Source of the DNA: a virus
Length of the DNA: 64,000 nt
Reading direction: 5' to 3' (one strand)
IMG/VR virus record: IMGVR_UViG_3300044972_000601
Span: 1-64,000 of that record
Within the stretch, counting starts at the first letter, position 1. Every line of letters begins with the position of its first letter. Positions 1 to 64,000 of the stretch are shown here, in pieces. The position numbers were made by a program, and so were the translations under genes. The notes below the pieces were generated by a model. The model was not told the origin of the DNA. It was given only the letters and a program-made list of their open reading frames with translations, and ran no database searches.

Positions 1-109
1 AATACCAAAAACTCCATACTCATCTGGATGCATCAACTTTTTTCGGTGTTGATCGGCTTCGTCAGCAGTTGAGAATCCTTTACTATAAGCCGTGAATAAT
101 GTGTTCATT

Positions 110-253
110 TTATTTCTTTCCAATCTTGGTTACTACTTCTACTTTGCTCAATTGCAGTTGATAAAGGAATCTACGGTATGTCCGCAATGCTGCAATGCTC
201 ATTGGATCTGTCTCACCTTCAAGTTCAGCAAGTTCTTTAATTCGTTCGTTCAT
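110..253 (-). CDS. Small protein starting with the MNERIKELAE family N-terminus, then diverging
   Basis: Manual translation; start overlaps the stop of the upstream HFGVEE gene (ATGA). Confidence 0.6.
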   Translation of the reverse strand: MNERIKELAELEGETDPMSIAALRTYRRFLYQLQLSKVEVVTKIGKK

Positions 254-453
254 TCTTCAACTCCGAAATGTTCAGCAACTTTGCTTGCAATTACCGTTGA
301 TTTAACTTTATGACCTTCATATTCAGTGTCAGTTCGATAACATACATCCATACATTCTCGCACAATCAACTGGGCGAACTTTTCCAAGTCAATGTTGTAT
401 TCTGAATAACGATGGTAGCATTGTTCAGCAAGTTGTTGAATTCGTTCGTTCAT
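250..453 (-). CDS. MNERI/HFGVEE-family mini-protein
   Basis: MNERIQQLAEQ...EKFAQLIVREC...HFGVEE; start reassigned to ATG at 453. Confidence 0.8.
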   Translation of the reverse strand: MNERIQQLAEQCYHRYSEYNIDLEKFAQLIVRECMDVCYRTDTEYEGHKVKSTVIASKVAEHFGVEE

Positions 454-569
454 AAAAACCACTCCATGTAAATCCAGGCCACAATGCAAGCAACATTGAA
501 CCATACAGCAAACAACACCATGTAGAGCATCACCTGAGCCCGCCGTCCTGCTTGTTCACCTTCGTTCAT
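450..569 (-). CDS. Small single-TM hypothetical protein
   Basis: MNEGEQ...VMLYMVLFAVWFNVACIVAWIY; ATGA-coupled to both neighbours. Confidence 0.55.
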   Translation of the reverse strand: MNEGEQAGRRAQVMLYMVLFAVWFNVACIVAWIYMEWFL

Positions 570-784
570 TCTTCAACTCCTAATGTTGCGGGATTATGAT
601 CTAGACGGTTACCGTTATCGTCTGAATAGAAGGTGGCATCATCGTCTGTTATTGTAACACACAAATCGCTATGAAGCAAGTCATAATCGGTGAACTCACC
701 CAAGTCTGTGTACACACGAAACTGGTACTTGTCCAGGGCTGTGTATATTAAATGGCCCTCTACTCCGTCTGCTGATAGTTTCAT
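566..784 (-). CDS. Hypothetical protein ending in the family LGVEE junction
   Basis: MKLSADGVEG...; start overlaps stop of 781..975. Confidence 0.7.
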   Translation of the reverse strand: MKLSADGVEGHLIYTALDKYQFRVYTDLGEFTDYDLLHSDLCVTITDDDATFYSDDNGNRLDHNPATLGVEE

Positions 785-975
785 TCTTGTGTCCTTTGTG
801 GGTAATAGTAATAACAATAAGGCCTGTTGGTGTTCCAATCTCCAGTCATGCCATCCAAATCCTGTAGGCTATCCACAGCGCGAGCTGTCATGCTGTCATG
901 CACAATCCATGGAGTGTCACGCCTTGCCCGCAGGTATTGCTTGAGATAGATCCGGCTTTGTTCCAGCCGATTCAT
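781..975 (-). CDS. Hypothetical protein
   Basis: Coupled ORF in the minus-strand operon. Confidence 0.55.
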   Translation of the reverse strand: MNRLEQSRIYLKQYLRARRDTPWIVHDSMTARAVDSLQDLDGMTGDWNTNRPYCYYYYPQRTQE

Positions 976-1063
976 TCTGTATCCGTTCTTTTATCTTCGT
1001 TGGAGCGATATGCCATAAAGAACACACCCACGACAAATCCCATTACTAATCCCCAAAAGAAAC

Positions 1064-1255
1064 TCATAGTTCAACTTTAATTTTATCTTTGGGAATCTGG
1101 TTATAGGGCATGTTGTGTTTGAGGCTCTCTTCCATGATATGAGCCAAGTCATCTTCAAATTTTGTATATCCGGGATTGGCTCGTAGTCGTTGCCAAAATG
1201 GACTATTGGTGTCATTGCTGAACACTTCCTTGATACTGGTTTTATATGCCTTCAT
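1064..1255 (-). CDS. Hypothetical protein (ends KVEL, like the family junction)
   Basis: ATGA overlap with 1252..1458. Confidence 0.65.
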   Translation of the reverse strand: MKAYKTSIKEVFSNDTNSPFWQRLRANPGYTKFEDDLAHIMEESLKHNMPYNQIPKDKIKVEL

Positions 1256-1458
1256 TCTTCAACTCCAAAACGGTCTTGAATTCTTTGTTCAATCTCATAG
1301 CATCTATCCAGCGCCCAGTCATCGGGTTCAGAAATGTTTCCTACATTATGTGCAATATCCATACATTCCCGAACAATCAACTCGGCGAACTTTTCTGTGT
1401 TAAACCCACATTCAGTTTCAGATTGTTTCATCAATTCTTTGAGCAGTTTATAGTTCAT
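1252..1458 (-). CDS. MNERI/HFGVEE-family mini-protein
   Basis: EKFAELIVREC...RFGVEE. Confidence 0.8.
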   Translation of the reverse strand: MNYKLLKELMKQSETECGFNTEKFAELIVRECMDIAHNVGNISEPDDWALDRCYEIEQRIQDRFGVEE

Positions 1459-1700
1459 TCTTCAACTCCGAAATGTTTTAAAATCTCTTCTGCCAATTCT
1501 CGCCTACCCCTATTGTAGTCAGATACGCCACCAACTACGACATTTTTATATTGTAATTTAACACATTCTTTGACAATCAGTTCGGCTAATCTATCAATCC
1601 GGCTAAGAAAAGCTGGGGCTGGTATGTTATAAAACCCCATGTCCTCGCCGTAGCTGACAAGCCCAGCTTCCTCAAGCAAGTCTTTAATTCGTTCGTTCAT
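1455..1700 (-). CDS. MNERI/HFGVEE-family mini-protein
   Basis: MNERIKDL...LAELIVKEC...HFGVEE. Confidence 0.85.
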   Translation of the reverse strand: MNERIKDLLEEAGLVSYGEDMGFYNIPAPAFLSRIDRLAELIVKECVKLQYKNVVVGGVSDYNRGRRELAEEILKHFGVEE

Positions 1701-1942
1701 TCTTCAACTCCGAAATGTTCTCGAATCTCATCACCCATGGTTCCGCCACCGTTTGATTTTTCACGCAGGATAAAATCCACTTTACCAGCACATTCCTTTA
1801 CAATCAACTCGGCAAACTTTTGGTCATTATCTCTCTGAAACGCATAGTGCGCTTCCGGGTAAGGTATTTTGTTTCCTTTAGCCCAGTCTGCTCTAACTTC
1901 TGCTCTAGCCTGTTCAGCAAGTTGTTTAATTCGTTTATTCAT
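1697..1942 (-). CDS. MNERI/HFGVEE-family mini-protein
   Basis: MNKRIKQLAEQA...KFAELIVKEC...HFGVEE. Confidence 0.85.
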   Translation of the reverse strand: MNKRIKQLAEQARAEVRADWAKGNKIPYPEAHYAFQRDNDQKFAELIVKECAGKVDFILREKSNGGGTMGDEIREHFGVEE

Positions 1943-2133
1943 TCTTCAACTCCGAAATGCTTCAACACTTCACCGCCAATATCTTGTTCATTTGTATCTT
2001 GTGCCCAACTAGCACGATTGGCGCATTCCCGCACAATCAACTCGGCGAACTTTGCTACATCTTCAAATGGGACTGTCCCTGTTCCGTCAAATAATTTTGC
2101 TTGGTAAGCAAGTTTTACAAATCGGTCGTTCAT
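1939..2133 (-). CDS. MNERI/HFGVEE-family mini-protein
   Basis: MNDRF...KFAELIVREC...HFGVEE. Confidence 0.85.
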   Translation of the reverse strand: MNDRFVKLAYQAKLFDGTGTVPFEDVAKFAELIVRECANRASWAQDTNEQDIGGEVLKHFGVEE

Positions 2134-2360
2134 AGTTCAACTCCAAAATGGTGTTTAATCTTTTTAACAGTGTCCTTGTCATGTTCCTTTAATGCCCGAA
2201 CTCTTTCGTTGGCAAATGGCTCATGTGGGTTTAGTATCATATACTTTTGATCCACAAACAATTCTGCACATTCCCGAACAATCAACTCGGCAAACTTTTT
2301 TGTCTCAATTGTAAGCTCTAATTCAGCCTCTGTGGCAAGTTCTCGAATTCGTTGGTTCAT
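2130..2360 (-). CDS. MNERI/HFGVEE-family mini-protein
   Basis: MNQRIRELA...KFAELIVREC...HFGVEL; start reassigned to 2360. Confidence 0.8.
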   Translation of the reverse strand: MNQRIRELATEAELELTIETKKFAELIVRECAELFVDQKYMILNPHEPFANERVRALKEHDKDTVKKIKHHFGVEL

Positions 2361-2473
2361 GTGCATACTCCAGTAGTTCGGTGTATGATAGTGTATTCGG
2401 GTATGGTGACCACACTGAGCAATACAATCCACAACAAGGTGGCTGTGATGATGCCCAAGCAGAACTGTTTCAT
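2357..2473 (-). CDS. Small membrane protein
   Basis: MKQFCLGIITATLLWIVLLSVV; ATGA-coupled on both sides. Confidence 0.55.
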   Translation of the reverse strand: MKQFCLGIITATLLWIVLLSVVTIPEYTIIHRTTGVCT

Positions 2474-2805
2474 GCCAATTCCAATTGCTTAACGTGTTTG
2501 CAAGCACCACGATAGGTGTAGCCTGGGCAGGTGCATGTGCCCGCTGATGTGTCCACAGTGTAGGTTTGACCTTTGCTGCCCTCAACTGACACCACGTGGC
2601 TGGCCACAACAGGTGTTTCAAATGGATTGGGCGAGACCACGTCAAACTTACGTGCTCGTCGATCAAAGCCTTTGATGGGCGATTTGAAGTAAAATGGCAC
2701 AGTAGTACCTGAGCGTATGTAAGCAATCAGTGTGTTGCCATCCAGCAGATAAGTGTGATTGGCAGTGTTACCTGGCCACGCAGTGGTTTCCAATAGGGCT
2801 TGCAT
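2470..2805 (-). CDS. SWIM zinc-finger protein
   Basis: C-terminal YTVD...CTCPGYTYRGACKH (CxC...CxH); first gene after promoter 2834-2862. Confidence 0.7.
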   Translation of the reverse strand: MQALLETTAWPGNTANHTYLLDGNTLIAYIRSGTTVPFYFKSPIKGFDRRARKFDVVSPNPFETPVVASHVVSVEGSKGQTYTVDTSAGTCTCPGYTYRGACKHVKQLELA

Positions 2806-2833
2806 AAAGAACTCATGTAGTTGGTATGTGATG

Positions 2834-2862
2834 ATTATAGCAGGTGTGGCCCGTGAAGTCAA
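2834..2862 (-). promoter_or_regulatory. sigma70-type early promoter driving the leftward operon
   Basis: TTGACT-17bp-TATAAT on the minus strand. Confidence 0.8.
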
Positions 2863-3013
2863 GGGTCAAGATTGCCAAACCCGAGAATCGGCTGCGAAAA
2901 AATTTTTGAGCATTCAGCGGCCAAAATACGGGAAAGCAATTCGAAACGCCGCCCGGTACAAGCGCGGTCGCCGTTTCTCTTGGTGATTCACAATTCCCAT
3001 GTTACAATATGGT

Positions 3014-3241
3014 ATGACTAAATGGATCACAATACTCACTGCCCTATCACTGCAAGGCTGTGCCACTGCATACACAGTGACCTCCACGGCCACATGGGTT
3101 GCAACTGGTAAAAGCGTAACGGATCATGTGACTAGTAAGCTCACATATGGTGATTGCGATGCAGTTCGTATGATAACAAAGCTAACTTACTACTGTGAAA
3201 TGACGGATCCAAGTAAGACATACAACCGTACGGGACTGTGA
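3014..3241 (+). CDS. Putative small lipoprotein
   Basis: MTKWITILTALSLQG-C lipobox-like signal. Confidence 0.55.
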   Translation: MTKWITILTALSLQGCATAYTVTSTATWVATGKSVTDHVTSKLTYGDCDAVRMITKLTYYCEMTDPSKTYNRTGL

Positions 3242-3297
3242 ACATAGCTACGCACAGGAGACCCCGCTGTTGATGTGTGCGTATACACGAGCAATGA

Positions 3298-3411
3298 CTA
3301 GTTTATATGTTTGATCAACACTAGTATAATGCCAACACCCAGCGTGCCTGCCAGCATGCGCAGTAACCATAACAGCACAGTCAGCAGTAGTTCGGTTAGT
3401 AGTTGATTCAT
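3298..3411 (-). CDS. Small hydrophobic protein
   Basis: MNQLLTELLLTVLLWLLRMLAGTLGVGIILVLIKHIN, lying between two repeat copies. Confidence 0.4.
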   Translation of the reverse strand: MNQLLTELLLTVLLWLLRMLAGTLGVGIILVLIKHIN

Positions 3412-3434
3412 AGTGTAGGAGACCCCGCTGTGCG

Positions 3435-3638
3435 TTATGTGTATATGTCTAGATTGGGTCTATGCACCAAATGGCAGTCTGCTAACATGGCTAGACTCAA
3501 TCGGTCTTCCCGTATGTAGAAGCGTATGCCCAGGGGCTGTGCTGAGTATGAGTAGCTACAGAATCCCAATTGATCCAGGGTGTCTGCATCCACAGTGTAT
3601 GAGTCGTAACAGTATAAGCGCATACTGTATATAGTCAA
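3435..3638 (-). CDS. Hypothetical protein
   Basis: ORF between repeat copies; true start uncertain. Confidence 0.45.
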   Translation of the reverse strand: MTIYSMRLYCYDSYTVDADTLDQLGFCSYSYSAQPLGIRFYIREDRLSLAMLADCHLVHRPNLDIYT

Positions 3639-4154
3639 ACCAGTACGTTAGGCCCCGCTGTGAGCTCTGCGTGTACAAGCTGTGTGCAGTTAGGCCCCGC
3701 TGTTGATGTGTGCGTGTATAGTGGTTAGGCGGAGATTTTAGAGAAATGTAGATAGAAGATTGGGATGATGGGAGTAACCATTAAAACTATGCCTCTCTGC
3801 CCCACCCGGGACCTCATCGCTAGACACCGTACGCCACGGTCCGGAACCCCACTCTTGATTCAAAACCCCAGAACCGTTGCACTTTATCACACTATTCTGC
3901 ACTTTTCCACATGTTTCTAACCTGGCAACCGCACTCGTTGCCCCTGTACGCTGGGTGGCGGTGAGTCTAGATGCACTTTAGTACGCATTCTTTATGTGTT
4001 GTGTCACATAATATAGTCAGTGAGTCCCTATATATGCTACTCAACACATATTTGCTGTACAGTGTATATACAGTAAGGCATGGTGTCTCACTAGATTAAC
4101 CAACTCAATAGTGCTGAACCATATAAGTACTATGTACACTGGAGGAACACTAAC

Positions 4155-4394
4155 ATGATTAACAGTCTAGCTCAAATACGTTTTCCAACTCATCAAGTCG
4201 TCATCAGTCGCAGTGATGATTACATACACATATTCAAGTATACAGACTCAGCATGTGCATATGAAGTATTCACTAGCAGTATAGCGGCAGGTGATTACTT
4301 ATTAATAGAACCGGACAGTCAGCATTATCGTGTGGTAATAGAAGGTGATGTTGCTTGGATGCCTATATATTGCAGGCCTTCACCTTTCCTATAA
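4155..4394 (+). CDS. Hypothetical protein
   Basis: GGAGGA SD upstream, TAAGTA late-like motif further upstream. Confidence 0.6.
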   Translation: MINSLAQIRFPTHQVVISRSDDYIHIFKYTDSACAYEVFTSSIAAGDYLLIEPDSQHYRVVIEGDVAWMPIYCRPSPFL

Positions 4395-4492
4395 TACATT
4401 AATTGTATTAAGGCGGTTCAAACCCGTATCAATTGTCATATAGAGGCGGGACCCAACCCGCCCAAACTCGTTTATCAACTCGTTTAATATTA

Positions 4493-4616
4493 TGTGGATA
4501 AGTCTGTGGATAACTTAGTTTAGGGGCAGTGTGAATAACCTGTGCATAACTTTATCCACAGCCCCTTAATCTCTCGCCCAAAAAGTTATCCACAGCTTAT
4601 ACATCAGTTATCCACA
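4493..4616. promoter_or_regulatory. Cluster of 7 DnaA boxes (TTATNCACA)
   Basis: Reverse boxes at 4493, 4505, 4530, 4541; forward boxes at 4552, 4586, 4608; 5 are perfect TTATCCACA. Confidence 0.85.
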
Positions 4617-4671
4617 GCCGAAAACGTGCGCAGCCCCGCCGTCCATCCCCACTATGTTCGAACATGAGTGT

Positions 4672-4774
4672 ATTATAACACGTTTTGGGCACAGTGTCAA
4701 ACGTGTTAGCAAAGACCCTGTTAGCAGTGTGGGTATTTTTTTGACTTGACGTTTTGGGCATTGTTTGCTATAAT
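4672..4774. promoter_or_regulatory. Divergent sigma70 promoter pair
   Basis: Minus: TTGACA-17-TATAAT (4700-4672); plus: TTGACG-17-TATAAT (4746-4774). Confidence 0.85.
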
Positions 4775-4779
4775 ACACT

Positions 4780-5103
4780 ATGATGAAAACAAAACGAACT
4801 GCCCGTAAAGACTGCAACTACGTTATCTACGTAGCCGAGCACAACGGCTCTGCTTACATTGGACTCACCCGTAAGGGCACTGTAAGCATCGCCAAAGCTG
4901 TCAAAGAACGGTGGCGTAAGCATATCAGCAGAGCCCGGCACGAGGACAGAGACTGGGAACTGTACAAGTACATCAAATCGGGCAACTGGGACGGATGGAC
5001 TCATACAGTACTAGACATCGTGCGTGGCCGTGCTGAAGCGTATGCATACGAGCGTGAGCTTGTAAAGCATATGGAACCCGAGCTGAATGACCAGTACCTT
5101 TGA
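4780..5103 (+). CDS. GIY-YIG family nuclease
   Basis: VIY...AYIGLT...RWRKH...E...PELN motif order. Confidence 0.75.
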   Translation: MMKTKRTARKDCNYVIYVAEHNGSAYIGLTRKGTVSIAKAVKERWRKHISRARHEDRDWELYKYIKSGNWDGWTHTVLDIVRGRAEAYAYERELVKHMEPELNDQYL

Positions 5104-5168
5104 AGGGTTATTGACACACTCTTCAAATGGTGCTATAATACATACTTAAACAACAAAGGAGCGAAACG

Positions 5169-5456
5169 ATGAAGTTTACACAAGCAACATGGCAAGAGGC
5201 AAACGGCACTAGCCTGCAGGGTTACATTAATGCAACTTACGCAGACTTGGTAGAGCGTTTTGGTGAGCCCGAATGTGGTGGTGACAAGACTACAGTGGAG
5301 TGGGTGCTGAAGTTTGCGGACGGCACTGTGGCCACTATCTATGATTGGAAACTTGACGAGACGCCCACTGACATGTATAATTGGCACATCGGCGGTAAAA
5401 ACAACACTGCTGTCACTCGCGTTACATCCACATTCAAGCAAGGAGCAACTGTATGA
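5169..5456 (+). CDS. Early hypothetical protein
   Basis: Own promoter plus GGAGCGAA SD. Confidence 0.8.
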   Translation: MKFTQATWQEANGTSLQGYINATYADLVERFGEPECGGDKTTVEWVLKFADGTVATIYDWKLDETPTDMYNWHIGGKNNTAVTRVTSTFKQGATV

Positions 5457-5734
5457 AACAGAATTACACCATGTACTGCTACAAGAAGGACCGCCGTTGC
5501 AAGACTGGCGAGAGACTGTTCTCCACCACAGTGTGGCAGGACCGCACACTGGAGGGATTGGAGCGGGAGATGCGTGACATGTCACGTGACCTATATCCGG
5601 GCACTGACTGGCGGTTTGAGTTCGTTCCCACAATGAAGACTGTGAAGAACTTGATGAGTGGCAAAGACATTCAAATCCCACACGACACACCTCGCTCGTG
5701 CGATCCGTCAAGCGAACTCTACTGGAGCATGTGA
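5453..5734 (+). CDS. Early hypothetical protein
   Basis: GGAGC SD, ATGA overlap. Confidence 0.75.
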   Translation: MKQNYTMYCYKKDRRCKTGERLFSTTVWQDRTLEGLEREMRDMSRDLYPGTDWRFEFVPTMKTVKNLMSGKDIQIPHDTPRSCDPSSELYWSM

Positions 5735-5898
5735 TGAAGAACGAGATTGAACGCTTGAACTTTGTCATTTGGGCAAAGACTCGTTTCCCGGGCTTTACCA
5801 CCAATCATGTACAGTATACCAAGGCCAATCGGGCATGGCGGGCTGTGGCACGTAAAGACCCTATGGTTGACAAGGTTATTAGATCCTGCTATAATTAA
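5734..5898 (+). CDS. Early hypothetical protein
   Basis: MKNEIERLNF; coupled start. Confidence 0.55.
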   Translation: MKNEIERLNFVIWAKTRFPGFTTNHVQYTKANRAWRAVARKDPMVDKVIRSCYN

Positions 5899-5929
5899 GG
5901 CTACAGTAAACAACTAAGGAGCGAAACTT

Positions 5930-6130
5930 ATGCGTACACAGACAACCCGACTGCTAGAGATGATGGACGAAGGTCTTATCTCAGCCCAAGCCATTGCTGA
6001 GATGGCTCTGGCCTACATGAGCGAAGACGATGTGGCAGACATGATGAGGGCCAATGACATCCTGGAGGAAGAGGATGATGGGCAACCCAGCGAATCCCAG
6101 GAGTGGGAATCGTTTGACGCAGACTGCTAA
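5930..6130 (+). CDS. Early acidic hypothetical protein
   Basis: Promoter plus GGAGCGAA SD. Confidence 0.8.
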   Translation: MRTQTTRLLEMMDEGLISAQAIAEMALAYMSEDDVADMMRANDILEEEDDGQPSESQEWESFDADC

Positions 6131-6140
6131 GGAGCACACT

Positions 6141-6515
6141 ATGACACGCTATTACGACGAACTGGCCGTTTACGAACGCAACGGATTTGATATCATTGTG
6201 GACAAATCATATGAAGACCTGGATCCCAAAGACTGTTTTGATGACGACTGCTTCAACATCAAAGAAATGTATTCCGACATCGAGTGCGGGAACCTTGACT
6301 GGTTCATGCTCCGTGTCCGAGTTATGGTTGAGAACATCGAACTCAGCTCGGAGTTCTTGGGCGGATGCTTATACAAAGACGCCCGCGAAGTCCTTACAGA
6401 CGGCACGGCAGAAGACCTCATCGACATGGCTCTGACTGAAGCCAAGAAGGATGTCTACAGGCTGTACAAGAAGTTCCAGGACATCAGCTGGGAACTTGAC
6501 GCACAATCGGTTTGA
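6141..6515 (+). CDS. Early hypothetical protein
   Basis: AAGGAG SD before ATG 6141. Confidence 0.75.
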   Translation: MTRYYDELAVYERNGFDIIVDKSYEDLDPKDCFDDDCFNIKEMYSDIECGNLDWFMLRVRVMVENIELSSEFLGGCLYKDAREVLTDGTAEDLIDMALTEAKKDVYRLYKKFQDISWELDAQSV

Positions 6516-6552
6516 TGCTATAATAAACACTTAAACACACACAGGAGCGAAG

Positions 6553-6888
6553 ATGCTAACCATTCAACAAGTGAATTCAGCTATCATGTTGCAGACATGG
6601 ACCAATGAGCAACTGACCAGCATGATTGATGCAGTCAAGTGGAATCGGGCTACATTGGCCAAGATCACCAAACGTAGCCTCAGCATTGGTGACAACGTGA
6701 ACTTCACATCCAGCAAGACTGGTGTGAATGTAACGGGTGTAGTGACTAAGATTGCCATCAAGTATGTCACGGTGAAGACTGTGCAGGGCTTGTGGAGAGT
6801 GCCAGCCAACATGCTGGAGAAGGTTGAAGAGGAGTGGACTCCGGACAATGCAGACTTCAACGACAGAGGTTCACGTCATCACTATTGA
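6553..6888 (+). CDS. Early hypothetical protein (SH3-like C-terminal pattern)
   Basis: Promoter plus GGAGCGAA SD; IGDNV...GVVTKI...WRVP. Confidence 0.75.
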   Translation: MLTIQQVNSAIMLQTWTNEQLTSMIDAVKWNRATLAKITKRSLSIGDNVNFTSSKTGVNVTGVVTKIAIKYVTVKTVQGLWRVPANMLEKVEEEWTPDNADFNDRGSRHHY

Positions 6889-6928
6889 TTGACAAGGATA
6901 GGTTCATGTGCTATAATAAGCACATGAA

Positions 6929-7143
6929 CAGTTAGATAAGAGTTAAAGGTTACCCACACCGTTAGGCACTGTAAGACGCGAGCACAGAGGGCACTCTACG
7001 CAATCTTACAGTGTATGAAATAGGAGCAAAAGCTCTGGAGATGCGGCGGAGCATGTGGGAAGTAATGACCGTCAAGGCCCGTGAGAGATGCGCTTACAGG
7101 TAGACATAGATTGACAATGGTTCCTTTAGTTCTTTTCTAACTG
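6929..7143 (+). ncRNA. Candidate ~215-nt multi-stem structured RNA
   Basis: 21-bp closing stem 6929-6949/7123-7143 with nested helices; own promoter; followed by tRNA. Confidence 0.65.
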
Positions 7144-7149
7144 AGATTT

Positions 7150-7224
7150 GCCGAGGTAGTCCTCTGGGAGGGCAACGGATTGTCTATCCGACCTAGGCGG
7201 GTTCGATCCCCGTCCTCGGCGCCA
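7150..7224 (+). tRNA. tRNA-Asp (GTC)
   Basis: GCCGAGG/CCTCGGC acceptor stem, TTCGA T-loop, encoded CCA. Confidence 0.85.
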
Positions 7225-7389
7225 TTCAAGGCATTCAGGTAGTCCCTGATGTAAGCCCAATCCATGAACTGTTGTTTTTTCACAACACCCAAAAAAAGAC
7301 CTGGTTGACATCAGGGTCTTTGCACAAGCTGTTGACGTTTTGGTGGAAGTACGCTATAATACATGCATACACACTAAAAAGGACACACA

Positions 7390-7644
7390 ATGCTTACACA
7401 ATGCATAGCAAAAGCAAAATTAGTTTTTAACAAAAAACTCAAAACTTATAAACTTGTTGTAGCGTTTAACGCACACAAAACAATCAAGCCAAACGGGGAC
7501 GTAAAATACAGCTTCCCTACGCAAGCAAAATGCAATTATGTAAGCGGAGATTTGCTTGCAGACAATTTGCAAAACGAGCTTGCAACTGTACTGCCTACAG
7601 TTTATGCAACATTACGCACAAACAGCGTAGAGTTTGTAGATTAA
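7390..7644 (+). CDS. Early hypothetical protein
   Basis: Promoter 7332, AAGGA SD. Confidence 0.75.
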   Translation: MLTQCIAKAKLVFNKKLKTYKLVVAFNAHKTIKPNGDVKYSFPTQAKCNYVSGDLLADNLQNELATVLPTVYATLRTNSVEFVD

Positions 7645-7749
7645 TACTAAAGTTAATGACCTTACCAGCTGTAGGGTTATTACAGCGCATTTGACATTTT
7701 AGCCAAAATGCGCTATAATAACAACTTAGCAACAAAGAAAGTAACAAAA

Positions 7750-7986
7750 ATGGGAATTTACGCAAGCACAGTTAACGCATATGCAGAATCTGCCGCTCGT
7801 GCGCAAGTGTACACTATGCAAAACAAATTGCAAAGCTACGGACAAACAGCACAGCAACTAAATGTTAGCAGTGCAAAGTTCCGCAGGGACATCGAAACTA
7901 AAAAAGCAAAGTTTATTGCAAAAATGCAAAAAGACAAAATTGCAAAAATGCAAGCAGAGATTGCACACTTGCAAGCAACAGTTTAA
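7750..7986 (+). CDS. Early hypothetical protein (basic, coiled-coil-like)
   Basis: Promoter 7691. Confidence 0.65.
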   Translation: MGIYASTVNAYAESAARAQVYTMQNKLQSYGQTAQQLNVSSAKFRRDIETKKAKFIAKMQKDKIAKMQAEIAHLQATV

Positions 7987-8003
7987 TTTTTAAGGAGCAA
8001 AAC

Positions 8004-8393
8004 ATGTTAGAAAACACTTTTACATTGCACACAAACGGACGCGGCTATTGGTCGCGCAAAGCAACTGCTGTAACTGTTGAGGCGCTAGACTTGCAGTACA
8101 TTACAAACGACAAGGACTTTGGCGAGCTGTGCATACACTTTAACACAAACGATTGGGACACAAAAACAGACGGGCTTATATACACAGACAAAAAGTTTAT
8201 GTCGGAACTGCGCACATACTTGCAAACTGTGGGCTTTACGCAAGCGGAAGCCGACGACGTTAGCTACAGCGAGCAGGGGATGCAAAGCGACAATTATGTT
8301 AGCTGTGACGTAGGGGCTGTGTTTATAGCGGGCTTAGAGCGTTTAGAGCCGGAGCATGTGCAAGCTGTGTATAAGGAGTGCGAGGATGTTTAA
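8004..8393 (+). CDS. Early hypothetical protein
   Basis: AAGGAG SD. Confidence 0.8.
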   Translation: MLENTFTLHTNGRGYWSRKATAVTVEALDLQYITNDKDFGELCIHFNTNDWDTKTDGLIYTDKKFMSELRTYLQTVGFTQAEADDVSYSEQGMQSDNYVSCDVGAVFIAGLERLEPEHVQAVYKECEDV

Positions 8394-8631
8394 CGTAACA
8401 TGCAAGCAACTAGACGACACACTACAATGGACGGGTGCTGTTGCAATTATTGCGGGCCATGTGCTTAACGCTGTAGGGCCTAGCATGTACCCCTACAACA
8501 TTGCAGTATTTGCTGTGGGCACGGTTGCGTTTTTGGCATGGGCCGTGCGTGTGCGCAACATGCCGCAAGCTGTTGTCAACCTCGTAGCATTAGCCATAGG
8601 GCTAGTAGGGTTATACAACGCTGTTGGTTGA
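8386..8631 (+). CDS. Small membrane protein (3 hydrophobic segments)
   Basis: Hydrophobic stretches; start uncertain. Confidence 0.65.
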   Translation: MFNVTCKQLDDTLQWTGAVAIIAGHVLNAVGPSMYPYNIAVFAVGTVAFLAWAVRVRNMPQAVVNLVALAIGLVGLYNAVG

Positions 8632-8683
8632 CGTTTTGGCTAAAGTGCGTTATAATACACACATAGCAACAAAGGAGCACACA

Positions 8684-8839
8684 ATGAGAGACGCAATACT
8701 TGCAAAGCTAGCGGAAGTAGAAGAGATGCTGTTAGAGGCAACGCTGGACGGCGAGCAACTGGCAGAGATGGCAGTGTTTGAAGAAGTGACTGGGGCGTTG
8801 AACACGCTGACAGAAGCGGTTGACTACTACGTGGATTGA
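8684..8839 (+). CDS. Early acidic hypothetical protein
   Basis: Promoter 8628, AAGGAG SD. Confidence 0.75.
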   Translation: MRDAILAKLAEVEEMLLEATLDGEQLAEMAVFEEVTGALNTLTEAVDYYVD

Positions 8840-8880
8840 CTGTATAATTAACACTTAAACAAACATTAGGAGCGAACCAA

Positions 8881-9153
8881 ATGGACAAATACGAAATTGT
8901 AGATATGTTTGAGCAAAACTTTATGACCCGCAGTGAAGGCGAGACCGGCGTAAAGAACTTGGAAAACGTGTGCGAGATCCTGGGCTACGGCACGGGCTTT
9001 ATGCGTAACCGTGCTATTGAGGAGTTCCTCACAGACAATCCGGGTGCTGTAGAAGCCCTGTTCCAGTTTATTACAGAGTGGGCCGTACGCAACTCCGACT
9101 GGCAAGCTGGCATGGAAGATGCTCTTGCTGAAGAGGGGTTGGTTGACGAGTAA
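8881..9153 (+). CDS. Early hypothetical protein
   Basis: Promoter plus GGAGCGAA SD. Confidence 0.8.
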   Translation: MDKYEIVDMFEQNFMTRSEGETGVKNLENVCEILGYGTGFMRNRAIEEFLTDNPGAVEALFQFITEWAVRNSDWQAGMEDALAEEGLVDE

Positions 9154-9201
9154 GCCAAAAGCTGTTATAATACACACATCAACAACACATTGGAGCGAAC
9201 A

Positions 9202-9441
9202 ATGAAAGTATCACAACTCATCGAAGCATTGCAAAGCATGGACCCAACACTGGACGTTCACTTTAGCTACTGCTATGGCGACCACTGGCGCACAGAGGTG
9301 GCCCCTGCTGTGTCACACATTGACATGGGCATAGTGGGTTACAGCGAGTACCACCGTATGGACAAAGTCATCGAAGTTGATTATGACGACGAGGACAGCG
9401 CCGACGAGTGCAAGGGCAAACCCGTAGTTCTTATTGCTTAA
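9202..9441 (+). CDS. Early hypothetical protein
   Basis: MKVSQLIEALQ; GGAGCGAA SD places the start at 9202. Confidence 0.8.
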   Translation: MKVSQLIEALQSMDPTLDVHFSYCYGDHWRTEVAPAVSHIDMGIVGYSEYHRMDKVIEVDYDDEDSADECKGKPVVLIA

Positions 9442-9450
9442 GGAGCAGAC

Positions 9451-9705
9451 ATGATTACAGCAGACACACTAGAGGTTCTAACAGATTTTGGACCACAGTA
9501 TCTAACCAGAGCCGCACAGGATGCAGGCTACAGAGGTCCTAACTTCACATCGTGCAAGTTCCTGGGCATCACTAATGGCGGCCAGTTCTGCTACATGGGT
9601 GTCTTCCAAGTAGAGGGCGGTACTGACAGCACAAAGGTCTTCCTTACATATGACCACACAGAGGATAAGGTCTTTGCAGACGTTCAGTTGACAGACTGGG
9701 CTTGA
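9451..9705 (+). CDS. Early hypothetical protein
   Basis: AAGGAG SD. Confidence 0.75.
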   Translation: MITADTLEVLTDFGPQYLTRAAQDAGYRGPNFTSCKFLGITNGGQFCYMGVFQVEGGTDSTKVFLTYDHTEDKVFADVQLTDWA

Positions 9706-9748
9706 TACGCTATAATATACGCTTACACAAACACACTAGGAGCACACA

Positions 9749-10225
9749 ATGGGAACACGTTCAACAATCGCATTGGAATTCGCAGACGGCACAGTAGAGC
9801 AAGTGTATTGCCACTGGGACGGCTATCTCGAGCACAACGGCAAAATCCTTGCTGAACACTATTCAGATCCGTTCAAACTGCGTGACTTGATTGATCAAGG
9901 CAGCATCAGTTCGCTGGGCAAGGTTGTTGGCAATACACATCCTTTCAGCCCATTCGAAGGCGAGACACAGAAAGCACAGTACGAAGCGGCAATGGCAGCG
10001 GGTGCAACTACATTCTACGCACGAGATCGTGGCGAGGAGTTGCAAGTAGAGAAGTTCAACGACTTCCAGGACTACTTGGCTCATCACCAGTATGAGGAAT
10101 ACGAGTACATCCTACGCCGGGACGGCAACTGGTACGTTCAATGCCACGATGACGCCTTTGTTACATTAAAGTCTGCAATCGCAGACGAACAAGATCGAAT
10201 TGCACAAGAGGAGACAGCAGAATGA
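9749..10225 (+). CDS. Conserved phage early protein (MGTRS...YCHWDGY type)
   Basis: Recognisable motif; own promoter. Confidence 0.8.
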   Translation: MGTRSTIALEFADGTVEQVYCHWDGYLEHNGKILAEHYSDPFKLRDLIDQGSISSLGKVVGNTHPFSPFEGETQKAQYEAAMAAGATTFYARDRGEELQVEKFNDFQDYLAHHQYEEYEYILRRDGNWYVQCHDDAFVTLKSAIADEQDRIAQEETAE

Positions 10226-10413
10226 GCAAGATGGCCGAACTAGCATACGATATCGAGCAACTATACATCGAGGGCCTGCATCCTACAAAGATTGCCAAAG
10301 AGCTCGACTGTCCGTTGACAGTGGTCTACGATTGGTTGGAATCATGTAGCTTGGAAGCAGATGTTGCGGAAAAGCCACAGGATGAACCTTACAGCCCTTA
10401 CTTGGGCGCTTGA
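10222..10413 (+). CDS. Small HTH-like hypothetical protein
   Basis: GLHPTKIAKELDCPLTVVYDWL resembles a helix-turn-helix. Confidence 0.6.
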   Translation: MSKMAELAYDIEQLYIEGLHPTKIAKELDCPLTVVYDWLESCSLEADVAEKPQDEPYSPYLGA

Positions 10414-10463
10414 CACTCTGGGCTTTTGGTTGTATAATTACTACATACAGACAGGAGCACACA

Positions 10464-10604
10464 GTGAAAATCATAATCAAAGTACCAAAGAAGCACAGAG
10501 AACACATCATCCTGTTCTGTACAGGCACACCTTTCCGGCAGAAGGTTGTGCAGAGCAAGATCCAATACCGTCGTCAACCCAAACACAAAGGACGCGAGCA
10601 ATGA
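10464..10604 (+). CDS. Small basic hypothetical protein
   Basis: GTG start with AGGAG SD after promoter 10410. Confidence 0.6.
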   Translation: MKIIIKVPKKHREHIILFCTGTPFRQKVVQSKIQYRRQPKHKGREQ

Positions 10605-10816
10605 ACGAACGAATTGATGAATTGTGGCAAGAGGCAGTAGACGCCACGTGGATTGATAATTCTAAGTCTGCTCACGAAAAGTTCGCCGAGTTGATTGTGC
10701 GGGAATGTAAAGAGAACTTTGGTAAAGTTTGGTATGAACAAGGTTTAGATATTCGTGGTGCAGAATTTGGTAAGTTTATGACACGGTTTGAAGAACATTT
10801 CGGAGTTGAAAAATGA
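10601..10816 (+). CDS. MNERI/HFGVEE-family mini-protein
   Basis: MNERIDEL...EKFAELIVREC...HFGVEK. Confidence 0.85.
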   Translation: MNERIDELWQEAVDATWIDNSKSAHEKFAELIVRECKENFGKVWYEQGLDIRGAEFGKFMTRFEEHFGVEK

Positions 10817-11010
10817 ACGAACGAATTAACCTACTGTTGGAACAGTCCGGCCTCCAGCCTTATTACGATGCACAAGAGGGCCAAATCGAAAAGTTCGCCC
10901 AGTTGATTGTGCAGGAATGTATGGAAGAAGTTATGACTTACCAGCATCACCGCAATCCTACTATACCGTTCATAGTAGAAGATATTAAAAAACATTTCGG
11001 AGTTGGTTGA
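10813..11010 (+). CDS. MNERI/HFGVEE-family mini-protein
   Basis: MNERINLL...EKFAQLIVQEC...HFGVG. Confidence 0.85.
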   Translation: MNERINLLLEQSGLQPYYDAQEGQIEKFAQLIVQECMEEVMTYQHHRNPTIPFIVEDIKKHFGVG

Positions 11011-11065
11011 CAGGACTAGCCAATCCTGCTATAATACACACATGGACAACGCAAAAGGAAGCAAG

Positions 11066-11311
11066 ATGAACAAACAATGCTACGTTAGATTCAACGAAGA
11101 CCTGCATGTTCTCTACAATGATCGTTTCATCCGCGTGTCGCTGTTCACGTTCGAGGACGGCGGCCAACGATGCTGTCATTTGAGCGGGCCGGTGGGCTGG
11201 GAACTCAGCCACACAGGGTCCGAAGCTGACGGAAAGTTTGAAGAGCTGTTGGGCCTAGAAGAAGTCTCGTGGGATGACTTGAAGCGGCTGGGCTTCACAC
11301 AATACGGTTGA
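11066..11311 (+). CDS. Early hypothetical protein
   Basis: Follows a cassette promoter. Confidence 0.7.
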   Translation: MNKQCYVRFNEDLHVLYNDRFIRVSLFTFEDGGQRCCHLSGPVGWELSHTGSEADGKFEELLGLEEVSWDDLKRLGFTQYG

Positions 11312-11360
11312 CAGGACTAGCCAATCCTGCTATAATACACGCATACACTAGGAGCACAAG

Positions 11361-11585
11361 ATGATCGTACACAATGTTCAAGTCTACCCAGTCTATGCTG
11401 GTCATATCAATGATCACAAGGTCATCAGAGAGGAAGAGTTTAACTCCCGTGAGGATGCACTCATGTGGGTAGGATACTACAACCAGCATGAGCACTGGAA
11501 CCAAAATGATTGGGCTGAGAACGGCAACGGCGTCGTTGCTGTCTACACTGGCATGATTGATACTGAAACAGGAGAGAATCTATGA
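11361..11585 (+). CDS. Early hypothetical protein
   Basis: Follows a cassette promoter, AGGAG SD. Confidence 0.75.
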   Translation: MIVHNVQVYPVYAGHINDHKVIREEEFNSREDALMWVGYYNQHEHWNQNDWAENGNGVVAVYTGMIDTETGENL

Positions 11586-11818
11586 ACGAACGAATTCTAA
11601 AACTTGCCAAGCAGTCGGGTATGCGATCACCAGACTTGTTTAAACTTACAGTATCTCATATGTCCACAGATACCTTAGAAAAGTTCGCCGAGTTGATTGT
11701 GAAAGAATGTGTTAAATTACAATATAAAAATGTCGTAGTTGGTGGCGTGTCTGACTACAACCGGGGCAGGCGAGAATTGACGGAAGATATTCAAAAACAT
11801 TTTGGAGAAAACCTATGA
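11582..11818 (+). CDS. MNERI/HFGVEE-family mini-protein
   Basis: MNERILKL...EKFAELIVKEC...HFGENL. Confidence 0.85.
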   Translation: MNERILKLAKQSGMRSPDLFKLTVSHMSTDTLEKFAELIVKECVKLQYKNVVVGGVSDYNRGRRELTEDIQKHFGENL

Positions 11819-12033
11819 TTGAGATCCAAGGATTTAGCCCTAAGCAAATGGCACTGGCAGACATCATGTGGGCCATCAGCACCAAGGAAGGTGTGGATGC
11901 GTTCATCGCAACCCTGCCAAAGGCAGAGCGCCGTGAGTGCGAATTGGTGAAAGAGATGTTGGTCCTGGCCTTCCTGGACGAGATTGTTAATACCCAGGAA
12001 GCTAGCATGGTAATTGACAAGTTTCGTCTTTGA
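11815..12033 (+). CDS. Early hypothetical protein
   Basis: ATGA-coupled. Confidence 0.75.
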   Translation: MIEIQGFSPKQMALADIMWAISTKEGVDAFIATLPKAERRECELVKEMLVLAFLDEIVNTQEASMVIDKFRL

Positions 12034-12073
12034 TGTTATAATACATACTTACACACAGCAACTAGGAGCAACA

Positions 12074-12340
12074 ATGAAAGCACTACAGAACTTCGTAGAC
12101 CAGAAGAATCACTGGAACTCATTCTTCAAAGGCGAGCAGTATGAGATTTCTACTGCCAAGGGTCGTCAGCGTGTCGCAGACATGATTGATTCGGCTCTGA
12201 GTCCAGAGAATCTCACATGCGATGGCGAACTCAGCAGAACAGAGGTCAACCGCCGCTACAAGGAATTGAGCACAGCGGCCCGGCAGTTGAAGAAGCTGGA
12301 TCCAGCTGTTACCTTTTACGAATACGAAGGAGAGTTTTAA
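12074..12340 (+). CDS. Early hypothetical protein (LSPENLTCDGEL motif)
   Basis: Promoter 12014, AGGAG SD. Confidence 0.75.
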   Translation: MKALQNFVDQKNHWNSFFKGEQYEISTAKGRQRVADMIDSALSPENLTCDGELSRTEVNRRYKELSTAARQLKKLDPAVTFYEYEGEF

Positions 12341-12341
12341 T

Positions 12342-12956
12342 ATGCCTAATTGGTGCAACAACTCGGTAGAGATCTACCACGCTGACCCTGCTATGATTGA
12401 GCGGGTGCGTAAAGGCTTCAACGACGGCGGCTTGCTCAGTGAACTGCTACCATGCCCACAAGAGCTCACAGAAACTGTGTCAGGCTCCATGGGTGAGGAC
12501 AAGCGGGCTGAACACGAAGCACAGCAAGCAGCCAATGTTGAGAAGTATGGCTATGCCAACTGGTATGACTTCTGCGTGAACGAATGGGGCACCAAGTGGG
12601 ATGTGGGTGCAGATGGCAACCCAGCACAGGATATCCCAGGTGGGTTGATGTTGGGATTCGAGTCAGCATGGAGTCCTCCAATCGGTGCTTACGAGAAACT
12701 GACTGACTTGGGTTTCACCATCCGTGCCATGTATTACGAGCCTGGCATGGCATTTGCAGGCATTTGGGAAGACGGCCAGGATGACTACTATGAGTATGGT
12801 GGACTAGACTCAGCAGGCATTGCTGAAGCATTGCCCGTGGAATTGGACGAGGCGTTTGGTATCAGCGAATCGGCGGCTGAGTGGGAAGAAGAGAATCAAG
12901 AGATTGATTTAGATGACGGCCTTAGTGCCATTAACGAACAAGAAGAACTAAAATGA
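12342..12956 (+). CDS. MPNWC-type protein (YubB/DUF1281 ferredoxin-like)
   Basis: MPNWC...WGTKWD...FESAWSPP...YYEPGMAFAG. Confidence 0.7.
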   Translation: MPNWCNNSVEIYHADPAMIERVRKGFNDGGLLSELLPCPQELTETVSGSMGEDKRAEHEAQQAANVEKYGYANWYDFCVNEWGTKWDVGADGNPAQDIPGGLMLGFESAWSPPIGAYEKLTDLGFTIRAMYYEPGMAFAGIWEDGQDDYYEYGGLDSAGIAEALPVELDEAFGISESAAEWEEENQEIDLDDGLSAINEQEELK

Positions 12957-13089
12957 AAAACACAAACCCTAATCGTGAGAAGAACATGGAACATGATAAC
13001 CGCGAGGTCATTCGCCCTAAGACCAAGTTCTATGAGTACAAAGAGCTTGAGCAGGTGGTTGCCAACTGGATTAGGCAGAGTCAATCAAA

Positions 13090-13353
13090 ATGAGCAGACT
13101 TGAATTGATTGGCAGGCCGTTCACGGTATTCGATCCAGAGAACAAACAGCATCGGCGTTGGTACTTTGAATTCGTCAAAAGCTCTACCTGGGGACAATGC
13201 CCAGTTCGATTTGTGGTAGCCGATGATCAAGGCGATTTGGTTACCATGATTCAACGCAGTTTGATCAAGTTCTATGTGGAGCGTGAGTTCCGCAAGACAG
13301 CAGTTCCGACTCCTTTGGTTCGCCAAAAGAGGAAGAAAGCGGTTGACAACTAA
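13090..13353 (+). CDS. Hypothetical protein
   Basis: ORF in operon. Confidence 0.7.
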   Translation: MSRLELIGRPFTVFDPENKQHRRWYFEFVKSSTWGQCPVRFVVADDQGDLVTMIQRSLIKFYVEREFRKTAVPTPLVRQKRKKAVDN

Positions 13354-13426
13354 CCCAAATAGTTGTATAATTAGAACATGAACAAGGCGTTCATGTTTTT
13401 TAACACACACATAAGAGGTATTTAAA

Positions 13427-13780
13427 ATGGCTACAGATAAGAAGTTTACGGTTGCTGGTATTAGCAAACTCAATGGCGAGTACAAGGTTCGCTTTGCCAA
13501 TGACATCATGCGTATCAAAGTGCTTGCAAAACACGGTCACGAAGACATTCGCCTGGCTGATCTCGAAGGCGAGTTCACCAAGTTGGATGCGGCTCGTGCT
13601 ATCCTTGCATTGGAAGACTTTGAAGATGCAACTGCACAGGCAACCATCACAGAGTATATTGAAGACAATACGCCCAAGGCCAAGTCTGCTCCTGCTCCTA
13701 AGGCGGTTGCAAAAGCTGCACCTAAGGCCAAAGCAGTCAAGACAGCCAAGGTTACTGAAGACGAAGACGCACCATTCTAA
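13427..13780 (+). CDS. Hypothetical protein with Ala/Lys-rich tail (possible DNA-binding)
   Basis: GAGG SD; PAPKAVAKAAPKAKA tail and acidic end EDEDAPF. Confidence 0.75.
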   Translation: MATDKKFTVAGISKLNGEYKVRFANDIMRIKVLAKHGHEDIRLADLEGEFTKLDAARAILALEDFEDATAQATITEYIEDNTPKAKSAPAPKAVAKAAPKAKAVKTAKVTEDEDAPF

Positions 13781-13884
13781 GCTATCAAGCCCGGGCCTGT
13801 TGATATCGCCTGACTGTTCCTACATAGTACGCACAGTCTGCAACAATCGACTCCCCGGGCTTCTTAACACAACTGAGCAAAGCA

Positions 13885-14076
13885 ATGACCAACTGGGTTC
13901 AATACGAAGTCTGGGCTGAAGACGACGATGGGCATCAAGAGCTTGTCGAAACCACAGCAAGTAAGAAGGAAGCATTGAGTGTGGCACAAAAAGCATTCAA
14001 TGAGGGTGCGGGCATAGTTACTGTGCATGAAGAAACATCAGACGGCAGCTATGAGTTGATAAAAGAGTTTAAATAA
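13885..14076 (+). CDS. Hypothetical protein
   Basis: ORF before the tRNAs. Confidence 0.65.
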   Translation: MTNWVQYEVWAEDDDGHQELVETTASKKEALSVAQKAFNEGAGIVTVHEETSDGSYELIKEFK

Positions 14077-14082
14077 CACACC

Positions 14083-14160
14083 GGGCCCTTAGCTCATGTT
14101 GGTTAGAGCAGTGGACTCATAATCCATTGGTGCTGTGTTCGACTCACAGAGGGCCCACCA
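14083..14160 (+). tRNA. tRNA-CAT, probably Ile2 (lysidine type)
   Basis: GGGCCCT/AGGGCCC acceptor like bacterial Ile2; loop CTCATAA; CCA end. Confidence 0.85.
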
Positions 14161-14164
14161 ATTC

Positions 14165-14239
14165 CTGGCGTTCGTATAATGGATAATACAGGGGATTTCT
14201 ACTCCCCTAATAGCGGTTCGATTCCGTTACGCCGGACCA
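14165..14239 (+). tRNA. tRNA-Arg (TCT)
   Basis: GGGGA-TTTCTAC-TCCCC anticodon arm, TTCGA T-loop, CCA end. Confidence 0.85.
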
Positions 14240-14252
14240 CTACAAGGATGAT

Positions 14253-14456
14253 ATGACTGAACAAGAACAACGAGATGCAGCAATGGCAGAGTTCCTAGCC
14301 AAGGGTGGAGTGATCCAGCAAGTGGCCAATGGAGTCAGTGGCCGTGTGGAAGGTGTATCCTACTCAGCTTGGGGAGCACCACGCAAAGCAGGGCGTCCAG
14401 CCGCAGAGAAGAGCATTGCACCAACTGAAGAACCTGAAGAAGACATGGACGAATAG
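14253..14456 (+). CDS. SutA-like RNAP-binding small protein
   Basis: AMAEFLAKGGVIQQV resembles the SutA EEFLARGGKVQ motif; acidic tail. Confidence 0.55.
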   Translation: MTEQEQRDAAMAEFLAKGGVIQQVANGVSGRVEGVSYSAWGAPRKAGRPAAEKSIAPTEEPEEDMDE

Positions 14457-14541
14457 TGTTGCGAAAACGCAACACATTTTTGGTTGACGCTCTGCCCAAG
14501 AGGCTGTATAATTAAGACTTAAACAGCAAACAGGAGCGAAG

Positions 14542-14733
14542 ATGGGTTACAAAGTTCTAAACACCGTAGACAATATGCGTGACAACTATGGCCCACGTCC
14601 AGGACTAGAAGGTCCATTCAACTTCAGCGGCAGGGTTCTGTACTACGATCCTAAAGAAGGTCAGTACTGGGATCCCCGCAGTGACTTCTATGTCAGTCAC
14701 TCAGAGTACTTCCAACTGGTTGGTTTAATCTAA
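14542..14733 (+). CDS. Early hypothetical protein (LEGPF...YYDPKEGQY motif)
   Basis: Promoter plus GGAGCGAA SD. Confidence 0.8.
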   Translation: MGYKVLNTVDNMRDNYGPRPGLEGPFNFSGRVLYYDPKEGQYWDPRSDFYVSHSEYFQLVGLI

Positions 14734-14837
14734 GGAGAACACAATGACAGACTTTCAAATACTCATAACGGTGGCAGTGATTGCAGTCATCGTTGCCGTT
14801 AAGATTTGGATACTCACTAAGATTTAAGGAGCACAAA

Positions 14838-14996
14838 ATGACAGGACTAGACTTTGCAGATATTCGCATAGGACGCATGTTCCACCTCAACGGTTGCGAC
14901 TACGTCAAACAATCAACTCGCACAGCCCGTATGCTCAGCAACGGACGCATCTTTTACTTTGGCAAGACTGAGTACGTTCACCCTGCGGCGTGGTAG
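14838..14996 (+). CDS. Early hypothetical protein
   Basis: AAGGAG SD. Confidence 0.7.
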   Translation: MTGLDFADIRIGRMFHLNGCDYVKQSTRTARMLSNGRIFYFGKTEYVHPAAW

Positions 14997-15061
14997 GATT
15001 GGTTGACAGGACTAGCCAATCCTGCTATAATACACACATGGACAACGCAAAAGGAAACGAA

Positions 15062-15337
15062 ATGCTCAAGCATCAGATCAAGCACGTCAAGGCTGCTATT
15101 GCTACTGAATCCAAATATCGGGCCGCTGATGCCGCGGTGAAGAAGTTCCAAGATGCTGCCCAAGCCAACTACGACACTTCTGCTTTCGCTAACGGCTACT
15201 TGGGGTCAATGGTTGCGGGCATGGCAGCACAGCACCTGACTAAGGCGCAGTTCGCAGAGTTTTTGGTGGCAATGGAGCAGTCGGCAGCCAAGCAACAGGC
15301 CGAAGTGGATGCGAAAAAGAAGTACAAATTGGCTTGA
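15062..15337 (+). CDS. Early hypothetical protein
   Basis: Between two cassette promoters. Confidence 0.75.
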   Translation: MLKHQIKHVKAAIATESKYRAADAAVKKFQDAAQANYDTSAFANGYLGSMVAGMAAQHLTKAQFAEFLVAMEQSAAKQQAEVDAKKKYKLA

Positions 15338-15395
15338 CAGGACTAGCCAATCCTGCTATAATACACACATGGACAGCAACACACTGGAGCACACA

Positions 15396-15767
15396 ATGCA
15401 AGAATACACACTGACCCGCATGGAAGAACTTCAAAGCATCCACTGGGACATGTACAAGGATGCCTATAACTTCCGCCCACGGCATGTGGACACTAGCGGT
15501 TGGACTGAAGCCCAGTTCGAAGCTGAGTTCGAACAGTTGGCAGAAGTGATCCGCCGTGAAAGCCAACTCCGTGAACAGGCTGAGGACGCGGCTTCCATCG
15601 CGTTCGAAATGCGGATGCAGAGCCTGATGATGTCGGGTGCTAAGAGCTACGAGATGGCACTTCGTTGGGTCCACGAAGCTGAAGGCACCAGCGGCGATGA
15701 CGAGTTCCTTGCTTGGACTTTGGACTTGCCCTACCGCTATTTTGCAGTTGACAAGGCCACAGTTTGA
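15396..15767 (+). CDS. Early hypothetical protein (DMYKDAYNFRPR motif)
   Basis: GGAG SD after a cassette promoter. Confidence 0.8.
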   Translation: MQEYTLTRMEELQSIHWDMYKDAYNFRPRHVDTSGWTEAQFEAEFEQLAEVIRRESQLREQAEDAASIAFEMRMQSLMMSGAKSYEMALRWVHEAEGTSGDDEFLAWTLDLPYRYFAVDKATV

Positions 15768-15954
15768 TAGTATAATAAACACATAAACAGCAACAAGGTG
15801 ATCCTCGTATGTAAGAACCCAGCAGAAATGCAAAAAGGGTTGTAACCAAGGGATCCTAAGAGAGTTCGGAGACTCTGCCCAATATGTAGTTAGGTTGACA
15901 ACTTGCCAAAGTAGTTGTATAATAAACACTTACACACACAAGGGAGCGACCCAA

Positions 15955-16338
15955 ATGACTACTATTAACTATGACCGTTTTGCCAGTTTTGACATTAACG
16001 AGTGCTGTGACCACTTTGACAGCGAGAAGCAGAGCAACTGGAAGAAGATAAACAAGTTCATCATTGCAGATGGACAAGAGTACGCCCACATTATGGAAAC
16101 AGAGTTTGACTTTGAAGACACAGGTGATGGCGAGTACGAGGCCTTCCAAGCAGGCGTTAAGTATGCACTGACCAAGATGAACATTGCCTTTGAGGCCGCC
16201 GCAGTGGATCTCCAGGTATGCGAGGTGGACTTGGTAGAGAGCATGGGCTTTGTGCTGGTACGTGCAGACGACGAGCCCGAGGACTTTGTAAAACGAGTGC
16301 TTAAGAAGCCCGTTATGATGGTTGACAGCTGGGTCTAA
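15955..16338 (+). CDS. Early acidic hypothetical protein
   Basis: Promoter 15895, GGAGCGAC SD. Confidence 0.75.
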   Translation: MTTINYDRFASFDINECCDHFDSEKQSNWKKINKFIIADGQEYAHIMETEFDFEDTGDGEYEAFQAGVKYALTKMNIAFEAAAVDLQVCEVDLVESMGFVLVRADDEPEDFVKRVLKKPVMMVDSWV

Positions 16339-16381
16339 AGCTGTTATAATTACTACTTAAACAACACACAGGAGCGAACCT

Positions 16382-16735
16382 ATGTTAGCACAAGCAACAG
16401 TTATCACACAAGAAGCAGTTCAAAACGCTTGCAACGAAGCAGGCATCCAAGCCCGTACAGCGGCCAAAGCATTCCACGCCAAACACGGCGACAGAGATGC
16501 ATGCGGCTTTGCGTGGGTCAACGTGTTTGGCGTTCGTTCAAACAGCAAAGTGGGCAAGTGGCTACAGGCCGCAGGCTTCCGCAAAGACTACACGGGTGCA
16601 TTGAGCTTGTGGAACCCCAGCGGCTTCCCTACTCAATCAATCAGCATTTTGGAAGCGGGAGCAGATGCCTACGCCCAAGTGCTCAAAGACAAGTTGGGTC
16701 TGGACAAGGTCTACAGCGGAAGCAGAATGGACTAA
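16382..16735 (+). CDS. Early hypothetical protein (CGFAWV motif)
   Basis: Promoter plus GGAGCGAA SD. Confidence 0.8.
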   Translation: MLAQATVITQEAVQNACNEAGIQARTAAKAFHAKHGDRDACGFAWVNVFGVRSNSKVGKWLQAAGFRKDYTGALSLWNPSGFPTQSISILEAGADAYAQVLKDKLGLDKVYSGSRMD

Positions 16736-16807
16736 CCAAAATACATGACAGAGCCGCAAGGTTCTGTTATAATTAAATCTTTAAACAGCGTAAATAAAGG
16801 AACACAA

Positions 16808-17692
16808 ATGGCTAAAGTCGTTACATCAAAGATGCTTATGGCACTACAATCAGAAGTTACCAGCAAGACTCTTGAAGTCGAAGCTGTGAAGAAGGATCTG
16901 TCTAAAGAAACGGATGAAGAGATACTGACTCGTTTGAGAGATCGTTTTGAGATCCTGGACGACATGACTCGTGCAGTTAAGAGCGGCAAGGTACGTGCTA
17001 TGATTGTCACAGGCCCTCCGGGTGTGGGCAAGAGCCACGGTGTTGAGACTGTGTTGTCAAAGCACGATGTGTTTGCCAATGTGGCACAGGACGAGAAGCT
17101 GAAGAAGTATGAAGTAGTCAAAGGTGCTATGAGTGCCCTGGGCTTGTACTCTAAGCTGTATCACTACAAGGATGCCAAGAACATTCTAGTGTTTGATGAC
17201 TGTGACAGTGTGCTGTTGGATGACTTGAGCTTGAACATTCTTAAGGCAGCATTGGATACATCCAGCAAGCGTATGATCCATTGGAACACTGACTCACACC
17301 TATTGCGTCGTGAAGGCGTGCCAGACAGCTTTGAGTTCAAGGGCGGTGCTATCTTTATTACCAACATCAAGTTCGATCACGTTAAGTCAAAGAAGCTCCG
17401 CGATCACTTGGAAGCATTGGAGTCACGCTGCCACTACTTGGACCTTACTATCGACACAGAGCGTGAGAAGATCCTACGCATTGAGCAGGTGGTTAACGAG
17501 TGCGGTATGCTGGACAAGTATGAGTTCGAACCCTACCAAGCAATGGAGGTAGTGGACTTTGTTAAGGCCAACGTGCATCGCCTGCGTGAGCTGAGCTTGC
17601 GTACAGTCCTTAAGGTAGCTGACTTGAAGCATGGCTTCCCAGACAAGTGGAAGGCAGTAGCAGAGGTAACGTGTATGCGTAACAGCCGTTAA
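16808..17692 (+). CDS. AAA-type P-loop ATPase
   Basis: Walker A GPPGVGKS, Walker B ILVFDD, sensor FITN, ALESR. Confidence 0.85.
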   Translation: MAKVVTSKMLMALQSEVTSKTLEVEAVKKDLSKETDEEILTRLRDRFEILDDMTRAVKSGKVRAMIVTGPPGVGKSHGVETVLSKHDVFANVAQDEKLKKYEVVKGAMSALGLYSKLYHYKDAKNILVFDDCDSVLLDDLSLNILKAALDTSSKRMIHWNTDSHLLRREGVPDSFEFKGGAIFITNIKFDHVKSKKLRDHLEALESRCHYLDLTIDTEREKILRIEQVVNECGMLDKYEFEPYQAMEVVDFVKANVHRLRELSLRTVLKVADLKHGFPDKWKAVAEVTCMRNSR

Positions 17693-17747
17693 GCTGTACG
17701 TGTATGCAGTACAGTAAGCAGCCACTAAGAGCTGTGCTGTACACAAG

Positions 17748-17861
17748 GTCTCGCCAACGATTCGCTCCCGGCAACGAGACTCCTAGCCCGGAAGGATGTC
17801 CGGGCAGTGTGATCCCTGACAATAAATCCGATTCGCTCCCGGTATGTCAGGGATTCTTTTT
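17748..17861 (+). ncRNA. Candidate three-hairpin sRNA ending in a terminator-like stem
   Basis: Two hairpins carry the same 14-mer CGATTCGCTCCCGG; U-run after the last stem. Confidence 0.6.
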
Positions 17862-18153
17862 GATTAAAATATCGGTCGGGGCATGCAAAATAAAAAAGAT
17901 TTCGAGAGGGGTGGGGGACTATACAAATGATTTACTGTTGTATTTTTACAACAGCGCATGCAAAATCAACTCACCATAGGTGCCAAATCACCCCACCAAA
18001 AGCAAAAGTACTTCTCTATATTTTTTTACGCACAAGAAATTTGCGGAGCAAAGGACCCATTCGGGGACTTCAAACTAACCCCGTATAGTGCGTAAGTACT
18101 GCTCAAATTTTTTCTGCGTATATTTTTTTTGAACCTTACAACACCATTCTCGC

Positions 18154-18161
18154 TATAAATA
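18154..18161 (+). promoter_or_regulatory. T4-type late promoter TATAAATA
   Basis: Exact consensus 6 nt before ORF 18168. Confidence 0.7.
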
Positions 18162-18167
18162 CACTGT

Positions 18168-18824
18168 ATGAAAATTATTGAAATACTTGAACCCACTGCG
18201 GAGCCCACAACCACTGCCACACCCACAACTCCCGCTAAGAAGTTTCAAGATATTGCCACTTTGCAAAAGGATCCTGATGCACTGGTCAATACTTGGGCAC
18301 CACGATTAAATCAATTGCAAGCACGTTGTAACAGCATGTTAGCCAGACTCGTTCAAGCAGCTGGAGCACCATGGGCGAAAAAGCTAGCAGGCACTACTAT
18401 CACAGTAAGAAGCACTGATCAGTACGTACAAGCCAATGCACAGGATCGTACTATTATCATAGACATTACAGTGTTTTGGGACGCACCAGATGCCACACTG
18501 GCAGTGGCCATAGGACATGAACTTGGCCATATTGCACTGGCACACATAGGTGCACCAGCAACACCTGCAGTTTCACGTAAGGATGAGTTTGATGCTGATG
18601 ACTTTGGTATTAAGCTGGCCAAATTACTAGGTTACAACACTGCTGAATTGTTCAAGTTCATGCACAGTAAGGAAGAGTATGATTGGACTAACTTTGTATC
18701 CAGCATGCCCAATAGTACGCATCCAAATTATCAACAGCGTATTGATCGTGCTAAGAAGGCAGGGTTTAAATTATCCAAGGGCGGACAACAACAGATCAAC
18801 GCCCTACAACAGCATTTGGCCTAG
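18168..18824 (+). CDS. M48-family zinc metallopeptidase
   Basis: GHELGH, EFDAD, STHP...QRI motifs. Confidence 0.8.
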   Translation: MKIIEILEPTAEPTTTATPTTPAKKFQDIATLQKDPDALVNTWAPRLNQLQARCNSMLARLVQAAGAPWAKKLAGTTITVRSTDQYVQANAQDRTIIIDITVFWDAPDATLAVAIGHELGHIALAHIGAPATPAVSRKDEFDADDFGIKLAKLLGYNTAELFKFMHSKEEYDWTNFVSSMPNSTHPNYQQRIDRAKKAGFKLSKGGQQQINALQQHLA

Positions 18825-18833
18825 TATTATACT

Positions 18834-19157
18834 TTAGGCCCAGCTTACTGTTACTGTGGTAAAACTGTCGTTATTGGCATCGCTTTTGGTTACCACATAT
18901 CCATAACGCACCATTAGTGCAGTAAACTCAGTTTCATTGGCTGCTACTCCGCCTTCCAACGCACCACCATCAAAACCACTGTAACTACTGTAGTTGAATA
19001 CCTTTGTGCTGTAGCCCTGTGTTGCCCTTGTGCTAATAGTGGTAATTACCGTGGCATATTTTGCAGCCAGTGCGTCGTCGATTTCAGCTTGTGAAGCTGA
19101 GTCCACCAATATTTTCATATTGGCTGCTAGGGGTATGCTTGCGGATATGGTTGCCAT
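18834..19157 (-). CDS. Hypothetical protein
   Basis: GGAG SD, TAAATA upstream. Confidence 0.65.
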   Translation of the reverse strand: MATISASIPLAANMKILVDSASQAEIDDALAAKYATVITTISTRATQGYSTKVFNYSSYSGFDGGALEGGVAANETEFTALMVRYGYVVTKSDANNDSFTTVTVSWA

Positions 19158-19281
19158 AGAATTCTCCAGTACTGTATTTAAAGGATTTGGTGAGAGTGAT
19201 AATGTGGGCTGTTAACTGACCTAAAATCTGCTTTCCGATTTTGCGCTTCGCTGCTACTTCGTAGCAAGAACCAGCGGGTGC

Positions 19282-20016
19282 CTAGATGCTGTCTACCAAA
19301 GCAGTAATGTATCGTTCATAGGCACGCTGTTCATCAGGTTTCATTATGTGTGAAGGCCAAGGCTGTTTGCCCGCATTGATAACGCTCAGGGCTGGTTGAC
19401 CCGACATCATTTCTCCTGCCAAATTTCTCACATCGCCTATGGAGCTGTCCAGCACATGGGCCACACGTGCCAGTTTGGCATTGCCATAATACGTATTGAT
19501 CATTTCTTCTGTCCAACCTTTGTTGAACCAGCCTTTGGCACCAATGCCAAAGAACGGATACCATTTGCCCACAGGCACTCCGGTTTTGCCACCACTGCCT
19601 GTGCTCACATAAAACGGAGCAGCAAAACCATCTATGTCCACCACCACTATGGGTCTAGTACCTATCTGCACTATTTTATCCTGTGTGCCCGGAAGATTGT
19701 GCAACTGCAATCCAACCCTTTCTGCTTGAGCTGTTTTGGCGGCCAGTGCAGGAAAGGTATCCAGTCCGGCTGTGGATTTGGGTGTGGTGTATATGGGAGT
19801 GGGTCTAGGAGTTTGATCAGGATCACGAGTGGGCGTGGGAGTTGCACCAGTGGGTTTGGATGTTTGACCAAGATCCGGCCGTGTGGGAGTGGGGGTTGCA
19901 CCACTGGGCTTGCCCATTACGGGATCTATACGGGGCAGTTCTTTTGGCGCTTGTTTGCCAAATAGACCCAATATCTTGGATCCAATTCCTTCGCTGATTA
20001 TTTCATGTACTCGCAT
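19282..20016 (-). CDS. Hypothetical late protein with Pro/Thr repeat
   Basis: MRVHEIISE N-terminus; KP(S/T)GATPTPTR twice; ATAAATA upstream. Confidence 0.7.
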   Translation of the reverse strand: MRVHEIISEGIGSKILGLFGKQAPKELPRIDPVMGKPSGATPTPTRPDLGQTSKPTGATPTPTRDPDQTPRPTPIYTTPKSTAGLDTFPALAAKTAQAERVGLQLHNLPGTQDKIVQIGTRPIVVVDIDGFAAPFYVSTGSGGKTGVPVGKWYPFFGIGAKGWFNKGWTEEMINTYYGNAKLARVAHVLDSSIGDVRNLAGEMMSGQPALSVINAGKQPWPSHIMKPDEQRAYERYITALVDSI

Positions 20017-20033
20017 GCAATATTTATGCGAAT

Positions 20034-20495
20034 TTACTCAGTGGGCTTCTTGCGACGGTAGTATTGATAGTTAACTGTGGTATCGTTGGTTTGATGCACA
20101 GTGGCACCGTTCTTGGTGTGGAATCGGCGTGCCATCTCAGTCTGGGGACTAAGTGTAACAATATCGTCCACATCCTTGTAGTCCTTTAGAATCCATTCTG
20201 CGGCTTCCTTGATCAAGCGGGCGCCTGCACCTGGTGCGTAACTCCAAATGGTATAGAACACTGCCACACGTTTGTCCTTGTCCATGGTGACCAAATCTTC
20301 TTCGCTCTTGGGAATAGTGCTGAGCCATTGCATGCATGTGGCCGCAAGTATTTCCTCGCCTGCTTTCAGTATCAAGATTTCAGCTGCTTCATTTATACGC
20401 TGTTCAAGTGGAATGTGGGGTCGTACCGGATCGTCCTTGATGCAACTTGCTCTAGGATCTTTCGGATCAGTTATGCGTATGAATTCCATGGTCAT
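20034..20495 (-). CDS. Hypothetical protein, possibly GNAT-like fold
   Basis: FYTIWSYAPGAGARLI...ARRFHTKNGA. Confidence 0.6.
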   Translation of the reverse strand: MTMEFIRITDPKDPRASCIKDDPVRPHIPLEQRINEAAEILILKAGEEILAATCMQWLSTIPKSEEDLVTMDKDKRVAVFYTIWSYAPGAGARLIKEAAEWILKDYKDVDDIVTLSPQTEMARRFHTKNGATVHQTNDTTVNYQYYRRKKPTE

Positions 20496-20542
20496 TATAT
20501 GTGTACTTATGTCTTTTGTCTTAAAGTTGTGTTACAGGATGA

Positions 20543-22006
20543 TTACACATCATCCTGTGGTAAGTTGTTCAGTAAATCTCTTAGCTTGCTACTTTCGACC
20601 TGTGCTTTGATTCTAGGCTTGCCCAGGTCAAAACCTTCCGCAGGTGTGGCACGTTCCCATGCAGGTTTGGTTTCATCTGTTACAGTTTGACGGGCTTTGA
20701 TACTGCTTAACAAACTGGATCCTGCACTGGCTTGTCCAGAACCATATGTATCTTCTTGCTCACAGTCTGTGATACGCAGTGTATCAATATTAAAGTCCAG
20801 ATCAATCTTTTGACCGACACCACTGCTGGAGCGTGTCTTCATCAGCTGAATTTGATACTTGCCACGTTCACGCATAGCACGACTTGTAAAAATACCAAAC
20901 ACGTTATCTGCTGTTTGAATCTTGGAGAGCCCGCCCGATATGTGGCTGTGGTCAAACTCAATTTCTTCCACTGCTCCACGATTCAACTGCGCCGCAGTAA
21001 CGAATACACATTGCTTTTCCACTGCTAGATTACGTAGTTCTTCACTAACATACTTGTCCTTGACAAACAAGTTTTCTGCACTGATCTTCTTGCTCAAGGG
21101 CATTAGCAAGTCCATGTAGTCAACTAGCAATACATCAATCTTACGGCCCATTTTGATTTCATACTCTTTCATATAAGCACGAATATCATTGGCTGTCTTA
21201 CCACTTGGCATGTACTTGACTTGGAACTGTCCAGATTTCTTGCCAATCATTTTGACTTTGATCTCAACGTCATCGATGTTCTTGAAAATCTCTCTTGTAG
21301 GGATTCCGGTTATCATTGCATCCACACGCATGGATACAAGTTCTTCACTCAATTCTAATGTGAGATACAGTACGTTAAGTCCAGATGTTGCATAGTTAAC
21401 ACCTAAGTTAGCTAGGAAAAGACTTTTACCAGCGCCACTACCACCAGCCCAGATATTAAGTTCCCCGCGATTAAAACCCCCAAATAACTTATCGTCGACA
21501 GCTTTCCAACCTGTTGAAATTTGTCCATTCTTGTCCTTGATCCTCATCAATCGTGCTCTTGGGTCTTTGAAATAATCAGTACCCATGTCTCTTTGTAATC
21601 CAATCTGTACCGCTTGTTTGATTTTTTCTTCCACTGGACCGTACTCACCTTTTTCCAGCAAATCTGCCGATTCTAGAATAGCACGTTCCAGTCCTTTGTG
21701 GCGGGTAAACGTTTCAAAGTCGTTGAGCAACCATTCAAAGTGTTCTTCACGTAGTTCTGTTGCTGCCTTGAGATTACTGCCTGTTGCCGCATTTAGAATG
21801 TCAGGCGTGGGTAACACATTGTTCTCACTTACATATGCAGTAAGAAACTCCGCTGGCTCACGTAGCTTACGGTCGAATAAACTGCTGTCAAAAATACTTT
21901 GGCAGCGTACAAATGTGCCTGCATCTGCCAGCATCATTTCCAAGTAGACTTTCTGGATGTCATATCCATAGTCCACGTTTTGTCTTGCTTTTTTATCATC
22001 TGTCAT
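20543..22006 (-). CDS. 41: DnaB-like replicative helicase (T4 gp41-like)
   Basis: GGSGAGKS, LELSEE, LLVDY, TAAQLNR, MKTR. Confidence 0.93.
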   Translation of the reverse strand: MTDDKKARQNVDYGYDIQKVYLEMMLADAGTFVRCQSIFDSSLFDRKLREPAEFLTAYVSENNVLPTPDILNAATGSNLKAATELREEHFEWLLNDFETFTRHKGLERAILESADLLEKGEYGPVEEKIKQAVQIGLQRDMGTDYFKDPRARLMRIKDKNGQISTGWKAVDDKLFGGFNRGELNIWAGGSGAGKSLFLANLGVNYATSGLNVLYLTLELSEELVSMRVDAMITGIPTREIFKNIDDVEIKVKMIGKKSGQFQVKYMPSGKTANDIRAYMKEYEIKMGRKIDVLLVDYMDLLMPLSKKISAENLFVKDKYVSEELRNLAVEKQCVFVTAAQLNRGAVEEIEFDHSHISGGLSKIQTADNVFGIFTSRAMRERGKYQIQLMKTRSSSGVGQKIDLDFNIDTLRITDCEQEDTYGSGQASAGSSLLSSIKARQTVTDETKPAWERATPAEGFDLGKPRIKAQVESSKLRDLLNNLPQDDV

Positions 22007-22023
22007 AATGTATTATACGCTCT

Positions 22024-22980
22024 TTAAACTTTAATATCAATGTGTTTGACTGGATCCCACGGATAATCCTGCACTCGATTTTTTGTATGATATAACACGG
22101 CGCCCATGCTACTACTAGGATCGCCAGGGTTAGGTAAACTCCATATGTACTTAAACTGTGGTTCTACTTCGTTACGATTGGCCTGACTGTTCATAGCACA
22201 ACCGCCCATATAGACTAAACAGTCTGCATTAGTTAATGTCTTAGCCAGACGCATTATCTTGCCTACTTCTATTTCAAAACGCTCTTGTACTGCGGCAGCA
22301 AGGTCGCATTGTAGCTGTAACGTCTCTAATTTATTGTCATCCCAATGCCCAACTCCTCTATGAAAGTTGTATTCTAAGTCAACTACTCCTGTTCCAAAGT
22401 AGTTACCTACTGTTCTTCTAAACAAGTAAGGATTACCTTGTTCTGCCATTTTCTGTAATAAGTGTTCGTCTTTTATTGGAGTTAACCCAATAAACTGAGT
22501 AAAGGCACTGTAGAACAATCCTAAACTATGTGGGTAACTTCTACTCCACACTTTCTTCATTTCGCCGTGACTGCAATTCCAAATTGTAGCACATTCAAAC
22601 TCACCGATAGCATCAAGCACGACAACAGCACAGTGATTAAAAGGGCTGGTATAATAACCTGCCGCCGCGTGACTAGCATGGTGTGGAGTGTACGTAATTG
22701 GTGCATAATGTAATCCTGTTCTTTGTGTATAGTTATTTGGTAAGTTGCTTATATCCATGGCAGTACGATATTGTCCAGCATAAATTTGTCTTGCCTTCTT
22801 TACCCACGGACGTTCATACCAATATATGCGATCCGGTGCACCACCATAATTTAATGCCTTAAGTTTAATCTCGCTAGGTATTTCATCTTCGTGTGAAACA
22901 TCCAAACTTATTAGTCTCTCGTCCTTAAACACTGCAAGGCTACTGCCGTGATTAAGTGCATTAATCCCCCAGTGAATCAT
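22024..22980 (-). CDS. Carbamoyltransferase (NodU/CmcH) N-terminal Kae1-like domain only
   Basis: HHASHAA..YYTSPF, LDAIGE, SLGLFYS, GGCAMN, PGD. Confidence 0.85.
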   Translation of the reverse strand: MIHWGINALNHGSSLAVFKDERLISLDVSHEDEIPSEIKLKALNYGGAPDRIYWYERPWVKKARQIYAGQYRTAMDISNLPNNYTQRTGLHYAPITYTPHHASHAAAGYYTSPFNHCAVVVLDAIGEFECATIWNCSHGEMKKVWSRSYPHSLGLFYSAFTQFIGLTPIKDEHLLQKMAEQGNPYLFRRTVGNYFGTGVVDLEYNFHRGVGHWDDNKLETLQLQCDLAAAVQERFEIEVGKIMRLAKTLTNADCLVYMGGCAMNSQANRNEVEPQFKYIWSLPNPGDPSSSMGAVLYHTKNRVQDYPWDPVKHIDIKV

Positions 22981-23090
22981 TTGTAGATAAATGGATCACG
23001 TTTGCGTAATTCTTCGAGCCGTTCTTTAAAACGTTTGCGTTCTTGATACTTGTACCAAGGTCGTAATAAAAAATCAATTATTCGTTTCAT
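22977..23090 (-). CDS. Small protein ending ELRKRDPFIYK
   Basis: Manual translation; coupled to neighbours. Confidence 0.65.
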   Translation of the reverse strand: MKRIIDFLLRPWYKYQERKRFKERLEELRKRDPFIYK

Positions 23091-24054
23091 GTTCTTCCTT
23101 AAACCATTTCTTTGCCTTAAGTTGTATCTTAAGGCTGTTGGATTCTTTAGCGGATGTTATTAGGTATAATGTTGCTAGTCTACCTAACTTAACTACTGCA
23201 TCGTTTACATCTTTAATGCCTTCGGGCCAGTTGGGCATACTTACTGACCAGCCATACTCTAATGCTTGCTCTATTGTCTTAGGTCCTTCGTGATCTCTAT
23301 CGGGAACAAGAACAATTTCCCTACCCAATTGCTTGAGTAGCCAGTTTTGGCTGTCTTTAATCTCAGCACCTAACAATGCACATCCATCAATACTTATCGC
23401 GTCAAACGGGCCTTCACATACAATTACGAAGTCTCGATTATTTGCTTGCCTATCTAAATTAAACACATATCCCGGTTGTTGCTCACTGATGTACTTGGGT
23501 TTAGTGTCGCCTATGGCCCGAGCTGTGTAACCCACAATGACATTGTCTTTGAGGAACGGTATGATTACTCTATTGCTAAACCCTATTTTAGGTGTCCAAT
23601 AAAATGGATAATCTTCGAGATATAAACTTCTACTTGAAAGATATTCAAGCACAGGAATGAGCTTTTCCGGGATATGGTCTAAACTTGATATAAGTTCGCT
23701 ATCCAAAGGCATTGCTCTAGGTTCAAACTTGGGTACTATGCTTTGTATAATTGTATTGGAATTGTCATTAAGACGCAGTGCTTCTAGCTTTAATTGGCTA
23801 ATAGTATCATCGCCCATGTTGAGCAATTGCATGAACTTGTTCATCTTTTGACTAATAGTTCTGCCGGGTTGCCAACTGCATTTGAACTGGCAATTAAAAC
23901 AATGATAGCTTACTGCATCGCCACCGTTAATAATAAAGCCGCCACGCTGTCTTTTATCGTCACAGCAAGGGGCATTAAAACTTATCCATCCGCTTGGAGT
24001 TTGTTTTCTTTTACCAGGTAAGTATTGTAGTAGTGTGTCTGCTATTAGGCCCAT
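23074..24054 (-). CDS. 61: DNA primase (gp61-like)
   Basis: N-terminal Zn ribbon (CC...HCFNC), TOPRIM VCEGPFDA, PDRD, KDVND. Confidence 0.9.
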   Translation of the reverse strand: MGLIADTLLQYLPGKRKQTPSGWISFNAPCCDDKRQRGGFIINGGDAVSYHCFNCQFKCSWQPGRTISQKMNKFMQLLNMGDDTISQLKLEALRLNDNSNTIIQSIVPKFEPRAMPLDSELISSLDHIPEKLIPVLEYLSSRSLYLEDYPFYWTPKIGFSNRVIIPFLKDNVIVGYTARAIGDTKPKYISEQQPGYVFNLDRQANNRDFVIVCEGPFDAISIDGCALLGAEIKDSQNWLLKQLGREIVLVPDRDHEGPKTIEQALEYGWSVSMPNWPEGIKDVNDAVVKLGRLATLYLITSAKESNSLKIQLKAKKWFKEEHETNN

Positions 24055-24066
24055 GCCTAATTATAC

Positions 24067-24894
24067 TTAATTTACCACTACTTTGTCAACAGTTCCGGTT
24101 GGACTAGCACCATATAGTCCAAGTAATGTTGGATCTAAATATGTCCAGACTACTCTAAAATAATTGTAATCACCAACTGGCAATGTAAACGATTGAGTAA
24201 ATGTTCCAGTACCTACTGGAGGTGTAAATGTAACTAATTTTACACCATTACGATTAAATGATTCTACACTAATGGTAGAATCCTTGGTTGCTTCAATATA
24301 CATCTCACCGGTATAATCGGTATAAGTTATATCAAATGACATTTCAGTTGTTGGTATAGCTTCGTAAAATTTACAAGGAATAGCACTGGTATGATTTTTT
24401 ACATTACCCATCAAATCAATTTCACCGCTGAATCTATCGTAAACTTTCTCATTCCTAAATGTTGGCATTGCATCTCCAACTAATTCAAATTTGCCCACTG
24501 CTCCGAATCTACTGTCAGCATACAACATAACATCGTTGCCATCTTTAAGGGCAGTAACACTGTATTTTAAATATTGGCTGGATAATTCAGTTAAATCTTC
24601 TTGAGGAATAGTAACAGCGGCAATACCTTTCAATGCAGTTGGAGTAACAGTGTATGGACTATTTTCTAAAGCATTTCCTTGAGCATCCATTATGTTTAAT
24701 TCTATCTGAGTCAGCGTGGCCAAATCGATGCGTTTTTGATCTGCGTTCTTTATATCGAACTCAATGGTGTTATCGATGCCATTATATATTTTTACATTTC
24801 TCTGATACACGTTTGTATACTCCACAGTAAATCCTGCCAAATTGGCTAATAGTTCAACTCTATTAGGATATAAATAACTTGAAATTTTTTGCAT
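24067..24894 (-). CDS. Hypothetical protein, possibly virion-associated
   Basis: Beta-rich; TAAATA upstream. Confidence 0.7.
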   Translation of the reverse strand: MQKISSYLYPNRVELLANLAGFTVEYTNVYQRNVKIYNGIDNTIEFDIKNADQKRIDLATLTQIELNIMDAQGNALENSPYTVTPTALKGIAAVTIPQEDLTELSSQYLKYSVTALKDGNDVMLYADSRFGAVGKFELVGDAMPTFRNEKVYDRFSGEIDLMGNVKNHTSAIPCKFYEAIPTTEMSFDITYTDYTGEMYIEATKDSTISVESFNRNGVKLVTFTPPVGTGTFTQSFTLPVGDYNYFRVVWTYLDPTLLGLYGASPTGTVDKVVVN

Positions 24895-24919
24895 CTGACA
24901 GGACCTTTATATACTATTT

Positions 24920-25294
24920 ATGGCAAAACTAAGAGACGATATCGAACAGAAATTACCCTTTATATCCGTGTTAAACTACGGTGAGGAAGAATACGTGGGC
25001 ATTATTATAAACCAGGATCAATTCGTCACAAGTTTTTATGACCTTAATGCCATTAAGACTGCTGAAGAGAAAACATTGTTCTTAGAAATAGGCGAAACAT
25101 GGTGGTGGGAATCAAATAGACAATTTCCCATCAACATATTCTGCAGAGAAATGATACACCCATTCCACTATGCTATCAAAACATTCAACAGCAAAGATAC
25201 ACGATTATTGTTGGGCCCGTGTGTAAATCTCATGAACTTGACTCTCAAACGTGTGAAACGCAAGAGTGTACAGTTAGTTCGAAAGGTTCGTTAA
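24920..25294 (+). CDS. Hypothetical protein
   Basis: Divergent ORF, WWWESNR motif. Confidence 0.7.
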   Translation: MAKLRDDIEQKLPFISVLNYGEEEYVGIIINQDQFVTSFYDLNAIKTAEEKTLFLEIGETWWWESNRQFPINIFCREMIHPFHYAIKTFNSKDTRLLLGPCVNLMNLTLKRVKRKSVQLVRKVR

Positions 25295-25849
25295 ATTTTC
25301 ACAAATTAGATTCATTTGCACAACAATCACGTGTGCGTATGCTATAGAATGACTGTGTTTGAAAAAATACTCATCATTCTCTGGTTTGGTCCAAATCTCC
25401 GTCATCACTGTCGTCCAATCTTTCCCAATCAGGTAACGTTTTGCCGGACGTATCATTGCCAACACTGCCGCTAACTGTTCTATAGATCCAGGTTTCATTT
25501 GTCGAAGAATAGGTCCATGCCCATTCACGTGGAACAAATTGTTCACGAAGTCGTCTTCCAAGAGTAAATCCCATAGTGGTTCAGTCTCCAATAATTGAGT
25601 CAAATGCTCTTTGCTTTTAACACCATCATACACACTAACATTTAAAAAATCTATTTTAAAATAACCTCTATCTTCTGCTGTTTTATAATCTATAGTACTT
25701 ATTCCTGTGATAGGATTGTACGGAATACTAGTGCAATATACTCCAGTATTGTGTTTTTTAAAAATACCCTTGTCGTCAATAGCCGCAACCACGTGCTTGA
25801 ATTTTTTCAAAGCAATTGATCTATCAGCAAAGTCAATATCAACATCCAT
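25274..25849 (-). CDS. Minimal DNA polymerase III alpha (DnaE)-like catalytic core
   Basis: DVDIDF, KHNTGV, GYFKIDFL, LAMIRP, FKHSHSIAYA. Confidence 0.8.
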   Translation of the reverse strand: MDVDIDFADRSIALKKFKHVVAAIDDKGIFKKHNTGVYCTSIPYNPITGISTIDYKTAEDRGYFKIDFLNVSVYDGVKSKEHLTQLLETEPLWDLLLEDDFVNNLFHVNGHGPILRQMKPGSIEQLAAVLAMIRPAKRYLIGKDWTTVMTEIWTKPENDEYFFKHSHSIAYAHVIVVQMNLICENLTNLSN

Positions 25850-26541
25850 TATATATTACTCTCTCTAACTACTTCTTTAACCAACGCAACATCTGCTGGA
25901 AGTTTTTTAAATTTACTCATCCAGAATTGGAGATCAATAGTTGATCCAATTGCTGACAATTGTTCATCATTTAATTTACGCAACATCTCTTTACCGCTAT
26001 TGCTATTTAAAATTAGCCACGGACTCACTTTTCCATCTTTAATATCATAACAAGCACGACTTAAACTAACATATAGAAAGTAATGATTCCATTGTGCATT
26101 ATTATCATCACCCCATTTCATCATGTGTGTAATGCTACGTTGTAGTGCAGTTTCTACTGTTTCGACCCGGATAAGATCAAGTACATATTTTTCGTAAAGT
26201 TCATCTCTACACCATTGATCCAGTTTAACGCCGCTAACCACCACGTAGTCAATGAATCTGTCCGGGTATAAAGGATTAACATTACTAACAAAGCTGCCAA
26301 ACTTAACGAAAGCGTTATAATAAGGACTTTTAGCAAAATCCTCATAAGTTTTATCCTGCTTACTGTTTTGCGTTTTTCTGTAAAATCTGTTATAAGTATC
26401 ATATCCCATTACCACATGTTTTTCAGTCTTAGCAAGTGCTCTGCGTTTTTGCTCGCAGATATGCACAGCCAAAGTTTTTTCTTTACTGAATTTGTTCTTG
26501 CAATACTGACAAGTATAAGATATATTTTCCAGTAGCATCAT
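25849..26541 (-). CDS. Zinc-finger-containing hypothetical protein
   Basis: YTCQYCKNKF...LAVHIC. Confidence 0.7.
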   Translation of the reverse strand: MMLLENISYTCQYCKNKFSKEKTLAVHICEQKRRALAKTEKHVVMGYDTYNRFYRKTQNSKQDKTYEDFAKSPYYNAFVKFGSFVSNVNPLYPDRFIDYVVVSGVKLDQWCRDELYEKYVLDLIRVETVETALQRSITHMMKWGDDNNAQWNHYFLYVSLSRACYDIKDGKVSPWLILNSNSGKEMLRKLNDEQLSAIGSTIDLQFWMSKFKKLPADVALVKEVVRESNI

Positions 26542-27017
26542 TTAAGTTTTTTAGCAATAGTTGCTTCATCAAAGCCGTGTTTTCTGGCCAGCTCTTTCAT
26601 GTCTTTATCTGTGGCAAGATCTGCCAGTAGTTCCAACTCATCCATTTTTTTATTAGGATAAATCTCTGCAAGAAACTTCAACTTCTTGCCGCCTGTGCCT
26701 GTTTTCTTTTTATTACCTAACCATTGATGAAAGAAAACTGTTTCTCCATTGTAGCTACACATACACAGTAATTGCCACATTAGTTTAGGATGCTTTTGCA
26801 ACAAGTTCCAGTTCTTGTTAAAGTATTCGTTGACAGTCAATACAAAATGTTCCTGTACTTCTCGTTTAGAACTTTGAACATTACTAACATAGCGATTGAG
26901 AATAAAGTATTCTCCTTTGAGAGCTTTTTGTTGTTCAGCATCCATGGCATCCCACAGTTCTTTAACATTCTGATCTATTGCAGCCAGTTTTTCTTTAAGC
27001 TCTACTTTTTCACTCAT
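26538..27017 (-). CDS. Hypothetical protein, possibly clamp-loader small subunit (gp62-like)
   Basis: YFILNRYVS / HQWL pattern; weak similarity from memory. Confidence 0.45.
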   Translation of the reverse strand: MSEKVELKEKLAAIDQNVKELWDAMDAEQQKALKGEYFILNRYVSNVQSSKREVQEHFVLTVNEYFNKNWNLLQKHPKLMWQLLCMCSYNGETVFFHQWLGNKKKTGTGGKKLKFLAEIYPNKKMDELELLADLATDKDMKELARKHGFDEATIAKKLK

Positions 27018-27289
27018 ACTTTATCTTTACTAAGTTTGTATATCATTATAGCACGATCCAGGGCCTTTTGTAAAGTCACATTGGTCTTTGCTTCTCTCCG
27101 AATTTGTCCCCACAATTGATCTTCTTTCATGTGCTCATGCAGGGGCCGCCCATCTGCTGTTCGAGGATCTGTTCCATTTTCGTACTGATAACCAATTAAC
27201 TTACGCTCGTTATCTCCAAACTCTCTCGCATATATTTCCTCGCCGTTACGCTCGTAGATATATTTTGCACCAGGTTTAAGATCTCCCAT
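27014..27289 (-). CDS. Hypothetical protein
   Basis: Coupled ORF. Confidence 0.7.
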   Translation of the reverse strand: MGDLKPGAKYIYERNGEEIYAREFGDNERKLIGYQYENGTDPRTADGRPLHEHMKEDQLWGQIRREAKTNVTLQKALDRAIMIYKLSKDKV

Positions 27290-27876
27290 TACATCTCCTT
27301 GGCCACTAATATTACATCAAATGCTAGCAATGTCCGACTTCCTTGTCCATGCCATGGATTAACACTGTGCGGAATATGACTTGGAAACAATACAAATGTG
27401 CCAGGCTCTGGTTGAAATTTCCAAGTATCCTGCATAATAAATCTAGTTAAATCTCTAGTTTGCGGAAGCCTTAATAATAAATTTCCGTCTGCTGGCTTTT
27501 TACCTTCTCCATACTCTGGAACACTGGTGTAAATATGACCACTTAAATTTCCTGCAGGATGAGTGTGCATTTCCATATAGTCACCACTGAGCTGTTTAAC
27601 AGTTCTAATATTTACTACTTTAGGGTTGCAGTAATCTAGATCCTTTGTAACAGATTGTGTGGATACTAGATCCATATAACCTTTACACATTTCTTCAATT
27701 AGCGATACAAGCCAGCCGTAATCCACGTCGGTTTCATTGGGATATAACTGTACTTCTTGTGCTGTAATTTGCGAGTGAACTGCTTCCACGAGATTATAAA
27801 TCTTAACAAAATCCGCTGGTGGAACAGGTGCAGCCGCAACTATGATAGGTTGAAAATACGCTACTTTTAATGTCAT
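27289..27876 (-). CDS. 2OG-Fe(II) oxygenase
   Basis: HTH...LSG..Y, PEPG..VLFPS..PHSV, RTLLAF. Confidence 0.8.
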   Translation of the reverse strand: MTLKVAYFQPIIVAAAPVPPADFVKIYNLVEAVHSQITAQEVQLYPNETDVDYGWLVSLIEEMCKGYMDLVSTQSVTKDLDYCNPKVVNIRTVKQLSGDYMEMHTHPAGNLSGHIYTSVPEYGEGKKPADGNLLLRLPQTRDLTRFIMQDTWKFQPEPGTFVLFPSHIPHSVNPWHGQGSRTLLAFDVILVAKEM

Positions 27877-28379
27877 AATATTTTATCCAACTGAATGATT
27901 TCGCACTGACGTGAAATTTCTTTAACAAAATAAACACAATCTGGTTTGTCGCCGCCGCGTGTAGGAGTTGCTAATAGTTGATTATTTTTCATCTTTGGAA
28001 AATACCATTTAACATCATTATAAAAATTTACAATCTCTATCTTTTTAAACTCTACTCTAAAGCTACTTAATGGGTTAAAAACTAATGCTTCGAATCCTCT
28101 ATCATTAAGACTTGTTAACGGTAAAATTTCAATGTCACTGGCACTGCTACTATCGCCCACTGCAATACTCCAATCCAATGGCATTGTTACTTCATCGTTG
28201 CCAATTCTAAGTACCATTGCAGGTGCGTTAAAACTTTCCAGAAAGATTAATGGCATAAAGAAAAAATCGGGCTCAGTTGGATCGCTGTTGTCCAACACAG
28301 CAAACCGTGTATTTTCATCCACTTCTTCTGGTAAGTTGTTCAATGAGAACATTTTATTTTCTAATGTTAATATTTGCAT
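27873..28379 (-). CDS. Hypothetical protein
   Basis: Coupled ORF downstream of the helicase. Confidence 0.7.
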   Translation of the reverse strand: MQILTLENKMFSLNNLPEEVDENTRFAVLDNSDPTEPDFFFMPLIFLESFNAPAMVLRIGNDEVTMPLDWSIAVGDSSSASDIEILPLTSLNDRGFEALVFNPLSSFRVEFKKIEIVNFYNDVKWYFPKMKNNQLLATPTRGGDKPDCVYFVKEISRQCEIIQLDKIL

Positions 28380-28385
28380 AGTTCC

Positions 28386-29852
28386 TTATTTTTGCCAGTC
28401 TATCTTTTCTAATGTGAAAGGATACTTAGCGTCCTTGTAAAATTTCTTACGTTCAGTAAGATGCCGCTTGGCATATTTGCAGGTGCTGGTTATGTCCCAG
28501 ATTTGGACAAAGTCCTTGTCTTCTGCTTTTCTAATGCCTCGCCCAATGCTCTGTATAACTCGGGTAAAGCTCTTTCCGGATTCCAAAAGAACCAAATTAA
28601 AAATCCTAGGGATATTAATACCCACAGCGGCCACACCGTAAGTCGCCACAATAATCTTGTTAGTGCTTGTTTTAATTTCGTCATATTCTTCTTTGCGATC
28701 CTTAGTTTTTACCTCACCCGAGACAAAAACTGCGTCTTCAATTTCGTTGATGATAAATTTGCCTGAGTCAATTCTATTAACTAATACTAGTGTGTTGCCT
28801 GATTGTGATATTTTTTTAATTAGTTTACTAACATAAATCATCCTGTCATCGTCTGTGACAAGATATTTTAATTCGTCTGGATATGATGTAAAAACCGGCA
28901 AGTCTACCATTTGAACTATGTTTACGTGACATGCACTAAGCACACCTATATCTTGTAGCTCGTGTGCTTTGATGCCGCCAACTACTGGACCAAGACTTGC
29001 AAAAATTTGTTCGTATTCAAATTTTTCCTTGGGCACAGTTCCTGTCAATCCCCAACGAATGGGAGCATTACACAAGTTTTGTGTGAGTAAATTCTTCAAC
29101 ACTTCCGCTTTGGCCATGTGTACTTCGTCAACAATAACAGTCTTAACTCCGTCGAGAAATTCAGCAAGTGTAACAATGTCATGCTCGTGATTTTTACTTT
29201 TCTTATCGAGAATGTTAAGGCTTTGCCAAGTGCAAATGGTGTGTGTCTTACCTAAATCTTTGCGATCTCCGTAATAAACACCAACATCTAATCCCACTGC
29301 AATAAAGTCTTCTTCTGTTTGTTCCACTAGAGATTTATTAGGAACAATAGTAATTGTACGACCATATTTTTCTGCAAGCTGACTTAATGTTGCTGTTGTA
29401 ATGGTCTTTCCAGCACCTGTTGCAATCTCTTGTAGTGCTTGAGTATTGGTTAAAAATGTGTTAATTGCATCAACTTGATAGTCACGCAACATAATAGGCT
29501 GACCTGCTTGCTGGTGACCCTTTGGCCATACTTTGCCTTGGTCTGCCCAATAAGATTCTGTCACAGGTTCAAAAGATATCTTGCTAGTGGTACGTAAGTC
29601 GTCTACTTCTTCAACACTAATTCCCAGTTTGTTTAATACGTCTAAGATAGTTTCAAGCTGACTAAGATAACCGTTGCCGCCAAGCCCAAACAAACTGACC
29701 ATTCCGTCCCAACGTCCAAGTTTGTATGCAGGATGATATCTTGCATATGGATTTTCATACTTAAATGCGTTGGCTAATTTCTTGCGAGCATCCAGTGGCA
29801 AATTCTCTAACTTAATGTTAACTTCGTCTTTAATTACTAATCGTATTGTCAT
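28386..29852 (-). CDS. uvsW: UvsW-like SF2 helicase
   Basis: LRDYQ, ATGAGKT, DEVH, GLTGT, QSIGRG. Confidence 0.9.
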   Translation of the reverse strand: MTIRLVIKDEVNIKLENLPLDARKKLANAFKYENPYARYHPAYKLGRWDGMVSLFGLGGNGYLSQLETILDVLNKLGISVEEVDDLRTTSKISFEPVTESYWADQGKVWPKGHQQAGQPIMLRDYQVDAINTFLTNTQALQEIATGAGKTITTATLSQLAEKYGRTITIVPNKSLVEQTEEDFIAVGLDVGVYYGDRKDLGKTHTICTWQSLNILDKKSKNHEHDIVTLAEFLDGVKTVIVDEVHMAKAEVLKNLLTQNLCNAPIRWGLTGTVPKEKFEYEQIFASLGPVVGGIKAHELQDIGVLSACHVNIVQMVDLPVFTSYPDELKYLVTDDDRMIYVSKLIKKISQSGNTLVLVNRIDSGKFIINEIEDAVFVSGEVKTKDRKEEYDEIKTSTNKIIVATYGVAAVGINIPRIFNLVLLESGKSFTRVIQSIGRGIRKAEDKDFVQIWDITSTCKYAKRHLTERKKFYKDAKYPFTLEKIDWQK

Positions 29853-31033
29853 TTTAATCTTTGCTCAATAATAGTAGGTGCTTCGGAATATGTAATAACA
29901 AGGTCGCAACAATTGGTATATAGCGATGCTTTGTTATATCTGAGATTAGCATCGAACGAAATTACACTCATAGGAGTCCAGTCATTTTTTATCAAAAATT
30001 TGGGTAATTTTCCAGTTTGTATACCAACTACTTGTGTAGTGTTATCCAGCTGACTATTATATTTTTTCTCAGCGATAAGTTGATTGAATAATTTTCCTTG
30101 CGTATCATTATCCATTCTAAAATAAATTCCAACACTATCTGCAATATTATTTTTCTCCAAACAATCGCTCAAAATCACCATATTTTCTTGGAGTTTTTGT
30201 GGTAGCCAATTGGGGAACACAACCAGTAGTGGAAATCGTTTAAGTGCAATTAAGGACGTTATCACATTGTCCACAGTGTGTATTGTACTGTCAATCCACA
30301 AGCGAGACTGTGGTCTATTGGCAATATGCTCAACCAGGGAATTTCCGGTTTTTTCCGGTTTTTCTGTGAAATACTGGTACCTGACACTTCTGTCATTAAT
30401 GATGTTTTTGTCAATGGTTGTACTGAGTCCAAGGTCTTCAGTAATGGTCTTTTGAAAGGCATTACCGGGCATATTGCTGATCAAGTACTGGTCTTGAAAT
30501 GTTGATTTTTCCCAGGATTTTATGGTTTCGTAGTACTTTTTTATCAACTCATCGACTTCGAATTCTAATGGCAATAGTAATTCGCATAACACTACCACAT
30601 TCTTTTCTGTTAAGTCAGCTTGGTAACTTTTACCAGGTGCAACTATAATCAAGTTCTCGATGTGTTTTGTATTATTTTGTATAATTTTGCGAAAATTGGC
30701 AGAAAACGTGAATTCTACAAAAAGTGTTAAATCGTCTGACGAGTTTTTACCGATAAAGAATTTTTTCACTTGTTCAACTTTTCTAAAGTTTTTAGACCAA
30801 GTTGGTAACTCTAATGCGTGAACTAGGTCTTGGCAATTTAGGGCTATTTTTTCACTATGTTCCTTCAAAATCTTCAATAACAATTTTGATTGGCTTTCAG
30901 TAATAAAATAATGAGTACCCACTGCTGTTGCTAAACTTCGTAAAACTCGCGAGTCTCTACTGGGCATTATTTCTTCAATAGTGGGACCAGTAAAATTTAC
31001 AATTTTAAGCAATAAGTGATCAACTGTTATCAT
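29849..31033 (-). CDS. Hypothetical protein
   Basis: 394-aa ORF coupled to uvsW; TTGACA..TATACT promoter upstream. Confidence 0.75.
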   Translation of the reverse strand: MITVDHLLLKIVNFTGPTIEEIMPSRDSRVLRSLATAVGTHYFITESQSKLLLKILKEHSEKIALNCQDLVHALELPTWSKNFRKVEQVKKFFIGKNSSDDLTLFVEFTFSANFRKIIQNNTKHIENLIIVAPGKSYQADLTEKNVVVLCELLLPLEFEVDELIKKYYETIKSWEKSTFQDQYLISNMPGNAFQKTITEDLGLSTTIDKNIINDRSVRYQYFTEKPEKTGNSLVEHIANRPQSRLWIDSTIHTVDNVITSLIALKRFPLLVVFPNWLPQKLQENMVILSDCLEKNNIADSVGIYFRMDNDTQGKLFNQLIAEKKYNSQLDNTTQVVGIQTGKLPKFLIKNDWTPMSVISFDANLRYNKASLYTNCCDLVITYSEAPTIIEQRLK

Positions 31034-31133
31034 ATGTGTAGTATAGCATAGTTTTGTCTAATGTCAAACCTTTTAGACAAAAAAATAGGCCGTAAATATT
31101 TAAGGCCTATAGGTCACCTTTTGGTGGAATTGA

Positions 31134-31589
31134 TTATATACTTGCGTCTTCCATACCTGCAATACGCAATTTTACAATATTAGTGATTTGCCATTGTTTC
31201 TGGTCAAGACCTTTGGTAATACCCAACCACTTGTTGCGAAGTAAAGCAAACTCGTTGATAATCTTTTCAAAGTCAACAACATCTGCTTCACCTTCCACAA
31301 ACTTTTCACAATCACGACTGCTAAGAGCACGTTGATATGTTTCAAGGTATTTTCTAAAATGACTACTCTTTAATCTTCGCAATTCAATGTTCAGGTATTC
31401 CAAGATAGCCTCAATTTCTTGTAATTGTCCAAAGCGTTGTTCAACTACACCCGGAAGATCAGCCGCTGACTTTTCCAAGTTGCCAAAGATTTTTACTTCT
31501 CTCTTGGCTTCTTGTAATTCAGATTCAAAATGATCCACAGCATCCGGAATATTAGAAATATCCTTGGCTATCTTAGTATACCAACCCAT
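31134..31589 (-). CDS. uvsY: Recombination mediator UvsY
   Basis: KFVEGEADV...KGLDQKQWQITNIVKLRIAG; near uvsX. Confidence 0.8.
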   Translation of the reverse strand: MGWYTKIAKDISNIPDAVDHFESELQEAKREVKIFGNLEKSAADLPGVVEQRFGQLQEIEAILEYLNIELRRLKSSHFRKYLETYQRALSSRDCEKFVEGEADVVDFEKIINEFALLRNKWLGITKGLDQKQWQITNIVKLRIAGMEDASI

Positions 31590-31825
31590 TAAAAGTCCAA
31601 TTCTGGTGTATCGTCTTCGTCTCCGAAGCCATCGTCATTGAGATAATATGCAATAGCTTGATCAAGTGTTTCATCAACACCCGTAGCTGCTTGCAATGCT
31701 TTGTCAGGTACTCCAAAATCTGCAAGTAGATCAATATAGCGTTCTGCTACTGTTTCTAATTGTTTCTTATCGAGATACTCGACAAAGTTTAACCAGATAT
31801 CACCAATTTGTGTTTCATTCAACAT
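31589..31825 (-). CDS. Small acidic hypothetical protein
   Basis: Between uvsX and uvsY. Confidence 0.7.
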   Translation of the reverse strand: MLNETQIGDIWLNFVEYLDKKQLETVAERYIDLLADFGVPDKALQAATGVDETLDQAIAYYLNDDGFGDEDDTPELDF

Positions 31826-32867
31826 CTTCTGTTTTCTCCTCAGGAATAGTAGGTGTAGATTTAAGATGATAATTATTCATTATCATATCTAATTTATCAT
31901 CTTTCCATTCTTTTCGGTAGAATAAGTGTTCTTCTCCGGAGGTCGGGTCAACATACTTTAGTCTGTTGCCTTGTTGTGTCAGCAGTCCTTGTTTTTCAAA
32001 AAGATCTACAAGACCACTGTAAGGACTCATGCCTGTTGAATATGGGATTTCAATTTGCAATGACTCGAAAGGTTTTGCATAACGTGTTTTCATAATCTTG
32101 CAGGCAGCACGAATGCCATGTACTTCGCTTGTCTTAACACCATTTTCATCAGTCTTAAGTTTGAGTTTTTTCATAGCAACAACAATACTAGAAGCATAAA
32201 CAAATCCTTGTCCACCACTAATTTTGTCATCTGGATCAAACATGTCTTGGCTTGCGTATGTGTGATTGGTACATACCATACCCACATTATAACTGCCAAA
32301 CATATTAACACAATTACGAACTAAACTGGTAAGTGCTTTAGGTTTACGGCCCATGTCTCCCTTCATATCACCAGCTTCGAACTGGTTAATGTCAGTAGGG
32401 GTAAGCAACATACCCAATGAGTCTATGACAAATAAGACTTTAGGACGAGTCTCCATTGCTTTGTACTCTTTCATGAACTCACTGATGGTTTTAGCAACAT
32501 CATCAATCATAGCCATGTTGAGTTTAAGCAATTTATCTTCACTTGTATCTACACCAAGTGCATGTAGCCATTTTTCGTCAAGTGCATTTTCGCTATCAAT
32601 CAAGATAACATAGATACCTTGTTCCTGTGCATTTTTAACAATGTTTGCAGAACAAATGTAGCTCTTACCTGCACCAGATTCACCGGCAAACACAGTAACC
32701 TTGCCCAAAGGAATACCCTTGTGAAAGTCGCCACTAATAAGGGAATTCAAGGCATAATTGCCAGTGCCTACCCAGTCTGTAGGATCGTTAAATCCTACAC
32801 CCAGACCGTCAATTGACTTAGTCAAGGTTTTTCTAAATTTCGATAAATCGAAGGCTTTTGTAGCCAT
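31815..32867 (-). CDS. uvsX: RecA-like recombinase UvsX
   Basis: GESGAGKS, IDSENA, VIDSLG, SGGQG, KTR. Confidence 0.93.
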   Translation of the reverse strand: MATKAFDLSKFRKTLTKSIDGLGVGFNDPTDWVGTGNYALNSLISGDFHKGIPLGKVTVFAGESGAGKSYICSANIVKNAQEQGIYVILIDSENALDEKWLHALGVDTSEDKLLKLNMAMIDDVAKTISEFMKEYKAMETRPKVLFVIDSLGMLLTPTDINQFEAGDMKGDMGRKPKALTSLVRNCVNMFGSYNVGMVCTNHTYASQDMFDPDDKISGGQGFVYASSIVVAMKKLKLKTDENGVKTSEVHGIRAACKIMKTRYAKPFESLQIEIPYSTGMSPYSGLVDLFEKQGLLTQQGNRLKYVDPTSGEEHLFYRKEWKDDKLDMIMNNYHLKSTPTIPEEKTEDVE

Positions 32868-32933
32868 AAGTTATTTCTCCTAATAAGATAACCCGGGCGT
32901 ATGACTAAGTCACAGTGGCCCGAGTCGAACGTT

Positions 32934-33920
32934 TTACTTCTGACGATTACGAATCATTGCCAAGATGTCTTGGGCACGATTGTCACCGCCACTTGCATCA
33001 GCCGCTGGTGCTGGTGCAGGAGTAGCTTTTGCTACTGGAGCAGGTGTGTCATCTTCGTCATGGCTTACTGCTGGTGCAGGAGCCGCTCTAGGAGTAGATG
33101 TCTTTTGTGGATCACCAGTGTTCTGGCTCATGCCAGCTGGCTTGAAGTATTGACCCCAACGTTCCATATCATACGGCTCGCCATCAACTGATGCTTCAAA
33201 CATTTCCTTCATAACCTTGAGCTCAACATCAGTTGGCTTTTTAGGCAAGAAGTCGCTCAAGTTAAACAAACCATGTTGTTTAATTGCCGCTTGTTCTGTA
33301 TCGTTCAATGGACGCTCACGACGTGACCAAGTACTAGTAGAGTAGTCAGCGTAACCGCCTTTACTACCTTTCTTCATACGATAGTCAATACCGTGTACGT
33401 AATCTGTTGGCAAGTCTTCCAACTCTGGATCAACCAATGCCGCACGGATTGATGTAAAGATCTGAGGACCAATAATAAATCTACGGATTGGATTTGCTGG
33501 AGTTTCTTTTTCAGCAAGGCCGTCTTCAACAACGAATCCTTGGAAAATATAACTACGCTTTTTCCAGTACTTACGGCCCATGTCTTCCAATGCTGGGTCT
33601 TTGAACCACGCACGGACTTCTGACAAGATCGGGCATGTATTGCCTTCGCCATACATTTCTACGCATGGAACTTGTACTGTGATTTGTTTGCTTTCTGATT
33701 CACCTTTGATTCCAGCGAATGGCAATTTGATCATTGCACGTTCAACCCAGAAAAAAGTGTTATTGGCGTTACCATCTGGTAGGAAGCGGAGTGATGCTTC
33801 GTCGCCTTCTTTGAGATTCCAGAATGGATAAATGGAATTGTCTCCACCTGTTCTGTTACCGTCTGAACCTTTCGATTCTGCTGCCTTAAGTTTTGCTCTG
33901 ATTTCTGCTAATGTAGCCAT
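32934..33920 (-). CDS. 32: Single-stranded DNA-binding protein (gp32-like)
   Basis: LRFLPD, C...CPI, YWKKRSY, GGYADYSTS. Confidence 0.88.
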   Translation of the reverse strand: MATLAEIRAKLKAAESKGSDGNRTGGDNSIYPFWNLKEGDEASLRFLPDGNANNTFFWVERAMIKLPFAGIKGESESKQITVQVPCVEMYGEGNTCPILSEVRAWFKDPALEDMGRKYWKKRSYIFQGFVVEDGLAEKETPANPIRRFIIGPQIFTSIRAALVDPELEDLPTDYVHGIDYRMKKGSKGGYADYSTSTWSRRERPLNDTEQAAIKQHGLFNLSDFLPKKPTDVELKVMKEMFEASVDGEPYDMERWGQYFKPAGMSQNTGDPQKTSTPRAAPAPAVSHDEDDTPAPVAKATPAPAPAADASGGDNRAQDILAMIRNRQK

Positions 33921-34083
33921 AGTATTTCTCCTGTTGTAAGCCTATGTTTTGCATTTCTGCTATTTTTATGTGCCTGTATTGCTTTAGAACCTACTAAAGC
34001 AAAAAACGCATACATGTTATTGTATACGTTTTTATTTATCTTTGCAAGAGAAATCTTGCTTAAATGTGGTTTAATTTCACCAA

Positions 34084-35022
34084 TTATCTACGACCCAATG
34101 AAACTATTCTTGCCAAAGTTTGATCGTCTGCATATGTAACCGATTCTTTTAAACCATATCTCTTCATTTCGTCAGCAGTTAATTCCCTTGGTGGATTGCC
34201 TGTAGTGTAATACTTACCTCCAGCATCTCTTCGTACTGGCGGCACTACTGGTGCTTTATCAAACCGTTGATATTTGTCATCCGTTGGTTTAGTTTTTAAC
34301 AAAGCCAAATTGGATTCTGCACTTCCTGCTTTATATTTTCCAGCACCTAACATTCTATCTACAAATGCTTGATCAAGTCTGTTTTGCTTGCTGATTCCCA
34401 TTCTAGCTAACGCTTGACCGGTTGGCCCGTCACGTGGATCTACTGGTACTGCGGCAGGTGTTGAAACTTTTGCAGCTGAATCTGCCTGCGGCTCGTTCAT
34501 GCGAGCCAGTGCTTGATTGAAGGCTGCGTCTGATGCTGCTGGTGAAAATGCAGGGCTAGCATCTGCCGCAGGTGCTGCCGCAGGTGTTGTTTGAGTTTTG
34601 TTAGCTAATCTTTGATCTGTTGGATTAGCCTCTGGTGCTACAGGTGGCAGATCTGTGCTGGCTATTGGTGCAGGAGGTGTAACTGGTGATGTCACTGCGG
34701 CTGGTGCTGCTGGCACTGTTATATTTTGCAATTCAGCTGGCATGGCTTGGCCAGCTTTCCAGCCACCTTTTCCATCATAAACTCCGCGAACTAACCCGGC
34801 TGGATTCACGGCAACTACTTGACCGTTGTGTGTGGCTAATCTTGTAACATCTTGCAATGCTGGCGTCATTTTATTAAGTGCTATGTTAGGATCAACACCT
34901 GGATCTCGAGTAATAGTTTCGTCATGACTACCAACCGGCCGAACTTCGCCTGCTTCTAAAATTAATTTTTCCCTTAGTGAATTGACACGCTTAGATAATT
35001 CTGCTTCTGTAATTTTTTTCAT
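34084..35022 (-). CDS. Ala/Pro-rich hypothetical protein, possible head-internal protein
   Basis: MKKITEAE start; low complexity. Confidence 0.7.
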   Translation of the reverse strand: MKKITEAELSKRVNSLREKLILEAGEVRPVGSHDETITRDPGVDPNIALNKMTPALQDVTRLATHNGQVVAVNPAGLVRGVYDGKGGWKAGQAMPAELQNITVPAAPAAVTSPVTPPAPIASTDLPPVAPEANPTDQRLANKTQTTPAAAPAADASPAFSPAASDAAFNQALARMNEPQADSAAKVSTPAAVPVDPRDGPTGQALARMGISKQNRLDQAFVDRMLGAGKYKAGSAESNLALLKTKPTDDKYQRFDKAPVVPPVRRDAGGKYYTTGNPPRELTADEMKRYGLKESVTYADDQTLARIVSLGRR

Positions 35023-35023
35023 A

Positions 35024-37771
35024 TTATTTAATTCCTGCAATCTTTAGCCATGATGCTAATTCGTTGTTTGATTCCATAGTGGTTTGTCCCACAACTGCTC
35101 CGGGTTTTTTAAGTGCGGCTGCACGTCTTGCCACATACTCAGGATTGTCAACTTGTAGTAAATTAGATTGATTACCTGGTTTGAAATCCATCGTGTTTGT
35201 TGGTGCAATACTGCCAATTGTGTGGAGGTCTTCTTCTGGCGGCTCAGGTGTGGTGATTGACCTTGTCACTCCAGGCCTGTATATGCCCATTTCAAGGTCG
35301 TCCAAGTTACCGGGTGCACCTGGTAACGCTTTGTTGGATGGTGCACCTGGCATGTTCATGCCTTGTTTAGGCATCTTGCTCATAATACTCTTCATCATGG
35401 CTTGTGGATCCAGTTGGCCGTCGGCACCCATTCCAGGCATATTCATACCTTTCATCATGCTGCCAAGTTTGCCTTGAATACTTTTTTGCATAGCTTCTGG
35501 ACTAGATCCATCAAATCCCATGCCGGTAACCATGTTTCTAAACTTGGCCATTGCATCTGCATAGTTAGCTGGTTTACCATCTATTGTGCCAGTTTGATTA
35601 TTGCTTGCTGTTTGGCCTGCTTGCGGTGCAGTTGGAGTTGTAACACCAGGCATGTCAAAATTATCATCTTCTGAATCTGTTTCGTCAGGCATGTCAAAAT
35701 CCCCATCTTCAGGCCCTTCGTTTGTACCGTGAGGTTGAGGAATTCCAGCCATTTGTTTCATGCGATTTAATCCGCCTGCATCACTGCTGGGATCCATCTT
35801 TTCAATCATGGCCAATACTCGACCAACATCTTCCTTAGTAGCATGTTTGTATTCGCCGTTTTTAAAGTTAGAAACAACATGCTGTTTGGTCCAAGTACCA
35901 CCTTTGGTAAAGTTACCTTCTGTAATTGTGGCATCTCTATTCCAAAAACCAGAAATGCTTTTTAAAATTTCTTGTACGCCATCACCGCCACTACGCGACT
36001 TCATGCCAATGCTTGTTGGATCGATACCACATTCTTGTAACGCACTCATTAGGCTCATTTTTCTAGAACCAAAATCTAATTGTGTGTCGGGGCCAGCACC
36101 GCATTCAACTGCTTTGATCAGCTTGGCTTTTAACTTGCTCATGCCCATGCTTTCTGCTACCGGCGGTGCTGCTGGAGCGGCTGGTGCAGTAGGTTCTGTA
36201 GGTACAGCTGGTTCTGCAGGAGGTGCTTCTGGTGCTGGCATATCTTGTCCGCCAACTGGCATGTCACTGCCTTCTGGACTACTAAATTGTAATTGTCCTG
36301 ATTGAATTAAATCTGCAAGGTCTTTATTGTGTTCAGACATTTGATTTAAAATTACTTCTATACCTGAACGCATATCTAAATTGTTGGTACCACTTAACTG
36401 ATCTAACATAGAAGCAAACTCTGGATCAGGAATTAATTCTTTAACTTTGTTAAGATTCATTCCATCTGGGCCACCTTTGAGTTCAGTCTTAAAAATATTA
36501 TTTAATTCAGCAACTGCACCAGGACGTTGTTGCGGATCAAAAATTCCTCTAAGTGCGGCAGCGCCGTCTTCAGGAAGGATACCATTCATGAAATTTTCAA
36601 ATGCTTGTTCAGGATCAAAGCCTTCCTTCTTAGGAATGCCTTTTTGTGCCAATGCCTTGGCAGCATCTCTTCCAGTACGGTTAGGATTGTTTGGTTTCTT
36701 AAACGGCGACTTTTCTTTCTTGCCGCCTTCACGTGACTTGGCTTCGTCGTCAGTTTCCCAAGGTAAAGTTTCTTCGTCCAACAAATCGTCAGCAGTTAAT
36801 TCACGGATTGGCAATTCGCTTTCGTCGACTAGTTTAAAGATATATGGAAATACGCCTTTTAATTCTTCGTTGAATGTGCGGATAGTCAAACGATCAATCC
36901 AGTCATCCATAACTGCTTCTGGAATCATTTGTTCTTCATGTTCAACAAACGACTCTGCAAATTGTTGATAGTAAGTAGGACGTTGTAAAGAATGAATTTC
37001 TTTCTTTATACTGTCAATGCGTTCCATTACCTTGCTGGTAATGTCGCCCATTGCTTCACTCAGTTGTTCTTGACGTCCAACGTAGTTCTTAAACTTACGC
37101 AGACTTGCTAATTCTTCGCTTAGGCTGGTAATGTGTTGACCAATTCCGTCATACGGATGACCACCAGCTTTAATGTGCTCTGCTAATGCACGGGCACCAT
37201 TTAAATGCTTTACGGGATAACGAAAGCGTTCTCCCATTGCATTTTCAATGTAAATATTTTCAATGTGCATTGTGCGGCCTGCGGCGAGTTCAGGATTAAT
37301 TTGTTGACTGTGTTTAATAATTAATCGTGCTTCTCCGAGATCCTGGTAGCTCATCTTCGAAGTACCAAACAACTTGTTTTCCATAATCATATCATCCTTA
37401 ACTTTGGAGCGAAACGCATAGTCTCTTTTATCTAAATTACTTTTGCCCATTCTTTTAACATCATAATTCAATAGCCTATCTTTGGCAAATTGCCTAAAAC
37501 TGCGAATAAATTTAAATGCACCAGGGTGTTTCTTTGAAACAATATCGCCACTGACTTCTAACACTACGCCCTCATCGGTGTCTAGTGTGATGGAAATCGT
37601 GCCAATTTCGTCACCATCTTCTTTATATTCAAACTCAAAAAATCGAGCTTTGGGTATATCTTGTTTTTTACTCAATACGTTAGCTTCTTCGTCACCGATA
37701 CGAATATCAGGAAAGCGTGTCTGTATTTTTCCGTAAAGGTCTTTGGCAATTGTGTCTAAATTAGCGTCCAT
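35024..37771 (-). CDS. Large acidic hypothetical protein, possible head/internal protein
   Basis: Start reassigned to MDANLD (37771) after ATAAATA; follows terminase. Confidence 0.75.
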   Translation of the reverse strand: MDANLDTIAKDLYGKIQTRFPDIRIGDEEANVLSKKQDIPKARFFEFEYKEDGDEIGTISITLDTDEGVVLEVSGDIVSKKHPGAFKFIRSFRQFAKDRLLNYDVKRMGKSNLDKRDYAFRSKVKDDMIMENKLFGTSKMSYQDLGEARLIIKHSQQINPELAAGRTMHIENIYIENAMGERFRYPVKHLNGARALAEHIKAGGHPYDGIGQHITSLSEELASLRKFKNYVGRQEQLSEAMGDITSKVMERIDSIKKEIHSLQRPTYYQQFAESFVEHEEQMIPEAVMDDWIDRLTIRTFNEELKGVFPYIFKLVDESELPIRELTADDLLDEETLPWETDDEAKSREGGKKEKSPFKKPNNPNRTGRDAAKALAQKGIPKKEGFDPEQAFENFMNGILPEDGAAALRGIFDPQQRPGAVAELNNIFKTELKGGPDGMNLNKVKELIPDPEFASMLDQLSGTNNLDMRSGIEVILNQMSEHNKDLADLIQSGQLQFSSPEGSDMPVGGQDMPAPEAPPAEPAVPTEPTAPAAPAAPPVAESMGMSKLKAKLIKAVECGAGPDTQLDFGSRKMSLMSALQECGIDPTSIGMKSRSGGDGVQEILKSISGFWNRDATITEGNFTKGGTWTKQHVVSNFKNGEYKHATKEDVGRVLAMIEKMDPSSDAGGLNRMKQMAGIPQPHGTNEGPEDGDFDMPDETDSEDDNFDMPGVTTPTAPQAGQTASNNQTGTIDGKPANYADAMAKFRNMVTGMGFDGSSPEAMQKSIQGKLGSMMKGMNMPGMGADGQLDPQAMMKSIMSKMPKQGMNMPGAPSNKALPGAPGNLDDLEMGIYRPGVTRSITTPEPPEEDLHTIGSIAPTNTMDFKPGNQSNLLQVDNPEYVARRAAALKKPGAVVGQTTMESNNELASWLKIAGIK

Positions 37772-37781
37772 ATGATATTTA

Positions 37782-39377
37782 TCAAACGTTAGAGGAAATG
37801 AATATGGGTAGTGGTGCGTCCCAATCTTCGGCGAAATCGCTGTTAACACTCATTGTTTCAAATACCAAAGGATCCCATTCTGCTAAAATAACACTCATAC
37901 GTATTACAAGTAATAATGCACTTACCAAGTCATCATGTTGCCCAGTTTTAGCTTTGAAACTTGTGCCAGCCGCAATAAATGCCTTGAGTTCTGTGATCAA
38001 GGGTCTGCTGTTTAGCTTCATTTTATTTTCTTCAATTAGGTATTTCAAGCGGGCACACGCTGATATTTTACTGCCAAATGTGGTGTTGAATCCTTTACGG
38101 AATTTACGTATATGCCCTTTCTTAACTGGCTCGCTGACAAATAATCCTGGGAATGTTTCCTCTCCAAGATCCTTGATAACAACCAATGCGGCTTCACCTA
38201 CTGTGTTATTTTCGCATGACCAGTAAATGCTGTTGGTGTATTCTTGGCCAATTTCGTCTTGAATATATCTCACTATGTCTCTAAATATTCTAATTTGATC
38301 TTGAATAATTGTTAGATTGTGTTGCCATTCACCACATTGCGTCATACTGGGCAATTCGAATATTTGTATGGCTGCAAAATCTCCGCCTGTTCCTAAACTG
38401 GGATCCAGTGCAACAACATACAAGTTTCCGGGCGTTGGCTTTTTAAACCATCGTACTTGCCCCATCTTAGTAATAGGCTCTTTGCCAGTGAGTTCGCTAA
38501 GTTTAATACTGTTGATAAGCGTTTCGTCATACACTAGAAATTCACATCCGTATTCACGACGAAACCGTTCTTCTCCAATACGACCCATCTCAACTTGCTT
38601 CCATGCATCATCACGATCCGGATGTTCATTCCATTCAGCACGGAATCCATGAAAGCCGTTGATGCCAAGGCCGTCTGGTTTTTCGTTGCCGAACTCGTCA
38701 AATGTGTTTTTGCTTTCTTTCCAAATTAGTGCAAATTCATCTTCGTCACTGTTGGGTGTACTAGTAATAATTGCACGGCCACCAGTTGCTAGTGTCGGGG
38801 AAATTGAAGTCCAAAACTCTGTGGCGATGTTAGGTTGCACAAATGCAAACTCATCGCAATACAATAAGGATATTGACATACCGCGACCAGTATTACCGGT
38901 AGTAGTTGCTGAAACAATTCTTGATCCATTTTCAAACTCAATAGAGCCCTTGTTATAGTTTACTACACCTGCACGAATATGGTCAGGGCATAGTTCGTAT
39001 CCGTAACGGATACGTTGCATAATTTCCTGTGAGCCGGTGTATTTGTGTGCGGCAACTAGAATAGTTTGATCCGGGTGGAACATAGCAAACCATAACAAGT
39101 ATGCACTTGCACATGTTGTCTTGCCGCTTTGGCGTGGCAGCATGTTTATGTTAAAACGATAATCGTGATAACTTTGTAATAGTCGTTCTTGGTATTCAAA
39201 TGGTTCAAACAACAACTTGCCTTTGACAGGATGTTGTATATAGAAAAACTTTTTACTGAAATGCAAATAGCCATTTACCGGATCGGAACAATCCAACAGC
39301 TCTTTGATATCAGCTTCTGTGAACTTTTCTTTTGTGTGGGCTTTCTTGGTGATTACACCATCTAAACTTTTTGACAT
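37782..39377 (-). CDS. 17: Terminase large subunit (gp17)
   Basis: PRQSGKTT, LYCDEFAF, STPN, ALDPSLG, HDDLV. Confidence 0.95.
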   Translation of the reverse strand: MSKSLDGVITKKAHTKEKFTEADIKELLDCSDPVNGYLHFSKKFFYIQHPVKGKLLFEPFEYQERLLQSYHDYRFNINMLPRQSGKTTCASAYLLWFAMFHPDQTILVAAHKYTGSQEIMQRIRYGYELCPDHIRAGVVNYNKGSIEFENGSRIVSATTTGNTGRGMSISLLYCDEFAFVQPNIATEFWTSISPTLATGGRAIITSTPNSDEDEFALIWKESKNTFDEFGNEKPDGLGINGFHGFRAEWNEHPDRDDAWKQVEMGRIGEERFRREYGCEFLVYDETLINSIKLSELTGKEPITKMGQVRWFKKPTPGNLYVVALDPSLGTGGDFAAIQIFELPSMTQCGEWQHNLTIIQDQIRIFRDIVRYIQDEIGQEYTNSIYWSCENNTVGEAALVVIKDLGEETFPGLFVSEPVKKGHIRKFRKGFNTTFGSKISACARLKYLIEENKMKLNSRPLITELKAFIAAGTSFKAKTGQHDDLVSALLLVIRMSVILAEWDPLVFETMSVNSDFAEDWDAPLPIFISSNV

Positions 39378-39391
39378 AACTTTATTTACAT

Positions 39392-39419
39392 AAAAAAAGC
39401 ACCGCGAAGGTGCTTTTTT
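39392..39419. terminator. Intrinsic terminator (A/T runs on both sides)
   Basis: AAAAAAAGCACC-GCGAA-GGTGCTTTTTT. Confidence 0.8.
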
Positions 39420-39437
39420 GGTATCTTGAACAAATGT

Positions 39438-40199
39438 TTATCTTTCCATACGATCGTTGTAATCGTTACGCATACGTTCTTTTTTATCTTTTAATGCTTG
39501 TAAACGTTTCTTAGCTGACTCATCTCCGTCAGCTGCTTTTTTCTTCAAGCTGTCTTCTTGTGATTTTTCTAGGTCGCGACGATGTTCAGCATCTACTGAA
39601 TTTGGGTTATATGCTTCGTCATATTTGTTGTACTTTTTGCGGATAGCATCCATTTCTTCTTCGCCGGCTTCTTTAATTTCTTGATATAAACTTGACAACT
39701 GACTAACAAGTTCTTCGCTTACTTGAGTGTAAGGATTGCCGCCGCCATGGGCTTTGGGTACTTCGTGATCACCGCGTCCTGAGTTTGATCCAAGGTCAGT
39801 GACTGCGGATGGTGGAAAAATTTTCTTACCGCTGGCACCTGCCATGGAGTTTGCAAATGCTTCCATCTCTGGTTCCATCTCTCCGCCAAACACTACATCA
39901 ATTGCATCATGGTCTGCATGTGGCTCGCCAACATTTTCAATACCTTTTAGAATATTCATCAAATCACGGATGCCGCCATCACCTGAACCATTCATGCTAA
40001 CATTCATGGTAACTGAGTTGCTTTGAGCAGGATGGCCGTGGCCCATGCTTGTAGGAAGTGCCATCATGTCGCCACATTCTTCTACATCAGCTGCCGGCTG
40101 TGGTATTGGCATTACCGTATCGCCGCCGTCACCGCCGTCCGAGTGAATGTCACGTTCGTCGATAGCTTTAATCTTTTTATAAATGTCTGAGAAGTTCAT
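39438..40199 (-). CDS. Acidic hypothetical protein (prohead core/internal candidate)
   Basis: Composition and late-cluster position. Confidence 0.7.
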   Translation of the reverse strand: MNFSDIYKKIKAIDERDIHSDGGDGGDTVMPIPQPAADVEECGDMMALPTSMGHGHPAQSNSVTMNVSMNGSGDGGIRDLMNILKGIENVGEPHADHDAIDVVFGGEMEPEMEAFANSMAGASGKKIFPPSAVTDLGSNSGRGDHEVPKAHGGGNPYTQVSEELVSQLSSLYQEIKEAGEEEMDAIRKKYNKYDEAYNPNSVDAEHRRDLEKSQEDSLKKKAADGDESAKKRLQALKDKKERMRNDYNDRMER

Positions 40200-40200
40200 A

Positions 40201-40809
40201 TTATTTTCCTTTCCTCGGGTCTGGATTTGTTACTTTACCAAAGACCCCGGTAGTCGATGATAGCTTTTCTGATTTTGTAGATTTTTCGCTTGGAGCTTTT
40301 TTTGCCAACAATTTTTCGTTAACACCTTTGTACTGTGTAAGCTCAGCTTTGTTTTTGTTTAACTCTTTTAACAAACTCATAACATGCTTCTCACCAACTT
40401 TATCCTGGCCAGTACTTTTGTCGTATTCTTTTTCAATCAATGCTTCTCCACTTAGTTCGTCATTGGCATGATTAAGTTCTTCTTCTTCTTGTTCTTTTAA
40501 ATTACGTACTTTAATGCAACCTGCTGGAACACCACAATGTTCTGCAACTAAGTTTTGTACTTCTAAACTGGTGGCAGGATAGCTTGTGCATACGTCAAAC
40601 ATAGTGATACCTACATTTGCTAATCCTGGAAAATCTGTTTGAGTTTCTTGAATAGGAGTGCTTTTTCCACTGCTACAACTTTCAACTTGGAACTTGGATA
40701 AGGCCCGTTTAATCAGCATAGAACAGTCTTTAGGACAGTCTCCTGCAATTTTAACTTTAAATTCGTAGACTTGTTTATTCTCTACTAAGTATTCTTTGAA
40801 TGATTTCAT
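40201..40809 (-). CDS. Hypothetical late protein
   Basis: MKSFKEYLVE N-terminus; ATAAATA upstream. Confidence 0.7.
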   Translation of the reverse strand: MKSFKEYLVENKQVYEFKVKIAGDCPKDCSMLIKRALSKFQVESCSSGKSTPIQETQTDFPGLANVGITMFDVCTSYPATSLEVQNLVAEHCGVPAGCIKVRNLKEQEEEELNHANDELSGEALIEKEYDKSTGQDKVGEKHVMSLLKELNKNKAELTQYKGVNEKLLAKKAPSEKSTKSEKLSSTTGVFGKVTNPDPRKGK

Positions 40810-40830
40810 GTTAGATTCCTGATAGTGTAT

Positions 40831-41307
40831 TTATTTCATATTGCGTAGTTTTTCTAATAAACTATTGCGATCAGTGATAATAACACCATCGCCTTGTATA
40901 CTAATGCCAGAATCTTCTTGAATTGAATCGTTATCTAATTTCTGTTTCTTAAGCTGAAGATCAATCATCTTTAATTTCTTATCTATTTTGGCAGCTTTGG
41001 CATCAATAGCATTTTTTAACATTCCGCCAGCAACTTCAAAAATACGTCCACTATAACGTGCTTCCACATTCATACCCAAATCCATGAGATCGTCAAATGC
41101 GTCTGTAGCACGGGTTGCAAGTGCGTCAAATTCTGCATCGCTTTCAGCAAGGCCTTTTACAGCAGGTAATGCAGCCGAAATCTTGTCAAACTCTGACATG
41201 TCACGGAGGAACGGCTGAGCCATTTCTGCCTTGGCAGCAGCTTTTTCTTCGTCCTTGACAACTTTCTTGCTTTCAGGTAGGTTTAAAATTTCTTCAAGTT
41301 TCTTCAT
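40831..41307 (-). CDS. 16: Terminase small subunit (gp16-like)
   Basis: GRIFEVAGGML...coiled coil...DRNSLL pattern. Confidence 0.6.
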   Translation of the reverse strand: MKKLEEILNLPESKKVVKDEEKAAAKAEMAQPFLRDMSEFDKISAALPAVKGLAESDAEFDALATRATDAFDDLMDLGMNVEARYSGRIFEVAGGMLKNAIDAKAAKIDKKLKMIDLQLKKQKLDNDSIQEDSGISIQGDGVIITDRNSLLEKLRNMK

Positions 41308-41315
41308 AATAATAC

Positions 41316-41753
41316 TTATGCGTTTCCTTGGTGGAACAAATCGTTTTCGTTAAGGATGCGGAACTTTATGCCCTGTTGCCTGCACCATACACTGGCAGCG
41401 GCCCACTTGGCTTGATTCTTAACGTACTGTGCTTGATTATATTTGTTCTTGCCGACACGTTCTAATATAGTCTGACTTGCGGGTTTAACTTCAATTAATT
41501 CCACTATGATTTTGTTATTTTTATCCACATATTGGATGAAAAAATCAGGAACATATATTGTGTTGCGACCAGTCAGTGGATCTCGGTAAGGTATGTTGAT
41601 AGCTTCGCTGGCCCATTTTTGAACACTTTTATTGGTGTCGCAAAATCGCATAAAACTCCATTCCCAACTGCTACGATATGTAGGAATCTTAGTGCCCACA
41701 TACTTTTCAGGTTGTGTCATGGTAAACTTACCGCGGGCAAATTTACTGGCCAT
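41316..41753 (-). CDS. 4: Head completion nuclease (gp4-like)
   Basis: YRSSWE..FMRFCD, WASE, YVPDF, IEVKP, NQAKW. Confidence 0.88.
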   Translation of the reverse strand: MASKFARGKFTMTQPEKYVGTKIPTYRSSWEWSFMRFCDTNKSVQKWASEAINIPYRDPLTGRNTIYVPDFFIQYVDKNNKIIVELIEVKPASQTILERVGKNKYNQAQYVKNQAKWAAASVWCRQQGIKFRILNENDLFHQGNA

Positions 41754-41754
41754 A

Positions 41755-42120
41755 TTACACTAAGATATTGCGGCTTTCGTAGCTATCTGCAAGTGGTGCA
41801 ATTCGATATCCAAGCAAGCTAATTTTTTCTCTGTAAGAGTTTAGTATCTGTGCTATAATCTGACTTAATTTTACATCAGTTAATGACGTCAATGTATCTA
41901 ACAGTTCAAAAGAATTTACGTTATCTAGTCTTGCTTGATTAAGTAACACAATTGCAATGCTTCTTGCACCTTCTGTGTCAAATCCTCGTTTTAAGAAAAA
42001 TCCAACGCTTGCATCTATTTCGTTGGCTGGAAAACTAACTGCATTAACAAAAAACTTATCAAAGAACTGTTTAGTATCAAGTGTTGAATTTGTATTAACG
42101 GTTGGTAAATTACTGGCCAT
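41755..42120 (-). CDS. Hypothetical virion-associated protein
   Basis: Tail operon position. Confidence 0.7.
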   Translation of the reverse strand: MASNLPTVNTNSTLDTKQFFDKFFVNAVSFPANEIDASVGFFLKRGFDTEGARSIAIVLLNQARLDNVNSFELLDTLTSLTDVKLSQIIAQILNSYREKISLLGYRIAPLADSYESRNILV

Positions 42121-43121
42121 TATGGTTCTATACCTAAATTAATTTTTTTAGCAACTGTGGTGTTGCTGTTCGCTACGTTAAGCGATTGCGGAAATGTAGT
42201 ATTTTGAATTCCGCCAACAGTTTGTATAGTGTTTGTTGACAACAGCCCAGATACACCGGATGCAGGCCTAGTTTGTGTATTTTGATATGAATTAATACTA
42301 GTCACAGTATTATTTAATGACTCTACTGCATTGTTAGTAACATTTTGTTGAGATACAAAACTTGGGCTTGCATTGTCAACTTGTGGCAATCCTTGCAACG
42401 GGCTTGGAGTTAAGTCATAATGTTCTAAGCCCCATCCTTCAACGTTCTCCGAACTCACAGTTCCCATTTCATAACTGACTGCTTCGTATCCCAAAGCCAT
42501 AGAAAATTCATGTAAATCTTTGGATGCATATCCTACTTCTTTATGGTCGAATTCTTTAATAATAGGATTATGTAATTTATAACTAACATACTCGTGTCTG
42601 GCCATCTGATATATTTTAATATAATTAAAAAACGGTGCAGTACTACCGTTATCTAACCCGTATGCAGTTTTAATAAAATCACTGTTTCTAGTGGCGTTTC
42701 TGTTGTAAGAACCTGATGCTTTGGCACTTAATGAATCAGCATAATAATAACTGTAGTAGTTTTGCCACAACTGATTAATCAGGCTCATGTTGTCATCGTG
42801 AAATGTAATTCTGGCATCTTCAAATTTGTGTTGAAATTGTATTATTTTTTTTCTATTGTACTGATTAACTTGGTCAGTGCTTATTGTAAACTTGGGCAAG
42901 TTGATCTTTTTAACCAACACACTAATCTCATTTCTATGACGTTGGGACAGGTCTATTGTTTTCAATGCCGCCGGATTGATATTAAATGCCACGTGAAATT
43001 GAAAATCAAACTTGGGTGCAAGTCTGAACTGATCCGATACAAATGTTCTACTTGCGTGTTGAAAATCACGCAATAATACATGCGAATTTGCTGTCAAAAA
43101 TTTAGTTGGAGTGAATGCCAT
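42120..43121 (-). CDS. Tail-tube-like baseplate/tube initiator (gp48/gp54-like)
   Basis: VKKINLPKF...NQYNRK...ITFHDD, next to tail tube. Confidence 0.65.
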   Translation of the reverse strand: MAFTPTKFLTANSHVLLRDFQHASRTFVSDQFRLAPKFDFQFHVAFNINPAALKTIDLSQRHRNEISVLVKKINLPKFTISTDQVNQYNRKKIIQFQHKFEDARITFHDDNMSLINQLWQNYYSYYYADSLSAKASGSYNRNATRNSDFIKTAYGLDNGSTAPFFNYIKIYQMARHEYVSYKLHNPIIKEFDHKEVGYASKDLHEFSMALGYEAVSYEMGTVSSENVEGWGLEHYDLTPSPLQGLPQVDNASPSFVSQQNVTNNAVESLNNTVTSINSYQNTQTRPASGVSGLLSTNTIQTVGGIQNTTFPQSLNVANSNTTVAKKINLGIEP

Positions 43122-43170
43122 AACAGTATTTATTTAAAATATAAACTACGTAGTTAATGATCAGTCGTTT

Positions 43171-43194
43171 AAAAACCCACCGAAGTGGGTTTTT
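43171..43194 (-). terminator. Terminator after tail tube
   Basis: AAAAACCCAC-CGAA-GTGGGTTTTT (UUCG loop on minus strand). Confidence 0.8.
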
Positions 43195-43201
43195 ATATAT
43201 C

Positions 43202-43837
43202 TTAGTAAAGTCCGCCGCCAGTAACAGCAGTACCACGCTTTTGTTGGAATCCAGAAGTGCCAAATCCTGCGCCAGCGCCAATTTGTTGTGCGTTATCATA
43301 TTGAATTGACAAGTCGATTAACATGATATCTGCACTGCCTGTGTAGCTAAGTGCTTGGTAGTTGGTTGATTCTAAGTAGCAACCATACAATTCCCAAGTT
43401 TCGAGTACTGTGATTGCTTCAGCACCATTGCCGCCGTCAAGCATTTCGATACGTGTGATAAACTTGTAATCGCCTGCAGATGTAGCACTTGCCTGCTCAA
43501 AGAAGTCAAACTGTTTTTGATTCTGTTCGCCAACAAGTTTGGTAACTGCGTTGGTGATATCATCACGTAGTTTGATCGCAACAGGTGTAAAAGTTGGCTT
43601 ACCAGCATAATGAATCTTGCTGTTGTAAACTTCGATGGTCTTGTCTTCAAACTTAACGCTTGGGCGTGCCGCATCAGCGACTTGTTTTGTTAATTCAACA
43701 GTACTACCTGATACACCAAAGTTTTCAAATGAAACACGGAATCTGTATTTCATTTTTGGCATTAGTAGACCCTGTGTAGCAGAGCTTTGATTGCTTGCTA
43801 ACGGTACTGTAAATCTTGATAATGATGCAATTGACAT
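43202..43837 (-). CDS. 19: Tail tube protein (gp19-like)
   Basis: YRFRV, YAGK, LDG, WELYGC, IQYD; follows sheath. Confidence 0.85.
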   Translation of the reverse strand: MSIASLSRFTVPLASNQSSATQGLLMPKMKYRFRVSFENFGVSGSTVELTKQVADAARPSVKFEDKTIEVYNSKIHYAGKPTFTPVAIKLRDDITNAVTKLVGEQNQKQFDFFEQASATSAGDYKFITRIEMLDGGNGAEAITVLETWELYGCYLESTNYQALSYTGSADIMLIDLSIQYDNAQQIGAGAGFGTSGFQQKRGTAVTGGGLY

Positions 43838-43854
43838 TTATGTTCTCCTAATTA

Positions 43855-46800
43855 TTATAGACCTGCTATCTCGCCAGTGTTCTTCAAGCGTAGTGGAATG
43901 TAAATAAATTCAACTGCTTTCACTGGTTCAATTGCAACATCAAGGTATAGTTCGCTGCGATCGATTCTTGCAGGCGTATTATTTGAAGTATCGCACACTA
44001 CCAAGTAGTCGTACAATGCACGTTGTCCTACTAATTCAAGCAATAGACTTTCTGCGGCTTGTTTAATTTCATTACGTGTGATAGTGTCGTTTGGTTCAAA
44101 CACATATGGTTTTGCCAACTGGGCAAACTGTCTACGTAGATAAATCACCAAACGTGCCACGTTAATGCGATCCAATGAGCTCGCAGTTAATTGTCGTGTA
44201 TATTGTCCAAAGTTAACTAGACCAGTGCCTGTGATGAATGTGATTGGGTTCACATGAATGCTTGCTAGCGTATCACGTTGTCCGTTGTTCAATGCAGTTG
44301 CATTAAATTCACCAGTTAGCGGATCAACATAACCCACTGAGCTAACATTAGTAATACCGCCACGGCGTGTTCCTGCTGGAGCAAACCATGGATAAGAGAC
44401 ATTATCGCTTAGAGCAATTGTACGCAACATCATGTGGCTTGGAGGAACAACAATGTTGTTGCCTAACAAGTCTGTGGTATAACCCCATGGATAGAACACA
44501 CCAAGATAAGCATCTGTTGCAATTAATCCGTCATCGCCGTTAACTGTTGCGTTTGCTGTGTTGTTACCCCAGTTGCTTAGTGTAGTAGCATCTGGTGTTA
44601 AACGTGCTGGTGTATCGCCAACCACGAATGCAGTTTGTCCACGGTCGTAGTTTAAGCCAACCAATGCTGTAATTGCTTCAGTATAACCTGGGCAAGCCAT
44701 CAAGTTGAAAATAAGTGATTCTTCATCACGCATGTTTGTGTTGCCGTTGATTTCTGCATTGATTGCAGCAAGTACAACTTGACGTACAGCCTTGCGTCCA
44801 AATGATCCAGCACCATTAACTTGGTTGGCAGCATAGCTAACCCAGCGAGCTGGATAGTAGTCTGTCATCACTTCATCACCAAATCGGATGTTACGTGCAA
44901 GAACATCAACATAAGTTTCTTGATAACGTTTAACGTTAAATCCACTACGACGCAAATTCCATAACAATGTTCCTGATGGATACAATGCAGGATCTGGACA
45001 GTCAAAATCTACAAAATCGCTGCCTAACAAGTCAACTATAGGACTAGCGTCAGGACCTTCACCAGTTGTGTTCCAACGTGCGTCTGCAAATAAAACACCA
45101 TTTTGTGTTGTTTGATCTGCGTTATCAAGTAGTACCCATTTCTTAGTGGTAAAGTTAAATTTATAGATTAATGGGAAGTTTTCTAAATCAGCAGTACTGA
45201 TCCACAAATCTCCGTTTACCAGTGCAGTTCCATCAGACTGTAATGTTGGTCTAGTTGCACTAACAATCGGACCTGTTGGATTACTGCCTGCAATACTGCT
45301 ATAACCCTTCCAAATTGTACCGTTATGCACCATGATATCAACTTCGTCAATCATGGTGTTGTACCACAATGTACCGTCTGTTGGTGTTGATGTAGGTGCA
45401 GTGTCACTTGATGTAATATCAAAAGACTCTGTCCACAAACTTGCAACACCATCTGCAACACCTGTTGGATCTAGGTAGAAATTAGTAGTTGTACCAGCTG
45501 CAAATAGTTGATTTATCGGAGCACCAGTTCCGTCGGTGAATTTAATGTCGCCGCCGTCTGTGTGACTAATAACAATTTGATTAGTAGTAGTTCTTGTGGC
45601 AGTTACTGGAAGACCAGTTAGTTGAGAATGTAACTGATCCAACAATGAATTTACGTTTTGCACAGGATCAGTTCCTGCTGTAAATGTAACAGTGACATTG
45701 GTGTAGGTATTTGATCCTGCACGGCTTACGTCCAATTGGAATGTATTAGTGCCAGCAGTGAAATTACGGGCAGTTGTGATTGCAATCGAAGTTACTATAG
45801 TTGGACCAACTCCTGAACGTGCATAAATTTTAAAATCTGCTTCGTTGGTTGTTTCGGCATCATTTGTTTTTACATAAACAGTACCGATTGCTAGGCCTAG
45901 TCCACCTGTTAATGGATCTAATCCGTTAAGGGCCTGGGCTGCTGTTGGGTATAACGAAACTGCTTGCTCTACAAAGGCACCAGTAGTTGCACTGTATTTT
46001 TTAATAATATAGTCTGCACCTTGATTAGGTTTAGTTGTCTTAACCCAGATTGAACCAGTTGGAGCATTGTCTGCATCGAATGTTGGAACTGAAGTGTGTT
46101 TGCTGATTTGTAATACAGGAGCGATATAAGTAGTTGAAGATAATCCAACTTTTGCTACAGTAGTGCCACTGATCACAATGTCAACACCACTAGAATAAAG
46201 ATTTAAAAATCCGCTAATTGCGGCTGCTTTAACACCACCTGCAGAAATGTTTGCAGCATTGATGGCAGCAGCCAATGCAGTCACTGACTCAACACCAGTT
46301 ACAGTAACACTGTTAATAACAATTTCGTCGCCCACTAGCAGAGTGGGACTAACTATGTTTCCAGTGGCAGCAGGCCAACTTGCTTTCCAAGCACCTGTTC
46401 CAACTTTAACCCATGTTCCTGCGGCTGTGTTTGTTAAAACTTTTTTGTAGTACAATCTATTAAGACTTGTAGTTGCTACCAGTGCATACTCGCCGTTGGC
46501 ACCAACTGAAGTTGCAGGATCTCCGTCTGCAACTGCTCCGACTAGTTGATTAACATCAGTGATGATTGTTGGGTAACGAACATTGTCCGTGCCAAATGTG
46601 CCAGTGTCTGCGTTATATTGGTTGACGCCAAATTTGGTGTCCGCAGTAGCAAACCAGTATGTTCCGTCAGCTGGTGCACCAGTAGGTGCTTCTGCTTTGC
46701 CTGTCAGTTGGTCAAGATCTAAATCTGCACGTACCACATACGCACGATTGCTCACCCCTAAGAAGCTGTATGCAGCCTCTAAACCATACTCATTCTGTTC

Positions 46801-47064
46801 ACCAGCATGGATAGGATTGTTGTTTGAGTCAGTGTAAAATTTGGGTATACCAAATGTATCTGAAAGATCTTTCTGGCTAGTAAGCAAATATATTTTGCCT
46901 GCGTTTGCTGCCAGTGTTCCAGGTGCGGTACCAGTACCTGCACCATTTTGTTTATTTTCTGCGGAAGCAACGACAATTAACGGTACAGTGCCGGGGGCAG
47001 CTGGAGTGTAGAAACTCTCGTCTATTACTGTTACGCTTACGCCTGGTGAACTTAATTGAGCCAT
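43855..47064 (-). CDS. 18: Contractile tail sheath protein (gp18)
   Basis: SPGVSVTVID, WFAPAGTRRG, RINVARL, FEPND, PVKAVEFI; start reassigned to 47064. Confidence 0.95.
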   Translation of the reverse strand: MAQLSSPGVSVTVIDESFYTPAAPGTVPLIVVASAENKQNGAGTGTAPGTLAANAGKIYLLTSQKDLSDTFGIPKFYTDSNNNPIHAGEQNEYGLEAAYSFLGVSNRAYVVRADLDLDQLTGKAEAPTGAPADGTYWFATADTKFGVNQYNADTGTFGTDNVRYPTIITDVNQLVGAVADGDPATSVGANGEYALVATTSLNRLYYKKVLTNTAAGTWVKVGTGAWKASWPAATGNIVSPTLLVGDEIVINSVTVTGVESVTALAAAINAANISAGGVKAAAISGFLNLYSSGVDIVISGTTVAKVGLSSTTYIAPVLQISKHTSVPTFDADNAPTGSIWVKTTKPNQGADYIIKKYSATTGAFVEQAVSLYPTAAQALNGLDPLTGGLGLAIGTVYVKTNDAETTNEADFKIYARSGVGPTIVTSIAITTARNFTAGTNTFQLDVSRAGSNTYTNVTVTFTAGTDPVQNVNSLLDQLHSQLTGLPVTATRTTTNQIVISHTDGGDIKFTDGTGAPINQLFAAGTTTNFYLDPTGVADGVASLWTESFDITSSDTAPTSTPTDGTLWYNTMIDEVDIMVHNGTIWKGYSSIAGSNPTGPIVSATRPTLQSDGTALVNGDLWISTADLENFPLIYKFNFTTKKWVLLDNADQTTQNGVLFADARWNTTGEGPDASPIVDLLGSDFVDFDCPDPALYPSGTLLWNLRRSGFNVKRYQETYVDVLARNIRFGDEVMTDYYPARWVSYAANQVNGAGSFGRKAVRQVVLAAINAEINGNTNMRDEESLIFNLMACPGYTEAITALVGLNYDRGQTAFVVGDTPARLTPDATTLSNWGNNTANATVNGDDGLIATDAYLGVFYPWGYTTDLLGNNIVVPPSHMMLRTIALSDNVSYPWFAPAGTRRGGITNVSSVGYVDPLTGEFNATALNNGQRDTLASIHVNPITFITGTGLVNFGQYTRQLTASSLDRINVARLVIYLRRQFAQLAKPYVFEPNDTITRNEIKQAAESLLLELVGQRALYDYLVVCDTSNNTPARIDRSELYLDVAIEPVKAVEFIYIPLRLKNTGEIAGL

Positions 47065-47096
47065 ATGTTTTATCTCCATGAATACATGTTCTAATG

Positions 47097-47173
47097 TATT
47101 TATAGGTTTTTTGGTTTTTCTAGCTGATATAGCGTAATGAAATTGACAAAAAAGGCTTGAAAAGGTATAAATA
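47097..47173. promoter_or_regulatory. Divergent TATAAATA late promoters
   Basis: Minus 47097-47104 (sheath); plus 47166-47173 (HNH gene). Confidence 0.75.
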
Positions 47174-47196
47174 TTTTCACAAAGGTCTTAAAAGGT

Positions 47197-47916
47197 ATGC
47201 ATCCAGATTTAATAAAAAACAAATATACAAAATGGTACGCTTTGATTATTGCTAATTGTAAAATGCGTGTTAAGCCAACTGTTTATACAGAGTCTCATCA
47301 TATTCTTCCTAGGAGTTTAGGAGGTGCTGATGTTCCTGAAAATTTAGTAATCTTAACTGCAAGGGAGCATTTTGTAGCACACTTGCTATTAGCTAAAATG
47401 TACAGAGGCGATAGTGGAATTAAGATGGCACAGGCTATTAATGCTATGTCTATGCAGGATCGTGACGGAAAACGTACTCGATTAAATTCAAAAAAATATG
47501 CTCTTGCAAAGTCAATAATTAGTAAAATATATCGACAAGCTGGCAAAGAATATAAAAAAGAAAAAACAATACAGGATGAAATCTTATCTGCACATACTGA
47601 TCTAACAAAAGTATTTGATAGGGGATCTTGTAAGATATGCGGAATTCGACCAAAAACTATTAATTATATCAAAGAAGGCAAGACCTTTTATAGATCAACT
47701 TGTACTATTTGTAGTAAAGGAGATACACGAGAACGGGTTCCAGATTGGATGCGGGATGGCTATAAAAAATTAACAAATTGCGAAATATGTAATTTTAAAT
47801 CAAAATTTACAGAACAATTACTTGTAAATAAAGAAAATAAAAAATACAAAACAATCTGTTTAAACTGTCAAGTGGCTATTAAATTGACTCCGCCGAAGTT
47901 AATTCCCGATTTATAA
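47197..47916 (+). CDS. HNH homing endonuclease with C-terminal Zn fingers
   Basis: ESHHILPRSLGG...NLVILTAREHFVAH; four CxxC pairs. Confidence 0.85.
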   Translation: MHPDLIKNKYTKWYALIIANCKMRVKPTVYTESHHILPRSLGGADVPENLVILTAREHFVAHLLLAKMYRGDSGIKMAQAINAMSMQDRDGKRTRLNSKKYALAKSIISKIYRQAGKEYKKEKTIQDEILSAHTDLTKVFDRGSCKICGIRPKTINYIKEGKTFYRSTCTICSKGDTRERVPDWMRDGYKKLTNCEICNFKSKFTEQLLVNKENKKYKTICLNCQVAIKLTPPKLIPDL

Positions 47917-48538
47917 GAGGGTATACTTGGGCGTACAAGTCATCAATGTGTCCATTGTTGTCTAATACAGCATCAAACTCAGTACCAACCCATGCAGTTT
48001 CACTGGCATGAATTCCTAATTCTTCTATTTTAGACTTGCTCAATGCCCAGGTCATGTTGCCTCGGTCACCTTTATTCATGCTGATTGCCGCGTCGTACCA
48101 TTCAGGTTCAGTGCCTCGGAGAACACGTACAACAATGCCGCCAGCATCTTTAATTGACTTAATTTCGTTAGGAAAGCGGCAATCACTGATAACAACATCG
48201 TCTGTACTATTACGTAGCTTGTTTTCTAAACTGGCAATCCAAATATCATCGTGAAATGCTCGACGACATACTTCAGTACCCCAGTATTGTAACACCCAAC
48301 GTGGTGTGAGATTGGGTATATTCAAGCGTTCTGACCACCAAGGATCTACCTGTTCACGCCATTCACGGGCTTGTTTAGTGCGTCCTTCTAACATAGTACG
48401 GTCCCAGCCGAACACTTGTGCCACTGCATCTTTAAGACTATTGGCAAATGATTCTCGACGAAATCCGTGAAAGTTAGTAAGGTAGTCGGCAATAGTATCT
48501 TTGCCAGAACCAATAAAACCGCAAACGCCTATAATCAT
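47879..48538 (-). CDS. 1: Deoxynucleoside monophosphate kinase (gp1-like)
   Basis: GFIGSGKDT, SFANSLK, PRWVLQYWGTE, DCRFPNE, HASE. Confidence 0.92.
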   Translation of the reverse strand: MIIGVCGFIGSGKDTIADYLTNFHGFRRESFANSLKDAVAQVFGWDRTMLEGRTKQAREWREQVDPWWSERLNIPNLTPRWVLQYWGTEVCRRAFHDDIWIASLENKLRNSTDDVVISDCRFPNEIKSIKDAGGIVVRVLRGTEPEWYDAAISMNKGDRGNMTWALSKSKIEELGIHASETAWVGTEFDAVLDNNGHIDDLYAQVYPLINRELTSAESI

Positions 48539-48597
48539 AGAGCCCCCTAATAATAGCTCTATTATATAACAGTTTTATTACAAAGTCAATTTATTTG

Positions 48598-49383
48598 TTA
48601 GCCAATAACAAATGCATAGCCTGTACCACCTGCTATGTAAGTTTCCATTTCTTTGTCAAGATCTTTAAGTTCCGCTGTTCCAGCAGTTAATAATGCTGTA
48701 CCGTTTAGTGTGATGGCACTACCTGGCCCTGCAATAGAACCAAACTTACTGCGGGCTTCTCCCAGCATGATTTTACAACTTGCCAGTGTATAGTCTTTGA
48801 GCCATTGTTTGGCATAGATATCCTGTAGCAATACCCAGTCTGGACGATAGTTCTGACTCTTAATTAAAATTTGTTCGCCTTGTGCAAACGGGCGTTGTAA
48901 AATGTTTAGAATATGACTTGTGGGCTTCCAACTAAATTCAATGAACGATCCAAACATTTTACCCACTAGCTTTTGATAGCCAGCAAATAGTTCATATGTT
49001 GCAAGGCCGCCCATCATACTACCCGACATCAAATAGGTATTTGTATAGGCCAAGTTGAATGGTTCAAACAATGTACCACCTGCACCCATACCACTTCTAC
49101 TGCCAATTGCTCTGCGAAATACACTTTGCACATTGATAATTTCGTCGGGCAAGCGATATTCGTTTTGATCCTGTATTAATTCAAGGAAGCTATAACTTTC
49201 CTCCACTGCGTTTGGACTGCGTTGTCGAAAGCGATTTAACGCACGATCAAGTCCAGTTTCATAGTGAATAGGGTCAAGCTCTACTTCAATCATGCCATCG
49301 CCAAGCATGGCACGAACATAGTCAAACACTTTGTTTCGTTCCAATAATGAATTAGATTCTGTTGTTGCTGGTAGATCGTCCAT
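48598..49383 (-). CDS. 13: Neck protein (gp13-like)
   Basis: LG...IEVEL, WLKDY, GEARSKF, ITLNG. Confidence 0.85.
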   Translation of the reverse strand: MDDLPATTESNSLLERNKVFDYVRAMLGDGMIEVELDPIHYETGLDRALNRFRQRSPNAVEESYSFLELIQDQNEYRLPDEIINVQSVFRRAIGSRSGMGAGGTLFEPFNLAYTNTYLMSGSMMGGLATYELFAGYQKLVGKMFGSFIEFSWKPTSHILNILQRPFAQGEQILIKSQNYRPDWVLLQDIYAKQWLKDYTLASCKIMLGEARSKFGSIAGPGSAITLNGTALLTAGTAELKDLDKEMETYIAGGTGYAFVIG

Positions 49384-49423
49384 ATAAGTTCTCCATGTAT
49401 ATTTAGCTGGCGATAAATATCAT

Positions 49424-50827
49424 ATGCCAAGACTATCACTGTATAAACCCGAACGTGGGCAAGATTATAAATTCATGGATCGCCAGATTTCTGAGATGTT
49501 TCAGGTTGGCGGTACAGATGTATACTTGCACAAGTATATGGGTCCAAAATTAAACCCAAACGGTACCGCAGATCAACCTGTAATTGATTCATACAATGTG
49601 GCAAACATACAGGATTTACTGTTTTTAGAAAACCGTGATAGGAAATACGAAGAAGAAATATACCGTATTCGTGGCATTTATAATGTGCAAAATATCGACT
49701 TTAATCTAAGTCAGTTTGGCCTGTTCATTGATAACGATACAATTTACATGACTGTGCATATCAACGATTTTATCAAGTATATCGATCGTAAACCTATCAG
49801 TGGCGATGTGATAGAACTACCGCATTTGAAGGATCAATTTGCACTGAATGATTACGATATTGCCTTGCCACGATATTATGTAATTGAGGATGTGGGCCGT
49901 GCCAGTGAAGGATTTAGCCCAACTTGGTATCCGCATTTGTACAGATTAAAACTTAAGAAAATAACAGATAGCCAGCAGTTTGCTGACATTCTCAACAAAC
50001 CTGCTACAGATGCTAACGGTGATCCAAGTGGTATGACATTGCGTGATTTGCTCAGTACACACAACAAAGAACTGGAAATCAACGATCAAGTTGTTGCACA
50101 AGCAGAAGCAGATGCACCCAAGAGTGGATACGAAACAAGACAGTTTTATACACTTGCAGTTGATTCTACGGGCAAACCAACATTAACAACCGCGGATGAA
50201 ACTGATATATCAGCGGCATCTTCAGTAAGAGCAAGTCAAGTGAATGGTGTTCCGGAGCGTACTGGATATACAGGTTATTTGGTAGGCGACGGTTTTCCAG
50301 TTAACGGATACGAGTTTGGATTTGGAATACAGTTCCCTATGGCACCAGCACAAAATGATTTCTTTTTGCGTACTGATTTTTTACCCAATAGACTGTTTAG
50401 ATTTGATAGTACTAGATGGATCAAAGTTGAAGATGCAGTACGTATGAATATGACTAATAACGACACAAGACGTACTTTTAAGACTAACTTTATTAACAAT
50501 ACTAATCACATGTATACTGATATTGTTGCTACTGATTATGTAAGATTAGAAATTGGAGATACGGTTGTACTTACTAACATTGCGTCCACTGTCACAGCAC
50601 CGTATGTTGTGTTAAAACTTGATACAAACAAATTAGAATATGCACTTGCAGATCATCCAGAGTTAATTTCTATTGCAGGTAGTTTTATACAAATAGCATT
50701 GCCAGTTATTAATCTAACACAAGAAACAATTCCTTACGATGGAGCGTGGACTGTAACGCTATACAATGTACGCGAAGAAGAGAGGCAAAGTCTCTCTAAG
50801 GCACTTAAACCCAAGGCAGATCTATAA
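49424..50827 (+). CDS. 14: Neck/head-closure protein (gp14-like)
   Basis: LSQFGLFID, GDVIELP; position between gp13 and gp15. Confidence 0.7.
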   Translation: MPRLSLYKPERGQDYKFMDRQISEMFQVGGTDVYLHKYMGPKLNPNGTADQPVIDSYNVANIQDLLFLENRDRKYEEEIYRIRGIYNVQNIDFNLSQFGLFIDNDTIYMTVHINDFIKYIDRKPISGDVIELPHLKDQFALNDYDIALPRYYVIEDVGRASEGFSPTWYPHLYRLKLKKITDSQQFADILNKPATDANGDPSGMTLRDLLSTHNKELEINDQVVAQAEADAPKSGYETRQFYTLAVDSTGKPTLTTADETDISAASSVRASQVNGVPERTGYTGYLVGDGFPVNGYEFGFGIQFPMAPAQNDFFLRTDFLPNRLFRFDSTRWIKVEDAVRMNMTNNDTRRTFKTNFINNTNHMYTDIVATDYVRLEIGDTVVLTNIASTVTAPYVVLKLDTNKLEYALADHPELISIAGSFIQIALPVINLTQETIPYDGAWTVTLYNVREEERQSLSKALKPKADL

Positions 50828-52338
50828 TGCAACATTTTTACGATGGTCAAATACGTAGATATCTAACACAAACAATTCGGGTGTTCAGTAATTTTGTAGT
50901 CAAATACAGCGACGGTACACTAGTACGTATTCCGGTTATGTATGGTGATGCTGACAGACAAGTTGCCAGTATCATAAGGCAAAATAGTGAAAACAAAGTT
51001 AATAGTGTTCCTAGAATTTCTGTGTATATCGGCGAATTAAGTTTGGATCGTAATAGACTTAGCGATTCAAGTTTTGTAGGAAAAGTACACTTTAGAGAAC
51101 GTGGAATCCAAGTTGACACAGCAACTGGGAATGACACGTATAATCAAAGCCAGGGCCGTAATTATACTGTTGAACGTGTGATGCCAACTCCATTCAAACT
51201 GACAATGAAAGTAGATATATGGGCCGCCAATACTGACCAGAAATTACAAATCATGGAACAGCTATTGGTGTTGTTTAATCCTAGTTTGGAACTACAAACA
51301 ACTGACAATTACATTGATTGGACCAGTTTAACCACCTTAGAATTAACTGATGTAAAATGGGGCAGTAGAACTGTTCCAGTAGGAACTGATACTCCTATTG
51401 ACATAGCTACACTAACAGTAGTAACTCCAATTTGGATTAGTCCGCCTGCTAAAGTCAAACACCTTGGCGTTATTACCAAAATTATCACAAGTTTTTATCA
51501 AGATTCAAACACAAGCCCAAGTGGATACATAGATGGCCTAGGGCAAGATCTTGCTGGCCCAACAATAACATTATCAACAGAGCTGACAAGAATAACCGAA
51601 ACTACCAGCGGTAACTTTGGAATTCAAGTATACGGTGGCGAAGTTAGATTAATGGCTTCGAGTGAAAATGCAATACCTAAAAACAATCTTTTAGAATTGC
51701 CGGTTAAACAAGGGCCAGCTATCAATTGGCTAGTGCTGTTTGAACAATTTCCTCAGCAGTATGTTGCTGGTTCCAGTAGATTGTTTTTAACGCAGCCCAA
51801 CGGATCAAGTGTCATAGGTACTATATTGATCAACCCATTGGATAATACACTACTTAATGTGTCATGGGATACTGATACACTTACTACCAACACCGGCATA
51901 GATAGTAATGGATACTTGGATACTGATATTGGATACAATTTAGGCGGGTGTCACAGAGCCAGTAGTCCGGGCACGTTCGATGCCATCATGGACCCACTGG
52001 TTACTGGGCCCAGTGATGCAAAATTTGTTTCTCGATACGGTGCATTAGCAGCTGGTCGACGTTATTTAATAATAGAAGATATCGGCAGTGTGATCAATAC
52101 AGACGGTGCCGATGCTTGGAAAAGCACTGCAAATGTTGATTTTGTGGCACATGCCAACGATATTATCGAATGGAGTGGCACAGCATGGCAAGTAATTTTT
52201 AACAGCATTCAAGAAGCAGACACCATGGTATGGCAGACGAATATATACACTGGAGTTCAGTACGCATGGAACGGAGTTTCCTGGGTCAAGAGCTTTGAAG
52301 GTGAATATAAGGCCGGCCAATGGATGATAGAACTATAA
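50827..52338 (+). CDS. 15: Tail sheath stabiliser/terminator (gp15-like) with C-terminal extension
   Basis: FYDGQIRRY, IPVMYG, PRIS, MPTPF, QIMEQLLVLFNP. Confidence 0.85.
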   Translation: MQHFYDGQIRRYLTQTIRVFSNFVVKYSDGTLVRIPVMYGDADRQVASIIRQNSENKVNSVPRISVYIGELSLDRNRLSDSSFVGKVHFRERGIQVDTATGNDTYNQSQGRNYTVERVMPTPFKLTMKVDIWAANTDQKLQIMEQLLVLFNPSLELQTTDNYIDWTSLTTLELTDVKWGSRTVPVGTDTPIDIATLTVVTPIWISPPAKVKHLGVITKIITSFYQDSNTSPSGYIDGLGQDLAGPTITLSTELTRITETTSGNFGIQVYGGEVRLMASSENAIPKNNLLELPVKQGPAINWLVLFEQFPQQYVAGSSRLFLTQPNGSSVIGTILINPLDNTLLNVSWDTDTLTTNTGIDSNGYLDTDIGYNLGGCHRASSPGTFDAIMDPLVTGPSDAKFVSRYGALAAGRRYLIIEDIGSVINTDGADAWKSTANVDFVAHANDIIEWSGTAWQVIFNSIQEADTMVWQTNIYTGVQYAWNGVSWVKSFEGEYKAGQWMIEL

Positions 52339-52769
52339 CAGAAAAAATCATATGCAGTGGTGCATTGTTTTGTGCCAAATCAACTCAAAGATTTTTATTA
52401 CTACAAAAAGCACACGGCAAACATGTAGGCACTTGGGGACTAGTGGGCGGTACTAATATATCTGGAGAATCTCCTTGGCAAGGTCTTCAGCGTGAAATTG
52501 AAGAAGAAATAGGAAAAGTTCCTTACATTAATAAAACGCTACCTTTAGAAAAATTCACCAGCAATGACAGTGTGTTTAACTTTCACACGTACTTCTGTGT
52601 TGTGGAAGAAGAATTTATTCCTATTCTAAGTGACGAACACAGTGCCTGGGGCTGGTTCAGCTTGGATCGGCTTCCTAAACCCGTACACCGAGGACTCGAT
52701 TTAAGTCTGCGTAATCGAGTCATTCAAACCAAAATACAAACTGTGATAGATTTAATAGATAACTTATAA
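52320..52769 (+). CDS. Nudix hydrolase
   Basis: GG....GESPWQGLQREIEEEIG Nudix box. Confidence 0.88.
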   Translation: MDDRTITEKIICSGALFCAKSTQRFLLLQKAHGKHVGTWGLVGGTNISGESPWQGLQREIEEEIGKVPYINKTLPLEKFTSNDSVFNFHTYFCVVEEEFIPILSDEHSAWGWFSLDRLPKPVHRGLDLSLRNRVIQTKIQTVIDLIDNL

Positions 52770-52772
52770 AAC

Positions 52773-52799
52773 AAAAAAGCCGCATCAAGCGGCTTTTTT
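52773..52799. terminator. Bidirectional terminator between convergent genes
   Basis: AAAAAAGCCGC-ATCAA-GCGGCTTTTTT. Confidence 0.85.
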
Positions 52800-52816
52800 G
52801 TTGGGTACTGTTTGAA

Positions 52817-55800
52817 TTAAGCCTGCGCTTCACTCCAACGCAACACCAAGTTACAAGGAATAGTTCCTGAACCTGAAGCACGATAGATATTAATAGCCAA
52901 CACGTCTGGACCATTTGGATATGTGCCTCGACCACCCAATGTGGTATTTGTAAGTTCTTTCAACGGACTTAGATTCAGTGAATTGGTAGAACCTGGGGCA
53001 GCAATAAACGAGAAAATCTGCTCGCCTGGTTGTGCGTATGGGGGTTGTCCAAACTTGAATGTTACTGTGGTTGAACCAGCGGTAATTGTTGTAGTATCCG
53101 ATGTCTGGTTAAACGTCACACGATAATACTGTGTTGCAAAATACGTGGACAAGGTCACTGATGAAACAAACGTACCACCTGGAAAAATACCGCCAACGTT
53201 GACTTCAGTACCTGTGGTAGCAGAAGTTGCTTCCCAGCTTGCTTTGGTGAAGAATATTAGTGAAGTTCTTGTAAGAGGATAGCTGATTGTCGATGTTAAT
53301 GTTGTGGCACCAGCAGTTGAACCGCTTGGGTTTTTACTCAATGTTATGTAGTAGTATTGTGTACCACTGAAACTGCCCCAGAAGTTTATTGAGTTAATAA
53401 CAGTACCAGATTGTATGTTTGATCCTGTAATAGGTTGCCCAGTTTGTAGCCCAGCTGCAATATATGTTGAGTAATTGGCTGCTGTTATAAACAAGTACGG
53501 ATACCCGCTAAGAACGGAATTACTGTTACCAGGAATTAGTTCAATGCTAAGTGTTCCAGTTGGAAACGCCACTGACGTAATAGAACTTGTGGTCTGCGTT
53601 GCACCGCTGGCCCAAACAATACCACCGCCACTTGCTACTTGTGAGAAACTGGGCAATCCGCCAGCTCCTGCACCTTGTAATCCGTTCCATGCCACGTCAG
53701 AAACGTTGAGTGGATAATTTTGTGGATTCAGCACACCTTCAATAACAATACCACCCGTGTATGGAGTTGTGCCGGTGTAACCGTCGGACGTAATTTCAAG
53801 AGCTTGTAATAACAATTGAGCACGGTTAATCAGTTCTCTATCACCCAAGTCGCCAATAAGAGCATTGCTCACGCTGGGTGCCAGTCGAATCATGAAAGCT
53901 GTTTGTTTAGTTGTTGATACCAACAAGTTTGTGGCTTGATAGTTGAACAAATATCCACGGTCTTGGTCAAATCCACCGTCTTGAATATAAGCACTACCCC
54001 AGTGACTGATGTTTGGAGTTGCTGTGGCAGCAACTTGCAATACACCTTCATACTTGGCATGCGTTGCGGCAACACCTGCACTGTATGCTCTTGCAGAACC
54101 TGCAACAAAGTGAGTGAATGTTGTGGCACGAACTGCACCTGTCAAGTTGCCTGCATTAACACTGGCACTTTTGCCAGTGTATCTAATTAGTTCGTTGTCA
54201 ATGTACACAGTGCCAGCTGTTGGGAAATATGTCAAATCAGATACTGGAATAGTTGTTTGACTGTCAGTCATTGCTTCTGTCAACACACTCTTTGCACCTT
54301 CGTTGATGACTTCATAACGAACTGGGCTGTTACCTGAACGTTGATAAGCTTCTCTATTTAAATTGTTACCACGCAATCTATGCACAGTGATGTATCGTCC
54401 ATCAGGGCCACGCATCATCCAGTCACAGAAACCAGCACCATACCATGTCCACTGCAAGCCAATCATCTGCATCTTGCCCACATCAATGTTAAAACCGCTG
54501 GGGTTATGCACTCCGCCAGTGCCGTCACAGCGATCCACATTCCATTCTCTTTGCGGAACAGTGTAGTCAACCACACGAGCCATCTTGATACCAGATGCGG
54601 TGTTAACACCGCGATAGTCTGGAGTAACTGTGATTTGTGTATCGCTGTTAACTTGGCTGACCACGTGAGTCATACCACGAACAACCACACGGTCACCTGC
54701 TGCCAACTGGGCAATAAAGCGAGTGTTGGTTCCAGTAAGAATATTGCTATCTGGAGAGACTGCAATAGTTCCAGATACTTGGAATGTGCTGGAACGACGT
54801 CCAATTGCCAATGTCTGGCCATCGTATTGCCAGTAAGGTCCGTTTTGGTCGTCAAATGTGCCTGCACGAACAATCGCACCAGTCCAGTTTTTAACCACCA
54901 TGAAACTTGGTCCGGCCAAATCTGTAGTTGTTGCGCCTAGTGTTTGGGTGGCCAGTACTGTCAATGTTCTTTCATCCACAATACTGGTAACTGTGTATGA
55001 GCCATCATAGCCCGAGGTAAGTACTCCGTGAAGTTCTATACCTGCGCCAATCTGACATGAATGATCCACGTCATCTGTGATAATAGTAATAATGCTGCCA
55101 ACAGTTGTACCAGATGCAGTTACACTTCTGATGTCATAGTTAGGAGCAAACAATGCGCCTGTGTTGTAGTTAATGGCTTTACCAGATTGATAACGAATAT
55201 ATTTCTTGCTCATACGAATTGCATGACTACCGTAGCTTGGACTTCCTGTGCTTAGAATAACACCGCCATCCAATGGACGATGTAAGAAATAAGCATCAGG
55301 ACGAGCGTAAATTATACCACCAATTGTGCCTGTGATAACCACAGCACTTCTGGCGGTATATGTAAGTGTTGTCAATGTTGGAACTGTTTCAACAAAAAAC
55401 GGGCCGCCGGCAAATTTGTGATTCAGTGTGTCGCCTGAGTCACTAGTAGTTGATACTATAATTGTGTCGCCAGGTAAAAAGCCGTGGGCAGCTGGAAATG
55501 TAACAGTGATCACAGGAGTTGCGGCTGCACTGTATGTGAACTGTGGAGCACTTACTTGTGACCCAGTATAAAAACCACCCTTACGTAGTTGAATAATTGG
55601 GCTGAATAAATTGTCGCCGTTTGTAACACCAACTTGTGCCTTAGCATAATAGGTAAAAGTAGTTGTTGTAGGCACACTAAAAATAATAAAACTTCCTTCA
55701 GCACGACTAAAACCAGTAATGGCAGTGTTGAAACCTTTAATTGTGACGGGCTGACCAACTGTATATCCGTGAACGCTGGATGTTGTGATGGTAATTAAAC

Positions 55801-56323
55801 TTTCGCCTGTTGCAGCATTTGTTACAGCCGCACTAACGTTTGCATCAGAACCTGGAAGTTCGTAAATACTTGGATAACCACGCATCAAACTAACTGCTTG
55901 CCACTTGGTAGGTTGTAATCCGTATTCAAAGTCAGCGTCCAGCATGGACAAGGGCTGTGATACACGAGTACGTTCAAACGCATCTGTACCAACTTCTGGC
56001 AAACGTACATCTGTCCAGGGTTTTTCGTAGAATATTTGAAGTGTATCGTTAGCGTTATGACTAGCGGTATTAACTTGTAATGTAATAGTGGTAATGCCGT
56101 CAGTGCTGTCTAATGCATGTGGAAAGTCCGTACTATTTGCTCTGCTAAAACTGATTGCTGTGCTAGCGTTTGTTGTGTCTGCAAAGTTATAAAGAATAAC
56201 GTTGCGGGTGGTGTTTGTAATAATCAACAACTGATTAAGGTCAAGTTTACCCGGAACTTTAATAGTACCTACGCCAGCGACACCTGGGGTAAAAACGTAG
56301 CTTCTAATCTGACTTTTGGCCAT
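52817..56323 (-). CDS. Large virion structural (tail/baseplate-associated) protein
   Basis: 1168 aa, T/G/S-rich, repeated HG..GD/Q.V.I beta modules. Confidence 0.75.
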   Translation of the reverse strand: MAKSQIRSYVFTPGVAGVGTIKVPGKLDLNQLLIITNTTRNVILYNFADTTNASTAISFSRANSTDFPHALDSTDGITTITLQVNTASHNANDTLQIFYEKPWTDVRLPEVGTDAFERTRVSQPLSMLDADFEYGLQPTKWQAVSLMRGYPSIYELPGSDANVSAAVTNAATGESLITITTSSVHGYTVGQPVTIKGFNTAITGFSRAEGSFIIFSVPTTTTFTYYAKAQVGVTNGDNLFSPIIQLRKGGFYTGSQVSAPQFTYSAAATPVITVTFPAAHGFLPGDTIIVSTTSDSGDTLNHKFAGGPFFVETVPTLTTLTYTARSAVVITGTIGGIIYARPDAYFLHRPLDGGVILSTGSPSYGSHAIRMSKKYIRYQSGKAINYNTGALFAPNYDIRSVTASGTTVGSIITIITDDVDHSCQIGAGIELHGVLTSGYDGSYTVTSIVDERTLTVLATQTLGATTTDLAGPSFMVVKNWTGAIVRAGTFDDQNGPYWQYDGQTLAIGRRSSTFQVSGTIAVSPDSNILTGTNTRFIAQLAAGDRVVVRGMTHVVSQVNSDTQITVTPDYRGVNTASGIKMARVVDYTVPQREWNVDRCDGTGGVHNPSGFNIDVGKMQMIGLQWTWYGAGFCDWMMRGPDGRYITVHRLRGNNLNREAYQRSGNSPVRYEVINEGAKSVLTEAMTDSQTTIPVSDLTYFPTAGTVYIDNELIRYTGKSASVNAGNLTGAVRATTFTHFVAGSARAYSAGVAATHAKYEGVLQVAATATPNISHWGSAYIQDGGFDQDRGYLFNYQATNLLVSTTKQTAFMIRLAPSVSNALIGDLGDRELINRAQLLLQALEITSDGYTGTTPYTGGIVIEGVLNPQNYPLNVSDVAWNGLQGAGAGGLPSFSQVASGGGIVWASGATQTTSSITSVAFPTGTLSIELIPGNSNSVLSGYPYLFITAANYSTYIAAGLQTGQPITGSNIQSGTVINSINFWGSFSGTQYYYITLSKNPSGSTAGATTLTSTISYPLTRTSLIFFTKASWEATSATTGTEVNVGGIFPGGTFVSSVTLSTYFATQYYRVTFNQTSDTTTITAGSTTVTFKFGQPPYAQPGEQIFSFIAAPGSTNSLNLSPLKELTNTTLGGRGTYPNGPDVLAINIYRASGSGTIPCNLVLRWSEAQA

Positions 56324-56391
56324 TTATGACTTCTCCAAATATTATTAATGTTATTTAGCTTAAATTATTGTTGCTAGTGCTGATTTGTAAT

Positions 56392-56856
56392 TTAAAAGTT
56401 TTTGATGTCAATTGCATCAATTGCTTCGCGTGTTGTACACGCCAATACTTCAGCTTCTAACGCATTATTTGCATCTCGTATTGCTTGCCTAGCTTGTAAC
56501 ACTTCAAGTACTCGAGAAGTTGTATTTTCAAGCTGATCTTGTTCTTTGGCTCTTTCTAGTTGCCAGTCCAGGGCCATTATCTTTTCAGCAGCCTTAGCCT
56601 TGATCTGCGGAATTCTGGATTCTTTATATTTTTGCAAAGAATCCGCTTCTTTAGCTGAGTTGTATTCTGTAACTTGTTGATCCAATGTTTTGCCTGGCAT
56701 TGTGTGTACAACTACGCCGTCAATCAACTTCAAGGTGGCCAACAATTCTGTTGCTGGATTGTATGGATATGCATAGCTGGTGGTGTGTGCGTCTGACTCA
56801 GCATCGAAAAAATTAGTTGCTTCGTTAGTCAGCGGGTCGAATGTGAGATATTTCAT
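56392..56856 (-). CDS. Tail fibre assembly chaperone-like protein
   Basis: DWQ...RQAIRD motif downstream of fibre genes. Confidence 0.6.
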   Translation of the reverse strand: MKYLTFDPLTNEATNFFDAESDAHTTSYAYPYNPATELLATLKLIDGVVVHTMPGKTLDQQVTEYNSAKEADSLQKYKESRIPQIKAKAAEKIMALDWQLERAKEQDQLENTTSRVLEVLQARQAIRDANNALEAEVLACTTREAIDAIDIKNF

Positions 56857-56868
56857 AATTGTCCTGTT

Positions 56869-58266
56869 TTATAAATCATTGAATGGTTTTGTGTCGTACA
56901 TTAACGGCACAATACACGGATAGTCTGTACTGTTGTAGTTACTGCCAATAATTTCAGTGGCTTGAGTTCGTACCATATTGGCCCTAGCAGAATCAGCAGT
57001 GGTGTTCATCAACCAATCACTGGCAATGTGCTGGAAATACAGGCCTGCTCCGCCGTTTGCATTTGCACCGTTTTGACACATGAAATCGCTTTTGCCAATT
57101 GGTGTAAACTGATAGCCACGACTATTGGGATGTTCAAAATCATAAATTGTTTTGCCATCACTTACTCGGATCAATGCACAGTAAATTCCAGCTTGGTAGT
57201 AGTAACTTGCACAGTACGCCATGACATATCTGCCGTCTGAACTGACTACAAATCTAATACCATAATTCACACCTTGGTCAATGCCATAGCTGGTGGTATT
57301 ACTTTGACTTACAATTGCACCTTCTGCTAAGCCAGTTGTTCCCCATCGGTGTACCCAAAATCCATAACTAGGTATCATGTTAACAAAAACAATTTTTCCA
57401 TTGTCGCACATCACAGGAATGCCCCGGTAGTTGTCTTCGGTTCCGTTATTAGTTGGGACTCCAGTACTTGCCGCATACGCAGTACTGTAGTTTGCCGCAG
57501 TGTTAAAATATGTGTACAGATTGCTGGAAGTGGCTTGTGTAAAGGCTGCTAATTGCTCAGTGGTTCCAAAAAATTCTCTATTCGAGTACTGACTTAATCT
57601 TGGTACATTGTTGTAAACCACAGGTTTGTGAACATAACTACCGTTGCTTTCTATAATGCACAGCTGATTTGTTTTGGCATTGTAGCTGACGCGACCGTAT
57701 CTAGTATTACTATATCCTGCATTTTTAGTAGTAACTGTGACATAGCCTTTGCCTAAACTAAATCTCTGAAAGCCGTACCAAGTTGCACTTCTTGGCCCAA
57801 CAGAAATTTCAGCACTGTTATTAAAAATAGCATACACTTGATCTGATTCGTTGACCACTGTGCCTACATCTCTAAAGGCTTGGCCACGTCGAGTCAATTC
57901 AGTACTTTCTCTAATAAGATCGCCGGCAAACCCTGAGCCCATGGCATGGCTCAGATTGCCTAAAAATCCTGCACTTGGTGCACCTTGACTGTAACAATCC
58001 GATGTGCCGCCCGGTTGACTACTGGTTAGCGCATATCTACTTCCATAGTATTCTTCACTACTAGGTGCTCCTGTGCTACTCATGGTTGCACCACCACCAC
58101 CACGATTACTATTATTCAACATGAATCTACCTACGCAATTATAGTTATGATCATATATGGAGTAGCCGCCATTTGCACTTTGATTTGACCACACTGCAAA
58201 CGCTGCCTGCAAGTATGCATTGCTTGGTGTGTAATTTGTTAAAGTATTGCCTAATAAGGTTGGCAT
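56869..58266 (-). CDS. Putative receptor-binding/tail fibre tip protein (paralogue A)
   Basis: G/N/Y-rich; full-length paralogue of 58290..59696. Confidence 0.65.
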   Translation of the reverse strand: MPTLLGNTLTNYTPSNAYLQAAFAVWSNQSANGGYSIYDHNYNCVGRFMLNNSNRGGGGATMSSTGAPSSEEYYGSRYALTSSQPGGTSDCYSQGAPSAGFLGNLSHAMGSGFAGDLIRESTELTRRGQAFRDVGTVVNESDQVYAIFNNSAEISVGPRSATWYGFQRFSLGKGYVTVTTKNAGYSNTRYGRVSYNAKTNQLCIIESNGSYVHKPVVYNNVPRLSQYSNREFFGTTEQLAAFTQATSSNLYTYFNTAANYSTAYAASTGVPTNNGTEDNYRGIPVMCDNGKIVFVNMIPSYGFWVHRWGTTGLAEGAIVSQSNTTSYGIDQGVNYGIRFVVSSDGRYVMAYCASYYYQAGIYCALIRVSDGKTIYDFEHPNSRGYQFTPIGKSDFMCQNGANANGGAGLYFQHIASDWLMNTTADSARANMVRTQATEIIGSNYNSTDYPCIVPLMYDTKPFNDL

Positions 58267-58289
58267 TTTATCGATTCCTTGGATTCATA

Positions 58290-59696
58290 TTATGCATTAA
58301 TATTGAACAATGCAGTATCATATTGTACAGATGCAAACGCTGGATAATCAGTTGAGTAAAAATTACTGTGCATAAATCCAGGAAGATAAGTTCTGCATAT
58401 GTTTGCCTGGGCAAGATCCGCTGTTTCATTCATTATGGAATCACTCGAAATACTTTGATGGTGTATGCCAGCTCCGCTATCGGCATTGACATTTTCTAAC
58501 CTCACAAAATCACTCTTGCCAATTGGGGTGTAAAAATTCGCATAACTGCCACCATTACTTTCATCCCATACAGTTTTGCCATCGCTGACTCTCACTAGGA
58601 ATACTTTAGTGCCCGAACCATAATAATTGTACGGGCAATGTACCAACACATATCTGCCATCTGACGACACTTGATGTCTAATACCATATCTAAATCCCTG
58701 ATCAGTTCCGTAACTAGTAGTCAAACTTCTATTAATCAATGCACCGGTATGAGTACCATCTGCATTCCACCTGCTCATCCAAACATTATTACTAGGAATC
58801 ATCTGTATCCATACTATTTTATCATTGTCACACATCACAGGTATGCCTCGATAGTTATCTTCAGTGCCGTTGTTTGTGGGCTTACCAGTGGCTGCTACAT
58901 ATGTTGTGCTGTAATTGGCTGCGGTATTAAAAAAGTTGTACACTGGGCCAGTAGTGCCGGCGGCATATGCGGCAGACTGCTCTGCAACTCCTCTAAACAA
59001 AGACGGTGCATAATATCTAAGATTAGGCACTGCATTATACACAGTAGGTCTAGCACCGTATGAATCGTTGACTTCAATGATGCAGACTTTTTTAGTTTTT
59101 ACGTTATAGCTGATACGCCCTTGAATACTATTTAAATTATAACCAGATTGTTTGGCAGTGACTGTGGTGTAATTCTGAGTATTGACGACTCGCTGATGCA
59201 CGTACCAATTCATACTGCGTTGGCCAATTCTTAAATAACCGCTAGTCGACATGAAAATTGCATAGTCTTGATTGGTTTCATTTACTATAACTCCACAATC
59301 TGCAAGACCACGGGCACGTTGTTCATACCCAGATGACCCCATGATGTCTCCGCAGGCATTTGACCCTTGAGTGAAGCCTATTGACAATAAGCAGTTACCA
59401 AGATAATTATTAAACTGCGACTGTGCATACGTATCATTGTTACCAGTGGTGGTGCTGGTTCGGGTGAATGCACTGGCAGAATATGAGTCAGTCATTTCGT
59501 TTGCTGAAGTAGAAGTCATTGCACCTCCGCCGTTGACGTTGCTGTCATTCAGCATGAATCTACCAATGCAGTGAAAATTGTGATCATATATGGACCAGCC
59601 GCCTTGACTGCCGTTGTTGCTCCAGCAGGCAAATGCAGGTTGCTTGTACGCTTGACCTGGAACATTCCCACCTACAAAATTAGATAATAACGCCAT
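58290..59696 (-). CDS. Putative receptor-binding/tail fibre tip protein (paralogue B)
   Basis: Shares PTNNGTEDNYRGIPVMCDN and other blocks with paralogue A. Confidence 0.65.
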   Translation of the reverse strand: MALLSNFVGGNVPGQAYKQPAFACWSNNGSQGGWSIYDHNFHCIGRFMLNDSNVNGGGAMTSTSANEMTDSYSASAFTRTSTTTGNNDTYAQSQFNNYLGNCLLSIGFTQGSNACGDIMGSSGYEQRARGLADCGVIVNETNQDYAIFMSTSGYLRIGQRSMNWYVHQRVVNTQNYTTVTAKQSGYNLNSIQGRISYNVKTKKVCIIEVNDSYGARPTVYNAVPNLRYYAPSLFRGVAEQSAAYAAGTTGPVYNFFNTAANYSTTYVAATGKPTNNGTEDNYRGIPVMCDNDKIVWIQMIPSNNVWMSRWNADGTHTGALINRSLTTSYGTDQGFRYGIRHQVSSDGRYVLVHCPYNYYGSGTKVFLVRVSDGKTVWDESNGGSYANFYTPIGKSDFVRLENVNADSGAGIHHQSISSDSIMNETADLAQANICRTYLPGFMHSNFYSTDYPAFASVQYDTALFNINA

Positions 59697-59705
59697 TTAT
59701 TTCCC

Positions 59706-60899
59706 TTATACCAATTTCCAACCGTAAGTTACGCCTGAATACACCAGTGCAACGCTTACGTTTTTTATGTTTAAAATTAAATCTTCTGTTAACCCCATAA
59801 TCAAACTGGCGTTTCTTGCAACAGTTAAATTGTTACGGTCAAATGTTCCAGCCAAATCAGCAATGTATATGGTTGCATTAGTTGCAGGTGTTGCTGGCAA
59901 TGTCAAGGTAAATGCAGATGTGGCAGTATTGGCAAAATATTTTGCACCTGCCACTGCGGTTGTTGCGGTTGTGATAGTAGACCAAGCGCCGCCGCCTGAA
60001 GCATCCACATAACCTTTTGTTGCAGCTTGTAAATCAGTAGTTGGGTTGCCAGCTAGATACACTGCGGCGCCAAAATAACTGACACCGTTGACTCCTATAC
60101 CGCCAGCCACTGTAACTGCTCCAGTTGTTGCACTGCTGGATGCGGTAACATCAGTGGATATTAAAGTTGTAAATTTTCCAGAACTTGCTGTGGCACTGCC
60201 AATTGCAGGAGGACTTGCCAAGTAACTGCTAAAACCAGTGCCACTTATACTGGTGGCAGATAATGAGGTAAATGCTCCTGATAATGCCGTTGTTGCACCA
60301 ATGGTGACATTGTTAATTGTGCCGGCAGTTGCTGGATTAATGGTAACTGTGCCAGTACCAAGCGGGCTCAGTGTCACTGTTTGATTGGTAGATACCGCTG
60401 ATAGCTGGCCTAAAAACGTAGTAAGCTGTCCAGCTGTTCCGAGTGTTAGTGTACTGGTAGGGCTTATAGTGGCCAATCCTGTTGGACTGATTGTTACATT
60501 ACCGGTTGGACTTAAAGTCACTGTGCTGGTTGTGGTCAGTGTAGTAAATCTACCAGCGGCTGCTGTTGTTACACCTATACTTACATTGTTTAATGTGCCA
60601 GTCGAAGTTGGACTTAAACTAAAAGAATTCAACGTTAAATTTAAATTTCCAGAAATGTTAACAGTTCCGTCAACAGTTAGTCCGTCCAATGTTCCTGCAA
60701 TATGTGTTACACTTGGTCCTAGTGTGGTAGGAGTCAGTAACTCATCGCCGTTGTAACCTAAATACGATCCAGTAGTAAGTTCAATTTTAGTACCAGTCAC
60801 AGTGATAGTATTTGTGACCAAGTTTCCTTGCACATCTACAACAAAATAAGGGCTAACGTAGCCGTGTGCTGATCTAAATAATTTAGAAACTGTAGTCAT
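59706..60899 (-). CDS. Tail fibre protein
   Basis: GTxNNVxIG..T..AGxFTTL repeats, AATKGYVD, TLTLPATP. Confidence 0.8.
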   Translation of the reverse strand: MTTVSKLFRSAHGYVSPYFVVDVQGNLVTNTITVTGTKIELTTGSYLGYNGDELLTPTTLGPSVTHIAGTLDGLTVDGTVNISGNLNLTLNSFSLSPTSTGTLNNVSIGVTTAAAGRFTTLTTTSTVTLSPTGNVTISPTGLATISPTSTLTLGTAGQLTTFLGQLSAVSTNQTVTLSPLGTGTVTINPATAGTINNVTIGATTALSGAFTSLSATSISGTGFSSYLASPPAIGSATASSGKFTTLISTDVTASSSATTGAVTVAGGIGVNGVSYFGAAVYLAGNPTTDLQAATKGYVDASGGGAWSTITTATTAVAGAKYFANTATSAFTLTLPATPATNATIYIADLAGTFDRNNLTVARNASLIMGLTEDLILNIKNVSVALVYSGVTYGWKLV

Positions 60900-60909
60900 A
60901 TGTTTTCCG

Positions 60910-61584
60910 TTAAACCATTGCCATGCCGTATGCGGCTGCTAGGGCGGCTGCATAACCAAATGTAACGGCACTGTTTACACCTGCAGGCTGGCTGGTCATT
61001 GTTAATGTTGTGAATCTTCCAGTGGATGCTGTGGTGGCACCTATTGAAACATTATTAATATCACCAGTGGTATTTGGGTTTGCAACAAATGTTCCAGTCC
61101 CCGACGGAGTTATAGATATAATTGCATTTGAGCCGCTAAATGCAACATTGCCTGATGCAGTTAATGCAGTAAATGCACCGGCAGCTGGGGTAATATTGCC
61201 AACAGTGACATTATTCATAGAACCTGTTGTTGCTGGTGCTATTGTTATAGTTCCAGTGCCAGTTGGGCTTAATGTTATTACAGCATTTGAAGAATTAAGA
61301 TTTACAGTGCTAGTTGCAGTTAATGTTGTAAAAGTTCCTGCTTTAGGTGTTATAGCACCAATAATAACGTTATTCATTGCACCAGTTGTCACTGGATTAA
61401 CTGCTAAACTGTTGGTCACTGTTAAATCTGCAATTGAGCTACCGGTATTAATAAACAACGTGTTTGTGGTTGCATTTGTTGTGACAGCTATTCCGTTTGT
61501 TCCCACCACATTTAATACGCTGTTGGATGCGTGAAGATTAATGGCATCTTGCCCACTGACCGCAAGTTGTGTATAACTGTTCAT
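60910..61584 (-). CDS. Tail fibre protein
   Basis: Same repeat three times. Confidence 0.75.
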   Translation of the reverse strand: MNSYTQLAVSGQDAINLHASNSVLNVVGTNGIAVTTNATTNTLFINTGSSIADLTVTNSLAVNPVTTGAMNNVIIGAITPKAGTFTTLTATSTVNLNSSNAVITLSPTGTGTITIAPATTGSMNNVTVGNITPAAGAFTALTASGNVAFSGSNAIISITPSGTGTFVANPNTTGDINNVSIGATTASTGRFTTLTMTSQPAGVNSAVTFGYAAALAAAYGMAMV

Positions 61585-62771
61585 ACTGCTGCTCCTAAAA
61601 GAATAGCCTGTAACTGGCCAAGTGTGATAAGTTGATTGCCCTGAGTGCTTTGATTTAAAACTGTTATAGTAGTAAATCTACCAGCAGCCGGTATTGATGA
61701 TCCAACATTTACATTATCTATAGAACCTATATTACTAGGCCCTATATTAACTGTACCAGTACCGCCAGGGCTTATGTTAACTGTTTGATTATTGCTGTTA
61801 AAGATTCCGTTATTATTAACAGTGAACGTTGTAAAAGAACCACTATTAGAACTTACTAATCCTATAGTGGTATTATTTATAGTTCCCACGGTTGCTGGAT
61901 TGACTGTAACAGTGCCGCTGCCTGTTGGTGCCAACGAAATTAGCTGATTATTACTAACAGCAGACACCGCTCCTATTGCTGTCAGTTCTGTAAATGTTCC
62001 AGACTCTGGCGTAAGTGTTCCTATGTTCACATTATTAAAATTGGATACTTCTACAGTATTTGCTGTGAATGTAGTAGTTACATTTAAATTAGCAATATTT
62101 TCTAAACTAAACGTTATTGCACTAGGAGCAGTTGTAATTGTAATAGCACCATCTGTATTTAAAATGTTTAGTTTTGTTAGAATAAAATCTGGAGCAAGCT
62201 CGGTTTGGCCAGGAACTTGTATTAACCCAATATTACCAATTGCCACGGATCCAGTTTCGTTAATTATCATGAATCCGTCTGACAGGTTAGTGTTATTCCA
62301 ATTTCTGAACACACCTAATTCGCCGCCGGCATTTGAACTTTCACCGTCAATTGTTGGAATATAAGTAGGAGTTAGACGTTCAAAATATGTAACTTTAAAA
62401 GTTAACTTGACATTTACTAATGGAGTAACACCATCATCTTGATAAAATGGGCTGGCTGTTACAATTACCCTAGATGCATCTGCCACGGCACTGAAACTTA
62501 CTAAATCTCTACCATTATTATTCCTGCCACTTACTGTAATTGATGCTTGTTCAGGGCGAGCTGATATTTTTACATTAATATGCTCAACATCGTTTTTTCC
62601 GTACTCTGCAACAATTTCATAAACCGCACTGGAAAACTCACCAACAAACCACGTGTCTATCACAGTGGCCGTTGGAATAGGTATTTCAGATCCTTTTACA
62701 GACCAGTTTACGCCCCTTTTAAGTCTTAGGGTATTTCTTAAGCCTCTAACAAAGTAGTCTGCAAAGTTCAT
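61581..62771 (-). CDS. Tail fibre/baseplate-proximal protein
   Basis: Same repeat in the C-terminal half; ATAAATA upstream. Confidence 0.75.
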   Translation of the reverse strand: MNFADYFVRGLRNTLRLKRGVNWSVKGSEIPIPTATVIDTWFVGEFSSAVYEIVAEYGKNDVEHINVKISARPEQASITVSGRNNNGRDLVSFSAVADASRVIVTASPFYQDDGVTPLVNVKLTFKVTYFERLTPTYIPTIDGESSNAGGELGVFRNWNNTNLSDGFMIINETGSVAIGNIGLIQVPGQTELAPDFILTKLNILNTDGAITITTAPSAITFSLENIANLNVTTTFTANTVEVSNFNNVNIGTLTPESGTFTELTAIGAVSAVSNNQLISLAPTGSGTVTVNPATVGTINNTTIGLVSSNSGSFTTFTVNNNGIFNSNNQTVNISPGGTGTVNIGPSNIGSIDNVNVGSSIPAAGRFTTITVLNQSTQGNQLITLGQLQAILLGAAV

Positions 62772-62863
62772 ATAGTCTCACTAGTACAATGTATTTATTC
62801 ATAGTCAGATATATTGACTGTGCTCGCTAAAAATGCTAAATTAATATAAATTAGGAGTTTGAC

Positions 62864-63445
62864 ATGGGTCGTTATTCGGAATATTTCAAAGAAGTATGGA
62901 AGTTGCAGGCAAACCGCAAGGTTATGGGTGTGGGATTGTTCAATGTATTGGTTGACAACACACGGGTTTTTACACCCGGTGATGCAATTATGCCTGTAGA
63001 AGGTGTTGACAAAGCAATACAGATTCTGTCTCAAAAAGGATACGATTTTATCATTATTACGGGCCAACCTTCTAGCAGAACCCGTGCTTTAGAAATGCAC
63101 GATTTTGAAAATATTATCACTGGAGCAAGACAGTTTATCGAACAACTAGGCGGCCGAGTTCGCAATGTTTATTATGCACCGGGTACTGATAAAAATGACC
63201 CGTATGTTAGACCAAATACGGGTATGTGGGAGCGTGCGGCATCAGAAAATAATCTCAAATGGGATGGGGTGCATTTTGTAGGAAGCGAAACAAACGATGT
63301 TAAAGCATCTACTAAAATGAAAGCTATTCCTGTTTTAATTAAAACTGCTAATAGCGAGTCTAAACTCAAAGCGTTTGAACTAACGCATCAAACTAAAGTA
63401 AAAGAATTTAGCAGTTTATTAGATTTTGCTAATTCGCTGGAATAA
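62864..63445 (+). CDS. GmhB/HisB-like HAD-fold protein lacking catalytic aspartates
   Basis: IIITGQ, YYAP, RPNTGM, FVGS...D order matches HAD-IIIA; DxD absent. Confidence 0.7.
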   Translation: MGRYSEYFKEVWKLQANRKVMGVGLFNVLVDNTRVFTPGDAIMPVEGVDKAIQILSQKGYDFIIITGQPSSRTRALEMHDFENIITGARQFIEQLGGRVRNVYYAPGTDKNDPYVRPNTGMWERAASENNLKWDGVHFVGSETNDVKASTKMKAIPVLIKTANSESKLKAFELTHQTKVKEFSSLLDFANSLE

Positions 63446-63471
63446 AAAAAGGAGCTAAATGCTCCTTTTTT
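63444..63471. terminator. Bidirectional terminator
   Basis: AAAAAAAGGAGC-TAAAT-GCTCCTTTTTT. Confidence 0.85.
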
Positions 63472-63472
63472 A

Positions 63473-64000
63473 TTAAAATACTCTAGAATTTAATATATCA
63501 TCTGCATTTCCAGTGCATCCTTTCCAGAATGTATTAAATGCAATAGTCCTACGTGCTGTATCTAGTTGTGCAGGAAAAACTTGATGTCCAACATTTGACA
63601 ATATCAGTAGCAAATGATTTTTAAGATTATCTTCGGAGCCAGCTAAATCTCTAATTGTTGCTTGTATTTGCTTTTTATACAAATAACAAGGAATCTCTTG
63701 GGAACTAGTATTCATAGCAAAATTTAAATTATCAGGATTATCGTCTAAGTATAATACACCACTGACAACGCTAAATGGGTGTGCGTGGTCTTGATGGCTA
63801 CCGCCTTGCGTGGATCTATTAGCCCACGAGTTAGTAATTTCTATTTTTTCAAATAGATTAACATTGTATGCATTTCTTAAATAGTCCTCGCATTCCTTCT
63901 CTAATGCTTCCTTAATTTCTTTAAATTCAGGTCTATTAAATAAATCTCGATTGATACTTATTTCATTATGTAGATTTTTTGTAAATTCAAGTTTGTCAAA
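63473..64000 (-). CDS. 2OG-Fe(II) oxygenase, 5' end outside the window
   Basis: Manual extension: NSWAN...HAHPFSVVSGVLY...HQV...RRTIAFN. Confidence 0.75.
   Translation of the reverse strand, partial: FDKLEFTKNLHNEISINRDLFNRPEFKEIKEALEKECEDYLRNAYNVNLFEKIEITNSWANRSTQGGSHQDHAHPFSVVSGVLYLDDNPDNLNFAMNTSSQEIPCYLYKKQIQATIRDLAGSEDNLKNHLLLILSNVGHQVFPAQLDTARRTIAFNTFWKGCTGNADDILNSRVF

Follow-up and report, generated by a model that had tools for sequence, protein, structure and literature searches.

Nine small genes in the 64,000-nucleotide stretch of DNA from an uncultured lake phage analysed here (the window), itself part of a 108,205-bp contig, in our judgement probably belong to a very large phage family of early mini-genes, whose short constant blocks, or anchors, serve as in-frame joints for the exchange of half-genes. 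A gene comprises a start anchor, a first variable segment (V1), a middle anchor, a second variable segment (V2) and an end or junction anchor, the last of which both encodes the final residues FGVEE and provides the GGAG ribosome-binding site. All nine ORFs picked out by an earlier sequence-only reading are present as it described them, 64-81 aa long, and its blocks MNERI, KFAELIVxEC and HFGVEE were found again at the start, the middle and the end/junction (HFGVEE, GGAG, ATGA) of the mini-genes. It had also noticed unrelated ORFs that use the junction block (anchor A), and these were likewise recovered. The genes and ORFs concerned are:

250..453, minus strand, family gene of 67 aa (g250)
1252..1458, minus strand, family gene of 68 aa with the start MNYKL (g1252)
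1455..1700, minus strand, family gene of 81 aa with a diverged middle anchor at about 1564-1592 (g1455)
1697..1942, minus strand, family gene of 81 aa (g1697)
1939..2133, minus strand, family gene of 64 aa (g1939)
2130..2360, minus strand, 76 aa, ATG at 2360, first family gene of the leftward array (g2130)
10601..10816, plus strand, family gene of 71 aa, a hybrid (g10601)
10813..11010, plus strand, family gene of 65 aa ending in HFGVG (g10813)
11582..11818, plus strand, family gene of 78 aa, mosaic partner of g1455 (g11582)
110..253, minus strand, ORF with the start anchor MNERIKELAE on a different, diverging body, no full family member
566..784, minus strand, unrelated ORF ending in LGVEE, with the junction block

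A profile built from the nine genes and run over the whole contig returned exactly these nine, plus one marginal extra match, the ORF at 110-253 (E 0.03), 79% of whose DNA matches another locus (L076). All nine copies lie within the window part of the contig. As CheckV rates this contig a fragment, at about 30% completeness, their number is a lower bound. The constant blocks were located at the following positions:

239..270, minus strand, anchor A (junction block), an exact 32-mer with HFGVEE, the GGAG Shine-Dalgarno sequence, ATGA and the MNERI start
1686-1717, 1928-1959 and 10796-10827 (plus strand), further copies of anchor A
566-580, 1252-1266, 1455-1469 and 2130-2144, shorter junction copies
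2024..2052, minus strand, anchor B (middle block, KFAELIVREC), an exact 29-mer
353-381, 1364-1392, 2269-2297, 10679-10707 (plus strand), 10891-10919 (plus strand) and 11681-11709 (plus strand), further copies of anchor B
about 1564-1592 and about 1791-1819, diverged copies of anchor B

With up to three mismatches the 32-nt anchor A occurs four times (exactly at 239-270 and 1686-1717) and the 29-nt anchor B seven times, against no occurrence of either in shuffled sequence. The junction GGAGTTGAAGAATGA stands at eight gene boundaries of the contig (at most two mismatches, ATGA kept), two of which adjoin non-family bodies, at 566-580 after the ORF ending in LGVEE and at 1252-1266 before an unrelated ORF. 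That anchor A merges the C-terminus, a GGAG Shine-Dalgarno sequence, the stop and the next start, as had been claimed, can be read directly in the junction block, where GGAG lies 7 nt ahead of the ATGA stop/start overlap and the start block lies in the initiation region. The same overlap, with the Shine-Dalgarno sequence inside the last codons of the upstream gene, was seen at 250, 566, 1252, 1455, 1697, 1939, 2130 and 10813; judged from these sequence features, the mini-genes would be translationally coupled operon genes, and because the junction anchor overlaps the stop and the next start as ATGA, anything placed downstream of it would be coupled too. The end anchor of g10813 is shortened where it runs into a consensus promoter. 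The conserved blocks are sharply edged. In all copies the three anchors share one reading phase, which means that a crossover anywhere within an anchor yields an intact hybrid gene.

The family extends far beyond this contig, with at least 8000 matches falling into 7,606 clusters at 50% identity, and 63 of 80 IMG/VR loci carry 2-9 copies, often joined by ATGA. The contigs that bear it range in length from 4 to 374 kb, and the neighbourhoods of the arrays are unrelated; most loci that share modules have only 1-3% of their DNA in common, and modules 85-100% identical were found in loci that have nothing else in common. The mini-genes are real genes, as the exact proteins of g10601, g11582 and g10813 recur on 9-15 contigs from 3-4 sources. 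Family proteins are mostly acidic and lie outside any Pfam, PHROG or solved-structure family: nothing scored above the Pfam cut-off for the nine window proteins or for 144 members, PHROG gave no match for the family, the best hit of a sequence profile search against the PDB reached only E 0.24, GenBank phages gave no DNA or tblastn match, and ESM Atlas matches were unnamed viral clusters only. In GTDB genomes only 18 short contigs matched, all from metagenome-assembled genomes of mixed taxonomy with mostly lake or freshwater-type names; these are probably mis-binned phage DNA and thus indicate no host.

In g1455 and g11582 the shared stretch runs from anchor B to anchor A only, with C-halves about 89-95% identical and unrelated N-halves. 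In g10601 the N-half is that of gene 6844 of another locus, L002 (96%), and the C-half that of gene 6605 of the same locus (86%), the two source genes being adjacent to each other; similarly, the C-half of g250 has 93-96% nucleotide identity to genes of L001 and L002 to which its N-half is unrelated. At both ends of anchor B pooled nucleotide identity drops in one step from about 0.93 to the random level of about 0.3, and the edges of the HSPs coincide with the anchors. Crossovers do fall within anchors. The congruence of N- and C-halves, proposed earlier as a check, was almost completely absent: none of 54 gene pairs with one half at least 80% identical shared both, and among 618 distinct genes only 7 of the 412 half-sharing pairs (at least 80%) had both halves in common, 230 sharing V1 and 189 sharing V2, compared with 26 of 37 concordant pairs for control gene families from the same loci. 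For all ten genes with both halves matched elsewhere, the partners of the two halves differ. Linkage across the junction is likewise lost (1/22 and 1/17), and 479 V1 and 488 V2 modules were counted in 611 combinations. Half-genes of about 60-140 nt show almost no linkage to each other or to neighbouring genes, and they pass between phages without other common DNA. The variable segments are of unequal length and not alignable; where a module is shared, its copies differ mainly at synonymous sites (dN/dS 0.14-0.18), indicating purifying selection.

Synonymous sites in the anchors, a further check that had been suggested, proved far from saturated and are occupied by rare codons. Across 80 viral contigs, about 200 genes have anchor codons that are synonymously fixed (CGA 0.89, GCC 0.84, against a background for the same codons of about 0.1 and 0.2); in 196 genes from other contigs Arg4 is CGA in 154/173, Ala29 GCC in 159/189, Leu31 TTG in 169/192 and Gly68 GGA in 184/192, codons whose share of the synonymous set is only 0.09-0.26 in long ORFs from these loci. 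This background rarity of the anchor codons rules out codon bias as the cause of anchor identity. Concerted evolution of anchors within a genome was not seen either, as their similarity is 0.828 within a locus and 0.829 between loci (permutation p about 0.58). As to the order of arrays, related contigs bear differently assembled genes, and five locus pairs from different samples have identical arrays. Of the recombination-driven cassette library on a small scaffold protein put forward by the sequence-only reading, the reshuffling at constant blocks thus stands, but a programmed generator within the genome was not seen: with anchors no more alike within loci and with identical arrays across samples, nothing shows rapid or programmed within-genome shuffling. 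What the data support is exchange visible at an evolutionary, virome-wide scale.

Four other explanations have to be weighed against this evidence. That the genes are ordinary tandem paralogues, grown by duplication and point mutation with motifs kept by protein need alone, would agree with their tandem arrangement, with the position of the motifs within predicted helices and with pN/pS below 1 in the anchors. It is, however, already contradicted by the step-like identity at the anchors, the rare codons fixed synonymously across unrelated contigs, the scarcity of pairs with both halves in common relative to control families and the nearly identical modules in otherwise unrelated loci; we consider it hardly credible, and only chimeric assemblies would bring it back. 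Such chimeras, mis-joined at repeated anchors or common modules, deserve attention as all comparison sequences are short-read metagenome assemblies, and repeats do complicate assembly here: Logan contigs (k=31) break at anchors and word depth over the arrays is 3-7 times that of their flanks. Logan joints such as 272>1911 and 10827>11677 most likely stem from other family genes in the sample, because their sides are short and the sequence between them is undefined. At about 20-32 nt, however, the anchors fall below both read length and the final k of usual assemblers, and common halves are mostly not identical but 2-15% different. In addition, g1455 and g11582, a mosaic pair, stand on opposite strands of one contig at a distance of 10 kb, at least nine contigs from three sources encode the exact hybrid protein g10601, and the five pairs of identical arrays come from different samples, all of which makes assembly artefacts a very improbable source of the mosaics.

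A conserved signal is harder to set aside, but still unlikely: the anchors could be kept as RNA or DNA signals (for translation re-initiation, as an optimum of the start region, or for recognition by a DNA- or RNA-binding regulator or a nuclease), with shuffling as a by-product. The spacing of GGAG and the ATGA overlap, the place of the start block in the initiation region, the presence of the junction on non-family ORFs (the upstream gene lacks anchor B at 61 of 217 junctions) and an anchor identity that is universal rather than genome-specific all fit such a signal. Anchor B, on the other hand, lies mid-gene, distant from any start; partition-function folding of 119 genes gave no constant pairing partner or constant hairpin for any anchor, anchor B pairing chiefly with variable sequence; a promoter and terminator scan found no hexamer pair, promoter or terminator-like site within any anchor; and the spacer TTGAAGA between GGAG and ATG is conserved as strongly as the signals themselves. 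Cassettes might also be moved by a dedicated enzyme that recognises the anchors site-specifically, such as an integron-like integrase, a homing endonuclease or some other nuclease. The sharp bounds and constant sequence of the anchors would suit such a system, and 12 of 77 loci have GIY-YIG-like ORFs, one of them at 4780-5103 of the window. Yet no recurrent recombinase or nuclease linked to the arrays was found in the 77 loci with flanks of 6 kb on either side: apart from the mini-genes, no gene family occurs there in more than 12 loci except one cluster in 20, which is the antisense shadow of the mini-genes. Given also the range of contig sizes and the unrelated neighbourhoods, we regard such a system as very unlikely.

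Half-gene exchange at the anchors, our preferred reading, would instead proceed by short-homology recombination or template switching with general phage or host recombination functions. The longest run of exact anchor homology between two random genes has a median of 11 nt and reaches 20 nt or more in only 15%, so that classical strand-exchange recombination would be inefficient. The exchange may keep the rare-codon identity of the anchors, either by conversion across the pool or by selection for compatibility. Breakpoints could also be rare illegitimate events, kept by selection only if within anchors. The further step, that the anchors are evolved standard connectors whose sequence, rare codons included, is maintained for the in-frame exchange of modules of about 100 nt among unrelated phages, the family being a virome-wide combinatorial library with the half-gene as its transfer unit, is one that we propose tentatively, holding it slightly less probable than its opposite. 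The promoters and candidate recombination genes of the window are:

2834..2862, minus strand, sigma-70-type promoter with 11/12 consensus positions, upstream of a SWIM-like ORF and the leftward array
10410..10438, plus strand, perfect sigma-70 consensus promoter, upstream of g10601
starts at 11007, 11308 and 12014, further perfect copies of the sigma-70 promoter
31815..32867, minus strand, UvsX-like recombinase (PHROG 97, E 1e-69)
32934-33920, gp32-like SSB
28386-29852, DNA helicase

By these promoters, the family genes sit in what appear to be early operons. The UvsX named by the earlier reading as a possible source of recombination is matched by the UvsX-like recombinase, which, along with the gp32-like SSB and the helicase, is a candidate supplier of recombination; a search for UvsY (PF11056) gave no match, nor did it in control genomes. 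The phage is present in 20 DNA runs from lakes; RNA runs contained only 5-10% of the sequence words.

The small scaffold protein postulated earlier is in keeping with structure prediction, which gave a three-helix protein: AlphaFold2 modelled g1697 at pLDDT 88 with helices 3-21, 30-62 and 69-77, and g10601 at pLDDT 86 with the same order of three helices. In these models the variable parts are the tips of two hairpins, which extra variable residues lengthen, and the conserved blocks, with Cys36 and His66 among their residues, would meet in the middle of the long central helix of the scaffold. The hairpin tips may determine specificity, with host or defence proteins met early in infection as the probable targets. 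A predicted homodimer scored 0.37 against a mark of 0.42. Foldseek returned nothing at E<=0.001 against the PDB, and nothing at that level in BFVD, where almost every row was a protein without a name from an uncultured phage and those at the top seemed to belong to the family. Fold searches gave generic helical matches only, the best VIA-align Z of 6.5 being in the range common for helical proteins. Three CsoR/FrmR/CstR-type repressors were among the VIA-align matches (Z 5.1-6.3, rmsd 3.8-5.1 A), a likeness which, given the family's invariant Cys and near-invariant His, we take as a lead only.

Among known systems, the closest in design are the gp38 tail-fibre adhesins of T-even phages, in which hypervariable segments are parted by conserved glycine-rich motifs that form the structural core, the segments being independent and easily interchanged determinants of specificity (Trojet et al. 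2011, PMC3157838). Both have short conserved motifs that part several variable segments within one coding sequence. However, each genome has a single gp38, a late virion gene with glycine-rich motifs and four segments, whereas the mini-genes are multi-copy, early, helical and 65-80 aa long with two segments, their end motif doubles as the ribosome-binding site of the next gene, and they are exchanged between phages without other common DNA. No relation to gp38 was found in sequence or fold, and an adhesin of its GRM/HVS type was rejected, as the mini-genes have no glycine-rich motifs and are helical, in early operons by their promoters, and without Pfam or PHROG match. In T4-type phages, PeSL cassettes (promoter-early stem-loops) lie between genes, consist of a promoter and a terminator and shift whole ORFs; homologous exchange between unrelated small ORFs of early hyperplastic regions takes place at their repeats, and circles can be excised when neighbouring copies recombine (Arbiol et al. 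2010, PMC2839356; Comeau et al. 2014, PMC4122927). The anchors likewise serve as exchange points between unrelated sequences, but they are coding, lack both a sigma-70-like promoter and a terminator stem-loop, and one of them lies mid-gene, so that half a gene is exchanged; from the identity steps and the incongruent halves, they work like a PeSL without being one. Separately, the window has PeSL-like repeated consensus promoters distinct from the anchors.

In the linker-sequence model, reportedly put forward by Susskind and Botstein in 1978, conserved sequences at module boundaries guide homologous exchange between phages. When genomes were compared later, the results mostly spoke for illegitimate recombination combined with selection. 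The model concerns whole genes or functional blocks, whereas here the modules are sub-genic and their boundaries are conserved at synonymous sites. Bacterial cassette systems that exchange variable ends at a conserved motif (CDI 'VENN', Rhs, pilE/pilS) express a single locus, draw on silent or orphan cassettes as donors and have one variable end. As in those systems, a constant nucleotide block beside a variable coding segment permits replacement by recombination; in contrast, all copies of the mini-genes look expressed, being ATGA-coupled in operons, with two variable slots and a donor pool that spans many phage genomes. Integron gene cassettes were rejected for want of a recurrent linked integrase in the 6-kb flanks of the 77 loci and of a consistent hairpin in the anchors, and a diversity-generating retroelement because the segments are unalignable, the differences between modules are mostly synonymous and the flanks hold no recurrent enzyme gene.

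Whether conserved boundary sequences guide mosaicism has been debated since the modular theory of phage evolution, and mosaicism is usually described for genes or domains. The family offers a clean and quantifiable case, with coding boundaries of 20-30 nt conserved synonymously, units of about 100 nt, near-nil linkage of adjacent units and exchange across phages without other common DNA, and it makes the question of boundary guidance testable. If the reading of a combinatorial library is true, the library already holds hundreds by hundreds of modules in this sample. The thousands of unannotated early proteins that the family has in lake viromes are candidate host-takeover or counter-defence factors with modular specificity. 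There is also a practical warning, since gene calling and assembly of such regions can go wrong over antisense shadow ORFs and anchor repeats.

The nine mini-genes that the sequence-only reading had picked out were verified by ORF listing and translation, and their alignment is made of three conserved blocks and two intervening segments (V1 in the N-half, V2 in the C-half) that vary in length and sequence.

Family genes and blocks conserved in the alignment of the nine
250, 1252, 1455, 1697, 1939 and 2130, minus strand: six family genes
10601, 10813 and 11582, plus strand: three family genes
Start block: MNERI..L
Middle block (anchor B): (E)KFAELIV(R/K)EC
End block: HFGVEE

The nine-gene profile recovered the same nine from the 108,205-bp contig, together with a marginal match to ORF 110-253, which has the start block in common with the family and no other. 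Because this linear IMG/VR record is only about 30% complete by CheckV, the phage's copy number is at least nine. The DNA anchors claimed for these genes are real: a 32-mer occurs four times and a 29-mer seven times at up to 3 mismatches, against none in shuffled sequence. The core junction GGAGTTGAAGAATGA, in which a GGAG ribosome-binding site lies 7 bases 5′ of an ATG overlapping the upstream TGA, is present at eight gene boundaries; one core junction follows the unrelated ORF 566-784 (ends LGVEE) and one precedes the unrelated ORF 1064-1255.

Other contigs supplied 196 distinct full-length genes for a comparison of codon use (degenerate codon-neutral pattern, ranking by protein similarity), and in these the anchor codons were nearly fixed.

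Anchor codons in genes from other contigs
Arg4: CGA, 154/173
Ala29: GCC, 159/189
Glu30: GAG, 142/162
Leu31: TTG, 169/192
Ile32: ATT, 178/186
Gly68: GGA, 184/192
Val69: GTT, 167/180

Background use in long ORFs, both of this genome and of the loci compared, is 0.09-0.12 for CGA, 0.16-0.20 for GCC, 0.20-0.25 for GAG, 0.26 for TTG and 0.21-0.26 for GGA; in the variable segments of the family genes, too, the anchor codons are minor ones. Judged by these codons, the anchors are conserved at the DNA level and not as protein alone. Position profiles delimit three blocks with sharp edges.

Anchor blocks in the position profiles
Start anchor: ATGAACGAACGAATT
Middle anchor: about 23 nt + GAATGT
End anchor: CATTTCGGAGTTGAAGAATGA

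Anchor identity was 0.828 within a locus and 0.829 between loci (permutation p ~0.58); therefore the consensus is universal rather than genome-specific. In 119 folded genes, no anchor had a constant pairing partner.

It had been proposed that recombination at the anchors builds a combinatorial library of small scaffold proteins, and the genetic pattern of half-gene reshuffling is strongly supported. The genes g1455 and g11582 (named by coordinate) sit on opposite strands at a distance of 10 kb; they are unrelated up to anchor B, and from there through the end anchor their identity is 89-95%. What the window shares with its nearest relatives (L001-L004 and L022, loci on other viral contigs) is limited to anchor-bounded blocks, 110-170 nt long and 86-96% identical, and g10601 combines the N-half of one L002 gene with the C-half of the preceding L002 gene. 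When a half was scored as shared at ≥80% nucleotide identity, 54 of the 20,910 pairs in a first set of 205 distinct genes had one half in common and none had both, the other half being at background in 48 of the 54. Pooled identity is a step function: in V1-sharing pairs it holds at ~0.93 until the final base of anchor B, beyond which it falls to ~0.3, and V2-sharing pairs show the reverse. Some pairs of collinear contigs, such as L061/L079 and L034/L029, differ by one replaced segment. An enlarged set of 618 genes held 230 V1-sharing and 189 V2-sharing pairs, with both shared in only 7; linkage across the junction was likewise gone (1/22 and 1/17), one module in eight genes had eight different partners, and 479 V1 and 488 V2 modules gave 611 combinations. 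Other gene families of the same loci, taken as a control, were concordant in 26/37 pairs, against which the 0/54 of the first set and the 7 doubly sharing pairs of the enlarged one bear out the recombined halves. Most module-sharing loci have just 1-3% of their DNA in common, which is the module itself; L004 and L046, each set against the 108-kb contig in its full length, are cases in point. Shared modules have a dN/dS of 0.14-0.18 and a pS of 0.30, and are functional coding units whose synonymous sites drifted while the anchors stayed fixed.

Logan contigs are interrupted at the anchors, and the mosaics might be taken for assembly chimeras. This is unlikely, however, since the anchors are shorter than the reads and final k-mers, the shared halves differ by 2-15%, and the exact hybrid protein g10601 was found on at least 9 contigs from three sources. 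Gene pairs had either both halves identical or one half only in common, and the former trace to five locus groups, each a single phage recovered from more than one sample; thus, the arrays are stable in the short term, but reshuffling takes place before they have diverged by a few per cent. There is no sign of a programmed generator, and no enzyme gene was consistently linked to the arrays among the gene families flanking 77 loci. Between random genes, exact anchor matches have a median run of 11 nt, and 15% reach at least 20 nt. Runs this short leave as candidate routes of exchange either short-homology recombination or template switching, or rare illegitimate events that selection would filter. 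In its design of conserved motifs and hypervariable segments the family works like the gp38 adhesins (PMC3157838), and also like the PeSL-mediated shuffling of early ORFs (PMC2839356, PMC4122927), yet by membership tests it belongs to neither.

The leftward array, read from 2360 to 110, is headed by a near-consensus sigma-70 promoter (2862-2834). The rightward genes have perfect TTGACA-17-TATAAT promoters in front of them (10410 and 11308), and the point of divergence between the two blocks is near 4,700. Promoter positions and junction layout argue that the family genes are early, polycistronic and ATGA-coupled. Other products of the window are a UvsX-like recombinase, a gp32-like SSB, a primase and two helicases (a DNA helicase and a DnaB-like one). 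Non-family mini-ORFs are interspersed among the array genes.

Other features in and around the arrays
450-569 and 972-1067, minus: mini-ORFs inside the array, 39 and 31 aa, predicted membrane peptides with a hydrophobic core
1246-1518 and 1820-2107, plus: antisense shadow ORFs, 90 and 95 aa, crossing family genes and longer than the real genes
1455-1700, minus, and 11582-11818, plus: g1455 and g11582, sharing a C-half module (124 nt, 89% identical)
2470-2862, minus: 130-aa ORF heading the leftward operon, with a C-terminal SWIM-zinc-finger-like CxC...CxH motif (TCTCPGYTYRGACKH); sole match the uncharacterised PHROG 17897
4780-5103, plus: small GIY-YIG-like ORF, 107 aa, first gene 3′ of the rightward promoter at 4746
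9688-12042, plus: perfect TTGACA-17-TATAAT at five gene boundaries (first hexamers 9688, 10410, 11007, 11308, 12014)
10464-10604, plus: very basic 46-aa ORF, GTG start after AGGAG, between promoter 10410 and g10601, its stop overlapping the g10601 start as ATGA

Junction blocks flank mini-ORF 450-569 on either side, and copies of its DNA are found in L002 and L022 (91-92% identity) and in L020 and L043 (75-78%); it looks like an independent cassette. The HNQLGELF-type motif of the shadow ORFs is anchor B in reverse translation, and an antisense "family" matching them was found in 20 loci; such ORFs can mislead gene callers. The two copies of the g1455/g11582 module form an inverted repeat; recombination between them would invert the ~10 kb that they enclose, in which the divergent early promoters (near 4,700) lie. 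GIY-YIG-like relatives of ORF 4780-5103 lie near arrays in 12 of 77 loci. Within 11001-11035 the g10813 end anchor passes directly into a promoter (GGAGTTG, then GTTGACA) and is similar to the promoter's GGGGTTGACA flank. Promoter-flanked segments are joined in other orders (e.g. 7143>12033 and 7144>9451) in Logan contigs of 3-4 lake runs, which looks like PeSL-type shuffling.

AlphaFold2 models of g10601 (pLDDT 86, pTM 0.73; helices 3-15/21-46/54-67) and g1697 (pLDDT 88, pTM 0.78; helices 3-21/30-62/69-77) are both helix-loop-long helix-loop-helix, with anchor B midway along the long helix and a first hairpin that is longer with extra segment 1 residues. In an arrangement inferred from the helix lengths, the three conserved blocks (start, middle and end) would meet centrally, the two variable hairpin tips facing away. 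Most members are acidic (median net charge -6, pI 4.9); Cys36, Phe67 and Gly68 never vary, and His66 hardly does. Fold searches with the models returned nothing specific. Perhaps, to hazard a guess from setting, size, charge and diversification, the protein is an early host-binding or counter-defence adaptor.

The family had no match in Pfam, PHROG or PDB sequences, nor among 50,697 GenBank phage records, none of its matches carried a Pfam domain, and literature searches by motif or topic found no description of it. A profile search gave at least 8,000 matches in a collection of 5.8 billion proteins, and an exhaustive search 7,606 clusters at 50% identity, the few named members being "hypothetical protein" of uncultured phages. 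At least 491 IMG/VR loci, on contigs of 4 kb to 374 kb, encode relatives; 63 of the 80 examined hold 2-9 copies, often as ATGA-linked tandems. Runs containing the window DNA are lake-water metagenomes, and in 185,579 species genomes matches fall only on short contigs of metagenome-assembled genomes, mostly with lake or freshwater-type names. The 108-kb contig may be part of a jumbo-phage genome, several other family carriers being contigs of 300-370 kb.

Follow-up and report, generated by a model that had tools for sequence, protein, structure and literature searches.

A cluster of DnaA boxes within 124 bp of non-coding DNA in an uncultured lake phage is, on sequence comparison, very likely a binding array for the host initiator DnaA, carried as an optional cassette in a conserved early control module. 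Binding of host DnaA to the array is predicted with high confidence. The role of the array is graded lower. The explanation placed first, to which somewhat less than an even chance is given, takes the module for an early replication origin activated by transcription, at which the array, as an optional host-DnaA cassette, aids the first replication round.

Replication origins are unmapped for essentially all jumbo phages, and the textbook picture does not include virulent T4-related phages that use the host initiator. In the literature, DnaA boxes in phages were found reported as T5 sites and as predictions of the Ori-Finder type, none of them for jumbo T4-related phages. The new points are the fixed slot of the array in a promoter-core module, its oriC-like lattice and polarity, and its cassette-like swapping with an alternative motif set. 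The candidate element spans 400 bp and has natural variants with and without boxes across dozens of genomes, which makes it testable by means of cloned DNA for a phage that is uncultured.

The phage and its genomic context

The window, meaning the whole 64,000-nucleotide stretch that was analysed, comprises the first 64 kb of an IMG/VR virus record of 108,205 bp (G000) with a CheckV completeness of about 30%. The record is a fragment of a jumbo myovirus whose full genome is estimated at about 360-380 kb; near-complete relatives in IMG/VR are G001 (356 kb, 96%-complete) and G002 (383 kb, complete). A contractile tail is indicated by an encoded sheath protein of 1074 aa, and the large terminase is of the T4 type, with 54% identity to that of Pseudomonas phage PA5oct and about 45% to the Rak2/CBB/BF group. 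Judged by these proteins, the phage is distantly related to PA5oct and Rak2 and is not T5-like, so the link to T5 drawn in a first-pass annotation of this DNA does not hold for the phage itself. The same annotation credited the phage with its own helicase and primase; these are found as a DnaB-like helicase gene at 20543-22006 and a primase gene at 23074-24054, together with a second helicase and a UvsX-like recombinase. A search for DnaA homologues (PF08299, PF00308) in G000, G001 and G002 found none and returned sub-threshold P-loop noise only. DNA searches against cultured phages (3900-5200 in distant mode, 1-12000 in near mode) gave no match, a DNA search against plasmids gave no match to the region, and the cultured relatives PA5oct, Phosso, Serratia BF, Vibrio 2.275.O and Atu_ph07 have neither the box cluster nor the core motif of the module described below.

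An early block running from 4746 to about 16.3 kb contains about 23 consensus sigma-70 promoters, all on the plus strand. With its many small genes and consensus host promoters, the early region beside the array looks like a host-takeover block. The cluster had earlier been placed near the switch from leftward to rightward genes; in fact the leftward block stops near 2.86 kb, the gene adjoining the array (4155-4394) lies on the plus strand, and 2.9-4.4 kb is occupied by small genes on both strands. At 3435-3638 the minus-strand ORF is 70-76% identical at the amino-acid level in relatives, compared with 59-62% for the plus-strand ORF that overlaps it, and this better conservation is what assigns the genes at 2.9-4.4 kb to mixed strands. 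The early promoters do diverge at the module, both in the window and in G002. GC skew, suggested earlier as a check on an origin, tracks only gene orientation in the window and in the complete G002 and carries no origin signature. A tRNA search found none near the array.

The DnaA-box array

Direct reading of the sequence bears out the array as first described: seven matches to TTATNCACA lie within 4493-4616, first four in one orientation and then three in the opposite one, and five of them are perfect copies of TTATCCACA. The perfect boxes start at 4493 and 4505 on the minus strand and at 4552, 4586 and 4608 on the plus strand; the imperfect ones are TTATTCACA at 4530 and TTATGCACA at 4541, both on the minus strand. 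On the plus strand, the distal half-array (4493-4549, boxes on the minus strand) reads TGTGGATAA, TGTGGATAA, TGTGAATAA and TGTGCATAA at 4493, 4505, 4530 and 4541, with start-to-start spacings of 12, 25 and 11 bp. The promoter-proximal half-array (4552-4616, plus strand) holds the three remaining perfect boxes and a decayed eighth box, TTATACATC, at 4597-4605, which lies 11 bp from each of its neighbours at 4586 and 4608 and is a perfect box in G002. Two box copies of this half-array have the extended form AGTTATCCACAGC. The pair at 4493/4505 is separated by 3 bp and the other pairs by 2 bp, and the sole inverted repeats are the boxes themselves.

Counted over the full record, as had been proposed earlier, TTATNCACA occurs 14 times and TTATCCACA six times, and the 124-bp cluster accounts for half of the former (7/14) and nearly all of the latter (5/6). 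With 0.008 matches (lambda) expected per 124 bp at the background rate, the probability of seven or more is about 4e-19 (lambda^7/7!). The first-pass annotation had also allowed for a host-derived assembly chimera. Two further lake samples, of 2024 and 2020, yielded contigs that match the window without a difference over 2500-5654 and 4017-5654, and since two independent lake metagenomes bridge the site identically, the cluster is not a chimera of this kind. Most of the stretch also occurs in no fewer than 19 lake-water runs. The 9-mer is retained in either orientation, in a pattern that varies from relative to relative, which indicates that the conserved unit is a protein site in DNA and not an RNA feature.

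Array architecture was counted over 29 distinct arrays with 129 boxes in the window phage and its relatives. A large majority of the boxes (109 of 129) are TTATCCACA, most often extended to GTTATCCACAG. In relatives the boxes are maintained by selection as the sequence between them diverges. Adjacent boxes start 11 bp apart in 29 cases, 12 bp apart in 10 and 22 bp apart in 16, and the distances between all pairs, taken modulo 11, peak at 0 (75 pairs), with 48 and 37 at +/-1. An 11-bp lattice is the spacing expected of a cooperative DnaA oligomer. Nearly every array (27 of 29) starts distally in the TGTGGATAA orientation; 13 of the 29 switch once, from TGTGGATAA to TTATCCACA toward the promoter, and 12 keep a single orientation.

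In E. coli MG1655, oriC runs from the AT-rich DUE through cTGTGGATAAc (R1), TTATACACA (R2) and gTTATCCACAg (R4) to mioC, which is directed inward. The same order of AT-rich tract, TGTGGATAA-type boxes, TTATCCACA-type boxes and inward promoter is found in the phage, the extended phage box GTTATCCACAG matches the flanks of R1 and R4, and the 11-bp spacing recurs. From the lattice and the oriC-like polarity it can be argued that what phages copy is the layout of the host origin and not only its 9-mer. The phage module differs from oriC in lacking the dnaA, dnaN and gidA context and GATC clusters, in that its AT-rich tract is short, without the 13-mer set and not conserved, and in that the array is optional among close relatives; in addition, its boxes are nearly all of the high-affinity consensus, whereas oriC mixes strong and weak sites. 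Searches for a DnaA-trio or an IHF site gave only non-conserved near-matches in the module, among them the IHF near-match TATCAACTCGTTT at 4472-4484, which is not conserved in relatives.

The conserved module

Comparison with relatives places the array in a fixed slot of a conserved intergenic module of about 400 bp. A small upstream gene of 79 aa (4155-4394, plus strand; ATG after GGAGG), for which tblastn finds 14 related loci at 45-51% amino-acid identity, terminates just ahead of the module. By direct reading, a GC-rich hairpin, GGCGGG-ACCCAA-CCCGCC, follows at 4445-4462; relatives have GGGCC.../GAGGCGGG hairpins at the equivalent position, which is the site of the upstream gene's terminator-like hairpin. 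The next element is a 28-bp tract of about 70% A+T (4465-4492), composed of a tandem 12-mer repeat family, AACTCGTTTATC / AACTCGTTTAAT, and then ATTA, which abuts the first box. The tract is only moderately unstable; its position in relatives is occupied by TAATACTT..GTTTACAATTTTTTCTA, and it is absent in G002 and L311. An AT-rich flank at 4390-4492 had been claimed earlier, and the claim stands in part: at a scale of 30 bp, a patch at 4382 ranks among the 0.9% least stable windows, but over 100 bp the flank does not stand out.

The promoter side of the array is occupied by an invariant core, GTCCATCCCC...GTTCGAAC on the plus strand (4641-4663), which belongs functionally to the minus strand as the start of the leftward transcript, with the RNA sense GTTCGAAC-N-GGGGATGGAC. 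Its consensus is written GTCCAYCCCC...GTTCGAAC, a 12-bp palindrome, ATGTTCGAACAT, at 4654-4665 is part of it, and the core blocks are invariant across an alignment of 20 sequences. The leftward sigma-70 promoter, TTGACA-17-TGTTATAAT (4672-4700, minus strand; -10 TATAAT, extended -10), matches the consensus at 12 of 12 positions, has its predicted start near 4665 and reads toward the boxes, in agreement with the earlier description of a promoter oriented across them. It is the sole 12/12 minus-strand promoter in the first 12 kb, and a strict pattern recovers it in 52 of 81 module instances.

Between the two promoters lies a dyad, AGACCC-N12-GGGTATTTTTTT, with a T-run (4713-4742, plus strand), which is terminator-like or operator-like and is kept in G002. 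In G002 (L235:6985-7014) both direct GTTAGCA copies of this dyad (AGACCC-N12-GGGTAT(T)) are changed to GATCGCA. The rightward early promoter, TTGACG-17-TATAAT (4746-4774, plus strand; 11/12 match), is the first of the co-oriented consensus promoters of the early block and precedes the first rightward early gene (4780-5103, plus strand, 107 aa), which has 25 related loci at 61-85% amino-acid identity. This gene shows a TATAAT-N5-ATG geometry, with the ATG 5-7 nt past the -10 hexamer in every relative, and its mRNA is probably leaderless. Its protein has a weak GIY-YIG match (Pfam E = 0.0012, below the cut-off); beyond this, family searches with the module-flanking genes found no match and no Rep-like neighbour.

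The leader of the leftward transcript is rich in G. Its first 60 nt contain 23 G and 11 C in the window, and a mean of 21.8 G and 10.6 C over 52 modules. The G-C skew of the leader is +0.35, compared with values between -0.30 and +0.20 for 25 of the 26 other strong promoters of the record. The only other strong consensus promoter with G-rich first 60 nt (17 G, 7 C) is found at about 48589 of G000, on the minus strand. An Rfam search of 3900-5000 returned no family and no match up to E = 5, and the consensus fold of the leftward transcript reached -2.78 kcal/mol with 0 compensatory pairs among 20 relatives. A reading of this transcript as a structured non-coding RNA is ruled out by the absent covariation and the lack of an Rfam match; with no conserved fold, the two invariant core blocks act as sequence. 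A 22-codon leaderless ORF from the predicted leftward start (ATG 4666-4664) was also rejected, as its ATG is not kept in relatives. RNA contigs from two runs, which carry no strand information, cover parts of the region from 4510 rightwards and nothing in 2500-4509.

Distribution among relatives

The core motif was found in 97 stretches of viral contigs, which represent 81 distinct module instances. Thirty of these carry two to nine consensus boxes, located 30-260 bp left of the core, and 51 are without boxes; single boxes do not occur. Where the promoter is recognisable and the flank is full, 20 instances have boxes and 29 do not. The concern, raised with the first description, that the cluster might be absent from relatives is thus answered by arrays at the same slot in 30 of 81 instances. 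G002 has 6/7 perfect boxes inside the homologous 130 bp and, as in the window, a helicase gene 16 kb off; its module lies 86 kb into the complete genome. In G001 the module is present and a box cluster occurs nowhere in the genome. The nearest neighbour of the window, L131 (83% amino-acid identity in the adjacent 107-aa gene), is likewise box-free. On a tree of that gene, which is short and lies in a mosaic region, box presence and absence needs about 10 changes, at least six of them forced by well-supported branches. This pattern shows box presence, as read from the gene tree, to be labile by gain, loss or recombination, with no order of events implied.

The slot of the boxes is filled differently in box-free modules, where a 20-bp palindrome, GTTAGTTGGCGCCAACTAAC, is found in 18 of 29 and TTGTCAACC(AGGT) motifs in 23 of 29. 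The corresponding figures for modules with six to nine boxes are 1 of 8 and 0 of 8. The palindrome and the TTGTCAACC motifs therefore stand in for boxes, suggesting that the slot takes alternative cassettes. It is not claimed that TTGTCAACC is a variant DnaA box, as it has three mismatches to the consensus.

Box-free slots such as L147:5657-5896, L137:1431-1670 and L131:5657-5896 hold GTTAGTTGGCGCCAACTAAC with one to three TTGTCAACCAGGT motifs, and the frequency of both GTTAGTTGGCGCCAACTAAC and TTGTCAACCAGGT drops as box number climbs. A third module type, seen in L290, L297, L300, L305 and L343, has two or three tandem DnaA boxes and iteron-like direct repeats, GGGTTCCAGT..., 250-350 bp left of the core, and resembles plasmid-type origins. 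The module was also considered as a physical genome end, since contigs appeared to end at it, and rejected, being internal in many contigs of 100-380 kb; assembly breaks near it can be explained by a repeat-rich mini-gene array upstream. The ends of G002 (1-2813 and 380639-383411) overlap at just 83-87% identity and have no exact direct terminal repeat, which could mean that the genome was closed on a variable region or that its terminal repeat has diverged.

A possible early origin with an optional DnaA cassette

In the explanation placed first, host RNA polymerase would start from the leftward promoter near 4665 and make the G-rich invariant leader, which would be prone to remain hybridised to its template as an R-loop. 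Leftward transcription would then enter the two helically phased, opposed DnaA half-arrays and end at the short AT-rich tract. A DnaA oligomer on the array may open the DNA there, or may load a replicative helicase onto the displaced strand, the helicase being either host DnaB or the phage DnaB-like protein. Such a scheme would be like E. coli oriC with its mioC read-in, T4 oriF/oriG, or the DnaA box of the pBR322 origin. We infer the binding of DnaA, the R-loop, the loading of helicase and, indeed, that the module is an origin at all.

Several observations favour the origin. A DnaA oligomer calls for half-arrays that are phased and opposed, as these are, and a strong conserved promoter reads a leader with G clusters, an arrangement prone to R-loops, into the array and the AT-rich tract. 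The gene set is of the T4 type, for which origin R-loops act early and recombination later, and pBR322 offers a reported precedent for DnaA-assisted helicase loading beside an R-loop. The cluster far exceeds chance expectation and occurs at a single site of the record; its slot is conserved in relatives including G002, with oriC-like order, polarity and flanks; no phage DnaA is encoded; and the module lies at the divergence of early promoters. What weakens the origin is above all that about 60% of related modules are box-free, including those of L131 and G001. From these, DnaA cannot be essential for replication in the clade, and the indispensability expected of the array in an oriC-type origin is contradicted by G001 and close relatives without the cluster. 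The AT-rich tract is short, moderately unstable and missing from G002 and L311, the GC skew has no origin signature, the replication genes are 16 kb distant rather than adjacent, and neither a DnaA-trio nor an IHF site is conserved. The first-pass suggestion of a host-DnaA-dependent first-round origin is lent some support by the phased, opposed arrays, by transcription running inward across a G-rich leader and by a T4-type replisome that includes UvsX, and is weakened by the many box-free relatives and by the weak, non-conserved AT-rich flank.

T4 oriF (uvsY) and oriG consist of a promoter and a downstream unwinding element, and the transcript persists as an R-loop primer. These origins use a phage middle promoter (MotA) and have no DnaA boxes. 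The window phage resembles T4 in its replisome type and its UvsX, in a strong promoter that reads into a non-coding element, and in a G-rich transcript start suited to R-loop formation; it differs in having a promoter that fully matches the host sigma-70 consensus, and sites for host DnaA in addition. At the pBR322/ColE1 origin, a DnaA box is said to permit DnaA-dependent loading of DnaB beside the R-loop. The proposed logic would be common to both systems, namely an R-loop made by a transcript and a nearby DnaA site able to load helicase. However, the pBR322 box is single and auxiliary to PriA-type loading, it has no sequence similarity to the window, and the R-loop of the phage is a predicted one.

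Accessory DnaA boxes are also known from the iteron replicons P1 oriR, F, RK2 and pSC101 (review PMC4980987). As in the phages, boxes there are accessory beside other protein-binding repeats, variable in number and partly dispensable, and some relatives of the window phage pair two or three boxes with iteron-like GGGTTCCAGT repeats. An iteron replicon origin was nevertheless rejected for the window, where iterons are absent and neither a Rep initiator gene nor a Rep-like neighbour adjoins the array; among relatives, moreover, the alternative motifs replace the boxes and do not accompany them.

A wider form of the origin explanation is possible but is held to be doubtful. The module would then be the early R-loop origin of the whole T4-related jumbo clade, with a slot for swappable cassettes that recruit factors. 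One cassette would be a phased mimic of host oriC that recruits host DnaA, and the other, the 20-bp palindrome with TTGTCAACC, would recruit a different and perhaps phage-encoded factor. If this is true, close relatives could toggle by recombination between initiation that depends on the host initiator and initiation that is independent of the host.

Alternative explanations

DnaA is a transcription factor, and complexes of DnaA with its boxes can halt elongating RNA polymerase, as in the asnC/mioC region. A DnaA oligomer on the array might accordingly stop or throttle the leftward transcript, as a roadblock or a DnaA-sensing switch, ahead of the convergent upstream gene, which this transcript would otherwise enter in antisense; read-through would then depend on the level of host DnaA-ATP, that is, on the growth and replication state of the host. 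We regard both this action and this dependence as possible but unlikely. They fit the position of the boxes, which is always downstream of the conserved leftward promoter (+50 to +260) and upstream of a convergent plus-strand gene, and they fit the slot of box-free relatives, where protein-site-like elements (the palindrome and TTGTCAACC) together with a hairpin and T-run would be interchangeable blocks or operators. On the other hand, no box overlaps the promoter, and since boxes occur in both orientations an orientation-specific block is not indicated. A single terminator would suffice for the purpose, for which seven to nine phased, high-affinity boxes look excessive, and the transcript to be blocked has no evident product, in that neither an ORF nor a fold is conserved.

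The array might instead be a sink or modulator of DnaA in the manner of datA or DARS. As phage genomes multiply, they would titrate host DnaA or alter its nucleotide state and so shut down or deregulate initiation on the host chromosome. This is considered improbable. The boxes are indeed mostly of the highest-affinity type, with R1/R4 flanks; the array is dispensable and patchy, as expected of an accessory trait for host manipulation; and unrelated phage contigs also have 8-10 phased boxes. One copy of seven boxes, however, is negligible at the time when takeover matters, and sizeable titration would begin only once the phage has replicated, by which time the host is lost. Nor does simple titration need strict 11-bp phasing or a fixed place behind a promoter. 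datA and DARS are similar in being clusters of DnaA boxes outside the origin, of mixed orientation, that act on DnaA itself, but they need a specific three-box core and, for datA and DARS2, an IHF site, neither of which is recognised as a conserved feature of the window, and they are not placed behind a strong promoter. If the purpose of the array is only transcription control or titration, the element would still be a useful marker of coupling between host and phage, and a less surprising one.

A DNA-entry signal, also put forward earlier, would have membrane-associated DnaA catch the array, pausing injection or anchoring the early region to the membrane. In T5-like phages the first-step-transfer DNA retains DnaA boxes in pairs, the two 9-mers of a pair being separated by 3 bp (Davison, 2020, bioRxiv 10.1101/866236), and that preprint cites Heusterspreute (1987) for the boxes of the T5 injection-stop region. 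In T5 (NC_005859) boxes are found at 6121/6182/6194 (L357, 6121-6202), between annotated divergent pre-early promoters (5938-6012 minus, 6411-6489 plus), and at 9437-9510, where they lie in iss. The two systems share host-type DnaA boxes in non-coding DNA of the earliest-expressed region of a virulent phage, a pairing of boxes at 3 bp (in the window, the first pair) and, for one T5 group, a position between divergent early promoters akin to that in the window; the array also borders the host-takeover-like block of small genes with consensus host promoters. They differ in that the boxes of T5, about eight and for the most part degenerate, form two groups separated by 3.3 kb and are set in large inverted repeats within its terminal repeat, whereas the window phage, a jumbo myovirus unrelated to T5 and not known to have a terminal repeat, has seven or eight mostly perfect boxes in 124 bp behind a promoter. 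The T5 injection stop lies in the untranslated part of the long terminal repeat of a T5-like siphovirus. The phage studied here is a contractile-tailed jumbo with a T4-type terminase and no T5 relative, and its module is internal in many large contigs, 86 kb into G002 with no fixed end visible nearby. The role of DnaA in T5 is itself a hypothesis, and an entry or tether signal, for which no positive support emerged, is judged very improbable.

Finally, a chance cluster, contamination with host DNA or an assembly artefact is given practically no weight in view of the chance value of about 4e-19, the bridging of the site in two independent samples with zero differences, its recovery in at least 19 lake runs, the homologous arrays in dozens of related phage contigs and the lack of a plasmid match.

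Arrays in unrelated phages

Phased DnaA-box arrays are recurrent in uncultured phages, since they are also found in contigs that have no protein similarity to the window phage. Together with the T5 precedent, these arrays suggest that the docking of host DnaA may be common among phages and has been overlooked as a strategy. The unrelated contigs have 8-10 consensus boxes on an identical 11/12/22-bp lattice, beside terminase, portal or GP88-family genes, at L058:5976-6142, L082:7889-8014, L073:434-580, L032:2737-2846, L111:1936-2119 and L022:3860-3990.

Follow-up and report, generated by a model that had tools for sequence, protein, structure and literature searches.

Evidence for a new structured RNA family linked with tRNA genes in uncultured giant phages of fresh water

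A consensus promoter followed by some 215 nucleotides without a recognizable protein gene, and then by a tRNA gene, raises the question of whether the intervening DNA is itself a gene and, if so, whether its product acts as an RNA in its own right or only in cis on the transcript that carries it. We examined such a locus in a 64-kb stretch of viral DNA (here called the window) from the start of a 108-kb IMG/VR virus record, the completeness of which is estimated at 30%. The window encodes a tail sheath, a T4-type large terminase, a DnaB-like helicase and a gp15-like tail protein, and because of these genes it was attributed to a giant myophage; the nearest cultured relative, as judged by the terminase, was Pseudomonas phage PA5oct (54% identity). 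Viral loci that were compared with the window are labelled L followed by a number, giant-phage genomes are labelled G001 to G004 and RNA-library runs are labelled X1 to X4.

The original prediction described a perfect promoter at 6889-6917, with no credible ORF behind it and with a highly structured RNA in its place. The promoter was a 12/12 match, and transcription would start from it at approximately 6924 to 6926. All plus-strand ORFs inside the RNA had 30 or fewer amino acids; furthermore, the lengths of 31 homologues spanned all three classes modulo 3, and no frame remained open among them. The minimum-energy fold of 6929-7143 had an energy of -71 kcal/mol, compared to a mean of -54.2 (SD, 4.2) for shuffled sequences (z = -4.05), and none of 200 shuffles was as stable. 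The pairing of the two ends over 21 nt, with 18 Watson-Crick pairs, two G-U pairs and a single U-U mismatch, was found as claimed, and each of the nested helices listed in the prediction occurred in the minimum-energy fold. The features of the locus are collected in Table 1.

Table 1. Positions of the RNA, its parts and the flanking elements in the window
Feature	Position	Strand	Basis or description
Sigma-70-type promoter	6889-6917	+	TTGACA, 17-nt spacer, TATAAT, TG extension; scores 12/12
Structured non-coding RNA gene, precursor form	6929-7143	+	Fold; covariance model (178.9 bits); covariation
RNA-library form	6932-7134	+	Self-closing 231-base X1 contig
P1, 5' arm	6929-6949	+	Pairs with 7123-7143
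5' domain	6950-7066	+	Invariant columns; per-pair counts
P2, CCCACA/UGUGGG	6953-6958/7054-7059	+	Minimum-energy fold
P3	6959-6963/7045-7049	+	Terminal U-G pair, invariant in 31 aligned members
Hairpin P4-P5	6966-7014	+	Long helix 6966-6976/7004-7014
P6, variable-length hairpin, GGAGC/GCUCU	7023-7036	+	Helix 7023-7027/7032-7036
3' domain	7067-7122	+	Fold and family alignment
P7	7067-7075/7111-7122	+	Includes GUCAA/UUGAC, 7071-7075/7111-7115
P8 hairpin	7077-7085/7093-7101	+	Includes GUGAG/CUUAC, 7081-7085/7093-7097
P1, 3' arm	7123-7143	+	Pairs with 6929-6949
tRNA-Asp, anticodon GTC, encoded CCA	7150-7224	+	ARAGORN; Rfam 40 bits, cut-off 29
Conserved 3' flank with small hairpin UCAGG (7235-7239)/CCUGA (7245-7249)	7228-7262	+	
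Terminator-like hairpin AGACCUG/CAGGGUCU, short U tail	7298-7321	+	

The closing stem, P1, consists of an outer helix (6929-6936/7136-7143), the U-U mismatch (6937/7135) and an inner helix (6938-6949/7123-7134). This stem of approximately 21 bp ends at a three-way junction with two near-invariant G-C pairs, and the 5' domain includes the junction sequence UUA. An AGAG/CUCU helix was present at 6986-6989/6994-6997 in the minimum-energy fold, and the tip loop of the long hairpin, in P5, reads GNCG across the family. The conserved single strands include UAGG, of which AGG is conserved, and (C/U)AUGAA at 7014-7019, and a conserved GUAAUG at 7061-7066 leads into the 3' domain. The loop of P8 in the window is AGAUGCG (7086-7092); the corresponding loop reads RGACG in nearly all members and GAUG in the window. 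The shape of the 3' domain varies among members, and the hairpin with the RGACG loop is nearly always present; one member, L171, has lost it or never had it. The outer stem is missing from a sub-lineage of three loci (L010, L026 and L062).

Homologues were sought by using two flanking small genes as anchors, which led to approximately 100 related viral loci, and by iterated nhmmer searches for the element. About 21 distinct anchor-derived loci carried the element, always on the strand of the anchor genes and at a varying distance from them. A covariance model (R1) was built from six close members and used for realigning matches; it scored 178.9 bits on the window (E = 6.5e-60). A motif pattern made from invariant words (GGTTACC..A..CC..TAGG, a gap of 80 to 110 and GTAATG) was found in at least 120 IMG/VR viral contigs, and R1 gave 77 matches in 76 of 79 loci among the matches listed. 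The element was present as a single copy in each of five giant-phage records, four of which are 92 to 100% complete and have lengths of 320 to 353 kb.

Covariation in a homologue alignment had been proposed as a check of the prediction, and it was strong. In the 21 anchor-derived sequences, 94.5% of pair cells held standard pairs, versus 37 to 48% when the 3' partners were slid; compensatory changes were detected in 46 of 68 pairs, and none of 500 shuffles reached the observed values. Among 31 diverse members, 94.5% of cells again paired, versus 37 to 43% with partners slid, and 57 of 68 pairs were compensatory, including 19 of the 21 pairs of P1; these counts come from model-fitted alignments, a fit which favours the structure, and they rest on such alignments because RNAalifold recovered few pairs from plain MAFFT alignments. 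Single-sequence folds of divergent members were made independently and had the same architecture. The G-U pairs had been taken to favour structure in the plus-strand RNA, and the homologues bore this out: there were 191 cells with G-U or U-G and 19 with A-C or C-A, an excess of approximately 10:1, which indicated that the plus strand is the RNA.

The prediction had been unable to assign the RNA to a known family, and we reached the same result. When Rfam 15 (4,227 models) was run on the window at the gathering cut-off, only tRNAs passed, and a search of 6700-7400 at E values of up to 10 found nothing that overlapped the RNA. No Rfam family matched the element in 19 homologous loci or, at E values of up to 10, in two divergent members. 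Among 185,579 genomes of bacteria and archaea, the motif pattern occurred at six places; R1 matched none of them at E values of up to 1, and all six were rejected as chance matches. A blastn search of GenBank phages with three family members returned the tRNA-Asp alone or nothing. Neither R1 nor a broader model of the 5' domain (R2), which recovered the positive controls G001 and G002, matched PA5oct, Sinorhizobium phage Phosso or Erwinia phage pEa_SNUABM_19, so that these three nearest cultured relatives are without the RNA. The lack of any cultured carrier is a limit in practice. No paper describing the family was found in the literature. Fragments of the present RNA may be contained in a 2023 catalogue of 8,495 candidate viral RNAs of 29 to 151 nt (PMC10690425). 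Overall, these results indicated that the element is almost certainly a real structured RNA gene of a new family and that this family is confined to uncultured freshwater giant myophages (approximately 320 to 350 kb), with one copy per genome.

Expression was examined in RNA libraries. Fifteen RNA runs contained part of the stretch, six of them with at least a fifth of its sampled words, and four lake-water metatranscriptomes from four studies were compared over 6000-8500. Short contigs with at least 99% identity to the RNA were detected in three of the studies. The X1 contig has 231 nt, covers 6932-7134 at a depth of 40.9 and differs from the window by one mismatch; the X3 contig (175 nt) covers exactly 6949-7123 and the X4 contig (151 nt) covers 6955-7099. 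Contig cover in X1 was absent over the flanking genes, which was not counted as silence of the flanks. These data provided fair evidence that the RNA exists as a discrete molecule whose ends lie near 6933 and 7133. It had been suggested that cleavage by RNase P at 7150 would release the RNA. Contigs did cover the RNA, but a cut at 7150 alone would be insufficient for the final 3' end, as the contig ends near 6932-6934 and 7132-7134 lie inside the closing stem.

When read in the plus sense, the X1 contig runs from 7105 to 7132 and then from 6932 to 7134, and its first 30 bases are identical to its last 30 bases. If assembly with 31-letter words is assumed, this contig implies a closed cycle of 201 bases in which approximately 7132-7134 is joined to approximately 6932-6934. 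In two variant contigs (X1 record 5 and X4, the latter with a loose end at 7130), the 3' arm of P1 likewise ran straight into the 5' arm; on one side, each head-to-tail joint falls short of the 31 letters needed for a joint to be counted, and these two further joints are suggestive only. The joints are thus only a hint that the RNA is circular, and a reverse transcriptase that switches templates on an abundant linear RNA could also have produced them.

The surroundings of the RNA in the window resemble those of a small transcription unit. The prediction had the RNA transcribed jointly with tRNA-Asp, and this was upheld by a scan of 5500-9000, in which no promoter-like or terminator-like call fell between the RNA and the tRNA. 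The tRNA starts 6 nt 3' of P1, and the two genes share one transcription unit. The hairpin at 7298-7321 is probably the end of this unit, just ahead of the next promoter at 7332-7360. In relatives without a tRNA, a flank of the type at 7228-7262 lies directly behind the RNA, and the unit was therefore regarded as a dedicated RNA operon of approximately 400 nt. The L026 locus has a clear hairpin at the corresponding position, with a run of U (TTTTATTTT) behind it. A palindrome that recurs upstream of early promoters (7295-7321, with similar sites at 5086-5112 and 7655-7681) had been proposed as an operator; it looks more like a terminator hairpin with which the preceding unit ends. The neighbouring genes are small, variable and without annotation, and searches of their proteins against Pfam and PHROGs gave nothing informative.

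An identical consensus promoter, strong and of the host type, was present at an identical distance in 26 of 74 distinct homologues. By-eye reading detected a different conserved box in about 20 other members of the 74, consisting of GTTCTTTAAAAA followed by a TATAGT-like -10 element, and, in about ten of the 74, an extra structured module of approximately 95 nt between the promoter and the RNA. This module is conserved and is itself structured (GGCGATCC ... GGGTC ... GGAGACTCnGCC); it was located at L007:183-280 and L026:3321-3405 and also in L010, L062, L049, L117, L129, L165 and L173. The L007 copy is bordered by a repeat of the initial 10 nt of P1, which gives it the look of an insertion; in L026, L010 and L062, the module stands in place of the outer P1 arm. 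A separate observation concerned a perfect 11-bp inverted repeat (GTTCATGTGCT/AGCACATGAAC) at 6902-6929, around the -10 box of the RNA promoter. This repeat is also kept in L037, L051, L082 and L092 and could be a DNA-level control site.

The reading that we prefer, with a probability of about one-half for the picture as a whole, is of a stable, folded, trans-acting non-coding RNA that is cut from a tRNA-type precursor and for which P1 is the processing stem. The promoter, RNA and tRNA-Asp would be transcribed early as a single precursor, from which the tRNA would be freed by RNase P. The long closing stem would act as a processing signal, as do the helices on either side of ribosomal RNAs. 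The outer stem would be cut by a double-strand-specific activity, in its 5' arm near 6933/6934, so that only three weak outer pairs are left, and shortening of the 3' end as far as the inner helix at 7134 would then yield an RNA of approximately 201 nt (about 6934 to 7134). Such a cut near 6933/6934, together with trimming to 7134, would explain why the two ends are neighbours in what amounts to a four-base loop with a nick. Cleavage by RNase III alone would leave a 2-nt 3' overhang, which the inferred ends do not have, and extra trimming must therefore be assumed. The assignment of outer P1 as a processing stem is based on covariation, which maintains this part of the stem even though the RNA-library form lacks it; the sub-lineage of L010, L026 and L062, in which the outer stem is missing, speaks against the scheme. 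The adjacent ends may then be sealed by a ligase into a circle. The exonuclease-resistant product would act in trans through the invariant junction nucleotides and the RGACG hairpin loop, and its role may be to bind, as a platform or decoy, a phage or host factor whose own function most likely involves tRNA or translation.

The last part of this scheme can be extended to a stronger claim, namely, that a dedicated non-coding RNA of circular form is produced by giant DNA phages. P1 would then be a cassette for both processing and ligation: cleavage of the duplex and trimming would be followed by sealing of the juxtaposed ends into a small hairpin loop, and the resulting exonuclease-proof ring of 201 nt would be a scaffold or decoy during infection, linked to tRNA or translation. 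We consider this extension doubtful. The RNA-ligase profile PF09414 was present in G002 to G004, at approximately 150 to 200 kb from the RNA in each genome, and absent from G001; the latter genome, which is 98% complete and the closest to the window, contained no gene for an RNA ligase of this profile, RtcB or Ro60. The matching RNA_ligase frames (461 to 470 amino acids) are at G002:309228-309770, G003:325536-326078 and G004:293279-293821. A second RNA-ligase profile, PF09511, gave no matches in the genomes and none in its positive controls and is therefore uninformative, and RtcB was absent from the five giant-phage genomes, with positive controls. If the head-to-tail form were a true circle, the RNA would be a circular non-coding RNA encoded by a DNA phage, of which no published description was found.

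The main alternative to a trans-acting RNA is that the element is a cis-acting leader of tRNA and early operons, which protects RNA polymerase from termination or from Rho, or which helps with tRNA folding, such that long untranslated tRNA arrays are transcribed to the end. The HK022 put RNA and the leader of ribosomal RNA are examples of antitermination and Rho protection. Most members head a transcription unit, an arrangement with which a cis-acting leader is also compatible: the majority lie directly behind a promoter or promoter-like box, tRNAs or genes on the same strand are always found downstream, and in several relatives, the next gene follows the RNA without a terminator between them. 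A simple scan for downstream terminators, which found them in 4 of 74 members, missed the clear terminator of L026 and is therefore uninformative. Furthermore, the RNA is inside the main tRNA cluster in G002 to G004. However, the unit in the window consists of the RNA and one tRNA and is then closed by a terminator-like hairpin, and the L026 RNA has a clear terminator and nothing else behind it. In addition, at least 11 of 74 members, by by-eye reading, are directly behind another tRNA and hence inside an operon, the contigs in RNA libraries represent short discrete species and not a leader joined to downstream RNA, and the fold is far more elaborate than those of known antiterminator RNAs. 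We therefore regard a leader function as unlikely.

The association with tRNA genes was examined across the family. A tRNA was present within 200 nt downstream in 33 of 71 distinct members, usually at a distance of 0 to 15 nt; 17 of these tRNAs were Asp(GUC), 7 were Glu and the remaining 9 were Leu, Ser, Lys, Tyr and Gln taken together. The link is thus frequent and not universal. Many members are located in clusters of 10 to 28 tRNAs, while in G001, as in the window, the RNA is apart from the main tRNA cluster, among early genes. The adjacent tRNA-Asp genes have three clearly different sequences across lineages, and the link is therefore old or recurrent, though not obligatory.

Several further elements were noted in these neighbourhoods. 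The tRNA-Asp that directly follows the RNA in L168, L131 and L115 has an unusual T loop (GGGGATCGTTACCCC, compared to the usual GGTTCGAATCC type). Downstream of the RNA in L037 (3680-3750), L051, L157 and L123, there are tRNA-like elements that were not called by ARAGORN. They combine an acceptor-like end that includes GCCA and a hairpin resembling a T arm with one or two hairpins whose 7-nt loop reads UUCGCAA. A conserved non-coding stretch, ATCATTTGTTTTGCTGATGTAAGCC ... TTCCGTTGAGCGTAGCAAATAGTGCG, is found approximately 0 to 120 nt downstream of the RNA in the tRNA-cluster loci L107, L174, L111 and L119 and is possibly a further structured RNA. In some tRNA clusters of giant phages, ARAGORN called tmRNA genes with the tag ANDEQFALAA, two of them permuted, at no more than 4 kb from the RNA.

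The prevalence of tRNA-Asp and tRNA-Glu, the two commonest downstream neighbours, raises the idea that the RNA is directed at these tRNAs, much as a T-box specifier would be. The RGACG loop would offer an Asp codon (GAY) to the anticodon GUC and an invariant GAA would offer a Glu codon, so that the RNA binds, senses or shields tRNA-Asp or tRNA-Glu. Among the 31 aligned members, GAA was indeed invariant, and nearly all had GAC or GAU in the hairpin loop of the 3' domain. The conserved single strands contain approximately 15 different triplets, however, among which two matches are unremarkable, and as this coincidence is not significant, the codons in the loops make a weak rival only. The loop is also unchanged beside tRNAs for Leu, Ser, Lys or Tyr, the hairpin is missing from L171, the second loop (that of P5) is variable, as GNCG, and Rfam gave no T-box match. 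Direct recognition of these tRNAs is accordingly improbable.

The form detected in the libraries could also be accounted for by a self-processing ribozyme, in which the RNA cuts itself from the precursor and perhaps ligates its own ends. Such an activity would explain a head-to-tail contig, and a circular form without a ligase gene, as would be needed in G001, the near-complete genome closest to the window; the invariance of the junction nucleotides and of a U-G pair across the 31 aligned members would also fit this reading. Against this, no model of a self-cleaving ribozyme or group I intron matched at E values of up to 10, and the inferred ends are well away from the conserved core, at 12 to 16 bp along a plain helix. 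We consider self-processing to be very improbable. Finally, a DNA-level element (an origin, an operator or a miniature transposon with 21-bp terminal inverted repeats) might be proposed from the likeness of the arms to such repeats, the comparable folding of the minus strand (z = -4.44) and the varying position relative to the flanking gene, but it is scarcely credible given a single copy in every genome searched, P1 arms that covary (19 of 21 pairs) rather than being conserved, covarying internal helices, the 10-to-1 preference for G-U over A-C that marks one strand, the short contigs in RNA libraries and a window copy without target-site duplication.

Structured RNAs of this size and degree of covariation are rare, and past finds of this kind have repeatedly opened new biochemistry. 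The present family has well over 100 members and is fixed as a single copy in giant phages, yet it is uncatalogued; in addition, its members stand behind a strong early promoter or within tRNA operons, and lake samples supply evidence for it at the RNA level.

Comparison with known systems disposed of several candidates. A riboswitch or T-box leader was rejected, as what lies downstream varies (tRNAs of seven identities, unrelated small genes or the next promoter) and no terminator abuts P1. A group I intron or small self-cleaving ribozyme was set aside for want of an Rfam match at E values of up to 10, and a miniature inverted-repeat transposable element was rejected on the basis of one copy per genome and covarying arms. 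Short words such as AUGGUAG and AAUGAC suggest a likeness to 5S rRNA and RNase P, which received no support from the Rfam models. 6S RNA (RF00013) is similarly about 200 nt long and abundant and has a long closing stem, but it is a rod with a central bubble, whereas the present RNA has a three-way junction and branched arms, and given this difference and the lack of an Rfam match, that reading was abandoned. Y RNAs (YrlA, RF02553) are alike in having approximately 100 to 300 nt and paired ends, and they are also found in some phages. The present RNA differs from them in being without an Rfam match and without a tRNA-like module. TROVE/Ro60 (PF05731) was absent from the five giant-phage records (four of them 92 to 100% complete), with positive Deinococcus and Bacteroides controls, and reverse transcriptase (PF00078), sought as a test for retrons, was absent from the same number of records, also with positive controls. 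Both the Ro60/Y RNA reading and the retron reading were rejected, since the required proteins were absent while the controls were positive.

A closer parallel for processing is provided by the RNase III stems of bacterial rRNA operons, in which sequences flanking a structured RNA likewise form a long duplex; in the present RNA, the outer duplex is under selection yet absent from the RNA-library form. tRNA-Glu and tRNA-Asp follow 16S and 5S rRNA in the rrn operons of Escherichia coli. The Rfam searches detected no sequence or model similarity between the RNA and any rRNA.

The nearest counterparts in setting, though not homologues, include the T4 RNAs rnaC and rnaD (species 1 and 2; 139 and 119 nt), two small stable RNAs without an assigned function that are encoded in the T4 tRNA cluster and released from a common precursor by tRNA-processing enzymes. 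With filters off, R1 gave only noise on the T4 tRNA region (best score, 9.3 bits) and no match on the whole of rnaC or rnaD, whose position was checked in NC_000866. The folds differ: rnaC ends in a tRNA-like T arm, which the present RNA is without, and the latter is larger than either T4 RNA, is closed by a 21-bp stem and is often preceded by a promoter of its own. GOLLD (RF01998) and ROOL (RF03087) are also complex, strongly covarying RNAs of phages and prophages with unknown function. They are approximately three to four times longer than the present RNA, and their models did not match it at the gathering score or at E values of up to 10. GOLLD and ROOL often adjoin tRNA genes in phage DNA. 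The present RNA can thus be placed beside T4 rnaC and rnaD, GOLLD and ROOL among the unexplained RNAs that are found in the company of phage tRNA genes, and one solved case among these tRNA-linked RNAs could explain a general theme.

Follow-up and report, generated by a model that had tools for sequence, protein, structure and literature searches.

The cuckoo or CcsR1-4 (alpha-r14) sRNAs of Alphaproteobacteria are derived from 3'UTRs and consist of two to four hairpins with a common loop that resembles an anti-Shine-Dalgarno (anti-SD) sequence (PMC4615179; PMC8034643). In phages P1 and P7, the c4 antisense RNA blocks the translation of a phage mRNA through loops that pair around the ribosome-binding site (RBS) of the latter (PMC12197685), and in Staphylococcus aureus a C-rich motif within the 3'UTR of the icaR mRNA pairs with the Shine-Dalgarno (SD) sequence, blocking initiation and creating a substrate for RNase III (PMC3868564). 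The hairpin element described here, which forms the 3' untranslated tail of an nrdC.10-like gene in the genome of an uncultured giant phage, shares features with each of these systems. Like the cuckoo/CcsR RNAs, it has adjacent hairpins whose stems vary strongly but whose loops repeat one C-rich, anti-SD-like motif. Unlike those RNAs, whose loop reads CCUCCUCCC, it has loops that read A-UUCGCUCC or, in a sister clade, (U)GCCCUC; moreover, it is encoded by a phage, the gene upstream codes for an nrdC.10-like ATPase (phrog_1250) and not for a DUF1127 protein, and the loop motif matches, and co-varies with, a private RBS extension of its own genome.

As in the case of c4, the putative RNA is encoded by a phage and has loops complementary to the RBS region of its targets. 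Specificity in P1 and P7 is set by matched differences between the c4 loops and their targets. However, c4 is found in temperate phages, where it acts on a single operon (icd-ant) located downstream on the same transcript, whereas the element closes a gene block on the 3' side and is downstream of many separate targets, in a lytic-type giant phage. With icaR it has in common a C-rich 3'UTR motif complementary to the SD region, the pairing being predicted in our case; icaR is one mRNA acting on itself, whereas the element combines repeated loops with a private tag and with many targets, including distant ones. The use of the intrinsic terminator of an mRNA, with no promoter of its own, also resembles the 3'UTR-derived sRNAs of the CpxQ/DapZ type. 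Regarding membership in the described families, no Rfam model matches the element, including that of C4, and no sequence similarity to c4 was found. Considering that motif, context and models differ, the element is a member of neither cuckoo/CcsR, c4 nor icaR.

In phage T4, early genes are shut off post-transcriptionally at or next to the SD (GGAG) by the endoribonuclease RegB and the translational repressor RegA, which are proteins and, the element being an RNA, functional analogues only. To our knowledge, the only means by which large lytic phages are known to shut off the translation of their early genes are proteins (T4 RegA and RegB), whereas a family of uncultured phages of approximately 350 kb seems to rely on an RNA that reads a private SD extension.

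The hairpin element and its genomic setting

The window analyzed in this study covers the initial 64 kb of an IMG/VR virus record of 108 kb, whose completeness is estimated at 30%. The genes of the window include those for a myovirus tail sheath, a DnaB-like helicase and virion proteins. Since the genomes of its relatives reach 345-356 kb, the record is regarded as a fragment of an uncultured giant (lake) phage. Between positions 4746 and 16773 of the plus strand, approximately 23 near-consensus sigma-70 promoters, all in the same orientation and with a spacer of 17 bp, are found together with small ORFs, at a density of about 2 per kb, and the leaders behind these early promoters have a ACTTAAACAAC-like sequence in common. 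The last gene of this early block encodes the protein similar to nrdC.10 of T4 (Table 1), whose tblastn matches were the nrdC.10 genes of T4-like phages and of the Pseudomonas phage PA5oct, the closest cultured homologue (44% identity). No hairpin element was found in the corresponding region of PA5oct (MK797984.1, 248735-249933), where the next gene starts 43 nt after the nrdC.10-like gene. Within the early block of the window, the only other clean terminator-like hairpin, GTGTTGCG-AAAA-CGCAACAC followed by a T-run, is located at 14456-14475, just 5' of the promoter at 14484 and 3' of a tRNA-Met/tRNA-Arg pair at 14083-14239.

An earlier note on this DNA had described three hairpins followed by a U-run behind the last early gene, with an identical 14-mer in the first and the third, and all of these are present in the sequence. 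A hairpin without the motif (hairpin 0), added here, extends the element to roughly 17709-17861. The 14-mer CGATTCGCTCCCGG has exactly two copies in the window (17758 and 17829) when up to two mismatches are allowed (0.04 expected), and these are also its only sites in the whole 108-kb record. RNAfold placed the two copies in loops of 9 nt, each above a short inner stem of CG or CCG/CGG, and the fold of the element showed a z-score of -3.1 in comparison to shuffled sequences. The GC-rich hairpin at 17812-17854 is directly followed by the U-run, as expected for an intrinsic (Rho-independent) terminator, and both are located 120-170 nt past the stop codon of the nrdC.10-like gene. A promoter-like site was not found between 17692 and 17748, and therefore the element would be made as the tail of early mRNAs.

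Hairpin 1 also has an internal loop (CCAA/GCAA, 17754-17759 and 17769-17774), which flanks the motif with the sequence CCAACG...CGG(C/T)AA. This arrangement is kept in most of the first hairpins of clade A, the clade of the window, and on the minus strand it would give consecutive G-U pairs.

The screening of the window with Rfam at the gathering threshold returned two tRNAs only, and a search restricted to 17650-18200 with E values up to 5 revealed nothing relevant to the element. Besides, blastn of the region 16700-18200 against GenBank phages gave no match and a full-text literature search found no description of the element. Two other identities were considered for the hairpins and rejected, namely a CRISPR-repeat mimic, as the repeat unit has only 15 nt and a variable spacing, and a mimic of the tRNA T-loop, as there is no equivalent of A58.

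Table 1. Positions in the window of the hairpins, the early ribosome-binding sites and the gene preceding the element.
Feature	Positions	Strand	Description
Tagged RBS GGAGCGAA	5158-5165	+	promoter 5111, ATG 5169, 95-aa ORFan; duplex -13.3 kcal/mol
Tagged RBS GGAGCGAA	5918-5925	+	promoter 5867, ATG 5930, 66 aa
Tagged RBS GGAGCGAA	6544-6551	+	promoter 6496, ATG 6553, 111 aa
Leader	8628		GGAGCACA
Tagged RBS GGAGCGAA	8869-8876	+	promoter 8820, ATG 8881, 90 aa
Tagged RBS GGAGCGAA	9192-9199	+	promoter 9143, ATG 9202, 79 aa
Tagged RBS GGAGCGAA	14533-14540	+	promoter 14484, ATG 14542, 63 aa, phrog_13298
Near-tag RBS GGAGCGAC (7 of 8 positions)	15943-15950	+	promoter 15895, ATG 15955, 127 aa
Tagged RBS GGAGCGAA	16371-16378	+	promoter 16322, ATG 16382, 117 aa, phrog_22149
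nrdC.10-like gene, last of the early block	16745-17692	+	315 aa; phrog_1250, E=2.9e-82
Hairpin 0, motif-less	17709-17742 (approx.)	+	GTACAGTAAGCAGC / GCTGTGCTGTAC; folds likewise in many relatives
Hairpin 1	17748-17780	+	GTCTCG/CGAGAC 6-bp outer stem; loop A-UUCGCUCC at 17760-17768
Hairpin 2, GC-rich spacer, motif-less	17786-17805	+	GCCCGGA/TCCGGGC
Hairpin 3, intrinsic terminator	17812-17861	+	ATCCCTGACA/TGTCAGGGAT at 17812-17854, then TTCTTTTT to 17861; 10-bp outer stem, CCG/CGG inner stem; loop A-UUCGCUCC at 17831-17839; U-run 17854-17861

Ribosome-binding sites complementary to the loops

The octamer GGAGCGAA, which is composed of the SD core GGAG and a private 4-nt extension, CGAA, occurs at seven plus-strand sites from 5158 to 16371 and at one stray position (37406), when 0.82 sites were expected, and none of 100 shuffled sequences reached a count of 10. 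Each of the seven sites is located approximately 20-25 nt past a TTGAC(A/G/T)-17-TATAAT promoter and 1-4 nt before an ATG, with an A/C-rich leader between the promoter and the octamer. These observations agree with the earlier note, which had listed seven early genes sharing this RBS, each behind its own promoter, and had mentioned the related site GGAGCGAC at 15943 as well as the use of GGAGCAC or GGAGCAA by other early genes, both of which are also found in promoter-proximal leaders. The tag marks the first gene behind seven or eight of the approximately 23 early promoters. Six further promoter-proximal leaders have GGAGCAC or GGAGCAA (a seventh GGAGCAA is found about 60 nt downstream of the 5353 promoter), the remaining leaders have weak SDs, and the middle and late genes use GGAGAA or AGGAA as SD, or none. 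The proteins encoded by the tagged genes have 63-127 aa and do not belong to any informative family.

The loop sequence is exactly complementary over 8 nt to the seven RBSs and over 7 nt to the eighth. Duplexes calculated for the loop only had energies of approximately -13 kcal/mol with the eight tagged leaders (-12.1 kcal/mol for the near-tag at 15943), -8.8 kcal/mol with the six GGAGCA leaders, and -5 kcal/mol or weaker with the rest. When the whole element was used in duplexfold or cofold against the leaders, tagged and untagged leaders were not separated, and spurious contacts dominated the energies. The complement of the 3' tail of the 16S rRNA (the anti-SD region) would read GGAGGUGA. 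The CGAA and GCA extensions are not matched by this tail, and thus the phage loop is their only known partner. Judging from the sequences, the loops very probably base-pair with the private RBS tag. An 8-bp helix within a 9-nt loop would be sterically tight, and the real helix may therefore be shorter or require the opening of the inner stem.

Conservation and co-variation in related phages

Relatives were retrieved using the nrdC.10-like gene as an anchor, with 80 loci found initially and more added later, and the element is kept after this same gene in approximately 130 related viral contigs. Nearly all the loci found with the anchor have one to three hairpins directly 3' of the gene, with stems that differ among them, and the near-complete genomes (roughly 350 kb) have one copy of the element each. 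A homologue of hairpin 1 is present in the relatives, while hairpin 2 differs among them in length and sequence. The loop G-A-UUCGCUCC-C was invariant in 105 distinct instances. A covariance model built on the terminal hairpin (R1) recognized hairpin 3 of the window with 50.3 bits (E=2e-9) and found one match per locus among the relatives; the MAFFT alignment misaligned the outer stems, recovering the inner three pairs only. In 58 distinct homologues of the terminal hairpin, 100% of the modelled cells were paired, compared to at most 54% in slid controls, and the covariation of the stems amounted to 177 double-change cells against 42.7 in shuffles, with none of 500 shuffles being as high.

The tag is equally frequent in the relatives of the window. 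Upstream of the element, the gene strand of 76 distinct loci contains 236 GGAGCGAA sites in 341 kb (5.2 expected); 233 of them are followed by a start codon within 8 nt, and for 197 there is a promoter no more than 65 nt away. On the downstream side of the element, 11 sites were found in 76 loci, and in a relative of 356 kb, eight of the ten forward sites fall within the block whose end is marked by the element. Counting against the pairing, the relatives L156, L177, and L235 have loops that still read UUCGCUCC even though their GGAGCGAA leaders are few.

The sister clade (clade B), first seen at L242 and also including L267 and L270, comprises 59 loci that have the same gene and layout, with early leaders reading (A)GAGGGCAA; this sequence accounts for 103 of 206 GAGG leaders. 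The hairpin loops behind the gene read GCCCUC, often UGCCCUC, and 88 of 97 motifs fell within hairpin loops of the MFE folds. Elements of clade B have two to six motif hairpins, compared to one to three in clade A. Co-variation of loop class and RBS class in related genomes had been proposed in advance by the earlier note as a check of the pairing, and it was observed: among 169 distinct loci, A leaders occurred with A loops in 81 and B leaders with B loops in 33, and there was no cross combination. Of the 12 loci with A leaders that seemed to be without the element, 11 have the hairpin approximately 0.8-0.9 kb further on, past one extra gene. Placed in register, the pairs UUCGCUCC/GGAGCGAA and UGCCCUC/GAGGGCA differ by two compensatory pair changes. 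The co-variation is essentially one clade-level switch together with a small within-clade hint, and thus represents few independent events.

Within clade A, the locus L177 (G004:C1:160962-169454) has a second loop, CUCGCUCC, with GGAGCGAG leaders on both sides and no nearby plus-strand GGAGCGAA, which may be a case of within-clade co-variation based on two sites. In a third clade, with leaders AAAGGGCAC or AAGAGGCAC, no element was found near the gene and the GTGCCC matches fall in coding sequence, while the locus L302 shows C-rich loops and AGAGGA leaders but has no close relatives, and a third tag/loop pair was therefore not established. Pairing of the loops with helix 24 of the 16S rRNA was also considered and rejected, being an 8-mer coincidence that leaves clade B unexplained.

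Hairpins recognized by proteins, such as boxB and the MS2 operator, typically keep their loop constant while the stem varies, and this is also found here, where one of the motif hairpins is the terminator. The loops could accordingly be sites for a protein (a processing enzyme or a factor of termination or antitermination) or a dsDNA operator, their complementarity to the leaders being incidental. We consider this highly unlikely, as it leaves unexplained the exact complement present in hundreds of leaders and its joint change in the sister clade; moreover, a dsDNA operator would not need co-varying stems.

Strand, mode of action and putative role

The co-variation of loop and tag suits a mimic as well as a complement, and the earlier note had raised the alternative that the opposite strand is the functional RNA, whose hairpins would display GGAGCGAA as a decoy titrating a tag-binding protein or the ribosome. 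Naive folding and the first G-U tests on MFE folds indeed favored the minus strand slightly, a tendency attributed to the conserved CCAA/GCAA internal loop and to an invariant A.C beside the loop. However, 97 of 103 clade-A loci and 33 of 53 clade-B loci have a T-run after their last hairpin, whereas an A-run before the first hairpin was seen in two and none of them, respectively. A minus-strand sigma-70 promoter within 400 nt was found at one clade-B locus and at no clade-A locus (156 in total), while the flanking genes and promoters are on the plus strand, many relatives having a plus-strand promoter and gene immediately after the element. Additionally, a strand-neutral search for helices, in which G-U and A-C were scored alike, counted 104 G-U against 59 A-C, favoring the plus strand. 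Taken together, the terminator, promoter, and wobble evidence point to an element that functions as a plus-strand RNA and disfavor the decoy, which we regard as very improbable.

The tagged RBSs of the window are all located upstream of the element on the same strand, with a single intervening terminator-like site at 14456, and the element lacks its own promoter. This arrangement would suit a purely cis pairing, for which the icaR 3'UTR is a precedent (PMC3868564), in which the loops bind the tagged RBSs of the same read-through mRNA and, as soon as the block has been transcribed to its end, close the first cistron of that mRNA with no diffusible sRNA. Near-complete relatives, however, have tagged RBSs on the opposite strand and at distances of hundreds of kb. 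In two of these genomes, six of the 12 far-away GGAGCGAA sites are RBSs with an ATG 2-4 nt after, and in the loci L385 and L380 (G001:C1:283763 and G002:C1:278913-278960) a far gene, whose protein starts with MALVDSVLN or MSLIDSVLN, carries at or just before its RBS the sequence GGGAGCGAAUCG, the 12-nt complement of the loop and its closing stem. Relatives of the L175 type also have tagged leaders just downstream of the terminator, and in a purely cis model two loops only would face seven to eight or more sites per genome. The distant tagged RBSs and the tagged leaders beyond the terminator favor an action in trans, and the RNA probably acts in this way, either as a 3'UTR-derived sRNA or as an mRNA tail; cis pairing inside read-through transcripts is also possible, but we consider it unlikely that the pairing is exclusively of this kind. 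The plus-strand RNA reading a shared early RBS that the earlier note had envisaged is thus supported by the co-variation of tag and loop, and the trans component of that proposal is favored by the distant sites.

According to the explanation that, as a whole, we consider likely, the element would be a structured plus-strand RNA that gives the early transcripts stopping behind the nrdC.10-like gene a common 3' end, and the 9-nt loop A-UUCGCUCC would be exposed on two of its hairpins, one of them the terminator. The loop would pair over 8 nt with GGAGCGAA and cover the SD, which most likely would block the binding of the 30S subunit and possibly also trigger cleavage by an RNase. With the build-up of early transcription, the tagged early genes would be turned down. 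The repression, the processing and the role in timing are what we infer from sequence analysis.

This analysis reveals the pairing alone and gives no sign of its direction, and in T4-like phages RegB attacks the GGAG of early SDs. A real pairing could therefore be positive or protective, shielding the tagged leaders from an endonuclease, or stabilizing or localizing them. Nonetheless, occlusion of the SD normally blocks initiation, as in icaR, c4 and the sRNAs with C-rich loops (PMC3868564, PMC12197685), and the search with RegA and RegB Pfam models in the record and two near-complete relatives (G000-G002) detected no homologue, with the control genomes giving no match either. A protective effect thus seems quite improbable, and repression through SD occlusion is the reading that we adopt.

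If this repression is true, the tag and the loop would constitute a simple, portable, and orthogonal translational switch, the uniformity of the early leaders in these phages would be explained, and a sequence rule would be available to predict the genes of one regulon in an uncultured phage. The existence of two natural tag/loop pairs makes the hypothesis directly testable. On a more speculative note, and with considerable doubt, the system may represent an addressing based on RNA only, in which a lineage-private SD tag on early genes and a few distant ones evolves in concert with one multi-loop reader RNA, making related phages mutually orthogonal. In that case, the RNA of a phage could silence, or fail to silence, the early genes of a co-infecting relative, similar to the heteroimmunity of P1/P7 c4.

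Between the terminator and the next gene, a non-coding block of approximately 300 nt (17862-18167) is conserved in the relatives. It contains the G-rich boxes GGTCGGGGC and GGTGGGGGAC, a TATA-like box, and the inverted repeat ACTGTTGTA-TTTT-TACAACAG, in addition to GGTGCCAAATCACC and GTACTTCT..TATAATTTTTTACGCG. This block, for which Rfam gave no match, may represent a further RNA or a promoter region specific to the phage.
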